This document shows, piece after piece, positions 1-47,092 of a stretch of DNA of 47,092 nt; position 1 is the stretch's first letter, and every line of letters starts with the position of its first letter. Source of the DNA: an uncultured Clostridium sp. (GTDB taxonomy: Bacteria > Bacillota_I > Bacilli_A > RF39 > UBA660); assembly GCA_945788325.1 (NCBI GenBank), contig CALZLL010000002.1, positions 1-47,092 of the forward strand, written 5' to 3'. Both the position numbers and the translations under genes were made by a program. The notes under the pieces were generated by a model. That model did not search any database. It worked only from the letters and a program-made list of their open reading frames with translations, and was not told where the DNA came from.

Positions 1-572
1 CCACCCTCAGGACCAACGACTAGTAATATTTTAACACACTTATTATTTTTTTGAATCACTTTTTTAATATTTTTTGTATTTTTATTTAAAGAACATAAAA
101 GTTTAAGATCATAATCCATATAAATTAAATCTTGTAGGTTTAAAACTTCATTTATTTTAGGCATATTACTTCTAAACGATTGTTCTGATGCTTCCTTACA
201 AATTTTTTGCCATCTGTCTATTTTGGATGACTCTTTTTTCTTGTCTATCTTAACAACACTTCTTTTTGTATTGATAGGTATTAACATACCAGCACCAAGC
301 TCCGTTGTTTTTTGAAGCAAATAATTAAGTTTTTGTTCCTTTATTAATGAAAATGCAACGTCTACAGAATAATCCTTTTTATCTTTTTCTTCCTTATTTA
401 TAATTTCAAAAGATGATTTATTAGTAATGCTAGTAAGTTTACAGGTGTAAACAACATTGTCAAATACTACTTTTATTATGTCATCTTTTTTCATTCGCAT
501 CACGTTTTTAATGTGATGATAATCACTATCTTCTAATTCTAAGTTTTTATTTTTAGCAAAATATTGTTGCAT
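1..572 (-). CDS. rsmE: 16S rRNA (uracil1498-N3)-methyltransferase RsmE; the C-terminal end runs off the window start
   Basis: Absent from the ORF track because it is truncated. My reverse-complement translation from the ATG at 572-570 reads MQQYFAKNKNLELEDSDYHHIKNVMRMKKDD...KILLVVGPEGG. It ends in the (I/V)GPEGG SPOUT motif typical of RsmE. Confidence 0.75.
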   Translation of the reverse strand, partial: MQQYFAKNKNLELEDSDYHHIKNVMRMKKDDIIKVVFDNVVYTCKLTSITNKSSFEIINKEEKDKKDYSVDVAFSLIKEQKLNYLLQKTTELGAGMLIPINTKRSVVKIDKKKESSKIDRWQKICKEASEQSFRSNMPKINEVLNLQDLIYMDYDLKLLCSLNKNTKNIKKVIQKNNKCVKILLVVGPEG

Positions 573-757
573 TGTTCACCTCTAAATATTTTTTATAAGT
601 TATATTAAGAACTTATTAGTAAATACTATAACAAAATTAAAAAAAATAGTAAATAAAATTGTAAAAATATTAATTTAAATATTTATTAATAGTATATATC
701 TAATTTTTTTGATATAATAGTTAAAGTATAAGATTCTTATGAAAGAAGGTTTTTATA

Positions 758-1774
758 ATGGATGAACTTTTTGATATCGTAGAAGATGAAACACTATCTT
801 TAGATGACGACAACAATAAAGATAGTGAAAATAATAATGAAGAAATAGTAGAAAAGAAAAAAGCTAGTGTATTAGAAAAATATGGAGAAAATCTAAGTAC
901 CAAAGTATATATTACCAATCCTGCTATAGCTAGAGATAATGAAATAGAAAAAACTATCTTAACTATACTTACTCCTGATAAATCTGCTATTTTAGTTGGT
1001 AAAGCTGGTATTGGTAAAACTGCTATAGTTGAAGGAATTGCTTACAAAATACAAAATAATGATATTCCTAACGCAATTAAAGGTTATGACATAATAAAAG
1101 TTAATACATCTCAGTTACTTGGTAAATATACTTCTGATGATGGAACAGAAGAACTTAGAATTAACGTTTTACTAAAAGAAGTTGAAAACGCTTCTAATAC
1201 AATTTTATTCATTGATGAAATTCATACTCTTGTAATCGAATCAAGAAATAGTGGAATAGATTTTGTTAATGCTTTAAAACCCGCCTTATCTCGTGGTGAT
1301 ATTAAAGTAATTGGCGCTACTACACTTGATGAATATAATCAATATTTAATAAGAGATAAAGCTTTTCTAAGACGTTTTGAAAAAATAGACGTTGAAGAAC
1401 CAAATGCTGAAACTACCGTTAAAATACTTATGGGATCTTATCCTAGGATTGAAAAGAAAACTGGTGTAAAGCTAGCATATTCATCATTTGTAATAGAAAA
1501 TATAATGAAGTTTATCGTAAATATGACAAGTGAATATAAAAGAGTATATGAACTTGGTTCAAGATATCCTGATAATGCTTTGGCGTTATTATCTAAAGCA
1601 TTTAGTTATGCTAAGTTCGATAATAGCGAATTCGTTACTTTTAAACATATATATAAAGCTATAATGAATTGTCAAAGTGTTTATTCGGATGTAGTAAAAA
1701 AAGAAGCTGAAGCTTTTAAAGTTGAATTTAAAGACTTTCTTGAAAAAGAAAACGTAGATTTAAATGATTATTAA
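758..1774 (+). CDS. Standalone AAA+ ATPase resembling the D1 module of ClpA/ClpB/ClpC (no Clp N-domain, M-domain or D2)
   Basis: Walker A GKAGIGKT and Walker B ILFIDEIHTL. The segment LKPALSRGDIKVIGATTLDEYNQYLIRDKAFLRRFEKIDVEEP is near-identical in pattern to Clp/Hsp100 D1. The N-terminal 35 aa are acidic. An extended -10 (TGATATAAT, about 708-716) lies upstream. Confidence 0.75.
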   Translation: MDELFDIVEDETLSLDDDNNKDSENNNEEIVEKKKASVLEKYGENLSTKVYITNPAIARDNEIEKTILTILTPDKSAILVGKAGIGKTAIVEGIAYKIQNNDIPNAIKGYDIIKVNTSQLLGKYTSDDGTEELRINVLLKEVENASNTILFIDEIHTLVIESRNSGIDFVNALKPALSRGDIKVIGATTLDEYNQYLIRDKAFLRRFEKIDVEEPNAETTVKILMGSYPRIEKKTGVKLAYSSFVIENIMKFIVNMTSEYKRVYELGSRYPDNALALLSKAFSYAKFDNSEFVTFKHIYKAIMNCQSVYSDVVKKEAEAFKVEFKDFLEKENVDLNDY

Positions 1775-1778
1775 AAAA

Positions 1779-1812
1779 AGGCATTGTTTCTAATGAAATA
1801 ATGTCTTTTTAT
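1779..1812. terminator. Hairpin flanked by A-run and T-run between the convergent AAA+ and murE genes
   Basis: aaaaaGGCATTgtttctaatgaaatAATGTCttttt. The stem tolerates one G-U pair. A T-run follows on the plus strand and an A-run precedes it, so it can act in both directions. Confidence 0.4.
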
Positions 1813-3130
1813 ATGAAATAATATCATTTATTACCTCTACATCTGAAAAATGCAACTTTTTATCTCCTATTATTTGATAATCTTCATGTCCTTTACCTAA
1901 AACCATTAGTATCATATTATTATCCAATAATTCTATTCCCCTTTTAATAGCATCATATCTATCATAAATTACCTCATATTTACCACTTGCACCTTTTAAA
2001 ATATCTTTCATTATTTCTTGTTCATTTTCTTTTCTTGGATTATCATTAGTAAATATAATATAAGAAGAATATTTACAAGTTATTTTTGCCATTATTGGTC
2101 TTTTTGTTTTATCCCGGTTACCACCACAACCAACGATTGTTATTATCCCATTATTCTTTATCTTTTTAACCGTTTTTAATACTTTTTTAACCGCGTCAGG
2201 AGTATGGGCATAATCAACAAATATTACGTTATTTTTATATTTTATTTTTTGCATTCTACCTGGTGGCTCACTTAGTAAATATAATTTATCTTTAATACAA
2301 TTTACGTTATATCCTAACTTTTTAATTATGTAATATGCATATAAAAAATTATATACGTTAAACGTGCCAACTAAGGGAATATTAAAACATTTATTTATAT
2401 CATCTTTTATAATAATTTTAGTACCATTTAAATCATTAATTACCAAATTTATTTTTATATCTTTACCGATTATAAAGTTATTATTATCATTATTTATAAA
2501 TCTTTTATAACGTTTACCCTTTTTATTTAAAATACATATTTTATTATTTTTAGTCATGTGAATTATCTTTTTTTTACTTTTTATATAATCCCCCATAGTA
2601 AGATGATAATCTAAATGATCCTGAGTTATATTAGTAACTGCTATGGCATCAAATAATAATCCATGAACCCTGTCTTGTTTTAAAGCGTGAGAAGATACTT
2701 CCATAACAACTACTTTACAATTCTTATCTTTAGCATCCATTATTAAATTATATAAAATATCAATCGATGGTGTTGTGTTATCAAGTGAAATAACATTATC
2801 ATCTAAATAAAAACCAATAGTACCAATATAGGCTGTTTTAACACCAATCATGTTAAGTATTTGATATATTAAATAACAAGTTGTTGTCTTACCATTAGTT
2901 CCGGTAATTCCTATTAATTTTATATCTTTTATTTTTTCTTCATAATACTCTTTAATATAATCATAAATAGATTTAACTTGTTTTGTTTCTATATCAAACT
3001 CATCATTTGTTTCAGTAATGATTAAAGAAGCTTTATTATCTATTGCATTAGATACATACTTTTTATTTTTATCATTAACTAAAAATATATCTCCTTTCTT
3101 AATTTTATTAGAATCAATCCATAAACGCAT
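1790..3130 (-). CDS. murE: UDP-N-acetylmuramoyl-tripeptide synthetase (Mur ligase, MurE-type)
   Basis: GITGTNGKTTT P-loop, DYAHTPDA, GGNRDKTKRP and a GKGHEDYQIIG C-terminal motif. The N-terminus DSNKIKKGDIFLV resembles the MurE DSRkvkpGdlFvA pattern. Confidence 0.85.
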   Translation of the reverse strand: MRLWIDSNKIKKGDIFLVNDKNKKYVSNAIDNKASLIITETNDEFDIETKQVKSIYDYIKEYYEEKIKDIKLIGITGTNGKTTTCYLIYQILNMIGVKTAYIGTIGFYLDDNVISLDNTTPSIDILYNLIMDAKDKNCKVVVMEVSSHALKQDRVHGLLFDAIAVTNITQDHLDYHLTMGDYIKSKKKIIHMTKNNKICILNKKGKRYKRFINNDNNNFIIGKDIKINLVINDLNGTKIIIKDDINKCFNIPLVGTFNVYNFLYAYYIIKKLGYNVNCIKDKLYLLSEPPGRMQKIKYKNNVIFVDYAHTPDAVKKVLKTVKKIKNNGIITIVGCGGNRDKTKRPIMAKITCKYSSYIIFTNDNPRKENEQEIMKDILKGASGKYEVIYDRYDAIKRGIELLDNNMILMVLGKGHEDYQIIGDKKLHFSDVEVINDIISYKKTLFH

Positions 3131-3182
3131 TTTATCACCTTCTATATTTATTTATGATAAATATCTAAAAAGGCAACAAAAA

Positions 3183-3205
3183 AGATAAATAATTATTATT
3201 TATCT
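3183..3205 (-). terminator. AT-rich hairpin plus T-run immediately after the retron RT stop
   Basis: AGATAAATAA-tta-TTATTTATCT is a 10-bp perfect stem. On the minus strand it is followed by TTTTTTGTTGCCTTTTT. It separates the RT from murE. Confidence 0.45.
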
Positions 3206-3216
3206 CGTGTAAATAT

Positions 3217-4155
3217 TTATATTTTTTTTATTTGGTTTTTATATTTGATAAACTCCACATTATCTTTTTCTATTTGTAAAACAAAATTTATCTTTCCCTG
3301 TAATTCCCTTAAATATAATTCTTTATCTTTTGCTCTTATTCTTTTTAAATGACTATTTATACCATATTTTTTTATATAATACATTTCTTGTCTTATTTTT
3401 CTTTTATAACTTTTTCTTACGTTTGTTTTTCTATTAACCACAATACCAGTTACTTGTTGTCTAGTTGATTGTGTTACTACTTTTATTTTTTTCTTATTTA
3501 ATCTAAAACCATTTTTATACAATAATTTATTAACCAAACTAATAATTTCCTTTATATTGAAATCTCCAGAAAAAGTCATATCATCAGAATATCTAGTATA
3601 ACTAATATCCTTACTTTTACAAAAGGATCCCACAATTTCATCAAAATTTCTTAAACATAGGTTTGATATAAATCCACTAGTAGGTGCTCCTTGTGGCAAA
3701 TGATTATTATACACACATAAATTAGTAAGCAATATACCTAATTTCTTAGGATATAACGTTTCATTAAAACAAGTTTTATATACCATGTTGAAATTAACGT
3801 TATCAAAGAAGTTTTCTATATCAAGTTTTAAGATTATCTTTTTATTAATATGGGGCTTTGCATTATCTTTAATTGAACTATTTTTTAAATAGGCGCAAGC
3901 ATGATTAGAAATAATTTTTTCTTCTAAAACATTTTTAAGTATTTTTCTTTGTATGCTTTTTAAATTCTTACTAGGCGCATTTAAATATCTTAAACCACCA
4001 TTTTTTTTATGAATAATTATCTCTTCATAATTAGCATCTATGTCATTACTAATGCCATATAATATTTTATTTATCATTCTTATATTAGTAGTATTAACCA
4101 AATTAAAAGATGATAATAGTTCATTATATTTATCATCAGTTAAATATTTCCACAT
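3217..4155 (-). CDS. Retron-type reverse transcriptase (the ORF track extends to a TTG at 4170; ATG at 4155 preferred)
   Basis: Retron-diagnostic motifs line up with Ec86 RT: NAKPHINKKIILKLDIENFF (NAxxH...D..FF), LPQGAPTS, YTRYSDDMTFS (YxDD) and RQQVTGIVVN (the VTG motif). It is only about 312 aa, with no maturase, endonuclease or other fused domain. RBS GGGAG lies 8 nt before the ATG at 4155. Confidence 0.9.
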   Translation of the reverse strand: MWKYLTDDKYNELLSSFNLVNTTNIRMINKILYGISNDIDANYEEIIIHKKNGGLRYLNAPSKNLKSIQRKILKNVLEEKIISNHACAYLKNSSIKDNAKPHINKKIILKLDIENFFDNVNFNMVYKTCFNETLYPKKLGILLTNLCVYNNHLPQGAPTSGFISNLCLRNFDEIVGSFCKSKDISYTRYSDDMTFSGDFNIKEIISLVNKLLYKNGFRLNKKKIKVVTQSTRQQVTGIVVNRKTNVRKSYKRKIRQEMYYIKKYGINSHLKRIRAKDKELYLRELQGKINFVLQIEKDNVEFIKYKNQIKKI

Positions 4156-4171
4156 ATTATCATCTCCCAAT

Positions 4172-4330
4172 AGCAGGTACTATAAATATACTTAGTAAGT
4201 GAAATGTAACTGTTAATACGTGAAGCGTATAATATTACATTGAACGATTAAGTACAATAGATAATTTAGAGTTTCTTTTTTTAGCGACTCGCTAAAACGA
4301 TTTTTTATTAAAAATCAAACGCTACCTGCT
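4172..4330 (-). ncRNA. Retron msr-msd non-coding RNA
   Basis: 8-bp inverted repeats AGCAGGTA (4172-4179) and TACCTGCT (4323-4330) bound the element (a1/a2). On the minus strand the 5' repeat is followed by GCG, a candidate branching G. Two msr hairpins follow: GATTTTT-aata-AAAAATC and TTTTAGCG-agt-CGCTAAAA. A long interrupted msd hairpin comes next (TACTTA/TAAGTA, AATGTAA/TTACATT, ATACG-cttca-CGTAT). The element ends 16 nt before the RT start. Confidence 0.75.
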
Positions 4331-4337
4331 TAAATAT

Positions 4338-4345
4338 ATTATACA
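4338..4345 (-). promoter_or_regulatory. -10 element (TG-TATAAT) placed to start transcription at the msr 5' repeat
   Basis: The minus strand reads ATGTATAATATATTTAAGCAGGTAGCG, with TATAAT 7-8 nt upstream of the a2 repeat. The -35 is weak (TTTTAC at 17 nt). Confidence 0.4.
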
Positions 4346-4367
4346 TTTTTTTATTCAAAAGTAAAAT

Positions 4368-5543
4368 TTATTTTGATCTTACATTAATATCATCTATACA
4401 TTCATCGTACCTTAATACATGTTCTACATAATCAGGATCACCTGGGTAACTTGAATTTCTATAATCAAGCCATCCTAAATCATTAGATTTTAATACTTCA
4501 TCTTTAGTTTTACCAGTAGCATAACAATAAGAATTAATAATCTTATTAACACTACCAGGCCCCATATTATAGGTTTGGATAGCCGCTATTTTATTACCTT
4601 GCATTTGATTTAAATAATTTTGATAAATAGCACAACCCACTTTTATATTAAAATTAATATCTCTTAATTTATCTAAGGTTATATGAATAGTTTCATAACT
4701 TTCAGTTTCATAGTTATAAACTTTAATATCATTTCCATTCCATACGTCAACTTGCACTTGCATAAGTCCAATTGCACCACCAGAATCAACTTCATTTGAA
4801 TGTACTCCTCTTTCTTGGGTAGCTATTGCAAGCATAATAGATGGATCAAGGCCATACATATTAGCGTATTTTTCTATAATATCATAGTATAAATCTTTAG
4901 TTTTTTCAGCTTTAGTAGTATCCGTTTCATCCTTTATGCCAAGCATATTATACATGGTTGTCTGTTCTTTTTTAACGTCTAAGTTTTGGGTTTTGATATC
5001 AGTTTCTTCTTCATCTTTTTTTATTTCTTTTTTAATATATTCATTTTCTAATGTATCTACATAGTCTTTTTCTAAATCTTCTTTATTATCATCTACATAA
5101 ATAGCATTATCATAAGATGGTTTAACTGGTGTAATTATTGTTTTTACATCTTTATTATTAGCCTTAAATGCTGCAAAGCTAGCTACTGTAGAAATTGCTA
5201 TAACACCTGCTAAAACTTTAGCTCTCCATTTAGCTTCTTTATCTAATTTATATTTCTTTAATTTATCAAATATAAAATCAAATCTACTATCCCCTTGAAA
5301 ATAATAATAATCTTTTAAGGTGATTTTTAATTCTCCTACAAAGCACTCTAAATTATCACCATCAACCCATATATTATGAACTTTTGCCCTATTAAATTCA
5401 TTAAGTAATCTATTTAAATCCTTTTTTGAAACAATGCTATATTTTAAAAGGTTTTTATTATTTAAAACACTATCTAAACTAGCCTCTCCTTCTATAAAAG
5501 TAGCACTAGGTCCATCTATATTTCTTATTACAAGTTCACTCAT
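4368..5543 (-). CDS. Membrane-anchored lytic transglycosylase (SLT domain) with an unknown ~110-aa cytoplasmic N-domain
   Basis: One TM helix (VLAGVIAISTVASFAAFKA) is followed by an acidic, K/E-rich linker. The C-terminal SLT motifs are AIATQERG (catalytic Glu), GAIGLMQV and QTYNMGPG. RBS GGTGA. The gene ends 37 nt before the retron ncRNA, with no intervening hairpin. Confidence 0.75.
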   Translation of the reverse strand: MSELVIRNIDGPSATFIEGEASLDSVLNNKNLLKYSIVSKKDLNRLLNEFNRAKVHNIWVDGDNLECFVGELKITLKDYYYFQGDSRFDFIFDKLKKYKLDKEAKWRAKVLAGVIAISTVASFAAFKANNKDVKTIITPVKPSYDNAIYVDDNKEDLEKDYVDTLENEYIKKEIKKDEEETDIKTQNLDVKKEQTTMYNMLGIKDETDTTKAEKTKDLYYDIIEKYANMYGLDPSIMLAIATQERGVHSNEVDSGGAIGLMQVQVDVWNGNDIKVYNYETESYETIHITLDKLRDINFNIKVGCAIYQNYLNQMQGNKIAAIQTYNMGPGSVNKIINSYCYATGKTKDEVLKSNDLGWLDYRNSSYPGDPDYVEHVLRYDECIDDINVRSK

Positions 5544-5752
5544 ATTATCACCATATATAGTATAACAAATTATTTATTATCATAGTGTAAATATATATAA
5601 ACATTTACACTTTTTTATTATTATAAATGTAAACAAAAACTAGTTTATTCTGTTTTTATTATGAAAAGTACGCAAATCAATCTCATACTCAAACTCACTT
5701 GTTAAATAGATGTTAAAACTTTCTTATACTAGTGTCAACTCTTTATTATATT

Positions 5753-6238
5753 TCATGCATTTTTTTCTAATAATTTAAAGTTACAACATCTAGATTTTAT
5801 TTTTTTATTTAGTCTACCATTTATATAATCATTATATAATTTTTTTGATTTCCTATATAACTTTTCATCATTTCGTATAAGCCAATAAATTTGTTCCTTC
5901 AAAAGTTTATTATATTTATAACCAAAAACATCGTTAATTTTATTAAACTCAATCAATTTATAGTTTGGTTCTAAAACAGGTATCATATTATTAAAATTAA
6001 CCACACCTAATTCACCATCATCTAATTTTAAAAAATCAACCATGTTACGCATTATTTTATGTTTTTCTTTAGGGCTCGATAATGGTGCAAAATACTTGAT
6101 GGTATCTATTTCAAATAAAACACCAATAAAAGGCCTATTTTATTTCTTAGAAAAATTATAAGGAACCCTCTTATCAAATTCTCTTAAATAATCACAATAT
6201 TTACTATCAATAATAACTAATTTTAATTTTGTATTCAT
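5753..6238 (-). pseudogene. toxN: ToxN/AbiQ-family type III toxin (endoribonuclease) interrupted by an in-frame TAA at codon 33
   Basis: My translation from ATG 6238 (RBS AAAGAGGTG) reads MNTKLKLVIIDSKYCDYLREFDKRVPYNFSKK*NRPFIGVLFEIDTIKYFAPLSSPKEKHKIMRNMVDF... and continues in the same frame into the 99-aa track ORF. Three motifs match ToxN/AbiQ: FIGV..EI...Y.APLSSPK.KH, GVVNFNNMIPV and C-terminal CCNFKLLEK. The stop lies at 6140-6142. Confidence 0.8.
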
Positions 6239-6284
6239 TATAACACCTCTTTCTTTTTCAATACATTTGTTCGTTATATATAGT

Positions 6285-6321
6285 AAAATAAAAAGCTAGC
6301 ATAAATTTAATTACTGCTAGC
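6285..6321 (-). terminator. Intrinsic terminator between the antitoxin repeats and toxN
   Basis: The minus strand reads GCTAGCA-gtaattaaattta-TGCTAGC followed by TTTTTATTTT. This is the same position as the attenuating terminator in ToxIN loci. Confidence 0.65.
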
Positions 6322-6345
6322 AACTTTTTTAAGTCCCAATTTAAT

Positions 6346-6431
6346 GGCTGGGTTCACCGCTTTATTAAGTTCCTATTATGGCCGGAATCGCCGCTTTATT
6401 AAGTTCCTATTATGGCCGGAATCGCCGCTTT
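6346..6431 (-). ncRNA. toxI: ToxI/antiQ-like antitoxin RNA: about 2.5 tandem copies of a 34-nt repeat
   Basis: Copy 1 is 6346-6379 (ggctgggttcaccgctttattaagttcctattat). Copy 2 is 6380-6413 (ggccggaatcgccgctttattaagttcctattat). A partial copy spans 6414-6431. A degenerate partial copy (aagtcccaatttaat) lies just before copy 1. The repeats are directly adjacent with no spacers, upstream of and co-oriented with toxN. Confidence 0.75.
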
Positions 6432-6434
6432 TTC

Positions 6435-6458
6435 TAGTGTTAATTTAAATTAACACTA
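6435..6458. repeat. 24-nt perfect palindrome in the toxI leader
   Basis: TAGTGTTAATTT/AAATTAACACTA lies between the predicted promoter and the repeat array. No adjacent U-run on the minus strand, so it is not a terminator. Confidence 0.5.
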
Positions 6459-6504
6459 TATTATATGCAAATAAATTACATAACATAATTTCTTATGTAC
6501 CTAA

Positions 6505-6533
6505 ATATTACTATATCTATAAAACTCTGTCAA
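6505..6533 (-). promoter_or_regulatory. Near-consensus sigma-A promoter for the toxI-toxN transcript
   Basis: The minus strand reads TTGACA (6533-6528), 17 nt, then TAATAT (6510-6505). Confidence 0.55.
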
Positions 6534-6647
6534 TATGTTTTTATAATTTTCTATAAACAGAAATTTCTAATATATTTACCATGTATACTATCAATATTAT
6601 TTTTATATATCAGTATGAAATAAAAAAAGAAAATAGCTTAAAAATAA

Positions 6648-8198
6648 CTATTCTCCTTCTATTTCTTTTAGCTTTTTTTCCTTATCAATTCTTGCAAATA
6701 ATACTTCAGGTTTCATATTACTATACGTATTATCATTTTTAAATATCAAAGAAGTATCACTAGTATTTAATTGTTTTAATATTTCTTCTGAAGTTTTAGT
6801 TAAGAAAGGATTAAGATGATTTGCACATACTCTAATAGATTCTAATAAATTGTATAAAACAGTTTGTAATCTATCTTGTTTTTCTTCTTCTTTAGCAAGA
6901 GCCCATGGCGTAGTTTCATCAATGTATTTATTACTACGTCTTAAACATTCAAATATTTCATCAAGAGCAAAACCAATTTCTAACTTATCCATTTTCTTTT
7001 CTAATCTACCATCTAACTCATTAACCATGTTAATTAACTCATTATCAACGTCTTCATTTACATTTTTATTAGTAACCACACCATCAAAATATTTATTAGC
7101 CATTGAAATCGTTCTGTTAACTAAGTTACCTAACGTATTAGCTAAATCAGTATTTGTTCTTTCTATTAATAATTCATAAGTTAAGTTTCCATCATTTGCA
7201 AATGGTATTTCATGAAGCACGTAATACCTTACGGCATCTACTCCAAATAAATCTACTAAATCATCAGCGTATATAGCATTACCTCTTGATTTACCAATTT
7301 TATCATTATTTGTTAAAAGCCATGGATGACCAAATACTTGTTTTGGTAGTTCTAGATCTAAACTCCATAAGAAACATGGCCAGTAAATGGTATGAAACCT
7401 AATTATATCCTTACCAATTAAATGAAGATCTGCTGGCCACCATTTATTAAATTCTTCTGATGAACCATCTGGGTCATAACCAATGTTAGTAATATAGTTA
7501 GTAAGTGCATCAAGCCATACGTAAACCACGTGTTTTGGATCAATATCAACTGGTATTCCCCAGTCAAATGAAGTTCTTGAAACACATAAATCTTGTAATC
7601 CTGGTTTGATAAAGTTATTTAACATTTCATTTTTCCTTGATTCAGGCTGTATAAATTCTGGATGAGATTCAATGTATTCAACTAGTTTATCTTGATATTT
7701 AGATAACTTAAAGAAGTATGCTTCTTCTTTTTTTTCTTCTACGTCTCTTCCACAGTCTGGACATTTACCATCAACTAACTGAGATTCCGTCCAAAAAGAT
7801 TCACAAGGAGTACAATAAAGTCCTTTATATTCCCCTTTGTAAATATCTCCTTTATCATACATCTTGTCAAATATTTTTTGAACTATTTTTTCATGATTAG
7901 GATCAGTTGTTCTAACGAATTTATCATAAGAAGTATTCATTACATCCCATATTCTTTTTATGTCAGATGCTACCTCGTCAACAAACTCTTTTGGGGATAT
8001 TCCTTTTTCCTTAGCTTTAAGTTCTATTTTTTCTCCATGTTCATCAGTACCAGTTTGAAAATATACATCATATCCTTTTTGCCTTTTATATCTTGCAATA
8101 GCATCTGCTAAAACTATTTCATAAGTATTACCAATATGAGGTTTACCAGAAGTATATGCTATTGCGGTTGTAATATAATACTTTTTATTATTTTCCAT
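6648..8198 (-). CDS. metG: Methionyl-tRNA synthetase (the track ORF starts at a GTG at 8225; ATG 8198 after AGGAGG preferred)
   Basis: Class I aaRS motifs: HIGN (HIGH), the zinc knuckle CTPCESF...CPDCG, and KIGKSRGN (KMSKS-like). RBS AAAGGAGGAAAAAAAC precedes the ATG. Confidence 0.92.
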   Translation of the reverse strand: MENNKKYYITTAIAYTSGKPHIGNTYEIVLADAIARYKRQKGYDVYFQTGTDEHGEKIELKAKEKGISPKEFVDEVASDIKRIWDVMNTSYDKFVRTTDPNHEKIVQKIFDKMYDKGDIYKGEYKGLYCTPCESFWTESQLVDGKCPDCGRDVEEKKEEAYFFKLSKYQDKLVEYIESHPEFIQPESRKNEMLNNFIKPGLQDLCVSRTSFDWGIPVDIDPKHVVYVWLDALTNYITNIGYDPDGSSEEFNKWWPADLHLIGKDIIRFHTIYWPCFLWSLDLELPKQVFGHPWLLTNNDKIGKSRGNAIYADDLVDLFGVDAVRYYVLHEIPFANDGNLTYELLIERTNTDLANTLGNLVNRTISMANKYFDGVVTNKNVNEDVDNELINMVNELDGRLEKKMDKLEIGFALDEIFECLRRSNKYIDETTPWALAKEEEKQDRLQTVLYNLLESIRVCANHLNPFLTKTSEEILKQLNTSDTSLIFKNDNTYSNMKPEVLFARIDKEKKLKEIEGE

Positions 8199-8367
8199 GT
8201 TTTTTTCCTCCTTTATTTGGCTCACTATCTTTAAAAACTATTTTATAATTAGATGATTCATAACCATCATCATTTATTTGCTTATTATGAATTTTATCTA
8301 TGTCTTTCATTCTTTCTTTATTTTCTTTATTTTTTTTATCTATTAATAAATCGTAAATAAAACCCAT
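8188..8367 (-). CDS. Possible 59-aa small ORF between the T-box terminator and metG, overlapping the metG start by 11 nt
   Basis: One residue below the shortest ORF listed in the track (60 aa). My translation: MGFIYDLLIDKKNKENKERMKDIDKIHNKQINDDGYESSNYKIVFKDSEPNKGGKKHGK*. GGAG lies 7 nt upstream. No recognisable family. Confidence 0.25.
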   Translation of the reverse strand: MGFIYDLLIDKKNKENKERMKDIDKIHNKQINDDGYESSNYKIVFKDSEPNKGGKKHGK

Positions 8368-8384
8368 ATCATCACTCCTTTCAA

Positions 8385-8615
8385 AATAAAAAGCCCATCC
8401 TAATTAAAGGATGAACTAACTTGTCCACGGTACCACCTTTGTTCTAGATATATAATCTGGCTCTCATACTTTTAACGCAAGTTAACGTTTTAACCTATTA
8501 GATTAAAAAGCTCTACTGACCATTTATATAAATACTTTTCTATGTATGCTTTCACCTTACCATACTCTCTTTTAATAGTTTTTCTTTATACTCTTCAGCA
8601 TCAAAGCCTTTAAAA
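8385..8615 (-). promoter_or_regulatory. T-box riboswitch leader of metG (Met specifier)
   Basis: The minus strand carries AGAGAGTATGG and the distal-loop GGTGAAAGC. The candidate specifier is AAATGG (ATG at 8523-8521). The T-box sequence is CAAAGGTGGTACCGTGG (8428-8446). The terminator is AGTTCATCC-tttaatta-GGATGGGCT followed by TTTTTATTTT. Confidence 0.7.
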
Positions 8616-8622
8616 CAAGTAA

Positions 8623-8651
8623 ATTATAACACATTAATTATTATAATTCAA
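8623..8651 (-). promoter_or_regulatory. Sigma-A promoter for the metG leader
   Basis: The minus strand reads TTGAAT, 17 nt, then TATAAT. The -10 is of the extended TGnTATAAT form (TGTTATAAT). Confidence 0.55.
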
Positions 8652-8668
8652 TTATTAAAATATATAAT

Positions 8669-9826
8669 TTATCTTAACTTTATTTTTGATAAAAACGATT
8701 CTTCTGTTGCTTTTACTATTTCTTTATCATCAGTATAAATAAAAGCACCACTATTTAATAATTTATTAACGTTTTTCTCATCTAACAATCCATAAGAATA
8801 ATACATATATTCTTCTTCTATATAACTTTTTAAATTATTAATATCAACATTTCTCCAATTAGAATCTACGTAATTTAAAAGACCTATTTTTATTTTATTA
8901 ATTTCAGTATTTTTACTCAATGCATTTTTTTGACCATCTAACCAATTATATAAATTATTATCTTTATCTTTATAAACAAAACTTTCTAAAACAAATAAAT
9001 CTCCATAGGTATCTTTATATTCTTTTAACATTAAGTAATATTTCTTCCAATTATTATTTTTAATCATATCTAAATTATATACTTTATCTTTTCTTATTAC
9101 TACTTCCCATACCATTTCTATTTCGTTTAATAATTCTATTTGTTTTTGGTTTAGCTTACTATTATTCTTTCCTTTATAGGCTAGTCTTTGTTTACTAATC
9201 CAACTTCCTAACTTTACTTTGTTTCCATCTTTACCCTTACAAACATAATTAGCAGGTATAAGTAGATTACCATGTTCTTCATAGTACTTTTTGGCTAATT
9301 CGTAATTTTTTAACCAATTATTTGGTATTATTTCTTTGTTATTTTTAACTTTCCATACCATTTCTATTTCGTTTAATAAATCCATTTGTTTTTGATTTAA
9401 CTTATTATTATTCTTTCCTTTATAGGCTTGCCTTTGGGTATTAATCCAATTACCTAATTTTACTTCGTTTCCTTCTTCATCTTTCCAAACATAAGTAGTA
9501 GGTATAAGTAAATTGCCATGTTCTTCATAATACTTTTTCGCTAATTCATAATTTTTAAGCCAGTTATTTGGTATTAATTCTTCATTATTTTTAACTTCCC
9601 ATACCATTTCTATTTCGTTTAATAATTCTATTTGTTTTTGACTTAATTTACTACTTCCATATCCTTTATAGGCTTGCCTTTGTCCACTTATCCAAATTCC
9701 TAATTTTACTTTGTTTCCATCTTCGTCCTTACAAACATAGTTTTGGGGTATAAGTAAATTGCCATATTCTTCATAGTACTTTTTGGCTAATTCATAATTT
9801 TTTAACCATCTTTCTTCGTTAGTCAT
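8669..9826 (-). CDS. Protein built from helicase-associated (HA) domain repeats
   Basis: Three near-identical 82-aa units (WLKNYELAKKYYEEHGNLLIP..YV.KD..GN.VKLG.WI..QRQAYKG....KL.QKQ..LLNEIEMVWE) plus one degenerate fourth unit. This pattern matches the HA domain. No helicase core is present. Confidence 0.65.
   Translation of the reverse strand: MTNEERWLKNYELAKKYYEEYGNLLIPQNYVCKDEDGNKVKLGIWISGQRQAYKGYGSSKLSQKQIELLNEIEMVWEVKNNEELIPNNWLKNYELAKKYYEEHGNLLIPTTYVWKDEEGNEVKLGNWINTQRQAYKGKNNNKLNQKQMDLLNEIEMVWKVKNNKEIIPNNWLKNYELAKKYYEEHGNLLIPANYVCKGKDGNKVKLGSWISKQRLAYKGKNNSKLNQKQIELLNEIEMVWEVVIRKDKVYNLDMIKNNNWKKYYLMLKEYKDTYGDLFVLESFVYKDKDNNLYNWLDGQKNALSKNTEINKIKIGLLNYVDSNWRNVDINNLKSYIEEEYMYYSYGLLDEKNVNKLLNSGAFIYTDDKEIVKATEESFLSKIKLR
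9086..9826 (-). repeat. Intragenic tandem DNA repeat, 3 x 246 nt at roughly 90 percent identity by eye
   Basis: For example, ccataccatttctatttcgtttaataa recurs near 9108, 9354 and 9600. The period equals the 82-aa protein repeat. Confidence 0.7.
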
Positions 9827-9893
9827 ATAATCACCCGCTTTTTAAGTAAAAGTTATTATAAATAAAATAACATGATAAGTCAATCATGTTATT

Positions 9894-10700
9894 TTATAAT
9901 TCATTATTTATTGTTTTTTCTATTAAATGAGCTATAGCATCATCTTTACATGATAAAGTTATAAAATCAGCTTTATTTTTTAAATCTTGCATAGCGTTAT
10001 CAACCGCAACGTTTAATCCTTTATCCAAGAACATAGGTAAATCATTTAAATCATCACCTATTCTTACCGTATCTTTTAAATCTATATTCAGTAAATTACA
10101 TAATTTTTTAACAGCACTACCCTTATTGGTATTAGAAGATGCAACATCTAGCCAGTAGTTTTTATTGCTAACATAAGTTTTATCATATAAAGCTCTATTC
10201 TTATTTATTACTTCTATATCTTCTATTTTATTTATCAAATTTTCTATGTTAATTATTTTATCTTTACTAGAACCATAAACAACCATTTGTGTTACATCTA
10301 TACTTTCATAAAGAGTTTTATTAAGATTATTAAATATTTCTTGATTACTAAGTGGATCTTTATTTACTAAATCTTTATCTATACCAGTCATGATAAATTT
10401 AAAATTATTTTCATTACATAATTCATATACTTTTACTAAAGAATCATATGAAATCTTATTACTATAAACAATTTTATCGTGCTTTAAATCATATATAATA
10501 GAACCATTAGTACAAATAATATACCTTATACCTTTTAATTTATTTGCAATTATTTTAGTATATGAAACACTTCTTCCGCTTACTAAAACAAATAATCCAC
10601 CCTTTTTTATATATTCTTCTATTGCTTTCTTATTTTTATCTGATATAACTTCTTCAATAGCTAAAGTTCTATCTATATCTGAAAATATTATTTTCTTCAT
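9894..10700 (-). CDS. Cof-type HAD-IIB family hydrolase
   Basis: IFSDIDRTL (DxD motif I), VSGRS, and GDDLNDLPM (motif IV). Confidence 0.8.
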   Translation of the reverse strand: MKKIIFSDIDRTLAIEEVISDKNKKAIEEYIKKGGLFVLVSGRSVSYTKIIANKLKGIRYIICTNGSIIYDLKHDKIVYSNKISYDSLVKVYELCNENNFKFIMTGIDKDLVNKDPLSNQEIFNNLNKTLYESIDVTQMVVYGSSKDKIINIENLINKIEDIEVINKNRALYDKTYVSNKNYWLDVASSNTNKGSAVKKLCNLLNIDLKDTVRIGDDLNDLPMFLDKGLNVAVDNAMQDLKNKADFITLSCKDDAIAHLIEKTINNEL

Positions 10701-10708
10701 CTAACCAC

Positions 10709-13108
10709 CTACATAAACCAATTACTTTTCTTTTTTATAATTATATTTAAAATGTTACTTAATAGTTTAAACAACCTAGTTGATACATACATCAGTGGTA
10801 AAAGTATTAATAATGCGTTAGGAGTTAACCAAACAAGCGAGAATATTTCTCTTCCTAATGGAGTTAATATTGCAAGTAAAAATATACCTGATAATAAAAC
10901 TAATAATAACTTTCTTAATAGATTAAGTGGTTTACTAATTCTATATATTAATAATATTGCTGTATAAGCGGTAATAATTACTGCAATAGTTGATGTTTGT
11001 TCATTCGGAATATTAATCAAACTTGCAAAAAATACAAGTAATAATATATTTACTACGGTAGTTATACCACTTGGAATAGCTTTACTTATAACATTTATAA
11101 AGAACTTTCCTTTTACCCTTGATTTATTTGGTTCTAAAGCAAGGATAAAAGCAGGTATACCAATAGTTAAACTATTTATTAAAGTAAGCTGTATTGGTAT
11201 AAAAGGATAAGTATAATTAATAAATAAGAATAATAAAGCTAGAAGTGAAGCATATATCGTTTTTGATAAAAACAACGTTGCAGATCTTTCTACGTTATTT
11301 ATCGTTCTTCTTCCTTCTTTTACTACTTCTGGCATTGAATCAAAATCAGAATCTAATAGTACTAATTCCGCTACGTTTCTAGCTGCATCAGAGCCTTCAT
11401 TCATTGCAATGCCACAGTCAGATTCCTTAAGTGCTAGTACGTCATTTACCCCATCACCAGTCATTGCTACAACGTGTCCATTACTTTTTAATGCAGATAT
11501 AATCATCTTTTTTTGATCTGGTTTAACCCTACCAAAAATATTATTTTCTTCAACTATCAAGTTTAAATCTGTTTCCTCATTTATTAATCTTGCATCAAAT
11601 ACTCCTTTAACATCGATACCAACGTTTTTTGCAACAGTAGCTACCGTATTAACACTATCTCCTGATATAACCTTTAATTCAACATCATTATCCATGAAGT
11701 ATGCTAACGTATTGGCAGCTTCTTTTCTTACTTTATCCCTTATTAAAATAAGTGCTAATACATCTTTTTTATTTGGTATTTCATTATTTTTTATATGAGA
11801 AGTTTTTATTAATGCAAGCACTCTATTTTCGTTTGATAGTTCATCAATTTTATTTTTATAATTATCAATTTCTTTTCCTAAAACAAACTCAGGAGCTCCA
11901 ATTATGTATGATTCTTTTTCTAAGACTATACCTGAAAATTTTCTTTCAGAAGAAAATGGTATATTATTAATTGATTTTACTTTTGAATCATTACCATATT
12001 TTTCATTTAATGCCATGAAAGTAGGATTTTTATCATTTAAATTAGTTGATATAGCCTCAAGCATTTCATCAATCTTATTAATATCATTATTATTTAAAGG
12101 AATAACATCATTTATTTCCATTTTTCCTTCTGTTATGGTACCAGTTTTATCTAAGCAAAGAGTATCTACTCTTGCAAGTGTTTCAATGCAATATAAATCT
12201 TGAACTAAAACTTTATATTTAGAAAGCCTTATAACACTTATCGCAAGTACCGTTGATACAAGTAAAATTAAACCTTCCGGAATCATTCCAACCACCGCTG
12301 CAACAACCGTTACAACCGCGTTTTGTGTAGTATTACCTTCTATTGCAAACTGTCTTAATAAAAGTAAAATACCTATTGGAATAAGCGTGATAGATACGTA
12401 TTTTACTATTTTATTTAAAGAACGCATTATTTCAGAATTTATTTCTTTTTTCATTTTCTTAGCATCATGAGATATTATTGAAGTATAATTATCTAAACCA
12501 ACATGAATTACCTTAGCTTTAACATTACCACTTACTATAAAACTACCTGATAATAATGTATCTCCTTCTTTCTTATAAATGGTTTTAGCTTCACCAGTTA
12601 TGAAAGATTCATTAACCTCACAAGCCCCATCTAATATTTTAGAATCAGCTACTACTTGATTACCTAATTCATATATAATTAAATCATCTAATACAATGCT
12701 ATTTATATGTATTTCTTTTTCTTTACCATCTCGCACAACTTTAGCTTTTGATGATGATATAACTGATAACTTATCAACTATTCTTTTAGCTCTTATTTCT
12801 TGAATGGTACTTATCAGCGTATTACATATAACAACTCCTAGAAATAATAAGTTTTTATACGATCCAACAACTATGATAGCTACACCTAATATTAAGTTTA
12901 TAAAATTAAATAACGTACAAGTATTTTCTATTAATATTTGTTTAATACTTTTACTAGGTGTTGTTGTATCATAATTAACTTTTCCATTATTTATTCTTTG
13001 TTTTACTTCTTTTGTAGATAATCCTTTAAATTCTTCCATATTTATCAGTCTCTTTCTATTTATATATTTATTATACCATTTTTTACCATTATCAAATAAG
13101 ATAAACAA
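10709..13108 (-). CDS. Cation-transporting P-type ATPase (P2-like); the likely true start is ATG 13039 (MEEFKGLST)
   Basis: TGEA actuator motif, the DKTGTIT phosphorylation site, MTGDGVNDVLAL, and about 10 TM segments. Confidence 0.88.
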   Translation of the reverse strand: MFILFDNGKKWYNKYINRKRLINMEEFKGLSTKEVKQRINNGKVNYDTTTPSKSIKQILIENTCTLFNFINLILGVAIIVVGSYKNLLFLGVVICNTLISTIQEIRAKRIVDKLSVISSSKAKVVRDGKEKEIHINSIVLDDLIIYELGNQVVADSKILDGACEVNESFITGEAKTIYKKEGDTLLSGSFIVSGNVKAKVIHVGLDNYTSIISHDAKKMKKEINSEIMRSLNKIVKYVSITLIPIGILLLLRQFAIEGNTTQNAVVTVVAAVVGMIPEGLILLVSTVLAISVIRLSKYKVLVQDLYCIETLARVDTLCLDKTGTITEGKMEINDVIPLNNNDINKIDEMLEAISTNLNDKNPTFMALNEKYGNDSKVKSINNIPFSSERKFSGIVLEKESYIIGAPEFVLGKEIDNYKNKIDELSNENRVLALIKTSHIKNNEIPNKKDVLALILIRDKVRKEAANTLAYFMDNDVELKVISGDSVNTVATVAKNVGIDVKGVFDARLINEETDLNLIVEENNIFGRVKPDQKKMIISALKSNGHVVAMTGDGVNDVLALKESDCGIAMNEGSDAARNVAELVLLDSDFDSMPEVVKEGRRTINNVERSATLFLSKTIYASLLALLFLFINYTYPFIPIQLTLINSLTIGIPAFILALEPNKSRVKGKFFINVISKAIPSGITTVVNILLLVFFASLINIPNEQTSTIAVIITAYTAILLIYRISKPLNLLRKLLLVLLSGIFLLAILTPLGREIFSLVWLTPNALLILLPLMYVSTRLFKLLSNILNIIIKKKSNWFM

Positions 13109-13132
13109 AAAAAGACAATATGATTTTACATA

Positions 13133-14263
13133 TTATCCTTTTTTTACATATTTTTCAAATAAATCAAAGTCTGAATTTTTTAAATTAGTCTTTGATAAGT
13201 CTTCTAATATTTTCTTTTGCTTTCTATCTAATTTAGTTGGTGTTATAACTTTTAATATAACGTATAAATCACCAGTTCCACGTCTTGCAGGACTTTTTAG
13301 TCCTTTACCTTTTAATCTATGCTTTTCTCCTGATTGACTTCCTGCTGGTATATTTAATATAACGTTTCCTTCAAGCGTAGGAACTTCTTTTTTACATCCT
13401 AATGCAGCTTCTGTAATAGTAAGTGGTAAAGTAATAAACAAATTATTATCTTCTCTATCAAATAATGGATGTTCTTTTACTTTTATTTCAATGTATACAT
13501 CCCCGTTAGGTCCACCATTTTCTCCCGCTGGACCTTTACCAGAAACTCTTAAATGATCGCCTGTATCAACACCTGCTGGAACTTTAACAATTATGTTTTT
13601 CTTAACTCTTTTCTTACCAGTACCTTTACATTCATTACATTTTTTAGTGTAAGTTTCACCTGTTCCATCACATGTTGAACATGGTCTTTGAGTTATAAAA
13701 GCTCCTAAAATACTTCTTTGTTGTTCCTTAACATAGCCTGTACCACCACAATCAGGACACGTTTTAATACCAGTACCTCCATGTCCATCACATTCATCAC
13801 ATTTATCATCAATGTTTAAACTTACGGTTGTTTCGGTACCAAAAGCAGCTTCTTCAAAATCCATTTCAAAAATAACACTTATATCTGGACCTTTAGTTGG
13901 TCTTTTTCTAGAAGAATTACCCCCACCACCAAAGAATGATGATGAACCACCAAATCCAAATCCAGAACCAAAGATATCTTTTAATATATCAGATGGATCA
14001 AAATCTTCAAAACCAGAAAAGCCTCCTCCAAATCCACCATTTTGATCAAAGGCTGCATGACCAAACTGATCATACTTACTTCTTTTATCCTTATCTGATA
14101 ATACCGCATAAGCTTCTTGAGCTTCTTTAAATTTTTCAGCTGCGTTTTCTTCTTTAGAAACATCAGGGTGATATTTTTTAGCTAATTTTCTAAACGCACT
14201 TTTTATTTCGGCATCAGTAGCATTTTTAGAAACACCTAACACCTCATAATAGTCTTTCTTCAT
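13133..14263 (-). CDS. dnaJ: Chaperone DnaJ
   Basis: J-domain with YHPD, a G/F-rich linker, and four CxxCxGxG zinc-finger repeats. Confidence 0.95.
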
Positions 14264-14276
14264 TCTACCTTACCTC

Positions 14277-16079
14277 CTAACTATTATATATTTCAATAAA
14301 TTCACTTAAATAATTTTCAAAAGTTTTAATAGCTGATAGAATAACATTTTCATCATTCATATCAACACCAGCTATTTTAAGTTCGTCAATTGGATACATA
14401 CTACCACCGGTTTTTAAGAATTTCATATAGTTTTCTAAAGCCCCTTCTTTTTTATTTAAAATACCATCTACTATATAACTAGCAGCTGCTATACCGGTAG
14501 CATATTTATACACGTAAAAATTATAGTAAAAATGTGGAATCCTTGCCCATTCAAAGCGAATTAAATCATCACAAACAACGTTATCACCAAAATATTTTTT
14601 TACAAGATTATAATAAATATCTGATAACAAATCACTTGTTAAAACTTCACCATTTTCTCTTTTTTCATGGGTTATTTTTTCAAACTCTGCAAACATGGTT
14701 TGTCTATATAAAGTAGCTTTGTATAAATCAAGAATATGATTTATAATCGTTAGTTTTTCTTCTTTATTATTAGAGTTTTTAAGCATGTAATTAGCTAATA
14801 AAAGCTCATTAACAGTAGATGCAACTTCGGCAACAAATATTCGATAAGAAGAATATTGATATGGATTATTATGACAAGAAAAATAAGTATGCATAGAATG
14901 TCCTAGTTCATGAGCTAAGGTTGATACATCGTTTAAAGTTCCTTCATAATTTAATAAAACATATGGATTAACATCATAATTACCAGATGAATAAGCTCCA
15001 GAACGTTTTCCTTTACTATGATAAATATCTATCCATTTTTCTTCAAACGCTTTATTAAGAATACTATTATATTCATCACCTAATACTGATAATGCATTAA
15101 TAACTATTTCTTTAGCTTCATCAAATGAATATTTTTTATTACTTTCTTTTATTATATTTACGTACGTATCATACATGTGCAGTTCATCTAGATTAAGAAT
15201 ATTTTTCTTAACATCATAATATTTGTATAATACATCTAAATTATTGTTAACAACCTTTATTAAGTTATTATAAACACTTTCATCTATGTTATCTTGATAT
15301 AAAGATGCCTTAATAGCACTATCATAATTTCTTATTTTAGCTGTTACAACATTCGTTTCTACTTCACCTTTATAAGTTGAAGTTATTGTTCTTTTATATG
15401 AAGCATATTTTTCATGAAGCATTTCAAAAGCTTTTTTTCTTACGTTTCTATCTTTTGATTTTATAAAGATAGAATAATTACTCTCATTAAATTTAACTTC
15501 TTTTCCATCTTCATCAGTTATATAATCATAATCAAAATCCGAATCAGTTAAAGCTTCATACGTTTCTTCCGGATTAGATAAGCATTTAGATAAATTAGAT
15601 AATATTTTTTCTTGGTCTTCACTTAAAGTATGCTTTTTAAAACGATATATATCATCAATATTAAATTTATAATCTTTAAGTTTAGGTTCATCTTTATAGA
15701 AAGAATCTAATTTTTCTTTATCTAGTTTTAATATTTCAGGAGTAACATAAGATGATAATTCATCATATCTTGAAAAAAGATCTGTTACCATATTATTCAT
15801 CACTTTATATTTTTCATCTAAAGTATTTGAATCATAATTTAAATGAGCATAATAATATAATTTTTCAAGTTTTCTAGAAACTCCTTCATCATATACTAAA
15901 AACTTATATAATTCTTTTCCGTCTTTTAAGAAAGTATTTTTAAAATCTTTTACCTTTTCTATTTCATTTTTTACTTCTTCATAATCTTTTTTCCATTCAT
16001 CTTCGGATTTATATATAGGTGTTAAATCCCATTTATATTTATCTTCTATCTCACTTCTTATTTTTTCTTCTTTAGCCAT
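14277..16079 (-). CDS. pepF: Oligoendopeptidase F (M3B family)
   Basis: HELGHSMH zinc motif. Its ~600 aa length and overall pattern are typical of PepF. Confidence 0.88.
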   Translation of the reverse strand: MAKEEKIRSEIEDKYKWDLTPIYKSEDEWKKDYEEVKNEIEKVKDFKNTFLKDGKELYKFLVYDEGVSRKLEKLYYYAHLNYDSNTLDEKYKVMNNMVTDLFSRYDELSSYVTPEILKLDKEKLDSFYKDEPKLKDYKFNIDDIYRFKKHTLSEDQEKILSNLSKCLSNPEETYEALTDSDFDYDYITDEDGKEVKFNESNYSIFIKSKDRNVRKKAFEMLHEKYASYKRTITSTYKGEVETNVVTAKIRNYDSAIKASLYQDNIDESVYNNLIKVVNNNLDVLYKYYDVKKNILNLDELHMYDTYVNIIKESNKKYSFDEAKEIVINALSVLGDEYNSILNKAFEEKWIDIYHSKGKRSGAYSSGNYDVNPYVLLNYEGTLNDVSTLAHELGHSMHTYFSCHNNPYQYSSYRIFVAEVASTVNELLLANYMLKNSNNKEEKLTIINHILDLYKATLYRQTMFAEFEKITHEKRENGEVLTSDLLSDIYYNLVKKYFGDNVVCDDLIRFEWARIPHFYYNFYVYKYATGIAAASYIVDGILNKKEGALENYMKFLKTGGSMYPIDELKIAGVDMNDENVILSAIKTFENYLSEFIEIYNS

Positions 16080-16105
16080 AGACTCTCCTTTATTATAATA
16101 ATGAT

Positions 16106-16130
16106 AAAGTTCTAGAGTTTCTAGAACTTT
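16106..16130 (-). other. 10-bp perfect hairpin between dnaK and pepF, with no clear U-tract
   Basis: AAAGTTCTAG-agttt-CTAGAACTTT. Confidence 0.45.
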
Positions 16131-16145
16131 ATCTATTAATTTTTA

Positions 16146-17996
<1,851 letters not shown>

Positions 17997-18007
17997 TCAT
18001 TCCTTTC

Positions 18008-18541
18008 TTATTTATTAACCTTGACCATAGATGGTCTTATAACTTTATCTTTTAACATGTATCCTTTTTGAAGAACCTCAAGGATAACATCTTGCTCTTT
18101 TTGATCATTTTCCTCAGTCATTACCGCTTGATGATACATTGGATCAAATTTCTTATCAATACATTCTATTTCTTTTACCCCATACTTTTCCAATGCATTT
18201 AATAGTGATTTATGAATCATTTTAACACCATCCATTAAATTATTATCACTACTTTCAAGCTTAATAGCCCTTTCAAAATTATCAATTATTGGAAGAAGTT
18301 CCATTATTAAATCTTCATTTGCAAACTTAAGTAATCTTTCCACTTCCTCATCTTTTCTTTTGCGATAATTAACAAGGTCAGCTTGGGCTCTTAAAAATTT
18401 TTCCTCAGCCTCAGCTGTTTTTTTATTGATTTCTTCAATTTCCTTAGCGGTAATTTTTACAACATCTTCTTGTTTATCATGCTTTTTATCATTATGTTCT
18501 TTTTTTATATTTTTATTTTTATTTTTTGTTTCTTCTTTCAT
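18008..18541 (-). CDS. grpE: Nucleotide exchange factor GrpE
   Basis: Coiled-coil N-terminus, the LRAQADLVNYRKR motif, a conserved C-terminal beta domain, and its position between hrcA and dnaK. Confidence 0.9.
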   Translation of the reverse strand: MKEETKNKNKNIKKEHNDKKHDKQEDVVKITAKEIEEINKKTAEAEEKFLRAQADLVNYRKRKDEEVERLLKFANEDLIMELLPIIDNFERAIKLESSDNNLMDGVKMIHKSLLNALEKYGVKEIECIDKKFDPMYHQAVMTEENDQKEQDVILEVLQKGYMLKDKVIRPSMVKVNK

Positions 18542-18544
18542 AAG

Positions 18545-19543
18545 CTACCTTTCTATGTTATTTTTTATGAACTCAAGTAGCGATACTACCTTTTCATAAT
18601 CCATTCTCTTTGGTCCCACAATCGCTATTGTACCAGCTTCTCCATTTACGCTATACTTAGTTTTTATAACTGATACATCATCATCAAAGTTATTTTCATG
18701 ACCAATGTATACGTTTATGTTGTTGTCTTCAGCTTCTATTTTTCTAACCATCTTATCATCATCAAACTTATTTAAGATTTCTTTTATCTTAGATACGTTA
18801 TCAAACTCTTGATAATCAAGAAGCTTAGTTCTACCTGACATATGCATATGACTCTTATACGAAAATTCGTTAAAAGCATTGTAAAAAGCTTGATATAAAG
18901 CTTCGTGAGATTTAACATAATTTCCTATTATTGGTTTAATTTCAAATTCAAGTTTAGCACTTACCTCATCAAGTGGTGTTCCAACAAGAAGTTTGTTAAT
19001 TAGCTCAACTACTTTTTTTACATCAGAAGTTGATATACCACTTTCTATATTTATTTCTTTATGTTCAATGTGTCCTTTATCAGTTATTACTATTGCGATA
19101 ACTTTACCCTTTTCAAAAGGAACAACTTCTACCTGCTTAAGTTTGTTATCAGAACTACTTGATCCTAAAACCACCGAAGTACAATTAGTTATTTCTGATA
19201 TTATTTCCATACTTTTAGCTATAACATCAGATATAACAAGTGATTTATTATCAAATATCCTTTGAAGTTTAAGTACGTCCTCACCAGTCATTTCTTTGGG
19301 CTTCATTAAGTTATCTACGTAATATCTATAACCCATTTCACTTGGTACCCTACCTGATGACGTATGAGTTTTTTCTAAGTAACCCATATCCTCTAAAGAC
19401 GCCATTTCATTTCTTATCGTTGCTGAAGAACAATTAAGCTCATCACATAATCCAGATGATCCAACTGGATTAGCAGTTTTTATATATTCTTCTACAATTA
19501 ATTTAAGAAGCTTGCGTTGTCTTTCACTAAGCAAGTACATCAC
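18545..19543 (-). CDS. hrcA: Heat-inducible transcription repressor HrcA
   Basis: N-terminal winged helix (LSERQRKLLKLIVEEYIKTANPVGS). Its position is first in the dnaK operon. Confidence 0.9.
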   Translation of the reverse strand: MMYLLSERQRKLLKLIVEEYIKTANPVGSSGLCDELNCSSATIRNEMASLEDMGYLEKTHTSSGRVPSEMGYRYYVDNLMKPKEMTGEDVLKLQRIFDNKSLVISDVIAKSMEIISEITNCTSVVLGSSSSDNKLKQVEVVPFEKGKVIAIVITDKGHIEHKEINIESGISTSDVKKVVELINKLLVGTPLDEVSAKLEFEIKPIIGNYVKSHEALYQAFYNAFNEFSYKSHMHMSGRTKLLDYQEFDNVSKIKEILNKFDDDKMVRKIEAEDNNINVYIGHENNFDDDVSVIKTKYSVNGEAGTIAIVGPKRMDYEKVVSLLEFIKNNIER

Positions 19544-19566
19544 CTTCTTTCTTGTAGTCTGCTAAT

Positions 19567-19595
19567 ATTATAATATGTCATTTTAGCAATGTCAA
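19567..19595 (-). promoter_or_regulatory. Consensus sigma-A promoter of the hrcA operon
   Basis: The minus strand reads TTGACA (19595-19590), 17 nt, then TATAAT (19572-19567). Confidence 0.6.
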
Positions 19596-19609
19596 TACAT
19601 GAGTGCTAA
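19583..19609 (-). promoter_or_regulatory. CIRCE operator (HrcA binding site)
   Basis: The minus strand reads TTAGCACTC-ATGTATTGA-CATTGCTAA, against the consensus TTAGCACTC-N9-GAGTGCTAA. One half is perfect and the other has 2 mismatches. It overlaps the -35. Confidence 0.65.
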
Positions 19610-20104
19610 AAAATAATTAAAAATTATTAAAACGTTTATTAATTCTTAAAAAAGATCCTTTAAACTATACTATGATAGTGTATTACAATAATTATAGGTT
19701 TGCTATGAACGATGAAAAATGATAAAAGATATCCATAAAGAAGCACAAAGTTACTTTGTCAATGATGAAAAATCTACATTTACAAATATAAAAAATACAA
19801 AAAATATGATCCAGTTCCTGGATTTGTTCTTAGTGAACAATTAGTTTTTTTAAGATTTTTAAACAAAATTTTTTTATGAAATGGAATATCCTTACTATGG
19901 TGGTAAGTTCTTTACTATTGATCTAAATAATATTAGATGTTTTTCATGTTTAATTTGTTATAAGTTAAGCTTTTTTATTTTCTCTAAATAAAACGCACTT
20001 TCCCTATATATAAAAAAGTAGCATAACTACGCAGGTTAATTTGTAATTATGCTGTCTTTGATATCCATATACATAACCATATCTATTATGATATATGTAA
20101 TTTT

Positions 20105-20353
20105 TTATTTTGACATTTTCTGTTCTTCTTCTGGTAATTCAAACCCCATACTTGTGTAATCTTCATCTAAAACCTCATTCATGTGAATAACAGCTTTAAT
20201 TCTTTCATCATAATCAAGTAATTCTAGTCTAGCAGCTAAATTTCTAGCCCACTCTATATTAGCTGCACATTTAGCTCTTACATTTTCTGGTGCTTTATCT
20301 AGCACCTCTGTATTTCTTTCTATTTTTGATAAATAATGTTCATTTCCGTACAT
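20105..20353 (-). CDS. Hypothetical 82-aa acidic protein
   Basis: ORF only, with no family recognised. It lies 22 nt downstream of the LRR gene. A weak hairpin and T-run follow at about 20019-20053. Confidence 0.45.
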   Translation of the reverse strand: MYGNEHYLSKIERNTEVLDKAPENVRAKCAANIEWARNLAARLELLDYDERIKAVIHMNEVLDEDYTSMGFELPEEEQKMSK

Positions 20354-20375
20354 AATTTAAAAACTCCTATATTTA

Positions 20376-21482
20376 TTATTTTACAACCTTTTCTCCATAC
20401 AAACCACCGTCTGTGTATTCATCAAAGTGAATATCCGCCCAACTTCCTTTAGTCACTATTATTTTTGTTTTATCTTTTTTTCCATAGTCTGAATCACTAT
20501 AATAAAATGCGTTAAAAGCAATATTTGTTACACTTTCAGGAATTGTTACGCTTTTAAGTGTAGGAATATCCGCAAAAGCCGCTTCCCCAATAGTAGTTAA
20601 TGAATTAGGTAATTTAACATCTTTTAATGATGTATGGCTAAATGCTTCTGCTTCAATAACTTTAAGATTATTATTCCATTTAACCTCACTTAATTTTATT
20701 GCTTCATAAAAAGCATTTTCATCTATCTTCTCAACATTATCTGGAATTTTAATTTTACTTAATGATTCACAGTAATAACAAAAATCATGTGGAATTTCTT
20801 TGATATTTTTAGGTAAGTTTATTGTTTTTAATTTATAGCATTGAGAGAAAAAATCAGCTGGTATTACAAAATCTGGATTTTCAAAAACTATACTTTCTAA
20901 AATATAATTACTGAAATCATCATTATTCCAAAAAATATCATAATCTGCTGTTTCATAATATGCAGGAATAATAAGATTTTTTTGCCTTAATCCTTTTTCT
21001 GTTAATGCATAAATTGTTGTATCATAACTTTCAAAATAAATGCTATTACTACCATTATTAGAAGTGCCAATACCACTACTATTATTTGTACTTGAATTAC
21101 GTAATAATATTATTAAGACTATAATAGTAACTAAAACTCCAACTATTACAAGTGTTAACTTGAGATTCATTTTATTTTTAACATTATCTATTGAAGAATT
21201 ACTTCCTTGTATATTATCATTAGTGTTAATTACTATATCACTATAATTATCACTAGCATCTGATTGTGAATTCATTTGATTAACATTATTTGATTGTTGC
21301 TGTAAATTTTGTTCATAATTACTATTAATATTTAAATTTTGATTTTTTTCTATGTTGGTATTAAAGCTTTCACTTGAGAAAAAGTTTCCATTTTGTTGAT
21401 TTGTATTAAATTCATTATTAGTACTATTTATACCATTCTGATTCAAGTTATTATAATCATTATCATTAAAATTATTATTCAT
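20376..21482 (-). CDS. BspA-type leucine-rich-repeat (LRR_5-like) membrane protein with an N/Q-rich N-terminus
   Basis: About 100 aa of Asn/Gln-rich low complexity, then one TM helix (LTLVIVGVLVTIIVLIILL). Repeats of the form IP.NV..I...AF..C..L..I.LP follow. Confidence 0.65.
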   Translation of the reverse strand: MNNNFNDNDYNNLNQNGINSTNNEFNTNQQNGNFFSSESFNTNIEKNQNLNINSNYEQNLQQQSNNVNQMNSQSDASDNYSDIVINTNDNIQGSNSSIDNVKNKMNLKLTLVIVGVLVTIIVLIILLRNSSTNNSSGIGTSNNGSNSIYFESYDTTIYALTEKGLRQKNLIIPAYYETADYDIFWNNDDFSNYILESIVFENPDFVIPADFFSQCYKLKTINLPKNIKEIPHDFCYYCESLSKIKIPDNVEKIDENAFYEAIKLSEVKWNNNLKVIEAEAFSHTSLKDVKLPNSLTTIGEAAFADIPTLKSVTIPESVTNIAFNAFYYSDSDYGKKDKTKIIVTKGSWADIHFDEYTDGGLYGEKVVK

Positions 21483-21796
21483 ATTTTCTCCTTTATTATT
21501 TCTATGTTAGATTATAATAAAATTGTATAATTTTTTTATTTTAAAGTCAATAATACATATATTTAATGTAAAATTTAAATACGATATCAAAAAAGATAAT
21601 ATACTTATTATTTCCGATTACTTAATACATTCATTAAACAATTGAGGCTTTATATTATAAAGTTTTGTTTTAATATCTAAATAGTTGGTTTAATTTTATT
21701 ATTATTCCCGTCAATGGTTTTAAAAGCTTTGTGGAAATGCAGTGGTAAACTAAAAGTAGATAATAAAAAAAGAACCATACATATGATTCTAATAAT

Positions 21797-22165
21797 TTAT
21801 TTGATAAATGAAATTACTTTTTCAATTCCAATAATATATATTACTAAAGCTGCTATATCAAGTACTAATAAGATTGATAATAAAACAATAAGTGGCGCTT
21901 TGTTTTTCTTAGGTTCTATTACTTGATTATTATCTTCTTTTTCTGTAGATTTCTCTTCAACTTTTTCTTCTTTTACCTCTTCATCTTCAAGCTTTGTTTC
22001 ATTTTCAATTGTTATATCATTACCAATTATAGGTTCTTCTATTGCTGGTTCATCAAGTTTAGGAGTATCACTTTCTTTTTCACCTGATACTTCTTCTTTT
22101 TTAGAAGCATCATCTATTTCTTCTATATCATCTATTTCTTCAATCATTTCATCTTTAGCATCCAT
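21797..22165 (-). CDS. Hypothetical acidic, tail-anchored membrane protein (122 aa)
   Basis: An E/D-rich N-terminal 85 aa, then a C-terminal TM helix (APLIVLLSILLVLDIAALVIYIIGI). A terminator hairpin with a T7 run lies at about 21766-21790. Confidence 0.5.
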   Translation of the reverse strand: MDAKDEMIEEIDDIEEIDDASKKEEVSGEKESDTPKLDEPAIEEPIIGNDITIENETKLEDEEVKEEKVEEKSTEKEDNNQVIEPKKNKAPLIVLLSILLVLDIAALVIYIIGIEKVISFIK

Positions 22166-22209
22166 TTTATATACCTCCGTATCTTATAATTAATTATACC
22201 TTAAGTTTA

Positions 22210-23316
22210 TCATTTATTCAAGAGTTTATATTTATCTAAAAATTTTAATATAACTTCATTTGATACATAAAGATACTTATTTTGTATAAAGACAAAATCA
22301 TTTTCTTCTTTTATTAAACCTTTTAATAATAATTCGTGATAATCAAATACATCACATAAGTTAACTTTATATTTTGCTTTAAATTCTTTTTTATTTATAC
22401 CATTTATTTTTCTTAAATTAAGCATTACTTCATCAAGCATCATTTGTTTTTTATTTATCTTTTCTTCATTTAATCTTTTATTATCATTTATATAATTAAT
22501 TATACTTCTAGTATTATCATACCTTATTTTATTAACAAATCCTGATGCACCTGCTCCAAAACCATAATATTCATCATTATTCCAATAAGTTAAATTATGT
22601 TTAGATTGATACCCTTCTTTTGCAAAATTACTTATCTCATAATGAATATATCCACTTTCTTTTAATTCTTTTATAATTGTATTATACATTTTTAGCGACA
22701 ATTCTTCATCCATTTTTATGTTACCCTTTATTTTTAAATCAGTATGATCTTCAATAATTAGAGAATAAGTACTAATATGATTTACGTTTAAACTTTTAAA
22801 TATTTTTATATCTTCTTTTAAATCATCAATCGTTTGTGTTGGTAAATCATACATTAAATCGACATTTATGTTATTAAAATACTCTTTAGCTAATTTTATT
22901 TTTTTAAGCATTTGATCTTTATTTATCTTTCTATTTAAAATACTTTGAAATTTATTATTAAAGCTTTCTATTCCGATACTAAGTCTATTTACCCTATTAT
23001 TTTTTAAAAATACAAGTAATTTTTTAGTTATATCTTCATAATTACATTCAAAAGTAAATTCATAATCCTTTTCTAATTTAAATTTACCAAATATCTTAAA
23101 TAATGTTTCTAATTCATCAGGTAATAAAGAGCTTGGTGTTCCGCCCCCAATATATAAAGTCTTTAACGTATCATTTTTATAATTTTCTTTTATTTCTTTT
23201 TCTAGTGCTAATAAGTATTTTTTTACTATTTTTTTATTATGATAATTTTTGCAAAAATCACAATAAGAACAAATAGTTTTACAAAAAGGAATATGAACAT
23301 AGCAACTTTTTATCAT
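22210..23316 (-). CDS. hemW: Radical SAM heme chaperone HemW (HemN-like)
   Basis: HIPFCKTICSYCDF (CxxxCxxC) and GGGTPS. Its position downstream of lepA matches Bacillus. Confidence 0.85.
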   Translation of the reverse strand: MIKSCYVHIPFCKTICSYCDFCKNYHNKKIVKKYLLALEKEIKENYKNDTLKTLYIGGGTPSSLLPDELETLFKIFGKFKLEKDYEFTFECNYEDITKKLLVFLKNNRVNRLSIGIESFNNKFQSILNRKINKDQMLKKIKLAKEYFNNINVDLMYDLPTQTIDDLKEDIKIFKSLNVNHISTYSLIIEDHTDLKIKGNIKMDEELSLKMYNTIIKELKESGYIHYEISNFAKEGYQSKHNLTYWNNDEYYGFGAGASGFVNKIRYDNTRSIINYINDNKRLNEEKINKKQMMLDEVMLNLRKINGINKKEFKAKYKVNLCDVFDYHELLLKGLIKEENDFVFIQNKYLYVSNEVILKFLDKYKLLNK

Positions 23317-24071
23317 TGTAACCTCATTGTTATTTCTTTTTTTTCTAATAAATCTTCATAGTAGCAATTATAACAATCATCACAGTATTTAATCGTTTTA
23401 TTCTTATCTCCTAAAATACTATTTGGAAGATAAGATAAAACTTCATTATTTAATATAGCTTGATTTACTATTCCACCATTATCAGTAATCATCATTTGTA
23501 TATATAATGGATTTATATATTTATTTTTTATTACGTAGTACGCATTATATCTATTTTTCATTTCATAATTTGGTTCTATCATTTCATATACGTTACTTAT
23601 TAACTTATCATTACAAACATTATATATGCATGCTTTATCATATGAATACATAATTATTTTTTTATCGTCTATACCATAATATGCCACCATGGATTGTAAT
23701 GGATTACTTGGTATTATAGTGCCATCTATATTAACAAACTTTGTATTTTCTAAATCAATAACGTAAAATTCTTCTTCAGAAACTTTATAAATTGCTTTCT
23801 TATTTTTATATACATTAATTTCATTATTATATTTATAACTTTTAAAAGAATCATAATCTACTATGTCTTTTCTAAATGGAACAACTAGTTTTAAATCTTC
23901 TGTTAAAACAGCGGTTATAACTTCAAGCATTTTGTTTGGTAACTCTTTTACATCCATTATTGGTATGTATCCATCTATTGATTTAGTACGATTTAAGTCT
24001 ACGTTAACTTTATAATCACCATATTCTAAATGTATTATTTTAGCTGGCATTATTTTAGCTTTTACCTTCAT
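23313..24071 (-). CDS. Hypothetical 252-aa protein, overlapping the hemW start by 4 nt
   Basis: ORF only. It has a C-terminal Cys cluster (YCDDCYNCYY). The 4-nt overlap with hemW suggests translational coupling. Confidence 0.5.
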   Translation of the reverse strand: MKVKAKIMPAKIIHLEYGDYKVNVDLNRTKSIDGYIPIMDVKELPNKMLEVITAVLTEDLKLVVPFRKDIVDYDSFKSYKYNNEINVYKNKKAIYKVSEEEFYVIDLENTKFVNIDGTIIPSNPLQSMVAYYGIDDKKIIMYSYDKACIYNVCNDKLISNVYEMIEPNYEMKNRYNAYYVIKNKYINPLYIQMMITDNGGIVNQAILNNEVLSYLPNSILGDKNKTIKYCDDCYNCYYEDLLEKKEITMRLQ

Positions 24072-24097
24072 TTATATTTCCCCCCCTTAAATGATTA

Positions 24098-25894
24098 TCA
24101 ATCACTATCTACTTTTAAAACCGATAAAAATGCTTCTTGTGGCACTTCTACATTGCCAACCCTTTTCATTCTTTTTTTACCTTCTTTTTGCTTTTCTAGT
24201 AACTTTCTTTTACGGGTAATATCTCCGCCATAACATTTAGCTAGTACGTTTTTTCTCATCGCTTTAATGTTACTTCTTGCGATTACCTTGGTACCAATTA
24301 CCGCTTGAATTGGTACTTCAAATAATTGTCTTGGTATTAATTTTCTTAAATTTTCAACCACGGCCTTACCACGAGTATATGCAAAATCCTTATGAGTAAT
24401 AGTAGATAAAGCATCAACTTCTTCACCATTAATTAAAATATCCATCTTGACTAAATTACTTGTTTTATAACCGATTACTTCATAGTCAAATGAGGCATAT
24501 CCCTTAGTAAAGGATTTTAATTTATCAAAGAAATCATAAACAACCTCAGATAAAGGTAATTCATAATGAATGTTTACTCTATCTTTCGTTATATAATCCA
24601 TGTCTAGATAAGTTCCTCTTTTATCTTGACATAATTCCATTACTGAACCAATAAACTCACTTGGTACAAAAATATTAGTTTTAATATATGGTTCTTTTAT
24701 TTCTTTTATCTTTGATTGATCAGGCATTTCATTTGGGTTATCAATTAATACTTCATCCCCATCCGTTTTAATAACTTCATAAACAACTGATGGACTTGTT
24801 GCGATTATATCAACACCAAATTCACGTTCTATGCGTTCTTCAGTAACATCCATGTGAAGCATACCTAAAAAACCACATCTAAATCCAAAACCTAAAGCTG
24901 TTGAAGTTTCGGGTTCAAAACTTAAAGAAGCATCATTTAGTTTTAGTTTCTCTAACGCATCTCTTAAATCAGTATACTTATTTGATTCTATTGGATAAAG
25001 TCCGCAGAAAACCATTGGTTTCATAGGTTTATAACCAGGAAGTAAAGTACCAGGATTTTTAGCGTTAGTAATCGTATCACCAACTTTAATATCACTAACA
25101 CTTTTAATTGATGCACAAAGATATCCAACTTCTCCTGCTTCTAAAGAATTTACTTTTCTTTCTTTCGGATCATGCTTACCTAGTTCAACTACTTCATATA
25201 AAGCTCCTGATGATACCATTTTTATTTTATCACCAACTTTAACCTTACCATTTACAACCCTAAGCCATATAATAGCTCCGCGATAAGATTCATAAAAACT
25301 ATCAAAGATTAAAGCTTGCAGTTTATCATTATCATCACCAGTAGGTGCCGGAATCTTTTCTACGATAGCATCTAAAAGTTCATCAATTCCAACTCCAGTT
25401 TTAGCACTTGTTAAGATTATTTCTTCTTCATTAAAACCAAAGGTATCTATTATTTCTTTTTTTACTCTTGGTACATCAGCATTTGGTAAATCTATTTTAT
25501 TAATGATAGGAATTATAGTTAAGTTATTTTCAAGTGCAAGATAAAGATTTGCTAACGTTTGAGCTTCTATTCCTTGCGATGCATCAACAACAAGTATTGC
25601 TCCTTCACAAGCTGCTAAAGACCTTGAAACTTCATAAGAAAAATCTACGTGTCCAGGGGTATCAATAAGGTGTAATAAATAAGTCTGTCCATCTTTTTTA
25701 TAAGTTAACTCAACCGCGTTTAACTTTATAGTAATTCCACGTTCACGCTCTAAATCCATTTGATCTAATAATTGAGCTTTAGCTTCTCTTTTAGTAACAG
25801 CACCAGTTTTTTCCATTATTCTATCAGCAAGCGTTGACTTACCATGATCTATGTGTGCAATAATACTAAAGTTTCTTATATTTTCTTTTTTCAT
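24098..25894 (-). CDS. lepA: Translation elongation factor 4 (LepA)
   Basis: [32 protein letters not shown], and the LepA-specific C-terminal domain. Confidence 0.96.
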
Positions 25895-25939
25895 AAGTAA
25901 TCACCTTTTAGTATTATATCAAATAAAATAAAAAAAGTC

Positions 25940-26974
25940 TTAATTAAGACTCTTTATTCTTGACTTTATTTCTAAATATATATGTGTATCAATCATAGTA
26001 CAAGTTTTTTTATCTTCACAATATTGTTCAAAAGCCTCTAAAATAGCTAACATAATATCTTCATAATTATTTAAATAACTAGATGGTAATACTTCTTCAA
26101 TATTTGGAATAGTACTAACATTACATAAAGCTGGTAAATAAGCATCAACATAGTTTTTTATTTCTTCTTTGGTATCATCTACTACTTTTGTTTCAAAATA
26201 CTCAATATTTATTAAATGTTTATCTACTTTTTTAGGTTCAATATTTTTTTCTTCTGGTTTTTTATGCTCCACTTTTACAACTTTTTTTTCTTGTTCTTTT
26301 ATAATATTATTATGTCTTTTAGTATATTCTACTAGTTCTTTATAATATTCTTCCTTGCTTTTAAAATCTTTAACTTTAAAAAATGGATTATTTATTAGAT
26401 CTCTTAATTTTTTAATTATATCTTCATCTACTTCATTTTTAATTAAAATACACTCATAATATTTTTTAAATATATTAAAGTATTTATCTAAATATTCGTG
26501 AGCTTGTATAATATATACTCCGTGATTATACATAACAATTTTTAAAATATAAAACCAAACGTTAATAACAATAGGATTCATGGTTCTTACTATTTGATCA
26601 GTTATTTCATTTATATCGTTTGCAGATAATATTTTTTTATTTATTTTATAATTAATATTATATCTTGATAATATATCATTAAACATTCTTTCTATTTCAC
26701 CATTATATTCATAAAATAATAAATCATTATTATATAAATCCATTATGTTTATAACATCTTTTTTATTTTTAACCATATAACTATTATATTTAACTGGTTT
26801 ACCTATTTGTATAGAATTATTAACTAAAGCATTATCTATAAATCTCATATAACTTTTATAAAAATTCCCATAAGAACCATTTACTTTTTTTCTCATTTCT
26901 AAATATTTTTTAAAATCATTTTCAAATTTATACATATACGTTATATCCCCAATAAATGTTTTATATAATAACAC
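25940..26974 (-). CDS. Hypothetical 344-aa protein (the track start is GTG; an alternative ATG is at 26935)
   Basis: ORF only, with no recognisable motif. Confidence 0.45.
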   Translation of the reverse strand: MLLYKTFIGDITYMYKFENDFKKYLEMRKKVNGSYGNFYKSYMRFIDNALVNNSIQIGKPVKYNSYMVKNKKDVINIMDLYNNDLLFYEYNGEIERMFNDILSRYNINYKINKKILSANDINEITDQIVRTMNPIVINVWFYILKIVMYNHGVYIIQAHEYLDKYFNIFKKYYECILIKNEVDEDIIKKLRDLINNPFFKVKDFKSKEEYYKELVEYTKRHNNIIKEQEKKVVKVEHKKPEEKNIEPKKVDKHLINIEYFETKVVDDTKEEIKNYVDAYLPALCNVSTIPNIEEVLPSSYLNNYEDIMLAILEAFEQYCEDKKTCTMIDTHIYLEIKSRIKSLN

Positions 26975-27001
26975 AAAAAAAGCCTTTTTAAAAGCTTTTT
27001 A

Positions 27002-27982
27002 TTATTTATAAAATCCCATTTTAGTTTTTACTTCTTCAAGTTTTTCTTTAGCTATCTTTCTGGTTTTTTCTGCACCTTGTCTTAATATATCATCTAACTT
27101 AGAACTATTTATTAATTCATTATACTTATTTTGAATATCAGTTATTGTATTTACTACTACATCTGCCACATCTTTTTTAAATGTACCATAGTTAGAAGTT
27201 GCATACTTTTCTTCAACTTCTTTTATAGTCATATTAGTTAAACTAGAATATATGGTAATTAAATTAGAAATACCAGGTTTATTTTCTTCATCATAAACTA
27301 TTCTCATTTCAGAATCAGTTGTTGCTGACATTATTTTTTTTCTTATAACTTCTGGAGAATCAAGTAACTTTATAACTCCTTTATCATTTTCAGCTGATTT
27401 ACTCATTTTTTTTGTAGGATCTTGTAAATCATGTATTTTAGCTCCTGATACTGGCATAACAGGTTCTGGAATTACGAATGTATCTTTATATCTATTATTA
27501 AATCTTATCGCAACATCTCTAGCTAATTCTACGTGTTGTTTTTGATCAATACCAACAGGAACTATATCAATATCATAAAGTAATATATCCGCTGCCATTA
27601 ATGCTGGATATGTAAATAATCCTGCCGTAAAGTTTTCTTTATTTTTAGACTTTTCCTTAAATTGATGCATTCTAGATAGTTCTCCAAAATATGAAGTACA
27701 TTCTAAAATCCAACCTAGATTAGCATGATACTCATTTTGAGATTGAACAAATATAGTATTTTTTTCTGGATCAATACCACAAGCTAAATATAAAGCTACT
27801 AAACTTCTTGTAGCATCATTTAAATTTAATTCTTCATTGTACACGGTTATTGCGTGTAAATCTGCAACAAATAAATAAGATTCATATTCTCCTTGCATTT
27901 TTATCATTTCTTTAATTGCGCCAATATAATTACCTAAAGTAATTGTACCTGTTGGTTGTAAACCAGTTAACATTTTTTTCAT
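27002..27982 (-). CDS. trpS: Tryptophanyl-tRNA synthetase
   Basis: GLQPTGTITLGNYIG (HIGH-like region) and KMSKS. The ~326 aa size is typical. Confidence 0.95.
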   Translation of the reverse strand: MKKMLTGLQPTGTITLGNYIGAIKEMIKMQGEYESYLFVADLHAITVYNEELNLNDATRSLVALYLACGIDPEKNTIFVQSQNEYHANLGWILECTSYFGELSRMHQFKEKSKNKENFTAGLFTYPALMAADILLYDIDIVPVGIDQKQHVELARDVAIRFNNRYKDTFVIPEPVMPVSGAKIHDLQDPTKKMSKSAENDKGVIKLLDSPEVIRKKIMSATTDSEMRIVYDEENKPGISNLITIYSSLTNMTIKEVEEKYATSNYGTFKKDVADVVVNTITDIQNKYNELINSSKLDDILRQGAEKTRKIAKEKLEEVKTKMGFYK

Positions 27983-28080
27983 AATTTTTCCTTCTTTCTT
28001 ATATATTTATATTTTATTTTTTATATAATAACACACCATCGTTTATCTAATATCATTTTATCACGTCCTTTAATATAAAA

Positions 28081-28290
28081 ACTCCTATCCTATAGTAGGA
28101 TAAGAGTTTATTCTTATTTTTATTGCCACCTAATTTATGTACCATCATACATATGTTATAAGGTAACGGTTAACTACCGAGATAGCCTACTTGATATTTC
28201 TTTCGGTATCCATTCACAAGTCCATTTACTAAAACTTATATGTGATTTTACACCAACCAATCACTCTCTTTAATACTTATTTTAGCTACT
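28081..28290 (-). promoter_or_regulatory. T-box riboswitch leader of trpS (Trp specifier)
   Basis: The minus strand carries AAAGAGAGTGATTGGTTGGTGTAAAA (AG bulge and distal loop). The candidate specifier is AAATGGA (UGG plus a purine). The T-box variant is AATTAGGTGGCAAT. The terminator is ACTCTTATCCTA-cta-TAGGATAGGAGT followed by TTTTT. Confidence 0.62.
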
Positions 28291-28331
28291 ATTCTTGATC
28301 AACACTTTAAATATAACTTGATTATATATAA

Positions 28332-28793
28332 TTAACGTTGTTTTGTCAAATCATATTTTAGTTTTTTAACACAATCTTCAAAGTCTCCTTCTACTATGTT
28401 AACAGATTCTGCTATCATTAAATTTATTGGTAATCCAAAATCTTCTACGTTATAACCTTCATCATCTTTTTTTCCTATTTTACTTATCATATCTAAATCA
28501 CTATCTATGTACCCATATAATATTTTATTTTTAGCATATCCATATCCTAATTCAAAAGCGGTACCATCATCCATTGTTTGTCCTCTAAAATTATTTAAGT
28601 TAGCGACTAATATATCACTTTCGTTTATAAGACTTATATTACCATTAAATATATCTTTAGAACTTGATAACTTATTATCTAATGGATATAGTCCACAAAA
28701 ACCATATATGGAACATATTTTTTTATATTCTTCACCAATTTTTAATGCATCATCACTAAATACATCATATCCTGCAATATATATTTTTTTCAT
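28332..28793 (-). CDS. Nucleoside 2-deoxyribosyltransferase family protein
   Basis: KIYIAGYDVF at the N-terminus, and DDGTAFELGYGYAKNK (the catalytic Glu region). The 153-aa size is typical of salvage NDT enzymes. Confidence 0.7.
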   Translation of the reverse strand: MKKIYIAGYDVFSDDALKIGEEYKKICSIYGFCGLYPLDNKLSSSKDIFNGNISLINESDILVANLNNFRGQTMDDGTAFELGYGYAKNKILYGYIDSDLDMISKIGKKDDEGYNVEDFGLPINLMIAESVNIVEGDFEDCVKKLKYDLTKQR

Positions 28794-28847
28794 GTTATCA
28801 CCTAATTAAAAGTATATATAATTTATACTTTATTGTCAAAATAGTAT

Positions 28848-29174
28848 TTAATCATTAACCATCTTATCTATACCACCAAATACCACGTTCATACTTTTCT
28901 TAAAATATTTAGCAAATATCTTTGATGTAAAAAGTCCAAAACTAGATACTTTATTTCCATAATCTTTTTTCATGTTTACAACGTAATTTTCTACCTTTAT
29001 TTCCTTTCCACTTTTTACATCTTCTTCAAACTCTTTTATTTTTTCTTCCGTTAGAGTTGTTTTTTTATTATTTAAGTCTTCATAATATCCTCCAGCTTGC
29101 GCAAAATAAAGAACTAAAAAGGAGAAAAATAAAATCCAAATAAACCCATGAAATATTTTTTTATAACTTATCAT
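28848..29174 (-). CDS. YqxA-like small membrane protein (position-based call)
   Basis: 108 aa with one N-terminal TM helix. It overlaps the spoIIP stop by 4 nt, the position yqxA occupies in Bacillus. I cannot verify sequence similarity. Confidence 0.4.
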   Translation of the reverse strand: MISYKKIFHGFIWILFFSFLVLYFAQAGGYYEDLNNKKTTLTEEKIKEFEEDVKSGKEIKVENYVVNMKKDYGNKVSSFGLFTSKIFAKYFKKSMNVVFGGIDKMVND

Positions 29175-30097
29175 ATTACACCTCTTACGTATTCTAATAT
29201 GACTTCATATATAATATTTATTGTATTTTCTACTTCTTCTTTAGTATTTTCTTTCCCTCCTATTTCTATTAAAAAGGTGTTTTCTGATACGTCTTGATTG
29301 TAAACTCCGTTATATCCTTTGCCACCATGTTTAGCAATACCACGACTAATGTTAGGCACTTTACTTTTAATTAACTCATTTAATTTATTAGCATTTTCAT
29401 AATTTATTTGATTATTAGGATTATCTGTCCCAACAACGAAAAGTACCTTAGCATAGCTTTTATCATTATAAGATATAGTACTTTTATTTTTTGGTACTGA
29501 ATCACGATGAATATCAAAAAAATAAGTTAAAGACGGATACTTTATTATAGCTTCACCTAAATATTTTCTAGAAGCAGTATATGATTTATAATATTTCATA
29601 TCGTTTTGTTCAAGAAATACCTTTATGCTTTGCTCTTCAAAATAGGATGTGTAGCTATTTTTATTTAACATGTCATTTAACTTTTTAGCAGCTTCATATA
29701 CACTATAATCAACATACTCTTCAGTTTGATGAGTATTATAAATATAAATTACTGGTTCTTCTTTTTTTATAGTATTTTCATTTTTTTTATCACTAACACT
29801 CGTTTTTTTTGTTTCTACCTCAACTTGTTTAACATTTTTTATAGTATCATTAAGCAAGGTACTTGGATTATTTATTACTTTGTTTATTTTACTTTCTACT
29901 AGTTTTGATACGTTAAAATTAACATAGTTAACATCTTCATCTAAAACACTTTTTTTTAGTTTGTTATTTTCTAAATATTTAATCATAAATACATATGCAA
30001 AAAAGAAAAAGAACGTAAAAATAACCACCCTTATTTTTTTTAATTTCTTTTTCTTATTATTTATTTTTTTAGCTTTAAATTCTTTCATGATGATCAC
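29171..30097 (-). CDS. spoIIP: Stage II sporulation protein P (SpoIIP amidase family)
   Basis: N-terminal TM helix, IYIYNTHQTEEY, DIHRD, and FLIEIGG. It lies directly downstream of gpr. Confidence 0.8.
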   Translation of the reverse strand: MIIMKEFKAKKINNKKKKLKKIRVVIFTFFFFFAYVFMIKYLENNKLKKSVLDEDVNYVNFNVSKLVESKINKVINNPSTLLNDTIKNVKQVEVETKKTSVSDKKNENTIKKEEPVIYIYNTHQTEEYVDYSVYEAAKKLNDMLNKNSYTSYFEEQSIKVFLEQNDMKYYKSYTASRKYLGEAIIKYPSLTYFFDIHRDSVPKNKSTISYNDKSYAKVLFVVGTDNPNNQINYENANKLNELIKSKVPNISRGIAKHGGKGYNGVYNQDVSENTFLIEIGGKENTKEEVENTINIIYEVILEYVRGVI

Positions 30098-30152
30098 CTA
30101 ATATAAAACTATCATGAAATAATCATTATATTTGTCGAAGTTAGTTTATTAT

Positions 30153-31163
30153 TTATAATTCATGCAAACTATGGTTTATACCATAACTTATTACATCACT
30201 TAACTTTTCTATAACAAAGTCTACTTCTTTTGGAGTAACCATTAAATTATAACCAATCGGTGTTAAAACCTCATACGTTAAATCTTTTAATTCTCTTTCG
30301 TTTAAAGTACCCACTAAACCTAATAAAGTTTTTTTATCATCTTCTGTTACATCTATTTTTCCATTTAAATAATTTACTGGTTTATTTATAAATTTAGAAG
30401 ATTTTTTATTTTGAAAACTTTTATTATATACGTAATTTTTTGTCATATAATTAATTGTATCTGCTACTATAACAACAGCATCAACAACCGTTGGAACCCC
30501 AACTGCAATAACGGGAATACCCAAAGTTTCCTTGGATACTTCCTTTCTTTTATTACCAATACCGCTACCTGGTGAAATACCTGCGTTTGAAACTTGAATA
30601 CTTTTATTTACCCTTGATATCGAACTTGATGCCAAAGCATCAATTACGATTATTAAATCAGGCTTTACTTCTTTTACTACTCCATTAATAAAATCACTTG
30701 TTTCAATTCCGGTAGTGCCAGTTACTCCTGGATAAAATGCCGATACGTTAGAAAAACTTTCATCAACATCTATATTCATATCAAAAAAATGCTTAGTAAC
30801 TATTATTTTATCAGTTGAAAAAGGACCTAATGCATCAGGGGTAGATTTTGCATTACCTAATCCTATAATAGTTGTTTTCATATTCTTTTTGTATCCTACA
30901 ACCTCAAGCATCTTTTTAAATTCTTCCATAAAGACTTTTGAGATGATTTTCTTTGAATCATCATCTGTTACATCATTAAATTCTAAAGTTAAATATGTAC
31001 CTTCTTTTTTACCTATGTTATTATTTTTATCAAGTTTAAGCCATGATATTTTAACTCCATCTTTTATGTAAGAAAGAGGCTTAAACGTTTTTTTATCCTT
31101 TTCAGTTAAATCAATTGCCATATCAGTTCTAATTTCATATTTTTTTAAATCTATATTATGCAT
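30153..31163 (-). CDS. gpr: Germination protease GPR
   Basis: The IRTDMAIDL N-terminal signature, GLGN, and DALA. It is divergent from rpsT, as in Bacillus. Confidence 0.9.
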   Translation of the reverse strand: MHNIDLKKYEIRTDMAIDLTEKDKKTFKPLSYIKDGVKISWLKLDKNNNIGKKEGTYLTLEFNDVTDDDSKKIISKVFMEEFKKMLEVVGYKKNMKTTIIGLGNAKSTPDALGPFSTDKIIVTKHFFDMNIDVDESFSNVSAFYPGVTGTTGIETSDFINGVVKEVKPDLIIVIDALASSSISRVNKSIQVSNAGISPGSGIGNKRKEVSKETLGIPVIAVGVPTVVDAVVIVADTINYMTKNYVYNKSFQNKKSSKFINKPVNYLNGKIDVTEDDKKTLLGLVGTLNERELKDLTYEVLTPIGYNLMVTPKEVDFVIEKLSDVISYGINHSLHEL

Positions 31164-31268
31164 TTATTATCACCTAATTATATTTTTACCAAAAACGTTA
31201 ATTTTTATTGATTTTTTATATTTTTTTTGATAAACTATAAGAAGTTATGTGCGCCAGGAGGTGAAAAA

Positions 31269-31511
31269 ATGCCAAATATTAAAAGTGCTAAAAAAAGAGT
31301 TAAGGTTACAGCTGTAAAACACGATTCTAACATTGGTCCTAAAGGAGCTATGAAAACCGCTGTTAAAAAAGCAAGAAAAGATATTAATCAAGAAAATCTT
31401 AACCTTGCTAATAAAAGAATTGATAAAGCATGTAATAAAGGAATTATCACTAAAAATAAAGCAGCACGTTTAAAATCTAACTTAAGTAAAAAATTAAATG
31501 AAACGAAGTAA
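31269..31511 (+). CDS. rpsT: 30S ribosomal protein S20 (the track ORF begins upstream at 31227)
   Basis: MPNIKSAKKRVKV begins the protein. RBS AGGAGGTG lies 7 nt before the ATG at 31269. Confidence 0.92.
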   Translation: MPNIKSAKKRVKVTAVKHDSNIGPKGAMKTAVKKARKDINQENLNLANKRIDKACNKGIITKNKAARLKSNLSKKLNETK

Positions 31512-31528
31512 TTATACTTCTTTTTTTT
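31505..31528 (+). terminator. rpsT intrinsic terminator
   Basis: GAAGTA-atta-TACTTC followed by T8. Confidence 0.6.
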
Positions 31529-32491
31529 ATGCATTATTGGTATAATATTTATGGTGATAATATGAATGCTAAGAAACTTATTAAAACAACAATCATGGTG
31601 GTAGCAATATTAATTTGTGCTTACTTGATAAAAGATAATTTTTATTTAATAACAAATAAGATTGAATACATATATAAAAAATATTTACAAACAGAAATTA
31701 AACAGACGCTAATTGATAATGATTATCGTAAAAAAGAAAATTATGAGTATGTTAAAATTAATGAAGAAACAACAATAAAAAATAAAAATGATGTTAGGGA
31801 TATGATATATACTTTTTTAGATGCCGGATGGAATGAATACATGGTAATTTGTGATCCTGATTATTTAACCTGTAGCGACGATATAAAACAAATAGTTCAA
31901 AATAATTCTTTCCTAACGGATTTAAGTAATTTTGTACATCCATATAATACGTTTGAAAAAGTTAATACCACTTTTACCTCTACTGGTAAAGTAACTTTAA
32001 AAAAAGAAAATAGATATTCTGATGAACAAATAAAAATGCTAAATGAAAAAGTTGATGAGATATATAACAAATATTATGATTCAAGTAAAAATACTACTGA
32101 AAACATAAAAATATTTCATGATTATATAATTAATAACACAAAGTATGATTCTAATAATACAACTGGCTTATCAAACGTTAATTCAAGTACCGCTTATGGT
32201 GTTTTAATTGATGGTGCTGGAATATGTAGTGGTTATACTGATGCTATGCAACTATTTCTTGAACGTTTAAACGTTAAAAACTATCGTATATCATCAAGTA
32301 GTCACGTATGGAACTTAGTATACGTAGAAGGTAAATGGTTACATTTAGATCTTACGTGGGATGATCCAATTATGAGCGATGGTTCTGATGCTTTAAATGA
32401 TGATTACTTTTTAATAGATACTAATACTTTAATAAGTAAAGATGATGGAGAGCATAACTTTGATAATTCAATTTATATAGAAGCAAAATAA
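31529..32491 (+). CDS. Transglutaminase-like cysteine protease domain membrane protein (likely start ATG 31562, MNAKKLIK)
   Basis: N-terminal TM helix. GICSGYTDAMQLF...SSSHVWNLV...LDLTWDDP supplies the Cys-His-Asp transglutaminase core. Confidence 0.7.
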   Translation: MHYWYNIYGDNMNAKKLIKTTIMVVAILICAYLIKDNFYLITNKIEYIYKKYLQTEIKQTLIDNDYRKKENYEYVKINEETTIKNKNDVRDMIYTFLDAGWNEYMVICDPDYLTCSDDIKQIVQNNSFLTDLSNFVHPYNTFEKVNTTFTSTGKVTLKKENRYSDEQIKMLNEKVDEIYNKYYDSSKNTTENIKIFHDYIINNTKYDSNNTTGLSNVNSSTAYGVLIDGAGICSGYTDAMQLFLERLNVKNYRISSSSHVWNLVYVEGKWLHLDLTWDDPIMSDGSDALNDDYFLIDTNTLISKDDGEHNFDNSIYIEAK

Positions 32492-32519
32492 AAAAATTCC
32501 AATTTTTCTGGAATTTTTT
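32491..32519. terminator. Bidirectional terminator
   Basis: AAAAAATTCCA-atttttc-TGGAATTTTTT lies between convergent genes. Confidence 0.55.
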
Positions 32520-32700
32520 ATTTAAACAAATTAGCTATTGATGCCTTAAGTGCTTCATACATGCTAGGATTAACCACTGATAATGCTGCTAAAGATAATA
32601 ATAAAAGTAATATTATTACTACGATTGCAAAACTAATGTTTGCAGCTTTCATTGTATCTTTATCTATTTTAGATGGTCTTCCTACTTTTCCCTTAGCCAT
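32518..32700 (-). CDS. Small 60-aa membrane protein (ATG 32700 preferred over the track start at 32736)
   Basis: MAKGKVGRPSKIDKD followed by one TM helix. RBS AGAGGTG lies upstream of the ATG. Confidence 0.4.
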   Translation of the reverse strand: MAKGKVGRPSKIDKDTMKAANISFAIVVIILLLLLSLAALSVVNPSMYEALKASIANLFK

Positions 32701-32742
32701 ATAAAAGCACCTCTTTCTACTATTAATATAATACAAAAAATA

Positions 32743-33615
32743 TTAATTATTTTCAATATAATCAATTACTTCATTAATAGTTTCATCAAATTTATTTATG
32801 TTTATGTCAAACCACTTGACATTCATTTGATGTTTAAACCAAGTATATTGTCTTTTAGCGTAATTACGTGATTTTTTCTTTATTAAGTCTTTAGCTTCTT
32901 CTAACGTTATTTTTTTATCAAAATAAGGATATAATTCCTTGTATGCTATAGCAGTATTAATAGCTTTTCCAGTTATTTTATTATCATAAAAATATTTAGC
33001 TTCATCTAATAATCCGTTATCTATCATTTCATCTACCCTATTATTTATGGCATCATATAATTCTTCTCTAGGTCTTGTAAGACCTATTATTTTAGCATCA
33101 TATAACATCTTATCAGAAATAACTTTATCATTTACATCATGATTATTTAAAAAGCTTTCTAATCTTTGTCTATTATTAACATGAATCTTAGTATCATTAT
33201 CTATTTTCTTTACCATGCTATATAATTCATCATTAGAATAATTAGAGAAATCTTTTTTTTCACTATTTTCTTTAAATTCATAATTATAAAGTAATGCTTT
33301 TAAATATAAACCTGTACCACCAACAATAACAACGTTTTTATTTTCTTTTAATAATTTATTAAGTACGTTTCTTGCATCTTTTTGATAATCATATACTGAA
33401 TAATCTTCATCAACATTTTTAATATCTATCATATGATGCTTAATACCATCTTTTTCTTCTTCTGTTACCTTAGCCGTTCCAATGTCCATTTTTCTATATA
33501 TTTGCATACTATCACATGATATTATCTCTGCGTTATATTTTTTAGCTAGCTCAATAGACATCTTGGTTTTGCCAACTGCCGTTGGTCCTACTACTGCCAT
33601 TATCACCAATATCAC
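32743..33615 (-). CDS. miaA: tRNA dimethylallyltransferase MiaA
   Basis: VVGPTAVGKT P-loop, SCDSMQIYRKMDIGTAK, and a C-terminal YAKRQ.TWF motif. Confidence 0.92.
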   Translation of the reverse strand: MILVIMAVVGPTAVGKTKMSIELAKKYNAEIISCDSMQIYRKMDIGTAKVTEEEKDGIKHHMIDIKNVDEDYSVYDYQKDARNVLNKLLKENKNVVIVGGTGLYLKALLYNYEFKENSEKKDFSNYSNDELYSMVKKIDNDTKIHVNNRQRLESFLNNHDVNDKVISDKMLYDAKIIGLTRPREELYDAINNRVDEMIDNGLLDEAKYFYDNKITGKAINTAIAYKELYPYFDKKITLEEAKDLIKKKSRNYAKRQYTWFKHQMNVKWFDININKFDETINEVIDYIENN

Positions 33616-34235
33616 ATCCTTATTTCTTTTTTTATTACATCATCATCTTGATAACTATCAAAATAATCTTTCATTATTTTTTTATATGCTTCATCTAATA
33701 ATTTTAAATTGTATTTTAATATATCATCTAAACTTATATCATCTACTACTTGATAAAAATCACAATCAACTATTTTAAAGTCCCCGTTATAATAAATTAT
33801 GTTATCCGGTTTTATATCATTTATTTTTATCTTATTATAAGATAATGTTTGTATTTTATTTAATATAATATTATAAGCTTTTTCTATATCTTCTTCATTA
33901 ATATTTATTTTTCCTAACTTATATTTTAATAGGATATTTTTTAAATTAGGTCCATTATAATATGGCATGGTATACCCAGTAAATTTATCATTTACATAAA
34001 CTAAATTTATAGGTAAAGAAACGCCATCAATTCTTATTTTTGATAATTCGTCTAATCTTTTTTCTATATCTATTTTTTTTAAAATTTCTTTATCCATATC
34101 AAGATATTTTAAAGCTTTATTAAAAAATAAATAACAGCTACCAAAATTACCTTTATGTCTTGAATTAGTAATTGGCTTTAAATTCTTAATATCATAAGGA
34201 CTAATTTCTATTTTCATATTCTTTTCTCCAAACAT
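33612..34235 (-). CDS. Minimal protein-kinase-fold protein (207 aa)
   Basis: A Gly-rich loop-like GNFGSCYLF. The catalytic-loop-like NDIKPDNIIY fits D.KP.N, and IVDCDF sits where DFG would be. It overlaps the miaA start by 4 nt. Confidence 0.5.
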   Translation of the reverse strand: MFGEKNMKIEISPYDIKNLKPITNSRHKGNFGSCYLFFNKALKYLDMDKEILKKIDIEKRLDELSKIRIDGVSLPINLVYVNDKFTGYTMPYYNGPNLKNILLKYKLGKININEEDIEKAYNIILNKIQTLSYNKIKINDIKPDNIIYYNGDFKIVDCDFYQVVDDISLDDILKYNLKLLDEAYKKIMKDYFDSYQDDDVIKKEIRM

Positions 34236-34258
34236 TATTTAATTATACATATCCAAAA

Positions 34259-36046
34259 TTACATAGCTCTTTTAAATAACTTTTCTAGTTCATAATTACT
34301 ATAAAAAATAGTAGTAGGTCTTCCATGTGGACATGTATATGGATTTTCACATTTTCTTAAATCATTAACAAGTGCTTCCATTTCTTCCATACTTATGTTT
34401 GTATTAGCTTTTATAGCCATTTTACAACTAAGCATAATAGCAGCTTTTTCCCTAAATTTTTCAATGGTAAAATGTTTTTCTTCACTAATTAATACTTCAA
34501 TTATTTTCTTTATACTTTCTATCTCGTAACCTTCTTTAATCCAAGTTGGATGTTCTTTTATAACAAAAGAATTAATACCTGATTCTTCAATGTCAAAATG
34601 CATATCTGTTAAAATGTTTAAATTTTGTTTTATTATAATAAATTCATTTGATGGAAATTCAAGTGTTAAAGGAATAAGCATTCTTATACTATCACTTTTA
34701 GGATTACCGAATGATTTTAAATATCCTTCATAGTTAATTCTTTCTTTAGCAGCATGTTGATCTATCATGTAAAGACCTAGTTCGTTATGACAAATTATAT
34801 ATGTTCCTTTAGCTAAACCAACAGGATACATTTCTGGCATAATAACTTTTTTCTTTTCATCATCGAAAGATATCTCTTCTTCGTTGTTATAACTTTCTAT
34901 ATCTTCATTTACTTCCATAACAGATTCATCAAACAATGAATAATCTATGATATCACTTTCAATAACATTTTCCCTTTCTAGGTTTAGCCTTTGAAGTTCT
35001 ACTCTTGGTTTTTCTTCTTTAATTTCTTTTTTCTCTATTTTTGGAATTAGAAGAGCTTTATCTAATACTTCTTTTATTCCTTGTTTTATTAATTCTTTTA
35101 AGTCATCAAAATTACTAAATTTTATATCTAGTTTGGATGGATGAACGTTTACGTCTATAAGTGATGGATCAGTATTTATATTTAAAACAACGATTGGATA
35201 TCTTGTTTCTGGTTTATATGTATGATAAGCATCATTTATAGCACGATTTAATTCATTATTTCTTACTACCCTATTATTAACGAGCGTAATCATATGTGCT
35301 CTAGAAGATCTTGTAACTTCTGGTAATGAGATAAAACCATCAACGTCATAATCATCGTTAAATACCGATATTTTTTTCATTTTTCTAGCTACTTCACTAC
35401 CATATATTTCTTTTATTACCTTAAGTAAATTACCAGAACCATCAGTATTTAACAATACTTTATCATCACTTATTAAAGTAAACTTTTTATCTGGATAAGA
35501 AAGAGCCATTTTGTTTACGTACTCACATACGTTTGCTAATTCACTATATATACTATTTAAATATTTTAATCTAGCTGGAGTATTATAAAACAAGTTTTTT
35601 ATGGTTATTTCAGTACCACGTCTTGCGTCAGAAGCTTCATCACTTATTAATTTGCCACCATTTATTTTAAGTTTAGTACCAACATCTCCAGTAGATGTTT
35701 TTAAAGTAACTTCAGAAACTGATGCAATTGAAGGTAACGCCTCTCCTCTAAAACCTAATGATGAAATTCTAAAAAGACTCATTTCATCTAAAAGTTTACT
35801 TGTTGCGTGCCTTTGAAAAGCCATTAAAGCATCATCGTGATCCATACCAGTTCCATTGTCTATTACTTTTATTAGTTTAGTACCAGCTTCTACAACTTCT
35901 ATTTTTATTTCATCCGCTCCTGCGTCCACACTGTTTTCAACTAATTCTTTTACTACGCTAACACATTTTTCAACAACTTCTCCCGCTGCTATTTTATTTG
36001 CTAAAGAATCATCCATTACTTTTATTTTACTCATTTTATACTTCAC
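34259..36046 (-). CDS. mutL: DNA mismatch repair protein MutL
   Basis: GHKL ATPase motifs (IAAGEVVE, ELVENSVDAG, DNGTGM, GFRGEAL) and a C-terminal dimerisation domain ending in CPHGRPT. Confidence 0.95.
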   Translation of the reverse strand: MKYKMSKIKVMDDSLANKIAAGEVVEKCVSVVKELVENSVDAGADEIKIEVVEAGTKLIKVIDNGTGMDHDDALMAFQRHATSKLLDEMSLFRISSLGFRGEALPSIASVSEVTLKTSTGDVGTKLKINGGKLISDEASDARRGTEITIKNLFYNTPARLKYLNSIYSELANVCEYVNKMALSYPDKKFTLISDDKVLLNTDGSGNLLKVIKEIYGSEVARKMKKISVFNDDYDVDGFISLPEVTRSSRAHMITLVNNRVVRNNELNRAINDAYHTYKPETRYPIVVLNINTDPSLIDVNVHPSKLDIKFSNFDDLKELIKQGIKEVLDKALLIPKIEKKEIKEEKPRVELQRLNLERENVIESDIIDYSLFDESVMEVNEDIESYNNEEEISFDDEKKKVIMPEMYPVGLAKGTYIICHNELGLYMIDQHAAKERINYEGYLKSFGNPKSDSIRMLIPLTLEFPSNEFIIIKQNLNILTDMHFDIEESGINSFVIKEHPTWIKEGYEIESIKKIIEVLISEEKHFTIEKFREKAAIMLSCKMAIKANTNISMEEMEALVNDLRKCENPYTCPHGRPTTIFYSNYELEKLFKRAM

Positions 36047-36130
36047 CTTCCAACATAAAAATTATATCATATTTTAACTAATAACCCAATTTATTTTATT
36101 ACATATAATACTTTGAGGAAGGTGAAGTAA

Positions 36131-36394
36131 ATGAATCAAAAAAACCAAGTTTCTACACAAATACCATATAATAACATGATGTATGGATATTACGTGCCTG
36201 CTGGTTATCAAACAAGTAATAATAAAGACGAAAGACTCGCTGGTGGATTTGTATTTCCTTTTTTATTAGGCGGTGTAACAGGTGCTGCAATAGCTCCTGC
36301 ATTTTGGAATAATGGATATGGTTACAATAGAAGACCAGTATATTATTATCAACCAGGTCCTTATTATCCATACCCACCTAGAAGATGGTTTTAA
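36131..36394 (+). CDS. Small Tyr/Pro/Gly-rich protein with a central hydrophobic segment (87 aa)
   Basis: Strong RBS GAGGAAGGTGA. Composition is biased (YGYYVP, GYGYNRRPVYYYQPGPYYPYPPRRWF). A terminator follows directly. Confidence 0.5.
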   Translation: MNQKNQVSTQIPYNNMMYGYYVPAGYQTSNNKDERLAGGFVFPFLLGGVTGAAIAPAFWNNGYGYNRRPVYYYQPGPYYPYPPRRWF

Positions 36395-36398
36395 TAAT

Positions 36399-36422
36399 AA
36401 AACTAACCAATTGGTTAGTTTT
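36399..36422. terminator. Bidirectional terminator
   Basis: AAAACTAACCAA/TTGGTTAGTTTT is a perfect palindrome between convergent ORFs. Confidence 0.55.
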
Positions 36423-36426
36423 GTTT

Positions 36427-36960
36427 TTATTTTAAATTTAATTTATAGGTAGCGACATAATCATATTTAATTTCTTTATTACCATCGACATAAATTTTTG
36501 CAGCAACAGGATTATTTATTATATTATTTTCTGAATCCAAAAAACTTATTTTTTTAAAATAACCATTTTTATGACTCCAATTAAAATTATCAATTTGTTT
36601 TAGAAAATGAAAATCTGTCATAAATAGACCACATTCATAATATGGCTTTGTATTAAATAATGCTATTTTCCACTCTTTTTTGTTCAATTCATAATCTATA
36701 TTTACTTCTTCAATATTTATACTTAATATTTTTAAATCTTCCTTTAAAGCATAAATTAATTCATCGTTTGTCTGAATAGAACAATAATTATTACTTACCG
36801 TTCCCACATTATAAACATCCATATTACTTTTTTCCTCTAATTCTTGAGATGATAAATCAATTCCTAAAGCCCATGCATAACAATTTGTATCATCTATGTT
36901 ATCCCATGATAATTTCCATGGATTAATATTTTGAATTATATTTTTAATAATCTCATTCAT
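36427..36960 (-). CDS. Hypothetical 177-aa protein
   Basis: ORF only. It contains an NCYAWALG motif and downstream His residues (FHFLKQ, WSHKNG). No family confidently recognised. Confidence 0.45.
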   Translation of the reverse strand: MNEIIKNIIQNINPWKLSWDNIDDTNCYAWALGIDLSSQELEEKSNMDVYNVGTVSNNYCSIQTNDELIYALKEDLKILSINIEEVNIDYELNKKEWKIALFNTKPYYECGLFMTDFHFLKQIDNFNWSHKNGYFKKISFLDSENNIINNPVAAKIYVDGNKEIKYDYVATYKLNLK

Positions 36961-37014
36961 TAATAATCACCTATGGGTATTTATTCTAACATATATATAA
37001 ATTATAATCCATAA

Positions 37015-38217
37015 CTAATAAAGATAACTTATATCAACGTTACCATTTATTCCGGGAACCCTTCCTTTAGAAGTATATTGCCACATTGAATAATAATCAT
37101 CATATTTACAAGTTTTATTATATTCCGCTACCCAATCAACGTATTTTTTAGAAATACTACCTAGCCTATTCATGGCATACCATCTTCCAGAGTATACTTT
37201 AACTTTATATTTATAATTCGTATAATTACTAACACTATTTATATAATGTTGAATAATTTTATCATACATATTTTTAGTAATACTATTTGAATTACTACTT
37301 TTTGTACTCCAACTTTCTATGTCATAATAAATACCTAAACTAGGATGTATATCATATTTACTAATCATTTTGTTAGTAAAATCCGCTTCTTTTTTTGCAC
37401 CATTTAAAGTACTTGCATAACTAAATAAATATATACCATAAGGTATGTTTAATCGTTTTAACTCACTTAAATTTCTTTCAAACTTTTTATCTAAAGTTTC
37501 ATAATATCCCAATCTTAATATTACCCCATAGCAATCACTTTCTTTTGAAAAAGTATCCCAATTGATATCTCGTTGATAATAACTTACATCAACTACCTTA
37601 ATATTATTAGTTCCTAAATATTTACCAACGGGTGAAAAATAATGATTTACACCATCGATACTTTTTATACCAGTTATTTTACTATCATTTTCATAATAGT
37701 AAGTATTACCATCTTCATCATAAAAACCATTTTTTATATTAGTATAATTTTCTTTTACTTCTTCAATAATTTCTTGTTTTTCTTCGTCATTACTTATTTG
37801 TTCAGATGAACTATTATTTAAATTATCATCTTTATTTTCATCTATTTCTAAAATATCTTCTACTTTATTTTCATCAATAACTAATTCTTCTTTTTCATCT
37901 GTTATATCTTCTTCATTTATAACATCATTAATAATCATATTATTTTCTTCTTTACTAATGCTTTTTTCACTTTCAAACATAATTTCATCTTCAACTAAAT
38001 TATTACTAGTTTTTTTATAACCATCATAATAACTAATTGTGTAATCCTGATTAATTTTTGGAACATTTGCTACATAAAATTCATATTTTTTTGTTTCTAT
38101 ATTTTCTTGCTTACTTTCTTGTCTTAAATTCTTACTATTTTTTTCATTACTTAATATATTTTTATTATTTATGAATAAGAATATAAAACTAATAATTATT
38201 ATTACTACTTTCTTCAT
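37015..38217 (-). CDS. Secreted GH25-family muramidase with an acidic linker and one cell-wall-binding-type repeat
   Basis: Signal or TM segment at the N-terminus. NGFYDEDGNTYYYENDSKITG is a CW-binding-like repeat. GH25 motifs are VVDVSYYQRDINW, GVILRLGY, GIYLFSY and YYDIE. RBS AAGGAGG. Confidence 0.78.
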   Translation of the reverse strand: MKKVVIIIISFIFLFINNKNILSNEKNSKNLRQESKQENIETKKYEFYVANVPKINQDYTISYYDGYKKTSNNLVEDEIMFESEKSISKEENNMIINDVINEEDITDEKEELVIDENKVEDILEIDENKDDNLNNSSSEQISNDEEKQEIIEEVKENYTNIKNGFYDEDGNTYYYENDSKITGIKSIDGVNHYFSPVGKYLGTNNIKVVDVSYYQRDINWDTFSKESDCYGVILRLGYYETLDKKFERNLSELKRLNIPYGIYLFSYASTLNGAKKEADFTNKMISKYDIHPSLGIYYDIESWSTKSSNSNSITKNMYDKIIQHYINSVSNYTNYKYKVKVYSGRWYAMNRLGSISKKYVDWVAEYNKTCKYDDYYSMWQYTSKGRVPGINGNVDISYLY

Positions 38218-38353
38218 TAAAACCTCCTTTTAAAAATATTTATATAAAATAAAAAAAGTAAGAGTTATATTTTTTTATCACCTCCTACTTTATTTATTAG
38301 ACATAACTTTTAAAATCCCCCTAATTTTTTCAAAATAAAAAGAGCATTAAGCT

Positions 38354-38800
38354 CTAATATCCTAATTCATTAAGTACCTTTTTTATATCTTTTTTATTAT
38401 CTATATTAACTGATACATATATTAGTATATTCTTATTTCTAGAAACTACGTTATAATAATCATTAGTTTCTTGAATATATTTATCATAATTTTTAGCACT
38501 TTTTAATTTTCCTTTATATTTTTTATTAGCTTTAAACATTTTCATATTGTTTTCAAAAGCTAATTTTGCTGATTCATCATTTTTAAATACATAATACTCT
38601 ATTTGGTATGTTCTGTTATTAGCAGTTCTTACAACGCTAATATTAGAATCTTCAATACTATCAGTTATATCATTTGTATCAAATCCCATTTCGATAAGTT
38701 TATTATTTAAGCCATTATCTGTTAAAATTGTTTTTCCTCCGCAAGCACTTAAAGTAAATAATACAAAAATAACTACTAAAAATTTCAACATATTTTTCAT
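38354..38800 (-). CDS. Hypothetical lipoprotein
   Basis: Lipobox LFTLSAC-GG after a signal sequence. The terminator AGAGC-ttaat-GCTCT with a T-run overlaps the stop. Confidence 0.6.
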   Translation of the reverse strand: MKNMLKFLVVIFVLFTLSACGGKTILTDNGLNNKLIEMGFDTNDITDSIEDSNISVVRTANNRTYQIEYYVFKNDESAKLAFENNMKMFKANKKYKGKLKSAKNYDKYIQETNDYYNVVSRNKNILIYVSVNIDNKKDIKKVLNELGY

Positions 38801-38834
38801 AATTAATCACCTCTATCATTATAACATTGATATT

Positions 38835-40685
38835 TTATTTTTCAAAATATTTATATATAATTTTATTTAAATCATTAATGTTTATTGGTTTTGATAAATA
38901 TTCATCAAATCCTTCTCTTAAATACATTTCTTTCATACCGGTTATTGCATTAGCGGTTAATGCAACTATTGGAGGCATGTCATACCCATCTAATTTTTTT
39001 AATATATGAAGAGTTTGTATTCCATCCATTTCTGGCATCATATGATCTAAAAAAATTATATCATAATGATTTCCCTCTTTTACTTTGTAAATACATTCTT
39101 TACCACCATTTGCAGTATCAATATTAAAATTATATTTTCCTAGTATTCTACTAGCTACTTTTATATTAAGCTTGTTATCATCTACTATCAAAACATTATA
39201 TTTAGAACAATTTAAATAATTTATTTCTTTATCGTTTTTAATTGGTTCAGTTATGTCTCCTAAAGCTATGTTATTTATGATTTTTTGCTTTATTTCTACA
39301 TAGAAAGTAGTACCAACTTCATACTCACTTTCAAACCAAATTTTACCACCCATTAAATCAACATATTTTTTTGTAATTACAAGCCCTAACCCAGTTCCTT
39401 CTATTTCATTAGATGTTGCGGTATCTAGCCTACTAAATTTCTCAAATAATTTATTATAATCTTCTTTTTTTATACCATAACCCGTATCAGTTATTTTAAA
39501 GTTAAGTTTTTCATAATCACCTTCAGCTGTTCCTTCAATAGTTAATTTTATTTTACCAACTTCAGTATATTTAACTGCATTTGTTAAAATGTTAAGTAAT
39601 ATTTGAAATAATTTAGTTGAATCACCATATAGTTTAGAAGGAATATTTTTATCTACATCAAGAATTAATTTAACTGGTTTATCACCTAATCTAGCTTCTA
39701 TTATACTAGATAATTCCATTATTACACTACCTAGTGAGTATTCCTTTTTATCTAACGTTTCTTTACCAGACTCTATCTTTGATATATCCAAAATATTATT
39801 TATTATATCAAGTAAGTTATTACCTGCTGATGCTATGTGTTTAATATCTGCTCTAGCACTTTTCTCATCAAAATTTGGACTATTAAGTAACGTTTCACTA
39901 AATCCTATTATAGCATTCATTGGTGATCTTATTTCATGGGACATATTTGATAAAAAGTCTGATTTAGCCCTGTTAGATCTTTCTATATCATTTTTTACAT
40001 TTTCTAGTTCTTTTATTATTTTTAAATCTGGATTTTCTATATTAAAATATAAGAAAAACATCTGAATTGCAACTCCTATTGCAGATATTGCAATATATGG
40101 AAAACTTACTTGAAGAACGAATATCACCACTAATTCTATTATCATAATCCAAACAGAAATTTTATTTCTCCTGCTAGCTTGCTTACCATTTCTTAATATA
40201 TATATAACGATTGAAAAAACAGAAAAAGCACAAAATGCTAAAACATAATAAGACGCTGGACCTGGTATATAAGATATGCTGGATGGATTAAGTCTTTCAA
40301 AAGGTACAAAGAAATATCCTAAAGCAGCTAATAAAAAGATAATACTCATAACTTTAGTTTTTTTATCATAATTAATTATTTCCCATAAATTATTAGTCTT
40401 TATATTACTTATAAATACCATACTATAATAATAAAGAAGGGAAAACCAAACAATTCCAGTTGACCAATGAATTCGATAAATAAATAAGTTTAAAAAGTCA
40501 TTATTACAATACCCAACACAAAATGTTGCTATTAACTCAGATACAAGTAAAACAAGTTCTACTAATAACATGTAACGATATATTTTATTTCTAATTGATA
40601 AAAATCTTTGTTTAGAAAAATAAACAATTAAAAGTAAAATGATAAATAGTAAACTTCCTATCGTAAGCATTAATCCTGCTATCAT
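38835..40685 (-). CDS. Hybrid sensor histidine kinase (multi-TM sensor, HisKA, HATPase, REC); ATG 40685 preferred over the GTG at 40694
   Basis: About 7 N-terminal TM helices. H-box [18 protein letters not shown] boxes (DTGYGI, GTGLGL), and a C-terminal REC ([10 protein letters not shown]...[11 protein letters not shown]...ALTANA). RBS AAGGAG lies 8 nt before ATG 40685. Confidence 0.85.
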   Translation of the reverse strand: MIAGLMLTIGSLLFIILLLIVYFSKQRFLSIRNKIYRYMLLVELVLLVSELIATFCVGYCNNDFLNLFIYRIHWSTGIVWFSLLYYYSMVFISNIKTNNLWEIINYDKKTKVMSIIFLLAALGYFFVPFERLNPSSISYIPGPASYYVLAFCAFSVFSIVIYILRNGKQASRRNKISVWIMIIELVVIFVLQVSFPYIAISAIGVAIQMFFLYFNIENPDLKIIKELENVKNDIERSNRAKSDFLSNMSHEIRSPMNAIIGFSETLLNSPNFDEKSARADIKHIASAGNNLLDIINNILDISKIESGKETLDKKEYSLGSVIMELSSIIEARLGDKPVKLILDVDKNIPSKLYGDSTKLFQILLNILTNAVKYTEVGKIKLTIEGTAEGDYEKLNFKITDTGYGIKKEDYNKLFEKFSRLDTATSNEIEGTGLGLVITKKYVDLMGGKIWFESEYEVGTTFYVEIKQKIINNIALGDITEPIKNDKEINYLNCSKYNVLIVDDNKLNIKVASRILGKYNFNIDTANGGKECIYKVKEGNHYDIIFLDHMMPEMDGIQTLHILKKLDGYDMPPIVALTANAITGMKEMYLREGFDEYLSKPININDLNKIIYKYFEK

Positions 40686-40690
40686 AAACT

Positions 40691-42580
40691 TCACTCCTTT
40701 TTATCTTCGTTAAAGAACTTATTTATTAAATGGTTTAATTCTTTATAATTAATTGGTTTTGATAAATAATCACTAAAACCAGCTTCTAGATATTTTTCTT
40801 TTAACCCAGTATATGAATTAGCTGTTAAAGCTATAACTGGTGGAATATTATATCCAGAAGTTTTAAGGACTTTCATGGTTGAAACACCATCCATTTCAGG
40901 CATCATATGATCCAAAAAAATCATATCATATTTATTTTCTTTTACTTTATCTATACATTCACGTCCACTATTTACCGAATCTATTGTAAAATTATATGTT
41001 TCTAATAATCTTTTAGCTAACTTAATATTAATTTTATTATCATCAACAATAAGTACTTTTTTTCCAATACAATCAATTAAATCTGCGCTACTAGTAACAC
41101 CTTTATTTTTTGTTTCAAAAATATTACCAATCATATTTTTATCAACAACGTTTTGTTTTATAGTAATATAATATTTGGTGCCTTTTCCTGGTTCATTTAA
41201 AAACTTTATATCACCACCAAGCATCAATAATAATCTTTTAGCTATTATCAATCCTAAGGTTGTACTGTCAATATTATTTTGAGTACTATTACCCAATTTA
41301 ACAAAGTCATTAAAATCTTTTTCAAAATCTTCGGTCTTCATTGCATGACCAGTATTAGAAATAGTAAATTCTAATAAAAATTTATCTTCTTCCTCTTTTC
41401 CATCCACACTTAATTCTACTTTACCATAATTTGTATACTTAATTGCGTTAACTAAAGTACATACAATTATTTTATATATTTTAGAGTAATCACCATAATA
41501 TTTACTAGGAATATTATTATTTACGTTTATCTTAAACTCTAAAACTTCTTTGTTTATCTTAGAAGATACAACGCTATTAATTTCAAAAATTAAATTTTCT
41601 AATAAATATTCTTTTTCTTCAATTGATTCTTTCCCTGATTCTATTCTTGATATATCAAGTATGTTATTAATTAAATCAAGTAAATTTATACTAGCATCAT
41701 AAATATTTTTAGTATCTTTTTTTACCATTTCTTCGGTTAATTCTTTCTCATTTAAAAGCGATTCACTAAAACCTAAGATGGTATTCATAGGTGTTCTTAT
41801 CTCATGAGACATATTTGATAAAAATTCCGTTTTAGCTCGATCCGCTAACTCTGCTTGTTCCTTTGATTTCTCAAGTTCATTAATCAATTTATTATCTTGG
41901 CTTTCAATAGTAAAATAAAGTGTAATTAAACAAAAAGTAAATATAAAAGTTAAATCATTAAAATCATATCCCAATAAAATTTGACCTGCTGTTATAATAA
42001 CAAAAAACACGGATGCAAAATAAATCGGTGATCGTTGCTCAAGAGGTAATTTCATACTATTTCTTAACAACACAAATAGTAATAAAACAATAAGTATGAA
42101 TCCTACAAAATATATAACATTTACAGCATCACCACCAATTACGTATAATACACCATTACCTCCGGTATAAGTAATAGGTGCACAACATGATATTATAAAT
42201 AATATAGGAATTATAAACATAGCTATAATTGTAATTATAATAATAGTTTTCTTTTTATTTTTTTTAACTTTATTTTTATTTCCAAGTGACCAAATATAAA
42301 TCATTAGGCAGGTAACCCAAATAATCGCACCAAGAATGTAGCCTCTACATAATATTTCATTAACTAAAGGTATTATATCTCTAATACTCATCGTATATAC
42401 ACATACTATTTCTAAAACAAGTAAAATAATCGTTAAAACAAGTAAAAAAGCATATATATTATTTTCTAGGTTCTTAAACTTCTTTTTACTAAGATACATA
42501 AATGAAACAAGTAATAAAAATACAAGCGCACATATTGTAAATCCCATACTAGGAAACAAATTATATTTCACTTTAAACAC
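40691..42580 (-). CDS. Hybrid sensor histidine kinase, paralog of the downstream gene
   Basis: Same architecture as the downstream kinase. H-box [16 protein letters not shown] and [13 protein letters not shown]...[11 protein letters not shown]...ALTANS. The exact start is uncertain (GTG at 42580 or 42571). Confidence 0.85.
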
Positions 42581-42597
42581 TCCCTTGATATTTTTTA

Positions 42598-44196
42598 TTA
42601 ATCAATAATCTTAGAAAAACTATCTATTAATTTAGGATTAAACATAACATCTTTTCTTTTAATTATCATTTCTTTAGCTACTTTACCATGCTTTCTTTCT
42701 AAATTATTATAATTTATACAAATAGCTGCTAATTGAGCTTCTAATGGTATTTCATCTTCTTTTAATCCATTTGGATATCCTGTTCCATTATAATTTTCAT
42801 GATAAAACTTAGTTATGTTATCAGCGTACTTTTTATACATGGCATCAGACTTTAAAGACAATACATAATCAAGCATCTTAGAACCAAATAAAGGATATTT
42901 CTTTATCTTTTCTAATTCTTTTTCATTAAAACCATCTTTTTTACTTAAAATTGACCTAGGAATAGAATAAAATCCTATATCATAATACATCGATGCATCA
43001 GCCATCTTTTCTATTTTTTCATCAGTTAAATCATATTCAGGATAATCTATCATTACTTGTTTTGAAAGTTTTCTAATAAGTTCATTTACATTTTTTATGT
43101 TAGCTTCATAATCATACTGATAACTTTCTACAAAAGGATTTATTAAATCTTTTAAATTTCTTGATTGATCACTAATTAAATTATTTAATGAATTACTAGA
43201 TTTATAAAGATTTATAAAATTACCAATTCTATGTTTTACAACTTGAAAATCAAAAGGTTTTTCAAGCATGTCAGCAACTCCATAGTTATAAACTCTTGCT
43301 TTAGTTTCCTTTTCATAATCACCACTTATAATAATAACTGGTATTCTATATAGATAATTATTTTTACTTAAATATTCTAAAACCGCAAATCCATCTAAAA
43401 CAGGCATTGTTAAATCTAGAAAAATACCAAGAATATTATCAGATGATTCAGTTATTCCCTTTTTAGAATTTTCTTCTAAATAATCAATAGCTTCTTTACC
43501 ATTAGTTGCCATAACTATTTTATATTCATCATCAAATACTTTCTTAATCATTTTTCTAGTAAGCATATCATCATCAACGATTAATATAACATCATCTACC
43601 CTACCACTTACGTTAGCTTGGGTTTTGTTTAAACTTACCCTTAAATCAGGATATGAAGTCGTAAGGCCATTAATTATTGACCCAACGTAATCTTCAACGT
43701 TTTTAATATTAGTTTTTTTCTCATCTAAATTAAAAACGTTTTCTATTTTAATAATTGAATCAGCCAATCTTCTAATTAAAGTATCATATTTAGAATCATT
43801 GGCTTCTTTAGAGGTAGTTACGTCTTCTTTTATTTGTTTATTGATTAATAATATTAATTCCTTATCTTGAACGTTTATTATCGTTGCTTCGGCTTCGTAC
43901 CATTTACCACTTAAAGCTAGGTATTTAAAATTTACTTTTTCTTTTCCTTCGTTTAGTTCCTCTTTTAATTTAGGTATGGAAACAACGTTCATATAACCTT
44001 TTAAATAAGGTGATTGAACCTTTGTTTTAATTTCTTCTAAGTAATTAGTCATGGTATCTTTTTTATCAATGCTTAAAGCACCACTAGTAATCGTATACTT
44101 AGTAACCAAATCATTAAATACATCAAATAAATAAATACTTAAATCATCAGTTAGAATCATCTTTTTTAATGTTTTTTCTAGCAATTCATCACTCAT
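42598..44196 (-). CDS. Response regulator: unknown N-domain, REC, and a degenerate HD-GYP domain
   Basis: REC motifs: [13 protein letters not shown]...[10 protein letters not shown]...IIISG. The C-terminus has [14 protein letters not shown] (GYP retained), but YYDIGF replaces HDIGK. Confidence 0.8.
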
Positions 44197-44216
44197 GCCA
44201 ATTCCTCCTTATCCCT

Positions 44217-44579
44217 TTATAAATTCTTATAATTTGATATTATTTGTTTTGTTTCTTCGATATTTTTCAATAATTCATCATAATGTTCATTAACGTAGTT
44301 TATATCATTAGCTTTACTAGCCATTTCATGAGCATAACATATATCTCCTAATTTCATAAACCCAAAACTTCTTGCATTACTTTTCATAGCATGCACTTTT
44401 ATTGCATAATTAGGCATATCTCCTTGATTTTTAAAACTATCTATTGCGGATGTTTCCTCATCAAAACTATCATAAAAATCATCTAACATTTCATTATAAG
44501 TTTCTAAATCCATCATGTTAGCTATTCCAGCTACCACATCTACTCCCATACTTTTTAAGTAATCTTCTTTTTGATTCAT
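44217..44579 (-). CDS. Histidine phosphotransfer (Hpt) protein
   Basis: HAMKSNARSFGF matches the Hpt H-x-x-K-(G/S)-x-A motif. It is a 120-aa all-helical-looking protein and the first gene of the cluster. Confidence 0.72.
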   Translation of the reverse strand: MNQKEDYLKSMGVDVVAGIANMMDLETYNEMLDDFYDSFDEETSAIDSFKNQGDMPNYAIKVHAMKSNARSFGFMKLGDICYAHEMASKANDINYVNEHYDELLKNIEETKQIISNYKNL

Positions 44580-44702
44580 GTTTATCCCTACTTTCCTATC
44601 ATTTATAATTGTACTATAAATATAATAAAATTACAATTAATCAATTGATTTTTTATAATAAAAATTAACAAAAAAAGATAGAAAAACCTATCCTTTAAAA
44701 AA

Positions 44703-46856
44703 TTACAAATCATTTTTTCTTACCAAGTTTATTCCAAGATCATATAATTTTTTTTTGTCATATGTATTTACCTTATCATAATGATATATTATCATGTTAT
44801 TATTTTCTGTTCTTACCAAAAACTTGTTACCAAACTGATCTTTTAAGTAGCTACTTTTTACTTTATATTTTTTATTTAAATTAAACTTACTTATCATGGA
44901 TTCTGGATAACTATTTATTATAACCGAAAGATTAGGATGTTTTTTATACCTAGATTTATATGTTTCAACCAATTTTTCAATTTGTTTTAAAGAAAGTTCA
45001 TAAGAAAGTGTTACTCGGTATGCCCCTATACTATGTAAAAAGGCAACAGTGTATGAATTAACCACGTTAAAAGAAAAATCTGTTTCAAACTTTTCATATT
45101 TTAACATGCTTCCAAAATCACCAATTAAAACTGGATTTTTAACGTTTATATCAGTATTAATAACCCTTGGTAATTTTATTATTACATCATCATTTAATTC
45201 TTTTAAATTACTGGTATAAATAACATCATATTTTTCTTTCAAATTTTCATAATTATTTAAATTAGGGACTAATATACCGTCCTTTTTCTCCTCAACGAAA
45301 TTAGGAACATCTAAATTATATTCTTTTTCTTCATACTCTAAATCATATAATCTTTTATTATTTAATTCATCTATTGCCTTTCTTCTTATGTTATTAATAT
45401 CTTTTATATTTATAAAAATATCATCATCTACTAAAACACTTATATTACTAAATTTATATATAGTATCACCAGTTTTATTAATCTGTTTTTTTATTATTTC
45501 TTCAGTTATTGGGTTGTTTTTTGAAGGTTCAATCTTTTTATCTGAGATTACTTTTATAGTATTTATTCCATCAGTTATCTTTAATTTTAAAAAATCATTT
45601 TTTCTAGCTATTACGTTTGCCCAAATTAAAACTTTTCTTTGTTTATGTTTTAATATATCATCTATTTCATTTAATTGGTTATAATCAGTAGTTAAAACAA
45701 TTTTTGATCCTGGTTTAACATATTTATCATATTTAATTTTTACAACACTACCTTTAAAAGCTTTAATAACTGATTTATTGTTAACGTACATTTTATTAAC
45801 TACAAGTCCTTTATCTTCTTTATCATCAATAATTCTAAGTCCATCATGAACATTTAAATCATTAATTAGTTTGATTTCTAATTCATTATTATTATTTTTT
45901 AGTACTCTACCAAGCTCTATTCCTTTATGATTAGGCCTTAATTCATAAGTAAAATTATCATTATGACATCCTAACATAAAACCTTTGGTAAATTCTCTGT
46001 TAAAAAGCTTTTTTAAATTAATTAAATCATCTTGTTTTAAGTTTAAATTACCAGTTTTATAATAATTATCAATTGCCTTTCTATATATTTTAGTAACTAA
46101 ATAAACATATTCAGACCTTTTCATTCTTCCTTCTATTTTAAAACTATCAATACCTATTTCTATTAATTCATCCAAATGTTCTAAAGTACATAAATCTTTC
46201 GTACTTAAAAGATAATTATTATCATTTAGTTTATTATTATTCTCATCATATAAGTCATATTTTTTTCTACATACTTGAGCACAAGTTCCACGATTACCAC
46301 TTCTTTTACCAATTAACGCACTTGCTAAACACTGACCAGAATAACTAATACATAATGCCCCATGAATAAATACTTCAACTTCTATATCTATTTCTTCTTT
46401 TATTTTTTTTATTATGTCTATTGGTGTTTCCCTTGCCATGACGATTCTTTTAATACCTAATTGTTTTGCTAATAAAGCTCCATCATAAGTATGAATATTC
46501 ATTTGTGTAGATGCATGAATTTCAAGTTTCGGAAATTTTCTTCTTAATAAATCAAACATTCCCAAGTCTTGAACAATTACCGCATCAATGTTATTTTCAT
46601 GAGCAAATCTAACATATTCTAAAAATTTATCAACCTCTTTATCATAAACAAGCGTGTTAATTGTTAGATAAACTTTAACACCATATAAATGAGCATACTT
46701 TATAGCTTCTAATAATTCATCATTTGAAAAATTACCAGCAAAAGCCCTTGCACCAAACATAATACCACCTACGTAAACAGCATCACATCCGGCTTCTATC
46801 GCTGCCTTTAAAGAATCCATGTTTCCAGCAGGTGATAATAACTCAACTTTCTTCAT
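44703..46856 (-). CDS. Peptidase U32 family protein, long (717 aa) form
   Basis: LSPAGN at the N-terminus. The U32 signature is EVFIHGALCISYSGQCLAS...GNRGTCAQVCR. Confidence 0.85.
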   Translation of the reverse strand: MKKVELLSPAGNMDSLKAAIEAGCDAVYVGGIMFGARAFAGNFSNDELLEAIKYAHLYGVKVYLTINTLVYDKEVDKFLEYVRFAHENNIDAVIVQDLGMFDLLRRKFPKLEIHASTQMNIHTYDGALLAKQLGIKRIVMARETPIDIIKKIKEEIDIEVEVFIHGALCISYSGQCLASALIGKRSGNRGTCAQVCRKKYDLYDENNNKLNDNNYLLSTKDLCTLEHLDELIEIGIDSFKIEGRMKRSEYVYLVTKIYRKAIDNYYKTGNLNLKQDDLINLKKLFNREFTKGFMLGCHNDNFTYELRPNHKGIELGRVLKNNNNELEIKLINDLNVHDGLRIIDDKEDKGLVVNKMYVNNKSVIKAFKGSVVKIKYDKYVKPGSKIVLTTDYNQLNEIDDILKHKQRKVLIWANVIARKNDFLKLKITDGINTIKVISDKKIEPSKNNPITEEIIKKQINKTGDTIYKFSNISVLVDDDIFINIKDINNIRRKAIDELNNKRLYDLEYEEKEYNLDVPNFVEEKKDGILVPNLNNYENLKEKYDVIYTSNLKELNDDVIIKLPRVINTDINVKNPVLIGDFGSMLKYEKFETDFSFNVVNSYTVAFLHSIGAYRVTLSYELSLKQIEKLVETYKSRYKKHPNLSVIINSYPESMISKFNLNKKYKVKSSYLKDQFGNKFLVRTENNNMIIYHYDKVNTYDKKKLYDLGINLVRKNDL

Positions 46857-46896
46857 TTAAACACCATCACTTTTCTTTAAATAGTATATCATATTT

Positions 46897-46930
46897 AAAA
46901 AGTAAAACTAATTATTAAGTTTTACTTTTT
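46897..46930 (-). terminator. Terminator hairpin overlapping the stop of the Rpn-like gene
   Basis: AGTAAAACT-aattatta-AGTTTTACT, with flanking A and T runs. Confidence 0.5.
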
Positions 46931-47092
46931 TAACATTTCTATTTCTTTAATAGTTAATCCAGTACTTTCAGATATAATTGCTTCATCTATTCCTTGTTTT
47001 ATAAGATTTTTAGCAACTTCCATTTTAACTTTAGCGCTTCCTTCTTTTTTACCTCTGTTCCATCCATCTTCTAAAGCATCTTCTATTAATGA
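46922..47092 (-). CDS. C-terminal fragment of an Rpn-family recombination-promoting nuclease / putative transposase (the N-terminus lies outside the window)
   Basis: My translation: ...SLIEDALEDGWNRGKKEGSAKVKMEVAKNLIKQGIDEAIISESTGLTIKEIEMLKK*. The (E)G..(E)G....IAKNL...G...E.I...TGL..EEI tail is typical of this family. Confidence 0.55.
   Translation of the reverse strand, partial: SLIEDALEDGWNRGKKEGSAKVKMEVAKNLIKQGIDEAIISESTGLTIKEIEMLKK

Follow-up and report, generated by a model that had tools for sequence, protein, structure and literature searches.

The window analysed here, 47,092 nucleotides of a contig from an uncultured Clostridium sp., very probably carries a self-contained, Ec107-like stand-alone retron next to an unrelated resident gene whose product is an SLT lytic transglycosylase anchored in the membrane, the adjacency of the two being accidental. 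The SLT gene and the retron lie side by side because both occupy a variable slot between metG and murE. A sequence-only reading of the same DNA had raised the possibility that the transglycosylase serves as the effector of the retron, in what would be a new retron architecture, and we have weighed this proposal against the distribution of both genes in relatives. The loci compared are homologous contigs with 10-kb flanks; they derive from MAGs and hence from incomplete genomes. Coordinates of the features that enter into the argument are collected in Table 1.

Table 1. Features of the metG-murE slot and its surroundings, in positions of the window.
Feature	Coordinates	Strand	Details	Basis
Retron promoter (predicted)	4338..4365	-	-35 TTTACT 4365-4360, 16-nt spacer, -10 TATAAT 4343-4338	Consensus scan, 10/12 matches
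Retron ncRNA (msr-msd)	4172..4330	-	159 nt	Sequence, fold, 20-locus alignment
Retron RT	3217..4155	-	312 aa, no fused domain	ORF/translation, Pfam, PADLOC
AT-rich hairpin and T-run after RT	3176..3210	-	Likely weak intrinsic terminator	Fold
SLT lytic transglycosylase gene	4368..5543	-	Membrane-anchored family-1, 391 aa	Pfam SLT, alignment, AF2 and Foldseek
murE (Mur ligase)	1790..3130	-	Right flank of slot	Pfam Mur_ligase_M and Mur_ligase_C, DNPR motif
Decayed type III toxin-antitoxin (ToxIN/AbiQ-like) module	5753..6431	-		TRF, translation, Pfam, PADLOC

The retron cassette comprises a promoter, the msr-msd, the RT and a terminator within ~1.14 kb (about 4345-3206); Ec107 is about 1.3 kb in size. 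The longest RT frame (3217-4170, minus strand) opens with TTG and corresponds to 317 aa, while the true start is the ATG at 4155, which is preceded by a GGGAG ribosome-binding site and from which every homologue opens MW(K/Q)(Y/H)L. Pfam places RVT_1 on residues 53-244 (3.8e-24), and the best PADLOC model for the RT is RT_Ec107-like (1.3e-120, 400 bits, residues 15-316 of 317), followed by RT_III-A (4.9e-104, 346 bits). The top PADLOC, NCBIfam and PDB matches are retron RTs throughout; the best NCBIfam model, retron_St85_RT, reached 219 bits against a cut-off of 235, so that no named NCBI retron family applies, and an exact-sequence look-up of the 317-aa TTG-start product found no record. VTG in region Y is a motif of retron RTs, and the translation contains QQVTG along with NAKPH (NAXXH) and YSDD (YXDD). 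NAXXH, in region X, and YXDD are criteria for retron RTs (PMC6868368). That the RT has neither a fused domain nor an adjacent effector, as claimed from the letters, is borne out by our searches, in which Pfam and PADLOC disclosed no additional domain in it and the neighbouring genes matched no retron effector model.

The msr-msd begins with a1, AGCAGGTA (4330-4323), and ends with a2, TACCTGCT (4179-4172), 16 nt ahead of the RT ATG. The candidate branching G is G4322, directly after a1, and is followed by two msr hairpins, the second being UUUUAGCGAGUCGCUAAAA, and by the msd hairpin at about 4256-4188. The fold has an MFE of -37.4 kcal/mol (z -3.47), and none of 200 shuffled sequences was as stable. 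In an alignment of the ncRNA from 20 loci, pairing is kept through double changes in 16 of 20 consensus pairs; the 8 pairs between a1 and a2 all persist, double changes having occurred in 7, and TAG follows a1 in at least 90% of the sequences. Rfam returned no family for the ncRNA, either at gathering or at permissive thresholds.

Between the SLT stop and a1 there are 37 nt (4367-4331) and no hairpin, as had been described, and to this description we add that the gap carries a promoter, TTTACT-16-TATAAT, from which transcripts would begin with the first base of a1 (about 4331-4330). A -10-like TAnAAT, often TGnTATAAT, is found 6-10 nt before a1 in 28 of 29 anchorable loci with an RT homologue, the last having TATACT, and the box is independent of the upstream gene. 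Read-through transcripts may also exist, as the window has no terminator between SLT and msr. On the other side of the cassette the reported order of RT, hairpin with T-run and murE is correct; the hairpin is weak (-8 kcal/mol, z -1.8) and, with fewer than 3 G-C pairs, escaped the terminator scan. An equivalent hairpin follows the RT in locus L075 and the SLT gene in L081, and it forms the right-hand edge of the slot common to all relatives.

Among characterized retrons the closest counterpart is Ec107. The Ec107-like branch of retron RT clade 2 comprises 59 RTs from stand-alone, or orphan, msr-msd-RT cassettes to which no particular protein is linked (Mestre et al. 2020, PMC7736814), and it is this branch that the window retron matches best, a placement drawn from HMM scores rather than from a tree that includes Ec107. 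Like Retron-Eco5 (Ec107), it is minimal, with an msr-msd and an RT of about 315 aa and no fused or associated protein, and it lies between housekeeping genes without mobility genes. The catalytic box is non-canonical in both (YSDD here, YCDD in Ec107, which takes the place of a 34-bp intergenic sequence; PMC6868368). The window retron differs from Ec107 in the predicted length of its msDNA, about 70-85 nt as opposed to 107, and in its Bacillota host, clade 2 being found mostly in Gammaproteobacteria (Mestre et al. 2020, PMC7736814). Type III-A retrons, which combine an RT with a PRTase-like effector and with or without a winged-helix protein, are related in that RT_III-A is the second-best model for the window RT; they differ in that no PRTase or wHTH gene lies beside this RT or beside its homologues of at least 40% identity. 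A likeness to tripartite retrons with membrane effectors, such as Ec48 with its 2-TM protein, is superficial and consists in a membrane-protein gene adjoining msr-msd-RT. Unlike in those systems, where effector and RT occur together and evolve in step (RT-effector co-evolution is seen in real systems; Mestre et al. 2020, PMC7736814), the membrane protein of the window is a cell-wall enzyme that is mostly found free of retrons.

The SLT protein has the layout that was read from its sequence, with an N-domain (residues 1 to ~100), a TM segment at about 110-126, a low-complexity charged linker and an SLT domain at about 205-385. Pfam assigns SLT to residues 222-338 (1.2e-13) and nothing to the N-domain. 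In an alignment of 18 homologues the catalytic Glu of ATQERG, E244, is invariant and GLMQ and YNMG are conserved. The AF2 model shows a C-terminal domain of MltE/Slt70 fold, a long helix (86-126) that contains the hydrophobic stretch VLAGVIAISTVASFAAF, and low confidence over residues 100-195, that is, the TM stretch and the charged linker. For the N-domain, whose structure prediction had been suggested earlier, the model gives a small, beta-rich fold over residues 1-99 (pLDDT about 70-86); the Foldseek matches of the whole model (MltE, Slt70 and MltC, probability 1.00) are dominated by the SLT domain. The protein resembles E. coli MltE/EmtA, Slt70 and MltC in its SLT Pfam domain, invariant Glu and fold, and is unlike them in being Gram-positive-type bitopic, with a cytoplasmic N-domain of ~100 aa and a long charged linker. 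The N-domain is conserved among homologues; the idea that it is a fused DUF1292, a gene that precedes distant SLT homologues, was rejected (hhalign probability 0.2%, nothing in Pfam). The family is narrow, with 126 word-seeded matches that are mostly from gut Bacilli MAGs, and PADLOC gave no match for the protein. The SLT gene is a resident housekeeping gene outside the retron, encoding a predicted bitopic protein with its N-domain in the cytoplasm and its SLT domain outside the cell.

The evidence that separates the two genes is their distribution in relatives. In an RT-centred scan the SLT gene was present at only 2 of 70 RT-homologue loci, and an RT was present at only 6 of 47 species-level SLT-homologue loci. 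The occurrence of SLT homologues mainly without retrons had been named in advance as an observation against an effector role, and this is what we find (41 of the 47 loci have no RT, with murE directly after SLT in 8 of the 41). Loci with metG-RT-murE and no SLT gene (L001, L075-77) exist alongside loci with metG-SLT-murE and no retron (L078, L081-84, L092, L097, L100, L102-105). One lineage contains all three states of the slot, with both genes in L091, SLT only in L081 and the retron only in L075, and a comparison of the last two gives 92-94% DNA identity on both flanks and sharp junctions. Homology between the window and the SLT-less L001 ends with metG and resumes exactly at 4345, at the retron -10 box; against L081, which has no retron, it is taken up again at 3205. 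Near-complete contigs are available for each state of the slot, namely ena:ERZ28751349 contig_17631 (1.07 Mb, both genes), ena:ERZ4560426 NODE_2 (801 kb, retron only) and jgi Ga0252379_000001 (371 kb, SLT only). The metG-murE block itself is conserved and chromosomal, murE is syntenic with and without the retron, and no mobility genes were found in the block, so that conjugative elements as the source of the SLT gene, an origin that had been put forward as an example, find no support.

Divergence of the proteins points in the same direction. The closest relatives of the window SLT (57-61% identity) come from retron-less loci and the retron-adjacent SLTs are 47-50% identical to it; the nearest of all belongs to genomes that lack the retron, at 57% identity overall and 52% across the N-domain. 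Pairwise identities of SLT and RT give a rho of 0.05 (5 loci, low power). Within the bacterial family an SLT gene lies directly upstream of the retron in the window and in L016, L071-74, L089-91, L093 and L098, and because this order is common there a lineage-restricted, facultative interaction may exist.

Nor did a search of the neighbourhoods disclose another effector. Neighbours of RT homologues are housekeeping genes that differ between genomes (ychF, an abgT-like transporter, parAB, pyrG, zupT, lon, lepA), and apart from the RT no gene family occurs at more than 11 of the 70 loci, the recurring families reflecting housekeeping synteny. By the criteria that the sequence-only reading had set in advance this, too, counts against an effector role of the SLT protein, and its own fallback, an orphan retron, is the reading that the evidence supports. 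Among 90 non-redundant immediate neighbours PADLOC identified retron effectors only beside the two most distant RTs, PRTase_III-A at L069 (RT 34% identical) and NDT_II-A at L067 (31%), and these serve as positive controls of the search; beside RT homologues of at least 40% identity none of the PADLOC effector models was matched. Many loci have co-oriented ORFs of 140-200 aa after the RT, which raised the idea of a small, conserved effector in this position; it was rejected, since these ORFs share no common ancestry and encode products as different as a cyclophilin-like lipoprotein, DUF1292, GNATs, a methyltransferase, a MerR-like protein, an ankyrin and an acylphosphatase. To look for a trans-encoded effector within the window, ten ORFs, all but one uncharacterised, were compared with PADLOC, and there was no relevant match. 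The NDT of 153 aa (28332-28793) is a common Nuc_deoxyrib_tr that does not match NDT_II-A, and the divergent AAA gene at 758-1774 encodes a Clp-D1-like ATPase that is conserved in retron-less loci too; both were rejected as partners of the retron. A trans effector may be encoded elsewhere in the genome, as may an SLT paralogue in those genomes that have only the retron.

The SLT gene had been called the only adjacent co-oriented ORF; it is indeed co-oriented, and so are murE, the toxN pseudogene and metG. The pseudogene belongs to a toxin-antitoxin remnant between metG and the SLT gene. ToxI-like repeats at 6431-6357 (TRF period 34, 2.2 copies, 100% match) with one additional degenerate copy are separated from toxN by a hairpin and T-run at about 6318-6290, and the toxN frame (6238-5753) has an in-frame TAA at codon 33. 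The 99-aa C-terminal ORF of toxN matches Pfam ToxN_toxin (2e-21) and PADLOC AbiQ (4.7e-16), and an intact 172-aa ToxN occupies the equivalent position in L089. The module resembles ToxIN/AbiQ systems in having a ToxN-family ORF after short tandem antitoxin-RNA-like repeats and a terminator hairpin, and departs from intact ones in having just the 2.2 perfect repeats plus the degenerate one and a premature stop in the toxin. From its repeats and reading frame it is a decayed member of the ToxIN/AbiQ-like class, independent of the retron. We rejected toxN as the effector: antitoxin repeats of its own precede it, the SLT gene stands between it and the retron, its frame carries a nonsense mutation, and most retron loci lack it.

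The retron itself is being maintained, to judge from the covarying ncRNA pairs and from RT dN/dS values of 0.10-0.27 (15 homologue pairs, with dS saturated in some lineages), and this bears on what it might do. A domesticated non-defence element, vertically inherited as part of core physiology and serving, for instance, in starvation or in stationary phase, seems to us unlikely. Its housekeeping surroundings and lineage-specific conserved synteny would fit, RT distances do follow those of murE (rho 0.66) and metG (rho 0.58), and such a role has been raised as a possibility for retrons (Mestre et al. 2020, PMC7736814), and starvation induces Ec107 (Simon et al. 2019, PMC6868368). However, the cassette is present or absent between near-identical backgrounds, has become a pseudogene in several lineages and shares its variable slot with a toxin-antitoxin module; presence/absence variation together with pseudogenes is the pattern of an accessory, not a core, gene.

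Decidedly improbable is a functionless relic that has lost a PRTase-type effector and merely persists or decays. Mestre et al. 2020 (PMC7736814) suggest such a loss for the Ec107 branch, which joins PRTase-linked RTs at a common node, and RT_III-A models are next best for the window RT. The retron has been lost from close relatives, and several MAGs have a broken RT gene (a frameshift in L016, a frameshift and a stop in L011, a stop in L042 and an 87-aa fragment in L068). The low dN/dS ratios, which hold even where dS is saturated, speak against a relic, as do compensatory changes in the ncRNA, intact promoter, start context and NAXXH, YXDD and VTG motifs, and an RT family that is large and spread over many species.

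We give almost no credence to the SLT protein as a retron effector or sensor-anchored lysin, co-transcribed with msr-msd-RT and acting in abortive infection through wall cleavage, in spite of its co-oriented position, the recurrence of the gene order in several lineages of the family and a conserved cytoplasmic N-domain with no known function, since each gene is mostly found without the other (the retron lacks SLT at 68 of 70 RT loci), all three slot states coexist in one lineage, the N-domain is conserved in retron-less genomes, SLT and RT identities are uncorrelated in what is a weak test, the retron has its own conserved promoter, and neither a PADLOC match nor a literature precedent was found. 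No paper linking retrons to lytic transglycosylases as effectors came to light, and our literature search on orphan retrons, Eco5 and retrons with lytic transglycosylases yielded nothing beyond Mestre 2020 and Simon 2019. A murein-cleaving retron effector, if true, would be a new defence architecture, and the evidence speaks against it.

For the self-contained retron that we favour, the mechanism can be sketched from the retron family. The hosts are a family of small-genome (roughly 1-Mb) uncultured gut Bacilli represented by MAGs labelled 'Mollicutes'; the GC content of the host lineage, gut Bacillota, is about 25%. The RT would bind the folded ncRNA, priming would take place from the 2'-OH of G4322, and copying of the msd hairpin would yield a branched msDNA some 70-85 nt long. 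Three observations suggest an accessory role in phage-related sensing: the retron occurs patchily in close relatives, it adjoins a decayed toxin-antitoxin module of the abortive-infection kind, and it is under purifying selection although it decays now and then. We regard as evenly poised the proposal that it has such a role and that its output is through the msDNA itself or through a partner or host factor whose gene lies elsewhere, the SLT protein not being the partner. It is a more tentative suggestion, and on present evidence somewhat doubtful, that Ec107-like stand-alone retrons are complete units without a dedicated toxin effector, whose output comes from the msDNA-RT complex or a core host factor. 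A far less likely variant of this, which we hold to be scarcely credible, is local recruitment of the SLT N-domain as a retron partner in those lineages that have both genes.

What emerges is a clean, well-bounded, effector-less retron, probably of the Ec107-like class, in low-GC gut bacteria. Whether orphan cassettes are functional was not settled by Mestre et al. 2020, and the promoter, covarying ncRNA and purifying selection seen here favour the view that they are. The three states in which the slot exists in these tiny genomes constitute a natural comparison set in the search for a trans-encoded partner and, because slots with and without the retron occur in near-identical backgrounds, phylogenetic profiling could reveal such a partner or its absence.

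On an ORF scan of the window every gene from metG through murE lies on the minus strand, in DNA of ~25% G+C with negative GC skew throughout, and the nearest relatives of the window are MAGs of uncultured gut bacteria, which carry the labels Mollicutes, Bacilli, 'Candidatus Aphodocola' and 'Clostridium sp. CAG:594'. The 312-aa reverse transcriptase (RT), starting with the ATG at 4155 and the MW(K/Q)(Y/H)L N-terminus of all its homologues, has RVT_1 as its sole Pfam domain, with NAKPH, YSDD and QQVTG motifs in the translation. Its top model is PADLOC RT_Ec107-like (1.3e-120, residues 15-316), followed by RT_III-A models, and its PDB sequence relatives are exclusively retron RTs, Ec86 being the best (9e-33). 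Upstream of the RT, a1 AGCAGGTA (4330-4323) pairs with a2 TACCTGCT (4179-4172), enclosing two msr hairpins and a 69-nt msd hairpin (fold of -37.4 kcal/mol, z -3.47). An alignment of the equivalent regions from 20 loci gave an RNAalifold consensus in which three elements are retained: the stem of a1 with a2, the hairpin UAGCGAGUCGCUA and the basal part of the msd stem. Double changes preserve 16 of its 20 pairs. At least 90% of sequences conserve the G 3' of a1 (4322), which we infer to be the branch point; a model for the retron ncRNA was not found in Rfam.

Features of the retron locus and of other genes mentioned in the text (window coordinates)
Feature	Position	Strand	Remark
AAA gene	758-1774	+	Clp-D1-like
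murE	3130-1790	-	last in transcription order
Hairpin + T-run	about 3210-3176	-	weak, AT-rich; 3' of RT
RT	4155-3217	-	
Retron ncRNA	4330-4172	-	
SLT gene	5543-4368	-	
Decayed ToxIN-like module	6431-5753	-	type III; between metG and SLT gene
metG	8225-6648	-	T-box leader in front
T-box leader	8404-8613	-	Rfam RF00230, 99.3 bits; terminator hairpin 8417-8392
HA-repeat protein	8669-9826	-	385 aa
Leucine-rich-repeat protein	20376-21482	-	BspA-type
Nucleoside 2-deoxyribosyltransferase	28332-28793	-	153 aa; PF05014, 4.5e-29
Kinase-like ORF	33612-34235	-	207 aa; between mutL and miaA
GH25 muramidase	37015-38217	-	secreted

Several other genes were noted. The AAA ATPase, divergently oriented after murE, is a single-domain protein of 338 aa (ClpA/ClpB models 1e-50 but far under cut-off), 82-91% identical in relatives, whether or not they have the retron. 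The HA-repeat protein consists almost wholly of four 'helicase associated' repeats (PF03457) without a helicase domain, and L071 (L numbers denote relatives' genomes or metagenome contigs) has a shorter version in the equivalent place. The stand-alone deoxyribosyltransferase is probably a nucleoside salvage enzyme and not a retron partner, since retron type II NDT effector models do not match it, while the short kinase-like ORF gives only a weak Pkinase match under cut-off and weak PD-T4-6 matches.

On sequence evidence the retron looks like a self-contained unit. The sequence-only reading had seen in the 37-nt spacer between the gene of the membrane-anchored lytic transglycosylase (SLT) and msr a possible path for read-through; the spacer stands, but it carries a conserved promoter hexamer of the retron's own. 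A promoter consensus scan finds TTTACT-16-TATAAT within it. When upstream regions are anchored on the conserved msr hairpin, which was feasible at 29 loci, a TAnAAT hexamer, often TGnTATAAT, ends 6-10 nt 5' of a1 in 28 of them, irrespective of which gene lies upstream; the exception, L040, has TATACT at that position. In several loci a clear terminator of the upstream gene precedes the hexamer. DNA homology with L001, which has the retron without SLT, breaks off where metG ends (6657) and restarts at 4345, while homology with L081, which has SLT without the retron, covers the SLT gene (5430-4404) and restarts at 3205, so that the cassette extends over about 4345-3206, roughly 1.14 kb.

It had been proposed that the SLT protein may be the retron effector, to be checked by its co-occurrence with the RT in conserved order. 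A scan of species-representative genomes yielded 70 loci with RT homologues (31-69% identity), and tblastn places the SLT protein in just two, L002 and L016. When all flanking ORFs at these loci were clustered, each family apart from the RT reached 11 loci at most. Recurrent neighbours reflect lineage-specific housekeeping synteny, including lepA/lon contexts, and intergenic spacers between co-oriented housekeeping genes seem to be where the retron repeatedly lands. The block conserved in another gut Bacilli lineage reads parA-parB-mscS-abgT-like-[retron]-ychF (L014, L017, L018, L021, L025, L037, L043, L044 and L065, RT at about 6000) and is of an origin-proximal kind; a third lineage has pyrG-[retron]-zupT. 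Among 90 non-redundant immediate neighbours PADLOC finds retron effectors at just two loci, those with the most distant RTs: NDT_II-A in L067 and PRTase_III-A in L069; the neighbour test is therefore able to detect effectors where present.

The converse comparison was centred on SLT. The family is small (126 matches), and 41 of 47 species-level SLT loci have no RT within 3 kb. Sixteen loci share the metG-linked or SLT-murE block: in eight SLT is followed directly by murE, four read SLT-RT-murE, two have another gene between SLT and RT, and two lack both RT and murE nearby. Metagenome contigs show metG-SLT-RT-murE (L071, L072-74), metG-RT-murE (L075-77) and metG-SLT-murE (L081-84); L090 reads metG-SLT-RT before the contig stops ahead of murE, and L089 metG-toxN-SLT-RT, then other genes. 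A single lineage displays three states, retron only (L075-77), SLT only (L078, L081-82) and both (L091), with identities of 95-98% for murE and 97-99% for metG between L075, L078 and L081. Between L075 and L081 both flanks share 92-94% DNA identity, and one slot with sharp junctions holds either a 1190 bp retron (L075, 4747-5936) or a 1175 bp SLT gene (L081, 4932-6106), the right junction falling at the last codons of RT or the stop codon of SLT and an identical terminator, AAAGAATAA..TAATT.TATTCTTTTTTTG, following both. Each gene is thus retained without the other in one background and, because L091 carries both, the slot has probably undergone two precise deletions independently of each other. 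The window SLT is nearest to those of retron-less loci (57-61% identity; N-domain 52%), as against just 47-50% for SLTs adjoining retrons. More distant SLT homologues come 3' of a gene for DUF1292, amid unrelated housekeeping genes. PADLOC gave no match to the SLT protein, and no literature linking retrons with lytic transglycosylases was found.

The SLT protein is a family-1 lytic transglycosylase. It contains the Pfam SLT domain, the Glu of ATQE[RSK]G is invariant among homologues, and weak PDB sequence matches (MltC, Slt70, EmtA) are accompanied by structural matches of the AF2 model of the C-domain (pLDDT >85) to MltE, Slt70 and MltC. With modest confidence, the model suggests that the N-terminal ~100 residues form a beta-rich domain and lead into a long helix containing the TM stretch. 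This domain is conserved across the family and has no Pfam match; a DUF1292-like identity was ruled out by profile comparison. The SLT gene lies next to murE in a conserved block devoid of mobility genes, from which we infer a housekeeping role in wall remodelling.

The decayed toxin-antitoxin module retains perfect 34-nt ToxI-like repeats (2.2 copies), a degenerate third copy and a hairpin with a T-run, and its 161-codon toxN/abiQ frame has an in-frame TAA at codon 33. In L081 (4813-4892) a degenerate repeat and the hairpin remain with toxN gone, in L075 (4669-4719) only the hairpin is left, and L089 (2012-2530) has an intact 172-aa ToxN in the same place.

The retron is maintained, as judged from RT dN/dS of 0.10-0.27 (15 pairs, aa identity 60-97%), ncRNA covariation and the conserved promoter, and it appears to be dispensable, being absent from close relatives and disrupted in some MAGs. 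RTs are frameshifted in L016 (6001-6928), frameshifted with a stop in L011 (6001-6932), and interrupted by a stop in L042 (4485-5330), while in L068 (1165-1425) just an 87-aa remnant is left between metG and murE; these lesions are due to genuine decay or to errors in assembly. L016 is also among the few species-level genomes with SLT directly 5' of the retron. Purifying selection together with patchy presence, in a slot that also houses an abortive-infection toxin-antitoxin module, is typical of accessory defence genes, which is not proof of a defence role.

The RT clade 2 branch with Retron-Eco5 (Ec107) comprises 59 RTs that lack a specifically associated protein and are termed stand-alone (msr-msd)-RT cassettes; the authors suggest that a PRTase-type partner was lost, that an unknown effector acts in trans, or that the mechanism differs (Mestre et al. 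2020, PMC7736814). Ec107 itself, with a YCDD box, took the place of a 34-bp intergenic sequence without mobility features and is starvation-induced (Simon et al. 2019, PMC6868368), and Ec107_like is among the ncRNA models most often detected in a 2026 metagenome survey. The window retron fits this stand-alone class in each feature tested, its exact branch placement being by HMM score only; its host is of another phylum than the one given for clade 2. The proposed new architecture is largely refuted by the criteria that the sequence-only reading itself had set. The observation of a retron without an adjacent effector gene was correct, and the fallback of an orphan retron stands. The window retron is a further case of a known effector-less class, and the three-state slot, in very small genomes, offers a convenient comparative handle on the role of effector-less retrons.

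Follow-up and report, generated by a model that had tools for sequence, protein, structure and literature searches.

[quoted passage not shown] Stand-alone msr-msd-RT cassettes were described in the Ec107 branch of RT clade 2 by Mestre et al. 2020 (PMC7736814), where Ec107 of Escherichia coli is designated Retron-Eco5 and the branch is placed at a node shared with PRTase-linked RTs. Starvation-induced expression of Ec107 (Herzer 1996) is cited in the same paper, and Ec107 was left out of the defence assays of Millman et al. (doi 10.1101/2020.06.21.156273). Recently, Ec107-like retrons were shown to be abundant in host-associated Bacillota: the SPIRE survey preprint (doi 10.64898/2026.05.14.725207) gives a group clade2_Ec107like (n = 192; 93% Bacillota, 91% host-associated) with no accessory modules.

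Here, we analysed a window of 47,092 nt (contig CALZLL010000002.1), and the element on its minus strand is very probably a stand-alone retron of this Ec107-like (Mestre clade 2) lineage. Its protein-coding part comprises:

3217–4155, minus strand: retron RT open reading frame (ORF), 312 aa, with ATG at 4155 and stop at 3219–3217
4168–4164, minus strand: ribosome-binding site GGGAG of the retron RT

The retron RT motifs named in an earlier note on this DNA (NAxxH, YSDD, VTG) are seen in the translation, which contains NAKPH, DIENFF, LPQGAPTS, YTRYSDD and RQQVTGIVVN, and a domain search found no additional domain in the 312 aa. Among PADLOC profiles, the best match is RT_Ec107-like (400 bits, 1.2e-120, full length), followed by RT_III-A (345 bits), and RT_II-A scores 238 bits. 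The RT_Ec107-like profile is discriminating, because the RT at the slmA-pyrE site of E. coli scores 437 bits on it and a Bacteroidota RT (L064) has RT_III-A as its best profile. This E. coli locus (L074) is taken as Ec107 because of where it lies in the genome and how long its RT is, rather than by a deposited Ec107 sequence; its RT is 43% identical to the window RT (E 2e-86), and it is nested within the clade of the window RT in an NJ tree, which carries no bootstrap support. The label “Ec86-like” in the earlier note is therefore imprecise, as the RT scores far higher on RT_Ec107-like than on RT_II-A and Ec86 is merely the nearest solved structure (E 9e-33). By sequence comparison, namely the profile scores, the identity with the E. 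coli RT and the homologous ncRNA described below, the RT is assigned to the Ec107-like lineage of clade 2.

The ncRNA features are as follows:

4172–4330, minus strand: msr-msd unit, 159 nt, directly upstream of the RT and bounded by a1 and a2
4330–4323, minus strand: a1 arm of the inverted repeat, AGCAGGTA, recognised by sequence, fold and helix 1 covariation
4322, minus strand: predicted branching G (2'-OH primer), a role drawn from retron biochemistry
4279–4317, minus strand: msr, two hairpins
4317–4298, minus strand: msr hairpin 1, variable
4297–4279, minus strand: msr hairpin 2, core GCGAGUCGC, nearly invariant
4181–4270, minus strand: msd template region with a long interrupted hairpin at 4256–4187, predicted msDNA about 90 nt
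4179–4172, minus strand: a2 arm of the inverted repeat, TACCTGCT, with a conserved G at 4180 just before it

The predicted fold of 4165–4340 (−37.4 kcal/mol, z = −3.4; 0 of 200 shuffles as good) consists of the a1/a2 helix, two msr hairpins and one long interrupted msd hairpin. The extent of the msd was inferred by aligning it with the msr-msd of the E. coli Ec107 site and from the 107-nt length in the name of that retron. An 8-bp inverted repeat alone is not significant in such AT-rich DNA, where a second one of 9 bp arises by chance within the same 342 nt. The a1/a2 pair is regarded as real because it recurs at the same position with differing sequences in at least 25 loci and covaries. The G immediately after a1 is kept in at least 90% of 28 homologues, and the same GCAAUA-G-CG context surrounds it at the E. 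coli Ec107-site locus, so the proposal of a G after the 5' repeat stands, with branching as its presumed role.

A covariance model was built from 27 homologous loci, all from gut Bacillota. It has a single match in the window (114.6 bits) and one match upstream of the RT in each of 34 related loci, and it also matches the E. coli Ec107-site msr-msd (51 bits, E 4e-8). Across 35 sequences, in an alignment fitted to the model, compensatory (both-side) changes are found in 39 of 45 base pairs, and 77.5% of the cells are paired, compared with 61% for shuffled and 37–45% for slid controls. Both-side changes occur in 6 of 7 pairs of helix 1 (a1/a2) and 7 of 8 pairs covary in msr hairpin 2 (94.6% paired), while msr hairpin 1 is 62–86% paired; helices 7 and 8 of the msd covary as well. 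With a plain MAFFT alignment as input, RNAalifold returned only msr hairpin 2 and the base of the msd stem. The a1/a2 helix escaped it, since the lineages were out of register in the a1 columns; realignment with the covariance model resolved this. The bounding repeats and the hairpins that the earlier note had read in 4172–4330 are thus borne out by both folding and covariation.

A non-retron RT (group II intron, DGR, Abi or UG/DRT) with upstream hairpins formed by chance would be in line with the Rfam scan of 2500–6500, which gave zero matches at E up to 10. This null is uninformative, since the covarying ncRNA itself went unmatched by Rfam families. Group II maturase (62 bits) and Drt2 (52 bits) profiles score far below the retron profile, the top PDB matches are all retron RTs, and the ncRNA shows covariation and homology to the msr-msd of the E. 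coli Ec107 site. These families are excluded by the profile scores and PDB matches, and the probability left to such an origin is negligible.

Candidate expression signals were located on both sides of the cassette:

4338–4365, minus strand: promoter-like site, −35 TTTACT at 4365–4360, 16-nt spacer, −10 TATAAT at 4343–4338
3178–3206, minus strand: putative intrinsic terminator (AT-rich hairpin and U-run) between the RT and murE

The promoter-like site has 10 of 12 consensus matches and its −10 box ends 7 nt before a1. A TATAAT box also stands upstream of a1 in several homologues, while promoter-like sites are not enriched around the retron (9 found, 13.7 expected), and the site may serve as the retron promoter. 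The TATAAT described before the 5' repeat is thus present, but the TG directly abuts it and the canonical TGnTATAAT is not formed. Similarly, the hairpin and T-run claimed after the RT stop exist, but the hairpin (3206–3182) is weak, with one G-C pair, −8.3 kcal/mol and z = −2.1, and was not called by a consensus terminator scan.

The cassette lies here between the MetRS and MurE genes, and the RT is flanked by murE, whose product matches the MurE profile at 436 bits (above the curated cut-off; a housekeeping equivalog), and by an SLT-domain gene. Two of the neighbouring genes are:

4368–5543, minus strand: SLT-domain membrane protein, same strand as the retron
758–1774: Clp-like AAA ATPase

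The intergenic gaps around the cassette are 86 nt and 38 nt, so no ORF fits beside it. Related RTs are found in the contexts ParAB-MscS-AbgT/YchF, PyrG/ZIP, LepA/Lon and MetRS/MurE. No effector gene is conserved beside the RT in about 60 related loci, no gene cluster tracks the RT across contexts in a neighbourhood clustering of 70 loci, and no RT neighbour matches a PADLOC effector. Among the 33 other proteins of the window, PADLOC detected no retron effector and no defence island, only two weak candidate-family matches (PDC-M51A and PDC-M43B, about 1e-10). A stand-alone NDT gene at 28332–28793 (153 aa), the sole NDT gene of the window, was considered as an effector in trans and rejected, being 24 kb off and having neither a PADLOC match nor a DNA-binding extension.

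Small ORFs lie directly downstream of more distant RTs, and they are mutually unrelated (phmmer). Pfam assigns them to three GNATs, a MerR-HTH protein, an ankyrin and a DUF3592 protein, with several left without match. None matches a PADLOC retron effector model, and the sole PADLOC match among them is mad1 (1.2e-07) for the MerR-HTH protein (L029). The GNATs, at 3 of about 60 loci, recur too weakly to be called a linked effector.

An ordinary tripartite defence retron, with the adjacent SLT, ToxN-family, murE or Clp-like AAA ATPase gene as effector, was also considered. The SLT gene, on the same strand, ends 38 nt ahead of the retron; it is again found upstream of the RT in three loci (L016, L078, L079), and 1.4 kb upstream there is a defence-type gene of the ToxN/AbiQ kind. 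However, beyond this narrow lineage, the RT is linked to none of them: L001 and L076 carry the RT without an adjoining SLT gene, and context groups B, C and D have wholly different neighbours. Moreover, murE is a genuine housekeeping gene, toxN has a premature stop and its own ToxI-like repeat array, and the SLT, MurE and AAA proteins have no PADLOC match. All four were rejected as effectors because they are not conserved with the RT across loci, and we consider this reading very unlikely.

The earlier note had called the retron “complete”, with “every part of a functional retron” visible. This is right for the parts that make msDNA, as the RT motifs, an upstream ncRNA closed by a1/a2 with the conserved G, and covarying msr and msd are all found. 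It does not extend to an effector: the RT has none fused to it or in its operon, and none is conserved next to it in the related loci. Since no effector gene is linked, the phrase holds under the classical definition only; the cassette is complete for making the predicted msDNA, and by current understanding it falls short of a full defence system.

The synonymous divergence of the RT is close to that of its flanking genes (for example, dS 0.85 compared with 0.84–1.1, and 1.03 compared with 1.04–1.2), and its omega is 0.10–0.24 (pairwise NG86 estimates) at divergences with dS of about 1, which together indicate a vertically inherited gene under purifying selection. In the RT tree, each of the context groups is monophyletic. 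In phage and plasmid collections, the best relatives of the RT reach about 41% identity, and these collections thus give no hint that the lineage is carried on mobile elements. A metagenome scan with MurE for site occupancy in close relatives returned one irrelevant locus only. In low-GC gut Bacillota, the cassette is a chromosomal locus that is fixed, passed on vertically and kept under purifying selection. Fixed synteny with dS equal to the flanks and omega of 0.1–0.24 was not found in the accessible part of the SPIRE survey preprint (doi 10.64898/2026.05.14.725207).

The RT also evolves at a non-synonymous rate 2–4 times that of the flanking housekeeping genes, and it is frameshifted or a remnant in four related MAG loci. 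The latter suggests that it is dispensable in some lineages, although MAG assembly errors could also explain these four cases. Some frameshifted relatives would be expected if the cassette were a decaying, functionless relic that had lost a PRTase-type effector, and a loss of the PRTase-like partner, which its sister clade has, was suggested for the Ec107 branch by Mestre et al. (PMC7736814). Against this, the ORF is intact with all catalytic and retron-specific motifs, the low omega persists over dS of about 1, the ncRNA helices are maintained by compensatory changes, and the lineage is abundant and widespread (SPIRE preprint, doi 10.64898/2026.05.14.725207). That the locus is fixed, and diverges in step with the adjoining housekeeping genes under purifying selection, argues for a benefit to the host, and decay is a very improbable explanation.

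The same data bear on a domesticated retron with a non-defence role (e.g. a starvation or stationary-phase function of msDNA) that needs no effector. The syntenic vertical inheritance between core housekeeping genes, the dS equal to that of the flanks, the purifying selection and the distance to phage and plasmid relatives are all consistent with it, and Mestre et al. raise such roles for vertically inherited clades (PMC7736814). However, the RT outpaces housekeeping genes, and some lineages have apparently lost it or carry it frameshifted, a pattern more typical of accessory or defence genes. To our knowledge, moreover, all retrons of known function are defence systems. We regard this role as possible, but doubtful.

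For the stand-alone Ec107-like retron, the following process is proposed. A single transcript from its own promoter, starting at about 4330, would carry the msr-msd RNA and then the RT ORF. On folding, a1 would pair with a2, and the RT would bind the conserved msr hairpin (GCGAGUCGC), prime on the 2'-OH of G4322 and copy the msd from about 4270 to 4181, giving a branched multicopy single-stranded DNA (msDNA) of about 90 nt. The RT-msDNA complex would be the functional product and may act via a host factor encoded elsewhere, which could be an unlinked partner gated by the complex, in the manner of tripartite retrons, or a nucleic-acid enzyme of general function. Such a partner in trans is pure conjecture on our part, and it is counted against by the observation of Mestre et al. 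that most orphan-retron genomes have no homologues of known retron effectors (PMC7736814). Tentatively, and with less than even odds in our judgement, Ec107-like cassettes might be domesticated RT-msDNA modules of gut Bacillota, inherited vertically and maintained by selection, that have no dedicated effector and act by a non-defence msDNA function or via a conserved host housekeeping factor in trans; if true, this would set them apart from all characterised retrons, which work by effector sequestration.

The element is not new in kind, as stand-alone Ec107-like retrons have been catalogued since 2020. It is a clean example of the question what an effector-less retron does, and the comparative data show a fixed cassette, unlike mobile and patchy defence-island genes. 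If msDNA synthesis is confirmed, the compact 1.2-kb unit could also be a candidate for retron-based DNA production, as a small pair of RT and ncRNA.

Compared with known systems, Ec86 (Retron-Eco1, type II-A3) shares with the window element the retron RT fold and motifs and the overall msr-msd logic. It differs in having an adjacent NDT and DNA-binding effector, whereas no NDT gene adjoins the window RT, and in its RT, which belongs to clade 9 in Mestre et al., while the window RT is not of the II-A clade. Type III-A retrons (e.g. Retron-Eco11) have the sister RT group of the window RT, in agreement with RT_III-A as its second-best profile, but their PRTase-like and winged-helix effectors are absent beside the RT in the window and in related loci.

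Ec107 of E. coli is likewise a minimal msr-msd-RT unit without accessory gene between housekeeping genes (slmA/pyrE there, metG.../murE here). The slmA-pyrE site is interrupted in about 7% of complete genomes. The RTs (319 aa at the E. coli site, 312 aa in the window) have the same best PADLOC profile, and the ncRNAs share a1-G-CG, the GCGAGUCGC hairpin and the UCAuUGUAC...GUACAuUU msd stem base. The hosts differ, a gammaproteobacterium for Ec107 and a low-GC gut Bacillota MAG lineage for the window, as do the GC content of the ncRNA (55% at the E. coli site, 28% in the window) and the msd, which is shorter in the window (predicted msDNA of about 90 nt, compared with 107 nt). The msDNA of E. 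coli Ec107 has been demonstrated experimentally and that of the window is predicted; in the literature we found no Bacillota member with demonstrated msDNA.

The RT grouping, the Ec107-type ncRNA and the lack of an associated effector are those of Ec107-like stand-alone retrons. The clade2_Ec107like group of the SPIRE preprint, whose ncRNA is detectable with an Ec107_like covariance model, has the same lineage, phylum and habitat bias as the window element, and neither has recurrent accessory modules. There is no essential difference between them, and the window element is one more member of this group.

The retron cassette lies on the minus strand, and its parts are listed below in the direction of that strand.

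Parts of the retron cassette
4365-4338, minus strand: promoter-like TTTACT-16-TATAAT, a consensus match ending 7 nt before the a1 arm
4330-4323, minus strand: a1 arm AGCAGGTA, inverted repeat bounding a 159-nt unit
4322, minus strand: predicted branching G, directly 3' of a1
4317-4298 and 4297-4279, minus strand: msr hairpins (RNA fold)
4256-4187, minus strand: long, interrupted msd hairpin (RNA fold)
4179-4172, minus strand: a2 arm TACCTGCT, inverted repeat bounding the 159-nt unit upstream of the RT
4155 (ATG) to 3219-3217 (stop), minus strand: retron RT ORF of 312 aa, read from the sequence
3206-3178, minus strand: putative terminator past the RT stop, an AT-rich 11-pair hairpin with a U-run (-8.3 kcal/mol, z = -2.1, weak)

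The 312-aa ORF and the motifs given in the earlier note match the translation exactly (NAKPH for NAxxH, DIENFF, LPQGAPTS, YTRYSDD and RQQVTGIVVN), and Pfam detects RVT_1 only, with no extra domain. The best PADLOC profile for this RT is RT_Ec107-like (1.2e-120, 400 bits, full length), followed by RT_III-A (345 bits) and RT_II-A, the Ec86 type (238 bits), and all remaining PADLOC matches are retron RTs. In NCBIfam, retron_St85_RT reaches 219 bits, slightly under its cut-off. Group II maturase and Drt2 also match, at 62 and 52 bits vs 400 for the retron profile, and an RT of non-retron type is unlikely.

RNA folding of 4165-4340 recovers the proposed a1/a2 stem, two msr hairpins and interrupted msd hairpin at -37.4 kcal/mol, compared with a shuffle mean of -25.8 (z = -3.4; 0 of 200 shuffles equal). 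The 8-bp inverted repeat alone is not significant, because an unrelated 9-bp inverted repeat exists within the same 342 nt, and what decides for an msr-msd beyond chance is comparative evidence. Among 70 genomic loci encoding relatives of the window RT, at least 25 carry a perfect 7-12 bp inverted repeat at the equivalent position with differing sequences (a1/a2 pairs AAGCAATA/TATTGCTT, AAGCAGTA/TACTGCTT, AAGCAGCA/TGCTGCTT, GAGCAATG/CATTGCTC, TAAACAAATA/TATTTGTTTA and others). A covariance model trained on 27 homologous RNAs gives a single match in the 47-kb window (4168-4334, minus strand, 114.6 bits) and one match per locus in 34 loci, 8 of which lay outside the training set; in every case the match is on the RT's strand and immediately 5' of it. 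In a 35-sequence alignment, paired cells amount to 77.5%, vs 61.4% when shuffled and 37-45% when partners are slid, and two-sided changes occur at 39 of 45 base pairs, figures that are somewhat inflated as the alignment was fitted to the covariance model. Covariation is seen in the a1/a2 stem, in both helices of the msd and in msr hairpin 2, which is 94.6% paired; model fitting does not enter into the a1/a2 variation among loci, nor into the covariation of hairpin 2 that a plain MAFFT alignment shows. The repeats and hairpins, whose conservation had been put forward as a check, are kept with compensatory changes.

Promoter-like sites are not enriched in the AT-rich stretch around the retron, and the TATAAT box recurs upstream of a1 in homologues. 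The promoter had been described as TG-TATAAT; the box does stand 7 nt before a1, but TG abuts it, so it is not a canonical extended -10. Similarly, the hairpin and T-run reported after the RT stop are present, but the hairpin is weak and received no call in a consensus terminator scan. Transcription would start from the 4365-4338 promoter, priming would occur at G4322, an msDNA of about 90 nt would be copied from approximately 4270-4181, and termination would fall near 3180.

The retron had also been called complete, with every part of a functional retron visible. RT and msr-msd are present, but this was overstated, since the cassette has no cis effector: none was found in the RT domains, the flanking genes or the ORFs within 4.5 kb of the RT in the 70 loci. 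No retron effector appears either among 33 other window proteins scanned, which are housekeeping (HrcA-GrpE-DnaK-DnaJ, LepA, MutL, MiaA, tRNA synthetases, Gpr and SpoIIP of sporulation, two-component systems). A bona fide murE (436 bits vs cut-off 373) lies 86 nt downstream of the RT, and a 391-aa SLT-domain protein is encoded 38 nt upstream of the promoter. That a neighbour of this kind serves as the effector is unlikely; when every ORF up to 4.5 kb from the RT is clustered across the 70 loci, no gene family tracks the RT, and the cassette occupies several distinct housekeeping contexts.

Housekeeping contexts of the RT cassette
Context A, MetRS ... RT - MurE - Clp-like AAA: window, L001, L016, L063; closer relatives L076-L079 with variable ToxN, HMGL-like or SLT inserts
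Context B, ParA - ParB - MscS - AbgT - RT - YchF - BI-1: 11 loci
Context C, XerD - PyrG - RT - ZIP: 6 loci
Context D, LepA - RT - Lon: 3 loci

Small ORFs directly 3' of distant (Clostridia) RTs were rejected as effectors: they are mutually unrelated and Pfam-heterogeneous, none matches a PADLOC retron effector model, and their sole PADLOC match is a MerR-HTH protein in L029 to mad1 (1.2e-07).

Several other genes were noted around these RTs. The metG-RT interval is a variable slot, holding ToxN, HMGL-like or SLT genes that differ by relative. The SLT protein (4368-5543, minus strand, 391 aa) combines an N-terminal half that is uncharacterised with an SLT lytic transglycosylase domain at the C-terminus; in this lineage it is found again between metG and the retron in L002, L016, L078 and L079, but not in L001 or L076. 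An apparent type III toxin-antitoxin remnant occupies 5753-6237 (minus strand) and 6357-6431. Its ToxN/AbiQ-family gene at 5753-6237 (Pfam ToxN_toxin 2e-21; PADLOC AbiQ 4.7e-16) has an in-frame TAA at codon 33, which is GAA in the intact 171-aa ORF of L071, a related contig (RT 99% identical). A perfect tandem repeat (34 nt x 2.2) precedes the gene on its strand; it resembles a ToxI antitoxin RNA array and has a GC-rich hairpin with a T-run after it. Type II-A retrons have the nucleoside 2-deoxyribosyltransferase fold in their effector; the stand-alone enzyme of this family in the window (153 aa, 28332-28793, minus strand; PF05014, 4.5e-29), at a distance of 24 kb from the retron, has neither a DNA-binding extension nor a PADLOC match and so probably serves in salvage. 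At 8669-9826 (minus strand), a 385-aa protein contains repeated "helicase associated" (HA, PF03457) domains (8e-56) and no helicase domain. In L004 (6927-8244) and L005 (2175 onward), the RT and ZIP transporter genes are separated by two tightly coupled ORFs, the first (86 aa) overlapping the RT stop by 21 nt and the second (354 aa) with a HELFH (HExxH-like) motif. This pair, without Pfam or PADLOC match and missing in sister loci L006, L009 and L055, may be a lineage-specific retron partner. Three distant Ec107-like loci have a GNAT acetyltransferase ORF 13-72 nt downstream of the RT (L008 6961-7554, L039 6947-7480, L045 6963-7508); the three belong to different subfamilies unrelated by phmmer, and the recurrence is suggestive, yet compatible with chance as GNATs are common.

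The RT and its flanking genes diverge together inside every context group (RT dS 0.85 and flank dS 0.84-1.11 for L043/L044; 1.03 and 1.04-1.20 for L004/L006; 1.23 and 1.17-1.38 for L010/L015), with pairwise omega of 0.10-0.24 for the RT vs 0.00-0.18 for flanking genes. The four context groups are each monophyletic in an NJ tree (no bootstrap support). In phage and plasmid collections, no RT relative exceeds 60% identity, the best among the matches listed being about 41%. The locus is long-resident and vertically inherited under purifying selection, and is not a mobile defence-island gene. Gut MAGs that carry the labels uncultured Mollicutes or Bacilli and Candidatus Aphodocola are the genomes most closely related to the window; since genes for peptidoglycan and sporulation are present in it, its host is a low-GC Bacillota with a cell wall. 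The cassette is not indispensable, as some RTs are broken, though sequencing errors are possible in MAGs: L011, L016 and L065 have a frameshifted RT in two frames, with an ncRNA that still scores 87-123 bits, and an 87-aa remnant is left in L068. These cases reflect either occasional cassette decay or MAG assembly/sequencing errors. A dead relic, to which such loci would conform, is unlikely for a cassette under purifying selection.

Most likely, the RT-msDNA complex acts via an unlinked host factor. The main alternative, a domesticated role outside defence, with which vertical inheritance in housekeeping contexts would agree, is a real though clearly minor possibility. Mestre et al. (2020) described "stand-alone (msr-msd)-RT cassettes" in the RT clade 2 branch including Ec107, termed orphan retrons, in genomes mostly without known retron effectors, and left undecided between unknown trans effectors and a different mechanism (PMC7736814); Millman et al. 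left Ec107 out of their defence assays (doi 10.1101/2020.06.21.156273). In the 2026 SPIRE survey, clade2_Ec107like is the second most abundant group (n = 192; 93% Bacillota, 91% host-associated), with no recurrent accessory module, and the Ec107_like RNA model is the most frequently detected (doi 10.64898/2026.05.14.725207). Since the same stand-alone cassettes are described, the window retron is a further member of a known, recently catalogued lineage. As a sequence class the element is ordinary, but it bears directly on a question about retrons that is still open.

In E. coli, the slmA-pyrE junction, which we take to be the Ec107 site (presumably with a 319-aa RT), is interrupted in 382 of 5425 complete genomes. 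In the one inspected (L074; NZ_CP023899.1 1524634-1530026), the insert encodes a 319-aa retron RT adjoining pyrE, which RefSeq labels just "reverse transcriptase family protein". Ec107 was reported by Mestre et al. to be adjacent to an orotate phosphoribosyltransferase gene (PMC7736814). Over residues 32-312, the E. coli and window RTs share 43% identity (E 2e-86). The E. coli RT is nested inside the clade in the NJ tree (without bootstrap support) and scores 437 bits on RT_Ec107-like, a profile that discriminates, since the Bacteroidota relative L064 scores best on RT_III-A. Moreover, the covariance model, built from gut Bacillota only, detects the E. coli msr-msd (51 bits, E 4e-8), and both RNAs have a1-G-CG, the GCGAGUCGC hairpin and the UCAuUGUAC...GUACAuUU msd stem base. 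In the alignment, the stretch from msr hairpin 2 to a2 is 16 nt shorter in the window, from which, with the name Ec107 denoting a 107-nt msDNA, the window msDNA length is predicted. The PDB search does return Ec86 RT first (E 9e-33), then Ec67, Ec83 and Ec78, but the PADLOC, E. coli RT and msr-msd comparisons point to Ec107, so "Ec86-like" is only loosely true: the earlier note, right in essence about a retron, mislabelled its type, and the element is Ec107-like, with a covarying msr-msd RNA that is a homologue of the one at the E. coli Ec107 site.

Follow-up and report, generated by a model that had tools for sequence, protein, structure and literature searches.

A probable ToxIN-family type III toxin-antitoxin module with a pseudogenised toxin gene on the chromosome of an uncultured pig-gut bacterium

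The toxIN locus, on the minus strand of a 47,092-nucleotide stretch of DNA from an uncultured Clostridium sp. (the window), is very probably a chromosomal ToxIN-family type III toxin-antitoxin, or abortive-infection, module whose toxin gene has become a pseudogene. It comes from an uncultured bacterium of the pig gut and, though decayed, adds a new member to the known ToxIN family. Direct support comes from the anatomy of the locus, its homology, the conservation and covariation of the repeats, the lesions in toxN and the presence of intact alleles elsewhere.

Read along the minus strand, the locus consists of a candidate promoter, a tandem array, a hairpin with a T-run, a ribosome-binding site (RBS) and an ORF of the ToxN family (Table 1). 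In the ToxIN layout of Blower 2012, a tandem array with a promoter upstream is followed by a palindromic terminator and the toxin gene, the promoter being a preferred, non-strict criterion (PMC3401426). The same order of array, terminator and toxin gene is present here, with a candidate promoter upstream. The sequence-only reading had assigned the locus to a ToxIN/AbiQ-like type III system, and this is borne out by matches to PF13958, the PADLOC AbiQ profile and ToxN structures in the PDB, as well as by the layout. The elements on which that reading relied were likewise found: a near-consensus TTGACA-17-TAATAT promoter on the minus strand, direct repeats without spacers, an intrinsic terminator (GCTAGCA/TGCTAGC and a T-run), an RBS upstream of the ORF (AAAGAGGTG, 6252-6244) and the ToxN/AbiQ motifs within it.

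Table 1. Features of the toxIN locus, with positions numbered along the window
Feature	Position	Strand	Description	Basis
Promoter P1	6505..6533	-	TTGACA (6533-6528), 17 nt, TAATAT (6510-6505)	Sequence; relatives keep the -35/-10 spacing to the array
Structured leader	6434..6500	-	~70 nt, three predicted hairpins (6498-6483, 6482-6464, 6458-6435)	Fold, RNAalifold
Antitoxin unit 1, ToxI-type	6398..6431	-	34 nt, AAAGCGGCGATTCCGGCCATAATAGGAACTTAAT	Tandem-repeat and profile matches
Antitoxin unit 2	6364..6397	-	34 nt, identical to unit 1	Tandem-repeat and profile matches
Antitoxin unit 3	6328..6363	-	36-nt variant, AAAGCGGTGAACCCAGCCATTAAATTGGGACTTAAA	Profile match 30.9 bits, full model
Intrinsic terminator/attenuator	6290..6321	-	7-bp GC-rich stem, 13-nt loop, T5	Fold and conservation
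RBS	6244..6252	-	AAAGAGGTG, 5 nt before ATG	Direct sequence reading; conserved in L001-L003
toxN pseudogene	5724..6238	-	Ancestrally 171 codons and stop	Homology searches, comparison with intact homologues
In-frame stop	6140..6142	-	TAA at codon 33 (GAA>TAA)	GAA (Glu) in all 12 sister alleles
1-nt (G) deletion	5760..5767	-	GAAGAAAAAT to GAAAAAAAT; A-run 5766-5760	Comparison with intact homologues

The protein encoded by toxN after repair scores 156.7 bits with the Pfam family ToxN_toxin (PF13958; cut-off 25), with residues 5-160 aligned to positions 1-155 of the 159-position profile; the match is significant over the full length (E=7e-46). The PADLOC AbiQ profile (PDLC02352) aligns residues 6-160 to positions 2-153 of 160 (E=4.1e-36). 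Matches in the PDB were ToxN_Bt (4ATO, 7e-21), E. coli ToxN (7D8O, 5e-20), ToxN_Pa (2XD0, 1e-19) and AbiQ (4GLK, 8e-7). NCBIfam gave no match to the repaired protein. No similarity to CptN or TenpN was found in the PDB at E ≤ 1, where only ToxN/AbiQ chains were recovered, and ToxN_toxin was the sole significant Pfam match.

At present toxN consists of two fragments, 6238-6140 (32 aa and TAA) and 6052-5753 (a 99-aa ORF). The ancestral gene ran from 6238 to 5724 and encoded 171 aa rather than the 161 aa proposed earlier for the repaired protein; toxN now carries two lesions, a stop at codon 33 and a frameshift at codon 159, where a single one had been noticed. Both GAA>TAA and the missing G were called against L001-L003. 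Because of the -1 frameshift, the final 13 residues (EKCMKYNKELTLV) give way to KNA followed by a stop, and repair of both lesions gives a C-terminus identical to that of the homologue P0001. Stop-codon reassignment or read-through was rejected, since the intact homologues also terminate at TAA and the gene has a second, independent lesion, the frameshift. The codon-33 stop falls upstream of the catalytic APLSSPK motif, and the present gene would not be expected to yield active toxin. The sequence-only reading suggested an abortive-infection role, but the present copy should be unable to act in this way because toxN has two inactivating lesions.

Twelve sister alleles occupy the same MetRS-toxIN-SLT site in Candidatus Aphodocola-like gut MAGs, and all encode intact toxins. 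Six changes are unique to the window when compared with these alleles: K20E, a silent change at K32, E33stop, a silent change at S55, K76E and the frameshift. All six lie in toxN, four of them are disruptive, and the upstream 307 nt contain none. A 59-kb contig from a pig-gut metagenome, with 100% identity over 6.3 kb, carries this broken allele as well. Since the metagenome assemblies that show the lesions may all go back to a single set of reads, the locus could in principle be a fully functional ToxIN whose stop and frameshift arose from errors of sequencing or assembly, or from minority variants fixed in the consensus; the intact state of all twelve sister alleles and the untouched regulatory region and array fit this explanation. 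It is nevertheless very unlikely, given that two independent lesions, different in kind, are accompanied by two unique K-to-E and two silent changes in a 515-nt gene whose flanks are identical between the two assemblies. In addition, the nonsense codon arose through a tandem substitution, GG>AT, unlike a homopolymer-length error, and the deleted base is a G between A runs.

There is scarcely more than a slight chance that a truncated product, either the 99-aa C-terminal ORF or the 32-aa N-terminal peptide, is still active. The 99-aa ORF has an ATG start and is reported by gene callers, and the literature records type III loci in which full repeats accompany a partial toxin, Blower 2012 having left open whether short toxins beside full arrays keep activity (PMC3401426). 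However, with its start at Met63, this ORF is missing the N-terminal beta-strands as well as the active-site motif APLSSPK at residues 51-57, in which lies the Ser/Thr with demonstrated catalytic function in AbiQ/ToxN (PMC5086642). The conserved C-terminus is absent too, and no RBS is found ahead of the ORF.

The antitoxin array comprises three complete units (6431-6328) and not, as first described, about 2.5 copies followed by a degenerate partial copy. TRF reported a period of 34 at 6357-6431 (2.2 copies, 100% match, score 150). Unit 3 is a full unit with compensatory stem changes: its stem 2 reads CCCA/TGGG, against TTCC/GGAA in units 1 and 2, and it is followed by an A-rich junction. Units of this type make up the entire arrays of L080 and of the allele B strains L092 and L093. 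A total of 1886 homologues were found, and 84 loci carrying a relative were examined for layout. Exactly three 34-36-nt units lie upstream in 75 of the 84, and at least two in 81, so the repeats are conserved, not absent, at homologous loci. That the repeats are unrelated to the toxin and represent a mini-CRISPR, a REP-like element or a protein-binding array is barely credible. The direct repeats themselves are all that speaks for this; they have no spacers, the array keeps a fixed position within a promoter-array-terminator order upstream of toxN in 80 or more loci, unit type tracks the central region of the toxin between alleles, and the covariation is RNA-like.

From their covariation, the repeat units are predicted to form a ToxI-type pseudoknot, defined by a 31-46-nt unit, two nested 3-4-bp stems, a short loop 2a-1b and a longer loop 1b-2b (PMC3401426). 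Across 133 distinct units, stem 1 (unit positions 6-8 with 16-18) is 97-98% paired, with exchanges of GC and AU and among UA, UG and CG. Exchanges in stem 2 (positions 11-15 with 24-29) include UA to CG and the reverse, and the two stems together range from 92 to 98% paired. The strongest mutual information in the unit joins position 15 to the base two before GG, a three-way 15:24 covariation in which C is paired with G, G with C and A with U. In a pairing test, 85% of cells were paired, compared with 81% in shuffles (0 of 500 as high), while a control slid by -1 gave a covariation score similar to that of the proposed register. The pattern matches ToxI Group I of Blower 2012 (PMC3401426). Single units folded no better than shuffled sequence (z ~0), which is the behaviour expected of a protein-stabilised pseudoknot. 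The Rfam ToxI model (RF02519, gathering score 50 bits) gave no match at E ≤ 10 in the window, nor at E ≤ 1 in the syntenic MAG contig L088; it does detect the B. thuringiensis units, at 59, 47 and 37 bits. All four unit boundaries carry AAUAAAG or AAAAAAG. By analogy with the cleavage motifs known in the family (AA/AU, A/AAAA and A/AAA; PMC5086642), these A-rich junctions are putative sites of self-processing by ToxN.

The candidate promoter P1 matches 10 of 12 consensus positions, although promoter-like matches are not enriched in the window (11 found against 14.1 expected in shuffles), and support for P1 comes from its conserved position. In many related loci, 74 nt separate the -10 from the first unit, and relatives have a -35 and an often extended -10 at equal distance from the array. 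The P1 sequence is 100% identical in the sister strains L088 and L092. A conserved structured leader precedes the antitoxin array. Its predicted fold has a free energy of -16.9 kcal/mol (z=-3.7), and RNAalifold recovered all three hairpins from 20 diverged loci, with compensatory changes in 8 of 16 pairs. The leader contains an invariant element, GCATATAAT, at 6467-6460, which is also found directly upstream of the B. thuringiensis ToxI array. The TATAAT within it (6465-6460) may serve as a second, proximal -10, giving two candidate promoters, P1 and the leader TATAAT.

Between the array and the start codon, the terminator hairpin is formed by GCTAGCA (6321-6315) and TGCTAGC (6301-6295), with T5 at 6294-6290. 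Its predicted fold has a free energy of -11 kcal/mol (z=-2.2), and a hairpin with a T-run occupies this position in 82 of 84 related loci. With its 13-nt loop, the hairpin escaped a standard terminator scan, which is restricted to loops of up to 8 nt; the custom scan accepted loops of up to 15 nt.

Two allelic ToxI/ToxN specificity cassettes occur at the one chromosomal site. Unit type co-varies with the central region of the toxin between alleles, and the window array holds units of both allelic types. Pseudogene drift was rejected as the source of the differences from P0001 in the first 76 codons, as these match allele B, and recombination is therefore the cause. A composite reading of these features, which we regard as improbable, is that the A and B alleles are co-adapted in unit stem-2/loop type and ToxN residues 77-150, that a hybrid toxin escaped, and that array and leader are under selection. 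The window would be the only chimera seen, in which an N-terminus from allele B had been placed in an allele otherwise of type A. Its hybrid toxin may not have been fully neutralised, and the four disruptive mutations may then have killed it, and the mixed-type array and conserved leader may have been retained by selection, the array as a stand-alone anti-addiction RNA or the leader as a previously undescribed type III regulatory element.

We propose an ancestral mechanism by analogy with characterised family members; transcription, processing, complex formation, abortive-infection activity and loss of function are what we infer. A constitutive promoter would drive synthesis of the structured leader and then of three tandem 34-36-nt ToxI-type units. 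The hairpin terminator would halt most transcripts, placing antitoxin RNA in excess, and ToxN, a sequence-specific endoribonuclease, would be made from read-through transcripts. ToxN would cut the precursor at the A-rich inter-unit junctions (AAUAAAG/AAAAAAG), and each released unit would fold into a small pseudoknot bridging two ToxN molecules in a closed, inactive complex. Upon phage shut-off of host transcription the labile RNA would be lost, and free ToxN would degrade RNA and abort the infection. In the window allele, array RNA would stay unprocessed for want of ToxN. The identity of its promoter, leader, array and terminator to those of intact-toxin strains suggests that the locus is a recent toxin-null remnant. 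Loss of the toxin first is the sole order of decay tolerable to the cell, and conservation of the array in this strain may reflect the mere recency of that loss.

It is unlikely that the array and leader are instead actively kept as an orphan antitoxin, neutralising, as an immunity or anti-addiction RNA, any ToxN brought in by phages, plasmids or recombination from allele A or B strains, or in some other regulatory role. Consistent with such a role, the window and L088 show no differences in the 213 nt of promoter, leader and array despite 3.5% divergence over 7.8 kb, the leader is identical in L092 (7.3% diverged), and units of both allelic types are present. However, selection in intact-toxin strains followed by very recent toxin loss predicts equal conservation, processing of the precursor without ToxN is not known, and nothing points to ToxN genes arriving from outside. 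The excess of unique changes in the dead coding sequence over the upstream region is also non-significant in this strain (6/515 against 0/307, p ~0.06). The window's clade consists of uncultured gut Bacilli, 'Tenericutes', Erysipelotrichaceae and Clostridia MAGs. Searching genome contigs with the single protein P0001 gave no confirmed relative, whereas an alignment-based search succeeded; in representative genomes the latter found no relative closer than 66% identity. The organism is probably Candidatus Aphodocola-like, judging from a cluster member with the name Candidatus Aphodocola sp. and from L088. No close relative was carried by phages, the best having 45% identity.

The gene 0.2 kb from toxN encodes an SLT domain. 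The sequence-only reading had placed a retron module at this distance, but the retron RT gene (3217-4170) lies 1.6 kb from toxN, beyond the core SLT gene. The SLT gene was rejected as part of the retron module, as strains that lack the RT also have it. Next to this core gene the retron cassette varies as an indel polymorphism, present in some strains and absent in others, and its proximity to toxIN is incidental.

Systems of the ToxIN family have been well characterised, and their frequent occurrence in Firmicutes was already known. In layout, the nearest characterised system is B. thuringiensis ToxIN (34 nt x 2.9), slightly nearer than the lactococcal antiQ (35 nt x 2.8; PMC5086642), to which the array had first been likened; the unit length and copy number are indeed close to antiQ. 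B. thuringiensis ToxIN (pAW63-type plasmids; 4ATO; RF02519) is the best solved-structure match to the window toxin and likewise has about three 34-nt units (TRF 3.1 on L085). It shares the unit plan (A-run, GGYG, stem 2a, stem 1b (RCC), a 5-7-nt loop, stem 2b), a hairpin terminator before the toxin gene and GCATATAAT directly upstream of the array. The two differ in that protein identity is ~35%, the window RNA is too diverged for RF02519, and the window locus is chromosomal rather than on a conjugative plasmid, with an extra ~70-nt three-hairpin leader and a toxin pseudogene.

The paradigm system, ToxIN of Pectobacterium atrosepticum pECA1039 (2XD0/2XDD), belongs to the same toxin family (E=1e-19) and has the same order of promoter (a candidate in the window), repeats, terminator and toxN, with an A-rich cleavage junction that is putative in the window and experimentally shown (AA/AU) in pECA1039. 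Its GGUGAUU core and two nested 3-4-bp stems are common to the consensus unit of the related family (AAAGCGGUGAUUCC...); the window units read GGCGAUU and GGUGAAC at the core position. Its units number 5.5 at 36 nt, against three of 34-36 nt, and it is plasmid-borne in a Gram-negative host. The AbiQ/antiQ system of Lactococcus lactis pSRQ900 (4GLK) also comes from a low-GC Firmicute, and the PADLOC AbiQ profile matches the window toxin, yet the match to the AbiQ structure is much weaker than those to ToxN structures. AbiQ cleaves in A-runs (A/AAA; PMC5086642) and, unlike the window locus, is a plasmid-borne, proven abortive-infection system. The nearest annotated relatives (42-45% identity) are the Blower 2012 loci of Clostridium botulinum p1BKT015925, Fusobacterium and Lactococcus CV56 plasmids, with ~3.2-3.4 copies of 37-39-nt units on the same A-run/GG.G../..CC plan. 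They fall in a different clade, the window's own being outside the Blower 2012 catalogue, in which truncated toxins beside full arrays are already on record (PMC3401426). CptIN and TenpIN also have a repeat RNA antitoxin ahead of an endoribonuclease toxin, the layout general to type III, and their repeats are generally longer (PMC3401426).

As a dead copy in a known family, the single locus carries little weight. Its value is in drawing attention to a large and so far uncatalogued clade, made up of three-unit ToxIN loci from uncultured gut Bacilli and Clostridia, the RNA of which is invisible to the Rfam ToxI model. The natural allele pairs at one site, in which antitoxin unit type and the presumed RNA-binding region of the toxin switch together, offer a clean system for mapping RNA-protein specificity determinants, and the conserved structured leader may be relevant to the setting of the antitoxin:toxin ratio. 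In the locus itself, toxin-antitoxin decay is caught in its expected order: the toxin has gone first and the antitoxin is kept.

The frame 6238-5753 is continuous by translation apart from a TAA at codon 33 (6142-6140), and protein searches were run with this stop codon masked. The protein matches Pfam ToxN_toxin (PF13958; E=7.4e-46, 155/159 profile positions covered), the HMM check suggested by the sequence-only reading, together with the PADLOC AbiQ profile (E=4.1e-36) and the solved ToxN structures 4ATO of B. thuringiensis (7e-21), 7D8O of E. coli (5e-20), and 2XD0 of Pectobacterium (1e-19). The AbiQ structure 4GLK is matched less strongly (8e-7), no CptN or TenpN chain occurs among solved-structure matches at E<=1, and an NCBIfam search of the protein gave no match. 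The ToxN/AbiQ assignment made from sequence alone therefore holds, and the evidence supports reading the locus as a type III system of the ToxIN/AbiQ family. A large protein collection contains 1886 homologues, the near ones being 171 aa long; the 90%-identity cluster has five intact members, 171 aa each, one of which, from a Candidatus Aphodocola sp. MAG, NCBI names as the ToxN/AbiQ toxin. Among annotated relatives the best are toxIN loci on plasmids of Fusobacterium, C. botulinum, and Lactococcus (42-45% identity).

Features of the toxIN locus and its neighbours, with the changes unique to the window
Feature	Position	Strand	Detail
Putative promoter, sigma-70-like	6533-6528; 6510-6505	minus	TTGACA, 17 nt, TAATAT; promoter scan
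Leader	6434-6500	minus	~70 nt, between promoter and first repeat
Antitoxin unit 1	6431-6398	minus	34-mer; profile match
Antitoxin unit 2	6397-6364	minus	34-mer, same sequence as unit 1; profile match
Antitoxin unit 3	6363-6328	minus	36-mer, 76% identity to units 1-2; spans whole model
Hairpin (terminator)	6321-6315; 6301-6295; 6294-6290	minus	GCTAGCA, 13-nt loop, TGCTAGC, then T5
RBS	6252-6244	minus	AAAGAGGTG
toxN start codon	6238	minus	ATG
A>G in toxN	6181		K20E; unique to window
G>A in toxN	6143		silent; unique to window
G>T in toxN	6142		E33stop; unique to window
T>C in toxN	6074		silent; unique to window
A>G in toxN	6013		K76E; unique to window
G deleted in toxN	5764		frameshift; unique to window
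SLT-domain protein gene	4368-5543		0.2 kb downstream of toxN
Retron-type RT gene	3217-4170	minus	PADLOC RT_Ec107-like, 1e-120; beyond SLT gene

Using the alignment as seed, a scan of species-representative genomes yielded 80 loci (ToxN identity 55-66%) from MAGs of uncultured gut Bacilli, 'Tenericutes', Erysipelotrichaceae, and Clostridia, which with metagenome loci make up a set of 84. Repeats are clearly not missing from homologous loci: TRF finds a 34-40-nt tandem repeat 5' of toxN in 80/84. In the window, TRF reports a tandem array without spacers (6357-6431, period 34, 2.2 copies, 100% match, score 150), and three full-length units are recognised by a profile derived from related units. 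The stem-2 arms of unit 3 are altered jointly (TTCC/GGAA to CCCA/TGGG), and its 36-nt type makes up whole arrays in the related locus L080 and in the sister alleles L092 and L093, where the toxins are intact; it is not degenerate. All three units are bordered by A-rich junctions (GAAAAAG, AAUAAAG twice, AAAAAAG). The direct, spacerless 34-nt repeats first described thus stand, while the count of about 2.5 copies plus a degenerate partial one gives way to three complete units, the third of 36 nt. Exactly three units were found by profile search in 75/84 loci; mixed arrays are the norm, three identical units occurring in only 2/73 three-unit arrays, and unit lengths vary within 41/73.

A two-stem pseudoknot on 54 consensus units is 85.4% paired versus 80.8% in shuffles (0/500 as high), with a covariation score of 0.221 versus 0.145; a control with partners slid by -1 covaries about as well, so this test is modest taken alone. 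Among 133 distinct individual units, stem 1 (positions 6-8 with 16-18) is 97-98% paired, with exchanges of GC and AU at 6:18 and of UA, UG, and CG at 8:16, and stem 2 exchanges include UA with CG at 12:28. The top mutual information of the entire unit (1.13 bits) links position 15 with the base two before the stem 2b GG, in the combinations C-G, G-C, and A-U. The predicted architecture in the window's clade is that of ToxI 'Group I' (Blower et al. 2012, PMC3401426): stems 1a, 2a, 1b, and 2b in that order, separated by loops of 2-3, 0-1, and 6-8 nt and followed by a single-stranded A-rich tail. Single-unit folding energies are no better than those of shuffled sequence, as is to be expected of a protein-stabilised pseudoknot. 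The Rfam ToxI model RF02519 does not match the window's units (6328-6431) and finds three units in the B. thuringiensis locus L085 (320-421) at 59, 47, and 37 bits; this 34-nt model detects only B. thuringiensis-like units, leaving a gut clade of three-unit arrays (>80 loci here) invisible to it. This large uncatalogued ToxIN clade is a modestly interesting side observation.

Of the characterised systems, ToxIN_Bt comes nearest in layout (published value 34 nt x 2.9; TRF 3.1 on L085), and its unit AAAATTGGTGTAACCTTACCGTAGTAGGTGCCAA follows the same plan as the window's. The antiQ arrangement (35 nt x 2.8), to which the locus had been likened, is almost as near but not the nearest, and ToxI_Pa (36 nt x 5.5) is more distant, as had been proposed.

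The promoter, hairpin with T-run, and RBS anticipated from sequence were each located on the minus strand. This AT-rich DNA (22-31% GC) shows no enrichment of promoter-like matches (11 seen vs 14.1 expected), so the putative promoter is backed by conservation rather than by its consensus match: the -10 lies exactly 74 nt ahead of unit 1 in many of the 84 related loci. The hairpin (-11 kcal/mol) was passed over by the standard terminator scan solely because the scan allows loops <=8 nt; a hairpin and T-run sit between array and start codon in 82/84 loci. The leader contains three predicted hairpins (z=-3.7), which reappear in a consensus fold computed from 20 diverged loci, and an invariant GCATATAAT at 6467-6460, which L085 also carries at ~303-311, just 5' of its ToxI array. 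This element may be a -10 (a second one or the true one) or else act as RNA; we know of no description of it for type III systems.

By homology with ToxIN_Pa, ToxIN_Bt, and AbiQ (PMC3401426; PMC5086642), transcription would be constitutive, with the terminator making antitoxin RNA exceed toxin mRNA. ToxN would cut the precursor RNA at the A-rich junctions, and each unit would bridge two ToxN monomers to give a closed, inactive assembly. Solved ToxIN complexes are 3:3, and three units per array is usual in the window's clade. Phage infection would stop transcription and so free the toxin. None of these steps would be operable in the window, because no active ToxN is expected from it.

Codon 33, TAA in the window, is GAA (Glu) in the aligned closest homologues. 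The nonsense codon precedes APLSSPK (residues 51-57), the motif containing the Ser/Thr that was demonstrated to be catalytic in AbiQ/ToxN (PMC5086642), and the gene-caller ORF (99 aa, 6052-5753) begins at Met63, without this motif. At the C-terminus the closest homologues read ...LLEEKCMKYNKELTLV and the window ...LLEKNA (stop); the DNA is GAAAAAAAT in the window and GAAGAAAAAT in relatives, and the one missing G causes a -1 frameshift at codon 159. In silico repair of both lesions gives the same C-terminus as P0001, a ToxN homologue, placing the ancestral toxN at 6238-5724, with a product of 171 aa rather than the 161 aa proposed earlier. The need for repair had been recognised, but only one of the two lesions.

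Twelve alleles were recovered at the same chromosomal site (T-box, MetRS / toxIN / SLT), all with intact toxN. Six changes set the window apart from every one of them; each lies inside toxN, and the 307 nt upstream contain no such change. Of the six, four are disruptive, and the coding-sequence excess is not significant by itself (about 0.06). Over the 213 nt of promoter, leader, and array, the window does not differ from the syntenic MAG contig L088, although the two strains diverge by 3.5% over 7.8 kb. The pattern is consistent with a toxin inactivated recently, while the antitoxin side has stayed intact. Over 6.3 kb, a 59-kb contig from a pig-gut metagenome matches the window at 100% identity.

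The retron had been placed 0.2 kb away, but the gene at that distance encodes the SLT-domain protein and the RT lies beyond it. The window shares segment 3206-4367, made up of the RT and 198 nt upstream of it, with L088 and L091; L089, L090, and L092-L094 lack it, and in these a Mur-ligase gene directly follows the SLT gene. The retron thus forms a variable cassette of its own next to a core gene, and it and toxIN are only loose neighbours. The features first reported are real, with corrections to the array, the lesions and toxN length, and the retron distance. An msr-msd RNA could lie in the 198-nt gap; no effector ORF was found in the window's cassette, and in the more distant relatives L001 (4950-5345) and L002 (4863-5258) the RT is followed by an additional ORF (131 aa, unknown family). 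In these two, an HMGL-like (homocitrate/isopropylmalate synthase-type) gene also separates toxN from the SLT gene (L001 923-1255, L002 653-980) and has a long, structured-looking upstream region; the window lacks this gene. An AAA+ ATPase gene (758-1774, plus) has weak TniB/IetA-like matches (PADLOC IetA 3.6e-05); in every sister strain it adjoins the Mur-ligase gene, so it is probably a core gene, not a defence gene. On the other side, a T-box leader (8404-8613, minus; 99.3 bits, over gathering score) precedes a 59-aa ORF and the methionyl-tRNA synthetase gene (6648-8225), and is ordinary amino-acid-responsive regulation. A helicase-associated (HA, PF03457) repeat protein (8669-9826, minus) has 385, 467, or 706 aa across sister strains; with internal DNA repeats ~246 nt apart (BLAST offsets), its gene looks like a repeat-expansion hotspot.

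The sister copies fall into two alleles. In allele A (L003, L088-L091), units 1-2 are 34 nt long and go together with one form of ToxN residues 77-150; allele B (L092-L098) has only 36-nt units, three or, in L094 and L095, two, and very different residues 77-150. This region plausibly includes the long antitoxin-binding helix H3. Promoter, leader, unit 3, terminator, RBS, and ToxN C-terminus are common to both. ToxI-ToxN pairs are known to be selective, and the joint switching of unit type and toxin region fits such selectivity. The window joins the array and central region of allele A to the N-terminus of allele B (codons 1-76), and is both the sole chimera and the sole dead copy among thirteen; that chimerism caused the decay of toxN is speculation. 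Type III loci with truncated toxins next to complete arrays have been recorded before (Blower 2012, PMC3401426). The window copy is a toxin-null remnant of an already well-known kind of locus; the allelic specificity cassettes and the conserved leader are modestly interesting side observations.
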